This document shows, one piece after another, positions 1 to 21,791 of a stretch of DNA of 21,791 nt; position 1 is the stretch's first letter; each line of letters starts with the position of its first letter. The translations under genes and the position numbers were made by a program. This DNA comes from a candidate division WOR-3 bacterium (GTDB lineage: Bacteria; Hydrothermota; Hydrothermia; LBFQ01; DSFT01). The notes below the pieces were generated by a model. It was not told where the DNA came from, searched no databases, and was given only the letters and a program-made list of their open reading frames with translations. The stretch is from assembly GCA_965649115.1 (NCBI GenBank), contig CBFGJN010000031.1, forward strand, positions 1 to 21,791, given 5' to 3'.

Positions 1-28
1 CCCCCTAATAATCCCCCCAATAAATCAA
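1..28 (-). repeat. Partial copy of the dispersed GC-rich intergenic element, running off the left edge
   Basis: Reverse complement TTGATTTATTGGGGGGATTATTAGGGGG resembles 159-187 (TTGATTTTATGGGGGGAATTATTGGGGGG). Confidence 0.7.
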
Positions 29-48
29 CAATTTCCTTAAAAATTTTA

Positions 49-73
49 TAAATTATTGATTATCAATCGCTTA
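49..73. promoter_or_regulatory. Palindromic double IHF-like site TAA-N4-TTGAT-W-ATCAA-N4-TTA
   Basis: TAAATTATTGATTATCAATCGCTTA; each strand matches the IHF consensus WATCAANNNNTTR; recurs at 13825-13849 and 21766-21790. Confidence 0.5.
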
Positions 74-150
74 ACAATAATTATTGGACAAAGCACTTCA
101 GTTTTATCTTTAAATAAGGGGGGGAGAAGTTTAAGCCATAAGCTATTCAC

Positions 151-329
151 TAAAACCATTGATTTTATGGGGGGAATTATTGGGGGGCGAAGCCCCCCAT
201 AGCCTAAATATGGGAATTTGTAAGCCGAAGGCTTAATTACAGGGTGGGCGGGCAAAATAAGAAATAATCTATATTTCAGAATTACTAGACACAGCACATA
301 AAATAAATCTATGAACTTTATAATTTTCA
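151..329 (+). repeat. Dispersed intergenic element, copy 1 (upstream of nurA)
   Basis: Hairpin TGGGGGGC-GAA-GCCCCCCA (181-199), hairpin TAAGCC-GAA-GGCTTA (221-235), AGGGTGGGCGGG, AGAATTACTAGACA ending at 291, TATAAT 319-324, TTTCA. Confidence 0.85.
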
Positions 330-337
330 AACTAACA

Positions 338-1459
338 ATGAGAATAAATTATAAATTTCTTGAAGGGGTATTTTCAAAGTGGGATTATATTAGAGAACAA
401 TTTGAATTTTCAGATGAACTTATAAATATAGATGAAAAAATTGTTAAGGAAGAGTGGAGGACATTTGAATATAAAGGAAATAATGATTATAGAATTGTTT
501 GTGGTGATGGTTCTTACAATACAATTGAATATATTGATAAATATATTATTCTTTCATCAGGTGTTGGATTGTTTTTTGATAGTAAAAGTAGTAGTCAAGA
601 CTCTACCTATCTTTCATTTGTTATAGTTATTCCTTTTGATGTTATAGTTAGAAAGTTTCTTGATGATTTAGCTTCTTTAATGATGAGCACACTGGAGCTT
701 AAATCAATATATTTAATGGCAAGTAAAGTTAAACATGATATTATTTTAATTGATGGAAGTATAAGAAGTTTAATAATTAGATTTGGTCCAAGTTATAGTA
801 GTCAAATAGGGCAGAGGTGGTTTTACAAGGGAGAAGTTGATGAAAAGGAAATTGAAAAAATTTATTATGAAAATAAAGATGAAATCTATAATTATGACTT
901 ATGGTCATATCAATTAGTTAAAAATTTTAGTAAGGAAAATAAATTCATTTATTTTGCACATCTTCTATATTATGAGTATTTGAAGGTTCTAAATGATTTA
1001 TTAATGAATTTTGAAGTTATAAGCATTTCAAAATCTTTCTCTCCCACAACAGGCGAAAAAATTTTCAATCTAATAGAAAGACCAGATATTATCATTTTTG
1101 AGGAATTTACAAAGGAAGTAGGTTATAGTAGAAAAGTTAAGTATCTCCAAGAAGATGAATTTTATAAATGGAAATTACCTTCACCTTTTGAACATTTAAA
1201 AAGAAAACAAATTTTCTTCTTTTATACAAGATTTGAGGAAAATCACAGAGTTTATAAAGTTGAGTTTATAAGAGATAGAGAACAAGAAGAAATTTTAAAA
1301 ATCATTCATCCTACTATTGTAAGAGGTTATCCTGTTGTTTTGAAAATTGCTCATAATGATGCCTTAATAACTGATAGTGATGCTCAAATTTTTGAACAAC
1401 ATATAAGAAACGAATTGAAAGTTCAAATAGGAATAAAATTAAGAGAAGAACTTTTATAG
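338..1459 (+). CDS. nurA: NurA-family nuclease (RNase H-like fold)
   Basis: VCGDGS and LIDGSI acidic motifs, ISISK, C-terminal GYPVVLKIAHNDA typical of NurA. Start moved from 311 to ATG 338 because 311-329 lies within the repeat/promoter. Confidence 0.8.
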   Translation: MRINYKFLEGVFSKWDYIREQFEFSDELINIDEKIVKEEWRTFEYKGNNDYRIVCGDGSYNTIEYIDKYIILSSGVGLFFDSKSSSQDSTYLSFVIVIPFDVIVRKFLDDLASLMMSTLELKSIYLMASKVKHDIILIDGSIRSLIIRFGPSYSSQIGQRWFYKGEVDEKEIEKIYYENKDEIYNYDLWSYQLVKNFSKENKFIYFAHLLYYEYLKVLNDLLMNFEVISISKSFSPTTGEKIFNLIERPDIIIFEEFTKEVGYSRKVKYLQEDEFYKWKLPSPFEHLKRKQIFFFYTRFEENHRVYKVEFIRDREQEEILKIIHPTIVRGYPVVLKIAHNDALITDSDAQIFEQHIRNELKVQIGIKLREELL

Positions 1460-1477
1460 TGTTTAGATCCCTTTAAT

Positions 1478-1520
1478 TAAAACTTTTGAATTTTTGGAGT
1501 GAATTATTGGGGGCATCAGC
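1478..1520 (+). repeat. Truncated copy of the dispersed element downstream of nurA
   Basis: TAAAACTTTTGAATTTTTGGAGTGAATTATTGGGGGCATCAGC aligns by eye with 151-193 (TAAAACCATTGATTTTATGGGGGGAATTATTGGGGGGCGAAGC). Confidence 0.6.
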
Positions 1521-1533
1521 GTTAATAGTTATT

Positions 1534-1866
1534 TCATTCTAAAATTTTCAAAGATTTATAATTATCATAAATTCCAAATATCAATAAAATTATTGAAATT
1601 AAATAATTCCCTCCAAGCAAAACGAACAAAACACTTCCAGCAGTATATAATAAACTTAAATTTGAAACACTCCAAAGTGCAAGTGAAAATTTCTCAAACT
1701 TGAACTTAACTTTATTTAAAATAAATTCATTAAGATATGAAAAAATAAAAACAATTAAAATAGGGAAAGTTAAATAAAACGAACAAACTTCGTGTTTTTC
1801 AATAGAAATTATTACCCACACTGCTAATAAGTAAGAAAAGATAGGAATTATTAAAAATTTTTTCAT
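1534..1866 (-). CDS. Small integral membrane protein, about 4 hydrophobic segments
   Basis: 110-aa ORF with alternating hydrophobic stretches; ATGA overlap with the upstream skp-like stop. Confidence 0.65.
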   Translation of the reverse strand: MKKFLIIPIFSYLLAVWVIISIEKHEVCSFYLTFPILIVFIFSYLNEFILNKVKFKFEKFSLALWSVSNLSLLYTAGSVLFVLLGGNYLISIILLIFGIYDNYKSLKILE

Positions 1867-2756
1867 TTTTTAAGTGTTTCTTTATATTTATTTATAATAT
1901 CTCTAGCATAAGCACTTACAATTTTAGACCATTCTTCTTCCTTATCTGAACTTTGAGAACTCCTTGAATAAATCTCTTTACCATCTTTATCATATATTGA
2001 AAATTTAAAATATAAAACATTTTCTTTTATATCCAATTCCCCCCAAATAAAAGCATCAAGTTTTAGGATTTGAACAGCTTTCAATATCCCATCAAGTGTA
2101 GGATTATCTTTATTGTATATATTTGATGTTTGTTCTGTTGAAACAACTGTTATTCCTTGAATTTTACGAATTTCATCTTCCATTATACTTGCCATTTTAT
2201 CAGAAATATCTCTTAATTTTGAAGTTTTTGTATTTAATTTAAATGAAAAAATACCTATGTACTTAATTGAGGGACCAATAATTGAACTATAACCTTTATT
2301 AAGTTCAGTTAAAACCACATCAGTAATATCAACATTAGAACTAAAATACAAAATTAAATCTTTATTTTTATTGAGAACAATATCGTAGTTATTTCTTCTA
2401 GCAATACTATCAATAACTAAATAAATTTTGTTAATATAGGGCTGAACAATTTGCTGATATTTTTGATTAATCTGTTCATATATGTTTTTTGCTAAGTTTT
2501 GATATTCATTTTCTTTTTGTTCAATTTTTTTTTCAAGCTCATATATTGCTTCATCTGTTAAAAAACTTCTTTGTTCTGAAAGAAAGTTTTTTAAACTATC
2601 AATTTGTTTTTTCAAACTATCAAGCGACCTTTCTTTTTCTAACTGAAATTGTCTTAATTGATTCATAGCATCCTTATAATCATAATAATTATTTTTTATT
2701 TTTTCAATATCAACGAAAGCAACATTTAATTTTTGTGAAATTATAATAAACAACAT
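1863..2756 (-). CDS. OmpH/Skp-family periplasmic chaperone fused to a C-terminal alpha/beta domain (possibly CsgG/TolB-N-like)
   Basis: VAFVDIEKI at the N-terminus, long coiled coil, IDSIARRNNYDIVLNK...ILYFSSNVDITDVVLTELN at the Skp C-terminus. Start moved to ATG 2756 because 2762-2786 is tRNA. Confidence 0.8.
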   Translation of the reverse strand: MLFIIISQKLNVAFVDIEKIKNNYYDYKDAMNQLRQFQLEKERSLDSLKKQIDSLKNFLSEQRSFLTDEAIYELEKKIEQKENEYQNLAKNIYEQINQKYQQIVQPYINKIYLVIDSIARRNNYDIVLNKNKDLILYFSSNVDITDVVLTELNKGYSSIIGPSIKYIGIFSFKLNTKTSKLRDISDKMASIMEDEIRKIQGITVVSTEQTSNIYNKDNPTLDGILKAVQILKLDAFIWGELDIKENVLYFKFSIYDKDGKEIYSRSSQSSDKEEEWSKIVSAYARDIINKYKETLKK

Positions 2757-2761
2757 AAATG

Positions 2762-2848
2762 CGGTGGGGGTGGGATTTGAACCCACGTTCCCCTTTCGGG
2801 GAAAGCTGATTTCGAATCAGCCCCTTTGGACCACTCAGGCACCCCACC
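2762..2848 (-). tRNA. tRNA-Ser (anticodon CGA), CCA not encoded
   Basis: Acceptor stem GGTGGGG/CCCCACC with discriminator G; anticodon arm GCTGA-TTCGAAA-TCAGC; long variable arm TTCCCC-GAAA-GGGGAA; T arm GTGGG-TTCAAAT-CCCAC. Confidence 0.97.
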
Positions 2849-3408
2849 TACAATTTTAATTCCCAAAACAAAAACTTATTATTAATAAATAAATTCAATT
2901 CTGAAAGCAAATCTATAACATTATGCCTGATAATAGCTTCCAAAATTGACTCATCCTTACTTAAAATATAATTTTTCCAATAATTTGGAACTTCTTTATT
3001 TGAAATATCAAGATTTGATAAATTGTAATAATTTAAATAAGCTGCAGGAGAAACTTCTTTTAATTTTGGTAATTTAACTTTATTAATTTTTGATAGTTGT
3101 TTGTGAATACCCATTAAGTCAATCCAAAAGTTATTATATCCAAGAAATTTCTTTTCAAAATCAGTATTATAGCCATAAAATGGTTTTCTTAAAATTTTTA
3201 ACTTTTTTTGAATTTGCTTTAAGAATAAATTGTAGTCAGTATCAATTGTTCTTAGAACTGAAACAAGTGAATTTTCACTAATATAACCAAAAACAATTAT
3301 TTCATTATTACCATCAGTTTCAATATCTATAATTGTTCCTTCTAAAATATAAACGGGCAAATCCAACTTCCAAATTATTAAATTACTTTCCGTTCTGTAC
3401 TTTATCAT
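2848..3408 (-). CDS. YprB-like ribonuclease H-fold (DEDD) exonuclease
   Basis: Motifs IIDIETDG, GYNTDFE, WIDL and IRHNVIDL. Confidence 0.75.
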   Translation of the reverse strand: MIKYRTESNLIIWKLDLPVYILEGTIIDIETDGNNEIIVFGYISENSLVSVLRTIDTDYNLFLKQIQKKLKILRKPFYGYNTDFEKKFLGYNNFWIDLMGIHKQLSKINKVKLPKLKEVSPAAYLNYYNLSNLDISNKEVPNYWKNYILSKDESILEAIIRHNVIDLLSELNLFINNKFLFWELKL

Positions 3409-3994
3409 TACAATTTAAAGTAATATAAACCACAAAACTTATTGAATTTTTTTGTTGAGACATTTGTGGCAAATCTATTGTTGGTTGAGTATCTTGAAAT
3501 TCCAATTTTTCAAGAGAACAAGAATTATTTATCATTTTTGCTTGTTGTTTTATTTGTTCCAAAATTTCCTTTATATAGCTTAATTTTTCTTTTACAATTA
3601 GTGAATCTGAAACTGACATTTCCGTCCCCTTTAACTCAAAGGAAACGTTTAACTTTTGAAAATTCTTTTTAAAATAATCTTCCAGTTTTTTAATTTCACT
3701 TTCATCTTTTAATCTAAATTCTACTCTCCAATATCCAATATATCCTGAAACAACTTTTTTTTCCGAACCTTCCTCAATCATATATAAAGGAACAACTCTA
3801 CTATCATTTATATCATAATAATAATTCAATTTTTTAAAGTTTTCTTGAATTTTTGAAAATAATTCATTCACTTCACTTTCTGATGAAAGTTTGTTTGTTT
3901 GAAAATTATAAATAACTTTTACAATATCAGGTTTTACCTGTTTTGAAAAAACAAAAGAATAATTCAATATCTGACAAATAAATAAATTAATCAT
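3383..3994 (-). CDS. SIMPL (DUF541)-like periplasmic protein
   Basis: VKPDIVKV motif followed by GYIGYWRVEFRLKD; layout resembles SIMPL domains. Confidence 0.55.
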   Translation of the reverse strand: MINLFICQILNYSFVFSKQVKPDIVKVIYNFQTNKLSSESEVNELFSKIQENFKKLNYYYDINDSRVVPLYMIEEGSEKKVVSGYIGYWRVEFRLKDESEIKKLEDYFKKNFQKLNVSFELKGTEMSVSDSLIVKEKLSYIKEILEQIKQQAKMINNSCSLEKLEFQDTQPTIDLPQMSQQKNSISFVVYITLNCNDKVQNGK

Positions 3995-4581
3995 CTTAGT
4001 TGCCTCGTTGGGTCAAATTGGATTGAAGATTCTATCTCAACTGGTGTTGTTGTTAAAAATTTTTTACTTTTTATGAAATAGTACATATAACCATAGAAAT
4101 ATCTATCATCTCGTAATGAACCACCAAAGAATTTTAAAGTGTCACCACTATCAGAAATACCAAAAACGGGAACTAATTGGTACCTTGATAGTGGAACATC
4201 CATCGTTAGCATTTTATAGACAATAGAACCATTTGCTAATTTATAAACGAAATAGACATTTCTATCTAAATATAAAATTAGAACATCATTTATAGAAAAT
4301 CCTACAACTTTGTGTTGCCAACCATTACATTTACCATCCTTAACGGGGGCAGTCATTAGCTCTCTACCTCTATTGTCAAATATCGTAATTACACCATAAG
4401 GGTTTATTTCAGTTTTATAGCCAGCATAAGTCTGCGTCTTTGAATTGAAACAGTCTTCAAATTCAGGGAATTGTATTTTTAGTTCTTTTGCCCTTTCAAT
4501 AGCTTTTACAATTAAAGAAGTATCCCATTTAACAGTTTGTAAATTCTGAAACCCCTGAACATTTAGAACGATAAGAAGCAT
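3991..4581 (-). CDS. Hypothetical protein, probably exported
   Basis: 196-aa ORF with a short hydrophobic N-terminus; ATGA overlap with the next gene; TAAAAT box 9 nt upstream of the ATG. Confidence 0.7.
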   Translation of the reverse strand: MLLIVLNVQGFQNLQTVKWDTSLIVKAIERAKELKIQFPEFEDCFNSKTQTYAGYKTEINPYGVITIFDNRGRELMTAPVKDGKCNGWQHKVVGFSINDVLILYLDRNVYFVYKLANGSIVYKMLTMDVPLSRYQLVPVFGISDSGDTLKFFGGSLRDDRYFYGYMYYFIKSKKFLTTTPVEIESSIQFDPTRQLR

Positions 4582-4593
4582 AATGCTAAAATT

Positions 4594-5385
4594 TTAAAGC
4601 CAATTTAATTTCTTTCTTAAAATATCAAAGAAATCATCAGTTTCACTTAACTTTATCAAAGATGTTTTTTCATCAGATAATTCAACACTAAAAGATAGTT
4701 CTCCCTCGCATTCTTTTAATAATTCACCATCTGAACTTATCCTCCATTTACCAAATTTAGGTTTTACAAGGATACTTACAATCATTTCTTTTGGTAAGAC
4801 AATTGGTCTTGCAGATAAGTTATGAGGACAAATTGGTGTTATAATAAATGCTTTAACTGATGGATGAACAATAGGACCACCAGCGGATAGATTATATGCT
4901 GTTGAACCAGATGGAGAAGAAATGATAATACCATCACCATAAAACGATGTTATAATTGAATTACCAAATTTTACAACAATATCAAGTCCTCTTCCTGAAA
5001 TTGAATTTACACTAAAATCGTTTAATGCACTATCAATTTCAATTCCATTAATAAATAATTTTAACCTATCTCTTCTATCTAAATAGTAATTTCCATTTAA
5101 AAGGGCTTTCTTTATTTCTTCAATTTGTGATATATCAAAAAATGTTAAAAATCCGAGTTTTCCAATTTTTATTCCAATAATAGGTTTTTTAAATTTTTTA
5201 GCACATTTCAAAAGTGTTCCATCACCACCGAGTGAAATAATTATATCGCAAATTTCATTAATTTGTTCATCATTCCATTCACCTCCTATGTGCTTTGAGA
5301 TATAGACATAATCAAAAACAGATTTAATTCTTTCAATTGCTTCATTTAAGTTATAAAATGGATTACCAAAAACACCAACTTTCAA
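4594..5385 (-). CDS. nadK: NAD(+) kinase
   Basis: LGGDGTLL, GKLGFL, ALND, GDGIIISSPSGSTAYNLSAGGP motifs; TTG start overlaps the secF stop. Confidence 0.95.
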   Translation of the reverse strand: MKVGVFGNPFYNLNEAIERIKSVFDYVYISKHIGGEWNDEQINEICDIIISLGGDGTLLKCAKKFKKPIIGIKIGKLGFLTFFDISQIEEIKKALLNGNYYLDRRDRLKLFINGIEIDSALNDFSVNSISGRGLDIVVKFGNSIITSFYGDGIIISSPSGSTAYNLSAGGPIVHPSVKAFIITPICPHNLSARPIVLPKEMIVSILVKPKFGKWRISSDGELLKECEGELSFSVELSDEKTSLIKLSETDDFFDILRKKLNWL

Positions 5386-6275
5386 ACTTTTTTCCTAATT
5401 TTTAAATCCAAAGCAATAGCAGAAACAATAAATATAGATGAAAGTGTTCCAAATATAATTCCCCAAAATAGAATAAATGAAAATCCGTAAAGAACAGGTC
5501 CTCCAAATAATAATAATGCAACAACAACAGTAAGTGTTGAAAGTGAAGTTATAATTGTTCTACTTAATGTGGAATTTATACCCTTATTGTAAATTTCAAT
5601 AAGCTTTTGATTCTCTATTTTCAGACCTTCGTACCTTTTTAAAAATTCTCTAATTCTATCAGCAATAATTACAGAGTCATTAACATCATAACCAATTATC
5701 GTTAAAATTGCTGCAACAGTTATAGTGCTAAATTCAAGTTGAAATAATGAATATAAACCAAGAACCATAATCACATCTATAATTAATGCTAAAATTGTTC
5801 CAAGTCCAAAGTAAAAATCAAACCTTATCCATATGTAAATTAAAATTAATGCTATTGCAATAATTGAGAGAATAAATGCTTGTTTTCTTAATTCTGAACC
5901 AATTGTAGGTCCAACTTTTTCAGCTCTTTGTAAAATTATCTCATCATTTAAAATTTCCTTTAATTTATTAACTACAATTTGTGCATCAACTTCTGAACTA
6001 TATCTTATTATATAATCTTTTTCTTGTCCAAAGTTTTGAACTGAAACATCTCTCAAATTCAATTGACTTAAAGCATTTCTAACCTTTGATATATCTGAAT
6101 TTTTTGTAGATATTTGAACAAGATTACCACCTGTAAAGTCTATACCAAAATTTATCCCTTTTAAGAATATAACAAAAATGGAAAAGGTAATAAGTAAGAT
6201 ATAAATCACATAAAAAATTCTTCTTTTTCCCATAAAGTCGTACTTAGCATTAGCGAAAATATCTATCCAAGCCAT
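5382..6275 (-). CDS. secF: Protein translocase subunit SecF
   Basis: NFGIDFTGG, VGPTIGSEL, IIGYDVNDSVIIADRIRE, TLSRTIITS; Shine-Dalgarno AAGGAGG upstream. Confidence 0.97.
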   Translation of the reverse strand: MAWIDIFANAKYDFMGKRRIFYVIYILLITFSIFVIFLKGINFGIDFTGGNLVQISTKNSDISKVRNALSQLNLRDVSVQNFGQEKDYIIRYSSEVDAQIVVNKLKEILNDEIILQRAEKVGPTIGSELRKQAFILSIIAIALILIYIWIRFDFYFGLGTILALIIDVIMVLGLYSLFQLEFSTITVAAILTIIGYDVNDSVIIADRIREFLKRYEGLKIENQKLIEIYNKGINSTLSRTIITSLSTLTVVVALLLFGGPVLYGFSFILFWGIIFGTLSSIFIVSAIALDLKIRKKV

Positions 6276-6287
6276 AAATCAACCTCC

Positions 6288-7859
6288 TTAAATCGGCACA
6301 TATTTAACATTAAACTTATAAACAAGAATATCAAATATAAGCCTTGATACAAAAACAGCTGTAAATAAGCTTGTGGCAACACCAATAGCAAGAATTATTG
6401 CAAACCCCTTAATGGGACCCGAACCAAAGAATGTTAAAACTAAGGCAGCAAGAAAGTGTAGTATATTAGTATCCCAAATTGCCCTACTTGCATTTTTATA
6501 ACCATATTCAATAGCACTTACAAAATCTTTACCATTTCTCATTTCTTCTCTCATTCTTTCAAATATAAGAACATTCGCATCAATAGCAAAACCAACAGTT
6601 AAAATAAGTCCTGCCATTCCAGGAAGTGTTAATGTTGCTCCAAGAATTGATAAAATAGCAAGAATAATTAGAAAATTTAAAGCTTGAATGGTAACTGTTA
6701 TTAAGCCACCAAGTCTATAATAAAACATCATAAAAATTAGGACAAATAAATAACCAAAAATTATTGATTTAGTGCCTTTCTCAATTGAATCTTTACCAAG
6801 TGTAGGTCCAACACTTCTTTCTTCTAATATCTTAACAGGTGCAGGAAGTGCACCAGCCTTTAATATATTAGCTAAATCCTTTGCTTCTTGCATACTTTGA
6901 ATCCCTGTTATTTGGGCTCTTCCACCAAGTATAGCTTCTCTTATTTGCGGTGCTGAATATACAAAACTATCAAGAACAATAGCAAGTCTTTTACCAACAT
7001 TTGAAGATGTTATATTAGCAAAAATCATAGCACCCCTTGGATTAAATTCTAGTGAAACAACGGGAGCATTTGGGTGAAATTGATCCCCACCAATTGTAGC
7101 AACTGCATTAATTAAATATGCACCTGTTAAGTCAGCCTTATCTCTTAATAAAAATAATCTTCTAAATTTACTATTTCCAGCACTTTCAAGATTTCCAAAG
7201 AAAAAGCTATATCCTTTTGGAATTAAGTTTTTAATATCTTCTCTATTCAAAATTTTTTTAACTGAATCAATTAGCTCTTCACTTATAGCTAAATCTCCAC
7301 CATAGTTTACCAATAGTGAGCTAAAAGGCTTACTTTTTAATAATGTATCTATTTTTGTAGTATCTCTAATTGTATCCTTTTCTCCTGATAAGTATCTATC
7401 TATTCTATTTATAGTTGCTTCTAATATCTGTGGTTCAGCTAATAACCTAAATTCTAATTGTGCTGTTTTACCTATAATTTCTCTTGCTCTTTCTCTATCA
7501 AGAACACCAGGAAGCTGAACCATAATTCTTTCAGAACCTATTTTTTGGACAATTGGTTCAGCAATCCCAAGATTATCAATACGATTCTTAATAACGAATG
7601 TTGTTCTTTCAACAATATCATTTTTTTCATTCAAACTTATATTTTTTGGTGTCTCAACGTGTAAAACTAAGTACATGCCACCTTGTAAATCAAGACCCAA
7701 GTTTATTGATTTTTTCTTTAATTCTCTTAATTTTTCCTTTGGCATAAATTCTTTTTGAGCTTCAGAAAGTGTATAGTATTGTATAGTAGGGTATAGAAAA
7801 TATATGGAAAGAGCAATAACTATTAGCGTTATGATAATTCTTAGATTTAGGGTTTTCAT
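6288..7859 (-). CDS. secD: Protein translocase subunit SecD
   Basis: NLGLDLQGG, RIDNLGIAEP, VGPTLGKDSI, IDANVLIFERMREE. Confidence 0.97.
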   Translation of the reverse strand: MKTLNLRIIITLIVIALSIYFLYPTIQYYTLSEAQKEFMPKEKLRELKKKSINLGLDLQGGMYLVLHVETPKNISLNEKNDIVERTTFVIKNRIDNLGIAEPIVQKIGSERIMVQLPGVLDRERAREIIGKTAQLEFRLLAEPQILEATINRIDRYLSGEKDTIRDTTKIDTLLKSKPFSSLLVNYGGDLAISEELIDSVKKILNREDIKNLIPKGYSFFFGNLESAGNSKFRRLFLLRDKADLTGAYLINAVATIGGDQFHPNAPVVSLEFNPRGAMIFANITSSNVGKRLAIVLDSFVYSAPQIREAILGGRAQITGIQSMQEAKDLANILKAGALPAPVKILEERSVGPTLGKDSIEKGTKSIIFGYLFVLIFMMFYYRLGGLITVTIQALNFLIILAILSILGATLTLPGMAGLILTVGFAIDANVLIFERMREEMRNGKDFVSAIEYGYKNASRAIWDTNILHFLAALVLTFFGSGPIKGFAIILAIGVATSLFTAVFVSRLIFDILVYKFNVKYVPI

Positions 7860-7892
7860 AAGATTGGAAATTTTAAAGTCAAAAGCGGGGGC

Positions 7893-8747
7893 TTAAAATA
7901 GGATTTCACAAAACCCCAAAGGTTTATTATCAGTAGTTTTCCAAAATGTCCTCTTTTTATATTTTTCATAAAGATCTTCGTCAAAATGAAACAAAATTAA
8001 CATAATAGTATTGCTAAAATAACCCTTAAATCTTCCTAATCTAATTAATTTTTTGTTTTCCAAATTAGATAAATTATTATATAAGTTTATGCTTTTAAGA
8101 TAATTTACTAAATCCTTGGAAAATTCTGAAATTGCATTATCAATTTCATTTTTCAAGTTATTATCCTTAAATTTAATATCTATTTCAAATTCAAAATCTT
8201 CTCTTAACACTTCAACAGCTAAACTTAAATTTTTATGCTTTATTTCTATAACTTTCAAGCAATTAGACGGCTCAAATAATTCACTATCTGAAACTAAGAT
8301 GTTCCTAAAAATATTATCTATACTTTTTTCAAATGTTCTATAAAAATCCTTAAAATTCCTATTTCTTATCTGTTTTAAAAATTCGTTTCTTAAATTATTA
8401 TCATTTTTTATCATTCTATACAAATAAGAAGTTCTTATTGCTCCTTTAATACTTGAGCCTGGAATATAAACCTTATTTTTCAGTTTAATAAATTCATAAA
8501 CTTTATCATTTGGACTGCTGTGAAATGGAATTTCATAAGTTGGACTTATTTTTAAATCATATTTTTTCATAAATTCTTCAAGTCCCAAATCAAAAAGTAA
8601 TTTTGCCATATCTTTACTATCAATATAATTATTTATAATTTCATCAAAACTATAAAACTGAAATTTTGAACCTCTTATTATAAATTCAAATTTAGCTAAA
8701 ATTTGACCACTTGAAATATGAACTGGCGTTAAAACCCTAAATTTCAT
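7893..8747 (-). CDS. csm5: Type III-A CRISPR RAMP protein Csm5 (short)
   Basis: VLTPVHISSG, YIPGSSIKGAIRT, ILVSDS, C-terminal PLGFCEI; last position in the csm operon; GGAGG Shine-Dalgarno. Confidence 0.88.
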   Translation of the reverse strand: MKFRVLTPVHISSGQILAKFEFIIRGSKFQFYSFDEIINNYIDSKDMAKLLFDLGLEEFMKKYDLKISPTYEIPFHSSPNDKVYEFIKLKNKVYIPGSSIKGAIRTSYLYRMIKNDNNLRNEFLKQIRNRNFKDFYRTFEKSIDNIFRNILVSDSELFEPSNCLKVIEIKHKNLSLAVEVLREDFEFEIDIKFKDNNLKNEIDNAISEFSKDLVNYLKSINLYNNLSNLENKKLIRLGRFKGYFSNTIMLILFHFDEDLYEKYKKRTFWKTTDNKPLGFCEILF

Positions 8748-8748
8748 A

Positions 8749-9675
8749 CTATCCTCCTTTTATATAAAATCCAAAGCTATAACCATATTGATAAATTTTA
8801 TTGGAATTGTATTGAATGGAAGACGAAGAACCATAATAATCACTTATGTTTTTAAGCTGAATAATTGAACCATCTGAAATATATAAAAATCTTCCCTTAA
8901 TAACGAGCTTTTTGAAATCAAAATAATTATCAACTATTCCTAAGGTTGAAATAATATCATAATAACTATTTTCTAAATCAAATTTTTCATCATAAAAACT
9001 TGGACTTAACAAATAAATTTTATTTGACTTATTTTTAATATATTTTGAAAGTTCAATTTCTTCCTTAAATTCAATAAATTCTACAATTCCTCTTGAAATA
9101 CCTTTTCCTGAAAAATATAAAATTTTCAAAACAGGTTCCAATTTGCTAATTAAGTTTTCATCAAAAAACAAAATGTAAAACTTTAAAAATGAATTTATAG
9201 AATAAGACTTTTCAATGAAAAATTTGCTTTCATCAGTTATAAATGTAATTCTATTTATACTCACATGAGGAAATACAACATTTGTAATAATTTCATCTAC
9301 AATTATATCTTTCGTTTTTTGAAATAAATCATTATTATCTTTAATTTTTCCTTCTAAAATTTCAATTAGTGTCTGTTTATCAATAAATTGAATTCTTTTG
9401 AATTTTTTATATTTTCTATATTCATCAGCATTATTAAATGTTATTGAACCTTCTAAATTAGGCTTTTTAAAAAATTCTACATCACCTTTTACAAATGTTG
9501 GAGATGATACGAGAAATTTAGGATTACTTTCAAAGTTTTCTAATAAACGTTCTAATTCTTCTTTTGAATAGAAAATTCTATAATACCAACAAATTGCTCC
9601 AAAAATTGTCCAAGAACTTGGAATTTCTTTAAATGCACTTCTAGGTTTATATAGAACTGAGTAAAGCTTTGACAT
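8749..9675 (-). CDS. csm4: Type III-A CRISPR RAMP protein Csm4 (Cas5 group)
   Basis: PSSWTIFGAICW, FLVSSP, VSINRIT, YLLS, YQYGY; lies between csm3 and csm5. The start could instead be 9678. Confidence 0.88.
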   Translation of the reverse strand: MSKLYSVLYKPRSAFKEIPSSWTIFGAICWYYRIFYSKEELERLLENFESNPKFLVSSPTFVKGDVEFFKKPNLEGSITFNNADEYRKYKKFKRIQFIDKQTLIEILEGKIKDNNDLFQKTKDIIVDEIITNVVFPHVSINRITFITDESKFFIEKSYSINSFLKFYILFFDENLISKLEPVLKILYFSGKGISRGIVEFIEFKEEIELSKYIKNKSNKIYLLSPSFYDEKFDLENSYYDIISTLGIVDNYFDFKKLVIKGRFLYISDGSIIQLKNISDYYGSSSSIQYNSNKIYQYGYSFGFYIKGG

Positions 9676-10429
9676 CATCAAATTCCCTTATGTTTTCTTC
9701 TTTTCCTTTTAAATAATAATCTATTTCCCTTTCTATCAATTTTAAATTTCTAAATTTTACCCTACCATATCCTCTTGAACCTGAACCACCAAGGTAATTA
9801 TCTTCCAACAATTTTAAACCTGTTAATATCGTTGATTTAAATCTTTTAGGAAAATCATCATCCTCATAAACAAAATAAACAATTCTTCCCTCAAATTCCG
9901 AACCTGCTGGAATTCTTTCAAATTTTCTTGGTTCGGCTTTTGATGTTATTCTATCAATTCTATTTTCTGTTTTTATTTCGGTAAGGTTTTCTCTTAAATT
10001 ATTATAACTTTTTTCAGTTAAGTACATGTCATAAAAAATTGCTCTTGGAGGTCCTGGAAGTTCATTAACAGGTAAATTTTCAATTGTTTTTGAGGACCCT
10101 GTTCCAAATACAATACAAACATCACACTTACCACAATCACAAGGTTTTCCCGCCTTATTTTGATTCTTCATTGCCTCAACTCTACCAAGAGCCCATTCCA
10201 ATAAGCTTCTTAATTTCCCTTTAAGAGAAGAACCCGGAATATATGGTGTATCTTTCGAGAGGTGTTTATCTTTTCCATAATAGTCATATATCGTTGAAGT
10301 AAGTTTTATGACAGGATTATCTAAACCACCTATTTCAAAAGTTTCTTTTGAACCTCCAATACGAAGTCCTGTTTTAAGATGAATAACAAAATCCAGAATA
10401 ACAACCTTCTTTAATCTAAAACTTTTCAT
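9647..10429 (-). CDS. csm3: Type III-A CRISPR backbone RNase Csm3 (Cas7 group)
   Basis: TGLRIGG, IGGLDNPVIK (catalytic Asp retained), YIPGSSLKGKLRSLLE, CDCGKCDVC, KTENRIDR, YLGGSGSRGYG; ATG 10429 follows GGAGGG. Confidence 0.96.
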   Translation of the reverse strand: MKSFRLKKVVILDFVIHLKTGLRIGGSKETFEIGGLDNPVIKLTSTIYDYYGKDKHLSKDTPYIPGSSLKGKLRSLLEWALGRVEAMKNQNKAGKPCDCGKCDVCIVFGTGSSKTIENLPVNELPGPPRAIFYDMYLTEKSYNNLRENLTEIKTENRIDRITSKAEPRKFERIPAGSEFEGRIVYFVYEDDDFPKRFKSTILTGLKLLEDNYLGGSGSRGYGRVKFRNLKLIEREIDYYLKGKEENIREFDDVKALLSSI

Positions 10430-10829
10430 ATTTACGCCCTCCTTTTTCAAAAGCTGTAAAATAAGCTACAAGAGCTATCATAAAATCTTTCAATTTTTCA
10501 AAATCTTCCTCATCTTCAACCTTATCTAAAATTATTTCTAATATATCTTTAAATTCAGGAGGAAGAAGCTGTCTTCCCATAGCATAGTAAATTTTAGGAT
10601 ATATTAAAACTTTCTTTTTTCTTGCTTGTTCTAAATTTCTTTCAGCTTCCTCACAAGCAGAAAGAATTTCGCTAAAAATTTTTCTCAATTGGGATATTGT
10701 AATTTTTTCTTTTCGACTAAAATAATCTGCTATCCTATAAGCAATGCCCTTATTTGGAGTAGCAAAATCTTCTTCTTTTAGCTCAGAAAGTTTCTTTATT
10801 TGTTTTAGTTTTTCCTTAACTTCGTTCAT
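10416..10829 (-). CDS. csm2: Type III-A CRISPR small subunit Csm2 (Cas11)
   Basis: ITISQLRKIFSEI, PKIYYAMGR, FMIALVAYF; alpha-helical; GGGAGG Shine-Dalgarno. Confidence 0.92.
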   Translation of the reverse strand: MNEVKEKLKQIKKLSELKEEDFATPNKGIAYRIADYFSRKEKITISQLRKIFSEILSACEEAERNLEQARKKKVLIYPKIYYAMGRQLLPPEFKDILEIILDKVEDEEDFEKLKDFMIALVAYFTAFEKGGRKYEKF

Positions 10830-12652
10830 TGCTTAACCTCCCTTGTTTTCATCAAAAGAAGTTCAAGGAAAATTTCAGAACTTTCTTTAATTTTCATACT
10901 TTGCTTATCAATAATTTTTGATTCAAAATCATTACGAATAAAATCATCACTTATATTTCTATATATTTGATAATAAAACATAGGAAAGAAAAGATATTTT
11001 CTTTCTAACATTATGTAAATTCTATGAATTAAACTTCTTGAAATTTTACCCTTATATTCTTCTGATTTATTTTTAGCATCATTATAAACTCTTTCAAGTT
11101 CATCAAATGAAATAAATTTACTAAATATAAAAACTTCTTTTCCTTCTTCTTTAACCCTATCCAAATTCTTACTTGTTATTTCAGCAGCAAACTTAATAGG
11201 ATAACTATAATCAAATAAGTTTATACTCGCAGAAATAGATAAATCATTTATTGTCCATTCCTTAAATTCCTTATTTATTTCAATTACAAGTTCAATTATT
11301 TTATCCCACCTTCCAACCAAAAATAAATCATCTCCTCCCGAATAAACAACATAAATGTTATCTTTATACTTTTCAAATACAAACCTTAAATACATAGAAA
11401 AGAATAAATCTATAAATCTACTTAATCTTGAAACTTCAAAGAAACTATCAATTTGAGAAAATTTAAAACCAAGTTTATTAACGTCAATTTTTAAGTACGC
11501 TAATTTCTTATAACCTTCACCTTCAACAAGCTCATTAAATGGTTTAATTTCTTGAATAAAATTTATAAATTTAAAACCATAATCAAATAAAGCTTCACTT
11601 AAAACATTCAAAATGTAAAAATTTTCTTCATTGGGAGGACTTTCTAAAATGTCAATATATCCAACATTTTTAAGTCCAATACCTCTATTGTTTGAAAAAA
11701 CTAAAAAATAACCTTTTAATAGTTTTTCACCAAGTTCTTCAAAATTTTTACACCAATCACAAAATTCATCATTATAATGTTTTGTTTCAATTCTACAAGA
11801 AGGACAAATATCATTACTTTTAATTTTTAAAGAAACACTATTTAGAATTTTATAAAACTTTCTAAATTTTTCCCTTTCAAGTTTTTGGAATAATTCTTGT
11901 GATTTTTGTTTATAGTTTTTAAAATCATCTAAAATTAGCTCAACATAAGCAAATGTTAAACCAAGACGACCGCTAAAACTTTCTAAAATTATTTTATTTA
12001 TTTCATTTAGTTTTTCAATAACCTTATCCAAAAATTTTATATTAAATAATAGTTGAAATTTACCACCTCCCACGTATATCGTATTAAAAATAGGATAATT
12101 TATTTTATCTAAAATTGACTTTGAAATCATTTCAGGTAATATACTCAAAAAGAAGCTTCTTCCTCTTAGTCTTTTGGCAAAACCTTCAACATTTGTTATA
12201 TTATAAATAAATTTTTGAATACCATTAATATCTCCTTCAAGTAAAATTGCTTTATCATTTAAGCTTAAAAATGAATTACTAATGGCTCCAAAAATCTTCA
12301 TATAATCAACAATGCTAAAAAATTTATAATAAGTAAAATAATAAACGTTTTTAAGTTTTTTGTTTATGTCAATTTCTTTTAGATATTTATCTACTTGTTC
12401 TTTGTATTCCTCAACATACTTCTTTTCAATTTTAAATTGACCTTTTATAGGTTTTAAATCGTTAAAATTTTTAAGTTCAGTTAATTTATATGTCCATTCA
12501 TTTGAAAATGGTGATTGAAAATTTGGATTTAAATCTAAGCAATTATAAATTTCCTCATATCTTTTTCTATCAAATTCATTTTCAAATTTTATACCTAAAA
12601 TTCTTTCAATTGAATATAAAAAGCCTTCTAAATATAACTTTTTATAATCCAT
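10826..12652 (-). CDS. cas10: Type III-A Cas10/Csm1 with degenerate HD domain and intact GGDD
   Basis: GDINGIQKFIY, LRGRSFFL, YVGGGKF, zinc finger CPSC...CDWC, LKIDVNKLG, VVYSGGDDLFLVG. Start moved to ATG 12652 (MDYKK, 608 aa) because the extension runs into the repeat. Confidence 0.95.
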   Translation of the reverse strand: MDYKKLYLEGFLYSIERILGIKFENEFDRKRYEEIYNCLDLNPNFQSPFSNEWTYKLTELKNFNDLKPIKGQFKIEKKYVEEYKEQVDKYLKEIDINKKLKNVYYFTYYKFFSIVDYMKIFGAISNSFLSLNDKAILLEGDINGIQKFIYNITNVEGFAKRLRGRSFFLSILPEMISKSILDKINYPIFNTIYVGGGKFQLLFNIKFLDKVIEKLNEINKIILESFSGRLGLTFAYVELILDDFKNYKQKSQELFQKLEREKFRKFYKILNSVSLKIKSNDICPSCRIETKHYNDEFCDWCKNFEELGEKLLKGYFLVFSNNRGIGLKNVGYIDILESPPNEENFYILNVLSEALFDYGFKFINFIQEIKPFNELVEGEGYKKLAYLKIDVNKLGFKFSQIDSFFEVSRLSRFIDLFFSMYLRFVFEKYKDNIYVVYSGGDDLFLVGRWDKIIELVIEINKEFKEWTINDLSISASINLFDYSYPIKFAAEITSKNLDRVKEEGKEVFIFSKFISFDELERVYNDAKNKSEEYKGKISRSLIHRIYIMLERKYLFFPMFYYQIYRNISDDFIRNDFESKIIDKQSMKIKESSEIFLELLLMKTREVKQ

Positions 12653-12700
12653 TTTTTGAAATTTTAAAGGATAAATTTTTAAGTTGCTTAAACTATTTAT

Positions 12701-12865
12701 TTTTGAGGGATTTAACGGAGGGCTTTGCCCCAAAGCCGAAATATGGGTATTTTAAAGCCGAGGGCTTAATTATAGGGTGGGGAAAATATAATTAATATAA
12801 AATATACAGTTTTAGAATTACTAGACAGGGCAATTTGTTTAATTTTTTGAACTTTAAAATTTTCA
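12701..12865 (+). repeat. Dispersed intergenic element, copy 2 (between cas10 and the divergent gene pair)
   Basis: GGGC-TTT-GCCC, AAGCC-GAG-GGCTT, AGGGTGGGG, AGAATTACTAGACA ending at 12827, TAAAAT 12855-12860; 12728-12792 is identical to 13906-13970. Confidence 0.9.
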
Positions 12866-12870
12866 TAATA

Positions 12871-13335
12871 GTGATTGCTATTATTTATCCAAAAAGTGAT
12901 AAATTAGCAAGAGAAATAGTAATAAAAACCAGTTTGGATTATGATAATGTTTATATAGCACCTACATATAGAATTAGCGAAGAGGAAGTTTTAAGAGAAT
13001 TAAAAAGAGCAAAATATGGAATTATGTTAATTTTTGACCCAAATGTCCGAATTGACCAAAGAACCAAAAAAAGGTATTACTTCTTAAAAGATATAGTTAA
13101 AAAAATGTTTGTTTTTATACCTGATAGTATTAAATTAGATGAAAGAAATAAGAATGTTGAAGTGATAAGATATAAAAGTAATGATTATAATGATTTGATT
13201 AGTAAGTTAGAATTTCTATTAAATGAGCTTAAAAATAAAAGGATTAGAAAAAAGCAAGATGAAAATTCAATTTTGCTCCTATTACTTATAGCATTTATAG
13301 TTGCACTTCTGATAACTTCCAAAAGTTCAAAATGA
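12871..13335 (+). CDS. Hypothetical protein: TIR-like/flavodoxin-fold domain with a C-terminal transmembrane helix
   Basis: Beta-alpha pattern IAIIY..SD..A..I / NVYIA / EVLRELKRAKYGIMLIF / KKMFVFIP; hydrophobic tail ILLLLLIAFIVALLI; GTG start 10 nt after TAAAAT. The fold assignment is tentative. Confidence 0.6.
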   Translation: MIAIIYPKSDKLAREIVIKTSLDYDNVYIAPTYRISEEEVLRELKRAKYGIMLIFDPNVRIDQRTKKRYYFLKDIVKKMFVFIPDSIKLDERNKNVEVIRYKSNDYNDLISKLEFLLNELKNKRIRKKQDENSILLLLLIAFIVALLITSKSSK

Positions 13336-13845
13336 ATGTTAAGAATAATTGTTTTAGATAGTAATATCATTATAGAATTTGAAAGGATTAAAAAAAAATT
13401 TGGAAATCGGAGTTTCAGAAAAACTTTTCGTATATTTATAGGAAGTTTTTGTAAAGGTGAATATATATTGATACCTTTAAAAGTTAAATATGAACTGAAA
13501 AGCAGTAAAATTCTTGAAGCTTTTAATAGTATCCTTGGAAATTCAATAGGATTTTCAATATGTGAAATTTCTAACATAGAAGAAATAAAAACACTTATAA
13601 AAAAATGCTTTAACGGCAATATGAGAAACATAGGAGAGGCAGACGCTATAAATCAAATTTTAAAATATATGAATATGAATAAAGAAAGTATATCAAAAAT
13701 GTTTGGTTTTAAGGATGTGGAATTTGTATTTGTTTCAAATGATAAAAAAGCCTTGGAAGTTGCAGGAAGTTTAAAAATTAAGATTATAAATTGGAAAGAC
13801 TTTAAAGAAACTTTAAATGAAATTTTATACATTGATTATCAATGA
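13336..13845 (+). CDS. PIN-domain (VapC-like) ribonuclease
   Basis: IVLDSNII, IPLKVKYEL, IGEADAI and FVSNDKKA give the PIN acidic residues; ATG directly follows the upstream TGA. Confidence 0.82.
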   Translation: MLRIIVLDSNIIIEFERIKKKFGNRSFRKTFRIFIGSFCKGEYILIPLKVKYELKSSKILEAFNSILGNSIGFSICEISNIEEIKTLIKKCFNGNMRNIGEADAINQILKYMNMNKESISKMFGFKDVEFVFVSNDKKALEVAGSLKIKIINWKDFKETLNEILYIDYQ

Positions 13846-14038
13846 CTTATGAAAATTTTAGTTGAAAATATAGATTTTACTGGGGGATTTATGGGGGGCT
13901 CTGCCCCCCAAAGCCGAAATATGGGTATTTTAAAGCCGAGGGCTTAATTATAGGGTGGGGAAAATATAATAAAATTATACAGTTTTAGAATTACTATACA
14001 ATCATTTTTATAAATTCTTTCATGCTTTAAAATTTTCA
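13825..14038 (+). repeat. Dispersed intergenic element, copy 3 (most complete)
   Basis: ATTGATTATCAATGACTTA, TGGGGGGC-TCT-GCCCCCCA (13892-13910), AAGCC-GAG-GGCTT, AGGGTGGGG, AGAATTACTATACA ending at 14000, TAAAAT 14028-14033. Confidence 0.9.
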
Positions 14039-14040
14039 TT

Positions 14041-14625
14041 ATGAACATAATTGAAACTTTGAGGGATATTGTTGATAATAAAAAAAGTGGTTTATTTAAA
14101 GCAGGAGAGTACATATTTCTTTTTAAAGAAGGAAAGCTTCTTGAAGTAGCAGGAAAAACGTCAAACAGGGAGGAAGCTCTAAATGATATTATTGAAAATG
14201 ATTATAAAAACTATGAATTTCAGGAGATAAGTGCATCTACTTTAATTTCCTTTCAAGAGCCTTTGGATATTTCTGATAAATTGATAAGGAAAAAAAGAGG
14301 TAGAGAAGTGAAAATTGATGAAAATATAAATAAAAAAATTCAAGATATTAAGCTTATGTTCCCAAGTTTAAGTAAAATTTTAGTAGGAAAAATAAAGGGA
14401 GAAATTCTCGCTTATTTAGGTCTTAGCGAAGATGAGATAGAGAATTTAGCAAACAATGTTGATTTAATATATGAAAAATTTTTTAATTTAAAAGAAATAA
14501 TTCTCAATTCAGAAAATTCTTCAACTTTAATTAAATTCATAGATGATAAGTACATATTATGTTCTTTGAATAGTTCTGAAAATATAGGAATTTTGAGAGT
14601 TATAATAAGTGAGGTGATAAAATGA
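14041..14625 (+). CDS. Hypothetical protein with DUF4388-like N-terminus and roadblock/LC7-like C-terminus
   Basis: [13 protein letters not shown]...IFLFKEGKL at the N-terminus; [12 protein letters not shown]...ENIGILRV at the C-terminus resembles roadblock domains. Domain calls are tentative. Confidence 0.55.
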
Positions 14626-14843
14626 GTGAAAAAAAAGATGTTATAAGAGTTGAAGGAACAATAACCGAAGTTTTACCAAATGCGCTTTTTAGAGTAAGGC
14701 TTGATAATGGAAAAGAAATTTTAGCTTATCTTTCAGGAAAAATGAGAATACATTATATTAGAATTGTTCCTGGGGATAGAGTAATTGTAGAATTACCTGT
14801 TTATGATTTAAGCAAGGGGAGAATTGTTTATAGGTATAAATGA
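14622..14843 (+). CDS. infA: Translation initiation factor IF-1
   Basis: [21 protein letters not shown]...[17 protein letters not shown]...[17 protein letters not shown] Shine-Dalgarno. Confidence 0.98.
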
Positions 14844-16321
14844 TTGTATTAGATACAATTTTCGTTTTTTCTAATGAAAACTTTTCTTATATCCTAAAAA
14901 ATGATATTAATTTTGAAAAAACGATAAACTATTTACCTGCTGTTTATCTTAAAAACAGGTTTCCATCTTCAATGAATTTAAATTATAGAGGATTATTATT
15001 CAATCAGATTGGAATATATATAAACAACTTTGAAATAAATGACCTACAAACGGGACACCATAATTTTAATATCCCTTTAAATAGCCTTGATATTCCTTAT
15101 GTAAAATTAAGAAATTTTCTTACCTTATCAACAATAAACTACTTGGAAAAACCAAAAATGAATTTTGAATTTGGTCAAAATAGAGAAAAGCTATTCAATC
15201 TAATTGAATTAAAGATAAAAAATTTATCATTAAGTTATTATAACAATTTTGAAATTGGTCATTATTATCAGATAACTTCATTTATTGGTAATTATGGATT
15301 TTTTGGATTTAGAAGAAATGATTTTGATGCAACGGGTTTCTTTTCACCTCAAACAATTTTACCATTTGCCTATGAAACTACAACAGTTTTTTTAGGAGTT
15401 ATTAACTATAAACAGATAGGTTTTTTATTAAGGGGTCATTATGATGTTTTTTTATACGATTATAAAAAGAATGATACCACGATTATAAAAAATTTGAAAA
15501 ATGAACACTTCTCTTTAAAATCACAAGTTAATTATACTCTAAATTACAAAAATTCTATTTTTGAATTTTCATACAAAAGGGACTTTTTAAGCAGTAATAT
15601 CGTTCAGAAATTTTTGAATAAGCAATTTACATTTAGAGACTTTTTTAAACTAAGTTTCCATACTTACTTAAAAAACTCTCATCTATCAATTGGATTTGAG
15701 TATTTATTAGATAATAAAGACTACTTAATAACACCGAACTTTGATATTAAATATAGAAATTTTCTTTTTTCAATCTCAACATTTTCAAGATTTCCAAACT
15801 TCTTAGAGCTTTACTATCAAGACCCTGCAAATGTTTCAAATCCAAATTTAAAGCCAGAATTCTATATAAGTCCAGAAATATCTTATCAAAATCAACTTTT
15901 TATAATCAAAGCCTTTTATAGATACAATTATAACCTAATAGATTGGGTATATAATAGTGATTCACTTAAATTTTATGCTCAAAATTTAAATCCAATAAAT
16001 TCTTTTGGTTTTGAATTATTTACAAAAGAGTTTTACAAAACACAATTAGGATTATCGTTTTTTAAATATATAATCGATGAAAATTTAAGTTTAAAATATC
16101 TTGATAAAACGCCACAATTTAAATTTTCAATTTTAAATAAATTTATTTCTTTAAATGTGCTTTATATTGAAAAATTAGATGAAAAATTAAGACCCATTTT
16201 TGACATTCATTTAAAATACAAATTTATTATTTTTGGTATTGATGATGTTTTTGAAAAAAACTATATAAACGATTGGCTTAAACCAAGTAGAAAAATTTAT
16301 TTCAAGTTTTTAAAAGAATAA
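14840..16321 (+). CDS. TonB-dependent receptor-like outer membrane protein (short)
   Basis: Plug-like [28 protein letters not shown]; barrel motif [10 protein letters not shown]...NPNLKPE; NLIDWV. Confidence 0.7.
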
Positions 16322-17072
16322 TAATCTCTCTTAAAATCTCACTTGCTATTACGCCACTCTTATAATGATCAGAAATAATTGGAGAAAATTCAACAATATC
16401 CGCACTTACTAATTTACCTTTCAGTAACTTTAAACATTCAATGAGTTCTCTAAAACTAATTCCGTTTGGTTCTGGATTACTAACAGATGGAAATATAGAT
16501 GGATCTAAAACATCTAAATCCACTGTTAAATAAAACTTATCGTGCTTTTTAACAATTTCTTTTAATGGATTTAAAACTTCAAAACGATAACAATTCTCAT
16601 TAATATATTCAAGATCCACAGCATAACTTCTATAACCGAGTGTATAAATTAAAAAACCTTCTTCCTCAAGTCTCCTAATAAATGTTGCATGATTGAATTT
16701 TGAATTTTCAAATATATCTCTTCTATCTAAATGAGCATCAATGTGAATAATAGCAAATTTTTCAAATTTTGATATTGTTTTAATAATCGGATATGTTATA
16801 AAATGATCACCTCCAATAAAAACAAATGGAAAACCATAATTTTTTATATACTTTTCAATAGTTTTTGAAATAAAATCTATTACTTCAAAAATGTTGAATT
16901 CCCAAGGAACATGAATATCGCCCAAATCATTATAAGGTTTATAACTGCTATTTTGGTAGATTGAATAATCTTCAATTGATTCAATAGCCCACCTAATATA
17001 AGATGGTCCAACTCTTGTTCCTTTTAAAAAATTTTCTTTTCCCTCATAACAAATTCCAAGAACATTAACCAT
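16302..17072 (-). CDS. speB: Agmatinase / arginase-family ureohydrolase
   Basis: GTRVGPSYIR, GGDHFIT, IDAHLD, VDLDVLDP, PEPNG, DIVEFSP. Confidence 0.88.
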   Translation of the reverse strand: MVNVLGICYEGKENFLKGTRVGPSYIRWAIESIEDYSIYQNSSYKPYNDLGDIHVPWEFNIFEVIDFISKTIEKYIKNYGFPFVFIGGDHFITYPIIKTISKFEKFAIIHIDAHLDRRDIFENSKFNHATFIRRLEEEGFLIYTLGYRSYAVDLEYINENCYRFEVLNPLKEIVKKHDKFYLTVDLDVLDPSIFPSVSNPEPNGISFRELIECLKLLKGKLVSADIVEFSPIISDHYKSGVIASEILREIIILLKT

Positions 17073-17377
17073 TACTTCAATAATAGAACCTCTGCTGGTG
17101 TCATTATAATGTTCTTTTCTTTTAATTCTTCTATTTCTTTTTCTGATAATTTCTTTATTCTACACTCACCCTCTTTCCAATCAATGATTCTATTTATTTC
17201 AACCCTTCCAAAACCCCATGAACTATCAATTTGATATATATTTCCATTTATCATGCTAACTCTAACTATACCGTTTCCATTAGGTTCAATGAATTCAAGC
17301 CTTCCTGTAAAATCTTCATCCACTGCTTTTCTTAAAATAGCTATAAACTCCCCCCTTATACTAAATTGCTTTGACAT
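17072..17377 (-). CDS. Small hypothetical protein, DUF4388-like
   Basis: GEFIAILRKAVDEDFTGRLEF...MINGNI...IIDWKEGE pattern; ATG 17377 preferred over TTG 17413. Confidence 0.6.
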   Translation of the reverse strand: MSKQFSIRGEFIAILRKAVDEDFTGRLEFIEPNGNGIVRVSMINGNIYQIDSSWGFGRVEINRIIDWKEGECRIKKLSEKEIEELKEKNIIMTPAEVLLLK

Positions 17378-17435
17378 AATAAATTTAGATAGCCTTAAAA
17401 TTTTAAAGGGCAAGGAAACAAATAAAGGCTAAGCT

Positions 17436-17578
17436 CTTTGGCGTCAGCCCCCTGCCAAAAAATGGGGGACGAAGTTTTAAGCCGAAGGCTCAATTTCAGG
17501 GTGGACTGGAAAAATATATATTTTTTAGAATTATTGGACACAGCAAATATACAAATTTTTTATGCTTTAAAATTTTCA
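17436..17578 (+). repeat. Dispersed intergenic element, copy 4 (diverged; upstream of fusA)
   Basis: GGCGTCAGCCCCC, AGCC-GAA-GGCT (17480-17490), CAGGGTGG, AGAATTATTGGACA ending at 17540, TAAAAT 17568-17573, TTTCA. Confidence 0.8.
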
Positions 17579-17584
17579 GAACTT

Positions 17585-19678
17585 ATGAAATATCCAATTG
17601 AAAAAATAAGGAATATAGGAATTATAGCTCATATAGATGCAGGTAAAACTACTACCACAGAAAGAATTTTGTTTTACACTGGAAGAAAACACAAAATTGG
17701 AGAGGTCCATGAGGGACAGGCTGAGATGGACTGGATGGAACAAGAAAGAGAAAGAGGAATAACAATAACAGCAGCTTCAACAAGTGTATTTTGGAAAGAT
17801 TGTATGATAAATATCATTGATACACCAGGACATGTTGATTTTACAATAGAAGTTGAAAGAGCTTTAAGAGTATTAGATGGAGCAGTTGTTATATTTGATG
17901 CAGAAGCAGGTGTAGAGCCTCAAAGCGAAACTGTTTGGAGACAAGCTGATAAATATAAGGTTCCAAGAATAGCATATATTAATAAGATGGATAAAATAGG
18001 TGCAAATTTCTTTAATGTAATTGAAATGATGGAAGAAAGATTATCTGCTATACCTTTACCCATACAAATTCCAATAGGAGCGGAAAGTTCATTTAAAGGA
18101 GTTGTGGATTTAATTAGAATGAAAGCAATAATTTGGCTTGAAGAAACGCTTGGAGCTAAATATGAAATTTTAGAAATTCCTAATGATTTAATTGATAAAG
18201 CAAAAGAATATAGAGAAAAAATGATAGAAATTCTTGCGGAATTTAACGAAGAAATAATGCTGAAATATATTGAGGGAACGGAAATAAGTGAAGATGATTT
18301 AATTAAAGCGATTAGAAAATCTACGCTTGCCTTTGAAGTTGTTCCAGTTCTATGTGGTTCTTCATTTAAAAACAAAGGAATACAACCACTACTTGATGCT
18401 ATTGTGGATTTTTTGCCATCTCCCGTAGATTTACCGCCTGTAAAAGGATTAAATCCTAATACAAATTTAGAAGAAACGAGATTAGCTGATGAAAATCAAC
18501 CCTTAACAGCACTTGCTTTCAAAATTATGACTGATCCTTATCTTGGAAAATTAACATATATTAGGGTTTATAGTGGTAAAATTACAGCAGGAACTTACGT
18601 TTATAATTCTACAAAAGGTGTAAAGGAAAGAGTTTCAAGAATTGTTCGTATGCATGCAAATAAAAAAGAGGATATAGAAGAATTAACTGCAGGTGATATT
18701 GGAGCTATAATTGGTTTAAGAAGTGCTACAACAGGTGATACAATATGCGATGAAAATCATCCTATATTATTAGAATCACTACAAGTTCCTGATCCCGTTA
18801 TTGCCCAAGCAATATATGTTAAAACAAAGGAAGAAAGAGAAAAATTAGCTCATGCACTTTCAAAGTTTATGGAAGAAGACCCATCATTTAGAGCTTGGAC
18901 TGATGAAGAAACTGGTGATACGATAATTGCAGGAATGGGAGAACTACATCTTGAAATTATTGTTGATAGAATGAAAAGAGAGCATAAAATAGATGTTCAA
19001 GTAGGATTACCACAAGTTGCATACAAGGAAACGATAACATCAAGTTCAAAACAAGAAGGAAAATATATACGACAAACAGGTGGTAGAGGACAATATGGAC
19101 ATGTTTGGATTGAAATTGAACCATTAGAAAGAGGCAAAGGATTTGAGTTCGTAAATTTAATTGTAGGAGGTAAAATTCCAAAGGAATTTATACCATCTGT
19201 TGAAAAAGGTATTAGGGAAGCTATGAAAAAAGGTGTATTAGCAGGTTATCCTGTTGTTGATGTTAGAGTTAAGCTATTTGATGGTTCTTATCATGAAGTT
19301 GATTCATCAGATATAGCATTTCAAATAGCAGCAAGTCAGGCATTCAAGGAAGCTATGAAAAATGCTAAACCAGTTTTACTTGAACCAATAATGAAAGTTG
19401 AAGTAGTAACACCACAAGATTATTTAGGAGAAGTTATTGGTGATTTAAATAGTAGAAGAGGTCATATTACTGCAATTGAAGATAGAATGAATTCAAAAGT
19501 TATAATTGCTTATGTGCCACTTTCTGAAATGCTAAACTATGCAACGACATTAAGGTCATTAACACAAGGAAGAGCATATTATACTATGATTTTTGATCAT
19601 TACGATATTGTTCCTTCAAGCATCACAGAAAAAATTATAAAAGAAAGACAGGAAAAATTATCTAAAATTAATAAGTGA
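17585..19678 (+). CDS. fusA: Elongation factor G
   Basis: [46 protein letters not shown]; start moved to ATG 17585 ([12 protein letters not shown]). Confidence 0.98.
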
Positions 19679-20733
19679 GAATTTTTATATCTGCTGGTGA
19701 AGTTTCTGGTGATATAAGGGCAAGTGAATTAGTTAAGTCAATTAAAAAATATGGTAATTTTTCATTTTTTGGAATGGGAAGTAATTATCTTAAAAATGAA
19801 GGCGTTAATGTTATATACGATTTTAAAAATGATTCAGTAGTAGGAATTCAGGAAGCAATAATAAGATTAAAAAATATCTTTGAGACTTACAAAATTGTTT
19901 ATAGAGAAGCCTTAAAAAGTGATTTAGTTATCCTAGTTGATTATCCTGGGTTTCATCTTAAATTAGGAAATGACTTAATAAAAGCAGGAAAAAAAAATAT
20001 ATTTTACTACATTTTGCCACAAGTTTGGGCATGGGGACTTTTTAGGATTGAAACATTAAGGAAATTCAAAGGTTTATATTCAATTTTACCTTTTGAAAAA
20101 AAATTTTTTGAAAAATATGGAATAAGTGTAAAATTTTTTGGACATCCATTAAAAAAGCTCTTAAAAGAAAAAATAAATAAAATTCAAATTGAAGGAAAAC
20201 CAATAATAGGATTATTGCCGGGTTCAAGAAAAGATGAAATTAGGAGATTAATTCCAAGATTTTTAAAAATAAAAAAAGAAATTGAAAAAGTTTATAAAAA
20301 TGCAAAGTTTATTTTATCCTTATTGATTGATTATCCTATTAGTGAAGATGAAAATTTGAAAATTGTAAGAGGAAATTCAATTGAGATTATAAATTCATCT
20401 GATATTTTAATTGTTGCTTCGGGGACAGCAAGTTTAGAGTCAGCAATACTGAAAAAACCTGCTATTGTAGTATATTCAACAAGCGAGCTAACTTGGATAT
20501 TAGGAAGACTTATTGTTAAAGTTCCATTTATAAGTTTAGTAAATTTAATTTTAAATGAAATGGTTTATCCCGAGTACATACAACATATAAAACCCAAGGA
20601 AATAACAAAAAAATTAATAGAAATTCTTGAAAATCCACAAAAAATTACGGATAAACTTTATAAAATTGATGAATTATTAGGAGATGACAATCCTACTGAT
20701 AAAATTGCATTAGATATTTTAAATTCAATTTAA
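19675..20733 (+). CDS. lpxB: Lipid-A-disaccharide synthase
   Basis: [43 protein letters not shown]. Confidence 0.95.
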
Positions 20734-20793
20734 TAAACTTTACCAAAAAGCATAAAAATTATTTAACTAAAAACCCCTAAAGGCAAAAATTGG

Positions 20794-21663
20794 TTAATTC
20801 AACAATTTACTTAATAATTTTGGGACTTCTTCGGGCAGACTTGCAACTTTAACACCTGCACTCTCAAATGCCTTTATTTTTTCTTCTGCTGTTCCTTCAC
20901 TTCCTGCAATAATTGCACCTGCATGTCCCATTCTCCTTTCAGGTGGTGCTGTTCTACCTGCTATAAAGGCTAATACTGGTTTCTTAAATTCTTTCTTAAT
21001 ATATTCAGCAGCATCTTGTTCATCTGTTCCGCCTATCTCACCTATTAGAATAACAGCATCAGTTTCATCATCTTCATTAAATAATTTTAAAATATCTACG
21101 AATTTTGAACCAATGACAGGATCCCCTCCAATACCAACAGCAGTTGATTGACCAAATCCATTTATTGTTAATTGATTAACGATTTCATAAGTTAATGTTC
21201 CACTTCTTGAAACTACACCTATTCTACCTCTCCTAAAAATATGAGATGGCATAATTCCAATTTTACATTCATTTGGTGTAATAATACCAGGACAATTAGG
21301 ACCAATAAGCCTAGTTCCTTTTTTATCAAGATAATTCTTAACTTTAATCATATCATGAATAGGGATGCCTTCTGTTATTACAACAATTAGGCTAATCCCA
21401 TTATCTGCAGCTTCATATATAGCATCTACTGCAAACTGTGGGGGGACAAATATGATTGAAGCGTTTGGTGAAGTCTTTTTAACTGCTTCCCTAACTGTAT
21501 CAAATATTGGAATTCCAAGATAATCGCTTCCTCCTTTCCCAGGTGTAACACCAGCAACGATTTTGGTGCCATATTCAAGCATCAATTTCGTATGAAAAGA
21601 TCCATCCCTTCCTGTTATTCCTTGAACAAGAACTCTCGTGTCTTTATTTATAAGAATTGCCAT
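20794..21663 (-). CDS. sucD: Succinyl-CoA synthetase alpha subunit
   Basis: [37 protein letters not shown] (phospho-His); start moved to ATG 21663. Confidence 0.97.
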
Positions 21664-21665
21664 TT

Positions 21666-21790
21666 TGAAAATTTTAAAGCAAATTAAATTTTCCCCACCC
21701 ACCCTATATTTAAGCCTTCGGCTTATAAATACCCGTTTAAATCTATAATTTCCTCAAAGCTTTTATAAGTTATTGATAATCAAGGATTTA
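21666..21790 (-). repeat. Dispersed intergenic element, copy 5 (internally deleted; upstream of sucD)
   Basis: Minus strand reads TTGATTATCAATAACTTA...GGGTATTTATAAGCC-GAA-GGCTTAAATATAGGGTGGGTGGGGAAAAT...GCTTTAAAATTTTCA; lacks the first hairpin and the RKACA block. Confidence 0.85.
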
Positions 21791-21791
21791 A

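What the first reader, a model, noticed from the sequence alone, without database searches (positions are those of the whole stretch)
12871..13845. Candidate new type III accessory effector: membrane-anchored TIR-like protein plus PIN RNase, divergent from cas10
Seen: two abutting genes (TGA|ATG) share a 218-bp divergent control region with cas10. Gene 1 (154 aa) has a TIR-like beta-alpha pattern and a C-terminal membrane helix; where TIR NADases carry the catalytic Glu it appears to read QRTKKRYY. Gene 2 has a full PIN acidic set and no ribbon-helix-helix or AbrB antitoxin beside it. Established: HD-less Cas10 needs an effector, and known membrane effectors such as Cam1 and Csx23 have N-terminal helices and C-terminal sensors, the reverse of this layout. 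Inference: gene 1 may be a non-catalytic nucleotide sensor or membrane-tethered antitoxin that controls the PIN toxin in response to a Cas10 signal. It could equally be an independent toxin-antitoxin or anti-phage pair.
Basis: partly seen in the sequence, partly recalled or inferred. Interest (0 to 1): 0.8.

Follow-up and report, generated by a model that had tools for sequence, protein, structure and literature searches.

The report
Tail-anchored TIR-like protein plus PIN nuclease
Two tightly coupled genes next to a CRISPR operon encode a membrane-anchored TIR-like protein and a PIN RNA-cutting enzyme; they form a small mobile, toxin-antitoxin-like pair found in hot-spring bacteria, and nothing links them to the CRISPR system beside them.

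Summary
Gene 1 (12871-13335, 154 aa) abuts gene 2 (13336-13845, 169 aa) at TGA|ATG. Gene 1 folds as a TIR/NDT-like domain with a C-terminal membrane helix. Gene 2 is a PIN nuclease with D8, E53, D103 and D136.

The Cas10 reading is not supported. None of 24 other loci holding a gene 1 relative has a Csm/Cas gene in the DNA seen. Cas10 was not found in 4 of 8 other genomes that carry the pair. This genome already encodes CARF proteins in a second type III locus. The "shared control region" is two separate promoter motifs with a truncated MITE between them; the scan had found this MITE before on other pieces of this genome, but not the gene pair.

The pair is a self-contained, patchily distributed module of WOR-3/Hydrothermia bacteria. 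All 12 full-length gene 2 relatives follow a gene 1 relative. Gene 1 also occurs alone. Gene 2 is often broken and evolves under weaker constraint.

New point: 88 of 100 family members carry Glu or Asp where TIR enzymes have their catalytic Glu. The window's clade has Arg.

Best reading (about 0.5): PIN toxin or effector held in check by a non-catalytic, membrane-anchored TIR-like partner. Binding and toxicity are untested.

The parts
10826..12652 (-). cas10/csm1 (608 aa from ATG 12652), HD-less, GGDD intact. It heads csm2-csm5 (7893-10829). It is a neighbour, not part of the module.
   Evidence: Pfam Cas10 palm2 and Csm1_B. TIGR02578, E 4.8e-98, matches model positions 91-753 only. 88% identical full-length homologue in G057.
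12659..12669 (-). cas10's own promoter motif (CTTTAAAATTT), 6 nt upstream of its ATG.
   Evidence: Exact match. All 8 exact matches in the window lie a few bases upstream of a gene start.
12682..12831 (+). 5'-truncated copy of the genome-wide MITE of about 205 bp. The left inverted end is missing; the right end lies 20 nt before gene 1's promoter motif.
   Evidence: nhmmer hit 12682-12869 among 653 in the genome. Alignment to 24+ full copies. Direct repeat with 13906-13973 at 99%.
12852..12862 (+). Promoter motif of the gene 1-gene 2 operon, 8 nt before the GTG start (little or no leader).
   Evidence: Exact motif match. Same motif and spacing before orf194, secD and cas10.
12871..13335 (+). 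Gene 1: tail-anchored TIR-like protein, 154 aa. TIR-like domain about residues 1-105, connecting helix, hydrophobic anchor about residues 134-149 (nt 13270-13317). Arg68 sits where the family has Glu/Asp.
13336..13845 (+). Gene 2: PIN-domain nuclease, 169 aa, with D8, E53, D103, D136. Its ATG abuts gene 1's TGA. The last four codons and the stop (13831-13845) lie in MITE-derived sequence.
13831..14004 (+). Second MITE copy, truncated at its left end. It is followed by the promoter motif at 14025-14035 and by orf194-infA (14041-14843).

Best explanation
The two genes are an autonomous, horizontally mobile two-gene module of WOR-3/Hydrothermia bacteria. It lies next to the csm operon by chance of insertion, between two promoter-associated MITE copies.

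Gene 2 is a metal-dependent PIN ribonuclease that acts as the toxin or effector. Gene 1 is a TIR-derived protein anchored in the inner membrane by a C-terminal helix, with its domain in the cytoplasm. In this clade it has lost the family's Glu at the TIR catalytic position (Arg68). It is made first, with gene 2's start codon abutting its stop, and most likely acts as the cognate inhibitor (antitoxin) that holds the PIN enzyme inactive at the membrane. Loss, turnover or displacement of gene 1 protein would then free the RNase and stop growth, as in toxin-antitoxin or abortive-infection systems.

Shown: the folds, the conserved residues, the obligatory gene order, the patchy distribution, the decay of gene 2 and the lack of any Cas linkage.

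Inferred: binding between the two proteins, toxicity of gene 2, neutralisation by gene 1, and the trigger.
For: (1) Conserved unit. All 12 full-length gene 2 relatives found in 272 genomes of the phylum lie directly downstream of a gene 1 relative, abutting it or overlapping by 1 to about 34 nt.

(2) Asymmetry expected of an antitoxin and a toxin. Gene 1 occurs without gene 2 in L046 and L055, and beside a PIN remnant in L049; no PIN remnants were found in the solo loci. Gene 2 never occurs alone.

(3) Gene 2 decays. Of 7 metagenome copies of the window's clade that hold gene 2 sequence, 3 are broken: L065 lacks residues 2-20 including D8; L058 has D8Y plus an IS1 insertion; L057 has an internal deletion and a frameshift. 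Every adjacent gene 1 is intact.

(4) Selection. Pairwise dN/dS for gene 1 is 0.00-0.40 (36 pairs, median about 0.24, solo copy included). For gene 2 it is 0.48-1.74 (10 pairs, median about 0.67).

(5) Accessory and mobile behaviour. A P0001 match was found in 9 of 272 genomes and in 0 of 4 same-genus genomes. With the two divergent pairs, five genomes hold two copies. Neighbours vary and include an MmeI-type restriction-modification gene, an AAA_15/AbiEii-like ATPase, a HepT/MNT pair, a DUF4411-PIN/M78 pair and an integrase.

(6) Gene 2 is a PIN nuclease with an intact acidic set. By VIA-align the top 35 rows are almost all PIN or PIN-like domains, including VapC toxins.

(7) Gene 1 is TIR-like. 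VIA Z is 10.0-10.4 to MilB, RPS4 TIR, NDT, TIR-STING and TIR-1. The family profile reaches true TIR_2 proteins of the same length and C-terminal anchor at whole-library E 4.5e-4 and 7.2e-4. hhalign aligns Y6/D10 and position 68 with the TIR 'Y..D' and catalytic Glu.

(8) Independence from Cas10.
Against: - No physical interaction was shown.
- Gene 1 has no DNA-binding domain and is a membrane protein, unlike any described PIN antitoxin. I recall no precedent, and searches found none.
- Solo gene 1 copies stay under purifying selection. Gene 1 therefore has a function of its own that a pure antitoxin role does not explain.
- 88 of 100 family members keep Glu/Asp at position 68, so most of the family may be catalytic. 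An enzyme or signal role would then be the ancestral mechanism.
- The TIR homology rests on weak statistics: hhalign probability 28%, Foldseek E about 1e-3, and a continuum of flavodoxin-like matches at Z about 9.
- The dN/dS values come from few substitutions in very AT-rich DNA.
- The counts of broken and solo copies are small, and some metagenome contigs are near-duplicates (L059/L060; L061/L062).
Confidence: 0.5

Rival explanations
1. Thoeris-like minimal immune pair. The membrane-anchored TIR protein senses infection and makes or consumes an NAD-derived signal that switches on the PIN RNase. Gene 1 is then the activator or sensor, not the inhibitor.
For: The family keeps Glu (76) or Asp (12) of 100 at the position aligned with the TIR catalytic Glu, plus near-invariant D10, D62 and T65 in the loops at the C-terminal ends of the strands. 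TIR sensors paired with separate effectors are known (Thoeris; from my own knowledge). The module lies beside other defence genes in several loci.
Against: The window's clade has Arg68 in all 9 close homologues aligned, yet gene 1 is still under purifying selection. Gene 2 (169 aa) is a bare PIN domain with no room for a SLOG-, Macro- or other ligand-sensor domain. Gene 2 never occurs alone while gene 1 does. No PADLOC Thoeris model matches.
Confidence: 0.17
2. No toxin-antitoxin relation. Gene 1 has its own membrane-associated function, for example nucleotide binding or scaffolding. Gene 2 is a co-transcribed, dispensable RNase that is being lost in this clade.
For: Solo gene 1 copies are intact and constrained, while gene 2 evolves under weaker constraint and is often broken.
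Against: The gene order and the abutting or overlapping junction are kept across 19-100% identity, and gene 2 is never found without gene 1. The PIN acidic residues are conserved across the family. The distribution is patchy and the neighbours are defence-type or mobile, not housekeeping synteny.
Confidence: 0.2
3. First reader's reading. The pair is an accessory module of the adjacent HD-less Csm system. Gene 1 senses a Cas10 product and releases the PIN RNase, or the PIN enzyme degrades the signal as an off-switch.
For: Adjacency and divergent orientation to an HD-less, GGDD-bearing cas10 with no effector gene in the operon. VapBC-like modules are typical of type III-D2 loci, and a signal-degrading role has been proposed for their PIN protein (PMC13294483; passages read).
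Against: 0 of 24 other loci have a cas gene in the DNA seen. Cas10 was not found in 4 of 8 other genomes that hold the pair (completeness 89-98%); in the other 4 it is on another contig. There is no CARF, SAVED or other known sensor. CARF effectors are encoded on contig C5. Each side has its own promoter motif, with a MITE between them.
Confidence: 0.04

Closest known systems
VapBC type II toxin-antitoxin modules (PIN toxin VapC)
   Same: Two small coupled genes, the partner first and the PIN nuclease second. Full acidic active site. Patchy, multi-copy, mobile distribution. The toxin gene decays. VapC structures are among the fold matches.
   Different: The upstream partner is not an RHH, AbrB, PhD or MerR DNA-binding antitoxin. 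It is a 154-aa TIR-like domain with a C-terminal membrane anchor. The PIN protein is below the threshold of every Pfam PIN model. Binding and toxicity are untested.
Bacterial TIR_2 domain proteins, including ~165-aa TIR_2 proteins with a C-terminal membrane helix (P0126, P0128)
   Same: Same length and architecture. Same fold class. Shared 'Y-x3-D' and '(E/D)-L' motifs at aligned positions. The family profile reaches these proteins.
   Different: Gene 1 itself matches no TIR model in Pfam and carries Arg at the catalytic Glu position. The gene neighbours of P0126 and P0128 could not be seen (one search found nothing).
Thoeris (ThsB TIR sensor plus ThsA effector)
   Same: A TIR-fold protein encoded beside a separate degradative enzyme. 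ThsB structures are among the fold matches (6lhy, 8v6t).
   Different: The effector here is a bare PIN domain without a signal-binding domain. The TIR-like protein is membrane-anchored and lacks the Glu in this clade. No PADLOC match.
Membrane effectors of type III CRISPR (Cam1, Csx23, Cam2) and the VapBC-like module of type III-D2 loci
   Same: Membrane protein and/or PIN module beside cas10 (PMC11229360 and PMC13294483; passages read).
   Different: Cam1 and Csx23 have N-terminal membrane helices and C-terminal cA4-binding soluble domains (a CARF domain in Cam1), and Cam2 an N-terminal membrane domain and a C-terminal REC-like domain; all are conserved in type III loci. This pair has the reverse layout, no known sensor and no conserved cas neighbourhood.

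Membership tests
PIN domain nucleases | PIN fold (three-layer alpha/beta/alpha with a central parallel sheet) | tested here: met
   Model pLDDT 90.1. The Foldseek hits with E up to 0.001 are Rrp44 PIN, HARP, a protein-only RNase P (PRORP) and VapC. By VIA-align, 29 chains reach Z>=8, all PIN or PIN-like domains; best Z is 10.7.
PIN domain nucleases | Four conserved acidic active-site residues | tested here: met
   D8 and E53 invariant; D103 and D136 in at least 90% of 11 aligned sequences; all four present in the window's protein.
PIN domain nucleases | Match to a curated PIN sequence model above threshold | tested here: not met
   PIN_4 E 0.025, 15.3 bits against a cut-off of 21.9. One homologue (L050) matches PF01850 at 1.5e-5.
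TIR domain (TIR_2 / ThsB-like) | TIR/flavodoxin-like fold | tested here: met
   VIA Z 10.0-10.4 to RPS4 TIR, TIR-STING and TIR-1, tied with MilB and NDT. Foldseek top hit is TIR-STING, E 9e-4. P-loop GTPases follow at Z about 9, so the fold class is clear but the family is less so.
TIR domain (TIR_2 / ThsB-like) | Significant sequence or profile similarity to TIR models | tested here: inconclusive
   No Pfam hit for the window's protein. hhalign of the family against a TIR_2 alignment: probability 28%, E 6e-4, 85 columns. The family profile reaches two true TIR_2 proteins at E 4.5e-4 and 7.2e-4. 4 of 100 members match TIR_2.
TIR domain NADases | Catalytic Glu at the start of helix C | tested here: not met
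   The aligned position is Arg68 in the window's protein and in all 9 close homologues. Of 100 family members, 76 have Glu and 12 have Asp.
Type II toxin-antitoxin (VapBC-like) | Antitoxin gene upstream of and coupled to the toxin gene | tested here: met
   TGA|ATG junction. Abutting or overlapping in the homologous pairs.
Type II toxin-antitoxin (VapBC-like) | Antitoxin with a DNA-binding domain (RHH, AbrB, PhD, MerR) and a toxin-binding tail | tested here: not met
   Gene 1 is a TIR-like domain plus a membrane helix, with no DNA-binding family match.
Type II toxin-antitoxin (VapBC-like) | Toxicity of the toxin and neutralisation by direct binding | not testable with these tools
   Needs expression and pull-down experiments.
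Type III CRISPR ancillary effector | Recurrent neighbourhood with cas10 | tested here: not met
   0 of 24 other loci. Cas10 not found in 4 of 8 other genomes that hold the pair.
Type III CRISPR ancillary effector | Known signal-sensing domain (CARF, SAVED, CorA N-domain and others) | tested here: not met
   No Pfam, NCBIfam or PADLOC match for either protein. The fold matches are TIR/NDT and PIN.

The most novel reading that the evidence does not exclude
The family is a previously undescribed, minimal membrane-tethered TIR-PIN immune module. In the Glu-bearing majority, the tail-anchored TIR domain makes or destroys an NAD-derived signal that gates the PIN RNase. In the window's Arg68 clade, the TIR domain has become a purely structural inhibitor. 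This would be the first TIR-derived antitoxin and the first Thoeris-like system with a PIN effector. Solo copies on integrase-bearing elements would serve as antidotes.
Probability: 0.15. Interest if true: 0.7.

Novelty: new variant of a known kind. Interest (0 to 1): 0.4.

Why it matters
It removes a tempting false lead. An HD-less Cas10 with an odd gene pair beside it is not enough to call a new CRISPR effector, above all in a genome where mobile repeats and small modules fill the spaces between operons.

It also defines a small protein family that no library names: 113 clusters among 1.84 billion representative proteins. In it, a TIR-type domain with a C-terminal membrane anchor is always the upstream partner of a PIN nuclease.

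If the partner proves to be the inhibitor, it would be a new kind of antitoxin, membrane-anchored and TIR-derived. If the Glu-bearing members are enzymes, it would be a new minimal TIR signalling pair. Either result can be tested with simple co-expression assays.

Tried and rejected
- Complex prediction of PIN with gene 1 residues 1-128 gave no verdict: scores 0.00, 0.32, 0.00. It counts neither for nor against binding.
- Sequence searches of solved structures with the profiles gave nothing significant. Best hits: a TIR chain at E 0.052 for the family; HARP at E 0.38 for gene 2.
- PADLOC, NCBIfam and PHROGs gave no family for either protein.
- The JGI label 'V-ATPase subunit F' on one homologue was rejected. 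No such structure appears among the fold matches listed, and no ATPase genes are nearby.
- A receiver (REC, Cam2-like) reading was prompted by D10 and D56. No receiver domain appears in the top 50 of either fold search, so it was not pursued.
- Rfam found no RNA family in the flanking repeats.
- The sigma-70 consensus scan found fewer sites than chance and no terminators.
Searches with P0126 in genome contigs and with A3 in viral contigs found nothing, so a viral home for gene 1 is not shown beyond L046.
- The ESM Atlas gave only leads below 0.9: TIR clusters for gene 1, PIN clusters for gene 2.
- Sequencing runs: no RNA holder was listed.
- Contigs of four runs break at the MITEs. The one joint across the pair (12836 to 13832, one contig, 27 letters on the shorter side, MITE-end letters between) has MITE sequence on both sides, so it can come from any tandem MITE and is not an empty site. 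One 1679-base contig of run X7 matches only 12852-13384 and differs on both sides, a weak hint of gene 1 in another context.
- The same-genus genome G057 has the same csm-secDF synteny, but its contig starts 175 nt upstream of cas10. Neither the pair nor orf194 was found in it, so it cannot show an empty site.

Full report
**What is there.** The window is contig C31 of a 1.85-Mb, 27.6% G+C assembly. Source names attached to homologous proteins place these relatives in candidate division WOR-3 / Ca. Hydrothermia.

On the minus strand lies a type III-A operon: cas10 (10826-12652), csm2, csm3, csm4 and csm5 (down to 7893). Cas10 lacks the HD domain: TIGR02578 matches from model position 91 onward and there is no HD family hit. 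It keeps GGDD.

On the plus strand, gene 1 runs from GTG 12871 to TGA 13335 (154 aa). Gene 2 runs from ATG 13336 to 13845 (169 aa). The stop and the start codon abut.

**The 'shared control region'.** The 218 bp between cas10 and gene 1 are not a common regulatory region. The motif CTTTAAAATTT occurs exactly 8 times in the window, each time a few bases upstream of a gene start. Allowing one mismatch gives 23 matches against 12.9 expected by chance. One exact copy serves cas10 (12659-12669, minus strand). Another serves gene 1 (12852-12862, 8 nt before the GTG).

Between the two lies a copy (12682 to about 12831) of a repeat with 653 nhmmer matches in this genome, 144 of them near full length. 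A second copy follows gene 2 (about 13831-14004) and is followed by the promoter motif of orf194-infA.

Alignment to full copies shows an element of about 205 bp with inverted ends. Its right end sits 20 nt before the promoter motif, and both copies here are truncated at the left. Gene 2's last four codons and its stop lie in repeat-derived sequence. Relatives of gene 2 end four to five residues earlier.

Earlier notes of this scan on other pieces of this genome describe the same element as an IS903-like, promoter-homing MITE. My alignment agrees on its ends and spacing. I did not test the transposase link. Rfam knows no RNA in it.

**Gene 2.** Pfam gives only a sub-threshold PIN_4 match (E 0.025). 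The model (pLDDT 90.1) is a PIN domain. The Foldseek hits with E up to 0.001 are Rrp44 PIN, protein-only RNase P (HARP, PRORP) and VapC. In the Foldseek-independent search, 29 chains reach Z>=8, and all are PIN or PIN-like domains. Across 11 relatives, D8 and E53 are invariant, and D103 and D136 are conserved in at least 90%.

**Gene 1.** No library names it. The model (pLDDT 91.1) has strands 2-5, 27-29, 49-53, 78-84 and 96-101 alternating with helices, then one long helix 106-153. The end of that helix is the hydrophobic stretch. 83 of 100 family members have such a C-terminal stretch.

The best structural matches are MilB (Z 10.4), RPS4 TIR (10.3), a nucleoside deoxyribosyltransferase (10.2), TIR-STING (10.1), TIR-1/SARM1 (10.0), RCL, ThsB and other TIR domains. 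P-loop GTPases follow at about Z 9. Foldseek agrees, with TIR-STING first at E 9e-4.

An exhaustive profile search finds 113 representative clusters at E up to 0.001, and 84 at E up to 1e-10. Nearly all are 140-200 aa and most match over their full length. The two weakest substantial hits (P0126, P0128) are true TIR_2 proteins of about 165 aa with the same C-terminal helix.

A 100-member alignment compared with a TIR_2 alignment built from this phylum gives hhalign probability 28%, E 6e-4. It aligns Y6/D10 with the TIR 'Y..D' and family position 68 with the TIR catalytic Glu. I read gene 1 as a divergent, tail-anchored TIR-type domain. The fold is shown; the homology is probable but not proven.

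**The missing Glu.** Position 68 is Glu in 76 of 100 family members, Asp in 12 and Arg in 5. The window's protein and all 9 close homologues aligned have Arg. The family as a whole keeps an acidic residue there, together with near-invariant D10, D62 and T65.

**Is it linked to Cas10?** In 272 genomes of the phylum, a P0001 match is found in 9, in 0 of 4 of the same genus, at 13 places. A profile search adds two more diverged pairs.

I looked at up to about 8 kb on each side of 12 loci. Blastp with the window's five Csm proteins gave one marginal match (csm5, 34 residues, E 0.006). A Pfam scan of 113 neighbouring ORFs found no Cas family. Ten metagenome contigs with close relatives, several of them short, also hold no Cas gene.

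Of the 8 other genomes that hold the pair, 4 have a Cas10 palm domain, always on another contig. In the other 4 none was found (completeness 89-98%).

This genome has 8 contigs with CRISPR arrays. It also has a Cmr locus on contig C5 that encodes a Csx1-type CARF protein (423 aa), a Cas_APE2256 CARF protein (270 aa) and an embedded HepT/MNT pair. An HD-less Csm complex is therefore not without candidate effectors.

The literature confirms that Cam1 and Csx23 carry N-terminal membrane helices (PMC11229360; passages read). It also shows that VapBC-like modules occur in type III-D2 loci, where an off-switch role was only proposed (PMC13294483; passages read). No such conserved association exists here. 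I put the Cas10 reading at about 0.04.

**What the comparative data say about function.**
- All 12 full-length gene 2 relatives in the phylum lie directly after a gene 1 relative.
- Gene 1 occurs without gene 2 in L046, beside an integrase (phrog_1, E 6e-18) and a weak terminase-like match, and in L055. In L049 it lies beside PIN fragments. No PIN remnants exist in the solo loci.
- In the window's clade, 4 metagenome copies of gene 2 are intact. Three are broken: L065 has an N-terminal deletion that removes D8; L058 has D8Y plus an IS1 insertion; L057 has a deletion plus a frameshift. Three contigs (L059, L060, L066; the first two near-identical) have gene 1 alone.
- dN/dS is 0.00-0.40 for gene 1 and 0.48-1.74 for gene 2. 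These values rest on few changes in AT-rich DNA.
- Neighbours differ from locus to locus and often are restriction, Abi-like or toxin-antitoxin genes.

This is the pattern of a selfish or defensive two-gene module. The second gene is harmful or dispensable; the first is the protective or indispensable partner.

**Mechanism.** Most likely (about 0.5), gene 2 is a PIN toxin or effector and gene 1 its inhibitor, tethering it at the cytoplasmic face of the membrane. Release would lead to RNA cleavage and growth arrest. Binding, toxicity and the trigger are inferred.

Two rivals remain open. One is a Thoeris-like pair in which the TIR domain signals to the PIN enzyme (0.17). It is favoured by the conserved Glu in most of the family. 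It is disfavoured by the Arg68 clade and by the bare PIN domain. The other is an independent function of gene 1 with a decaying RNase beside it (0.2).

**Novelty.** No paper describing a TIR-like partner of a PIN toxin, or a membrane-anchored PIN antitoxin, turned up in searches. These cover full text of open PMC papers and bioRxiv only. Supplementary tables of the type III surveys were not opened and could list such neighbours. I class it as a new variant of a known kind, of moderate interest. Its main value is that it corrects the CRISPR reading and defines an unnamed family.

Noticed in passing
window 12682-12831 and 13831-14004; also 148-331, 17444-17580, 21662-21737: Genome-wide MITE-like repeat of about 205 bp: 653 nhmmer matches in 1.85 Mb. 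Its right end lies 20 nt upstream of a promoter motif. Both copies flanking the pair are truncated at the left. The second copy supplies the last four codons and the stop of gene 2.
   Followed up: partly
window 4589-4599(-), 7868-7878(-), 12659-12669(-), 12852-12862(+), 14025-14035(+), 17398-17408(-), 17565-17575(+), 21669-21679(-): The motif CTTTAAAATTT occurs exactly 8 times, each a few bases upstream of a probable start codon. This suggests a -10-like promoter element and messengers with almost no leader and no Shine-Dalgarno sequence. Several longest-ORF starts (311, 17438, 17413, 21702) therefore look too far upstream.
   Followed up: partly
window 2761-2848 (-): tRNA-Ser(CGA) ends 4 nt before an in-frame ATG (2756) of the OmpH-like gene. 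This is another case of the tRNA-against-start-codon layout noted earlier in this genome.
   Followed up: partly
G000 contig C5 about 8400-23000 (locus L056): Second type III locus (Cmr1-6, 867-aa Cas10). It holds a Csx1-type CARF protein, a Cas_APE2256 CARF protein, two proteins without a significant Pfam family (305 and 288 aa; the latter has only a sub-threshold DA1-like match) and a HepT/MNT toxin-antitoxin pair embedded between cmr genes. An AAA+/EVE-domain ATPase lies at one end, a McrBC-like gene lies on the other strand beyond the other end, and a CRISPR array lies at 27390-27872.
   Followed up: partly
L058 6329-7615: An IS1-type element (InsA-like plus DDE_Tnp_IS1 ORFs) is inserted in the gene 2 homologue, which also carries D8Y.
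   Followed up: yes
L049 5721-8434: A gene 1 homologue with a decayed PIN gene lies next to an intact M78-peptidase / DUF4411-PIN pair: two PIN modules side by side.
   Followed up: no
L046 1-6700: A solo gene 1 lies next to an integrase, a weak terminase-like ORF and a small Fusellovirus-VP2-like protein, on a 10.9-kb contig of a WOR-3 genome. This may be an integrated element.
   Followed up: partly
window 14041-14843: A 194-aa ORF without any family overlaps the start of infA (IF-1) by 4 nt. It is kept with infA in three same-genus genomes (56-63% identity).
   Followed up: partly
window 7859-12652: The csm1-5 operon has no cas6, cas1, cas2, array or effector gene beside it. It is followed directly by secDF, which has its own promoter motif. 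The same csm-secDF synteny exists in one same-genus genome (G057).
   Followed up: partly
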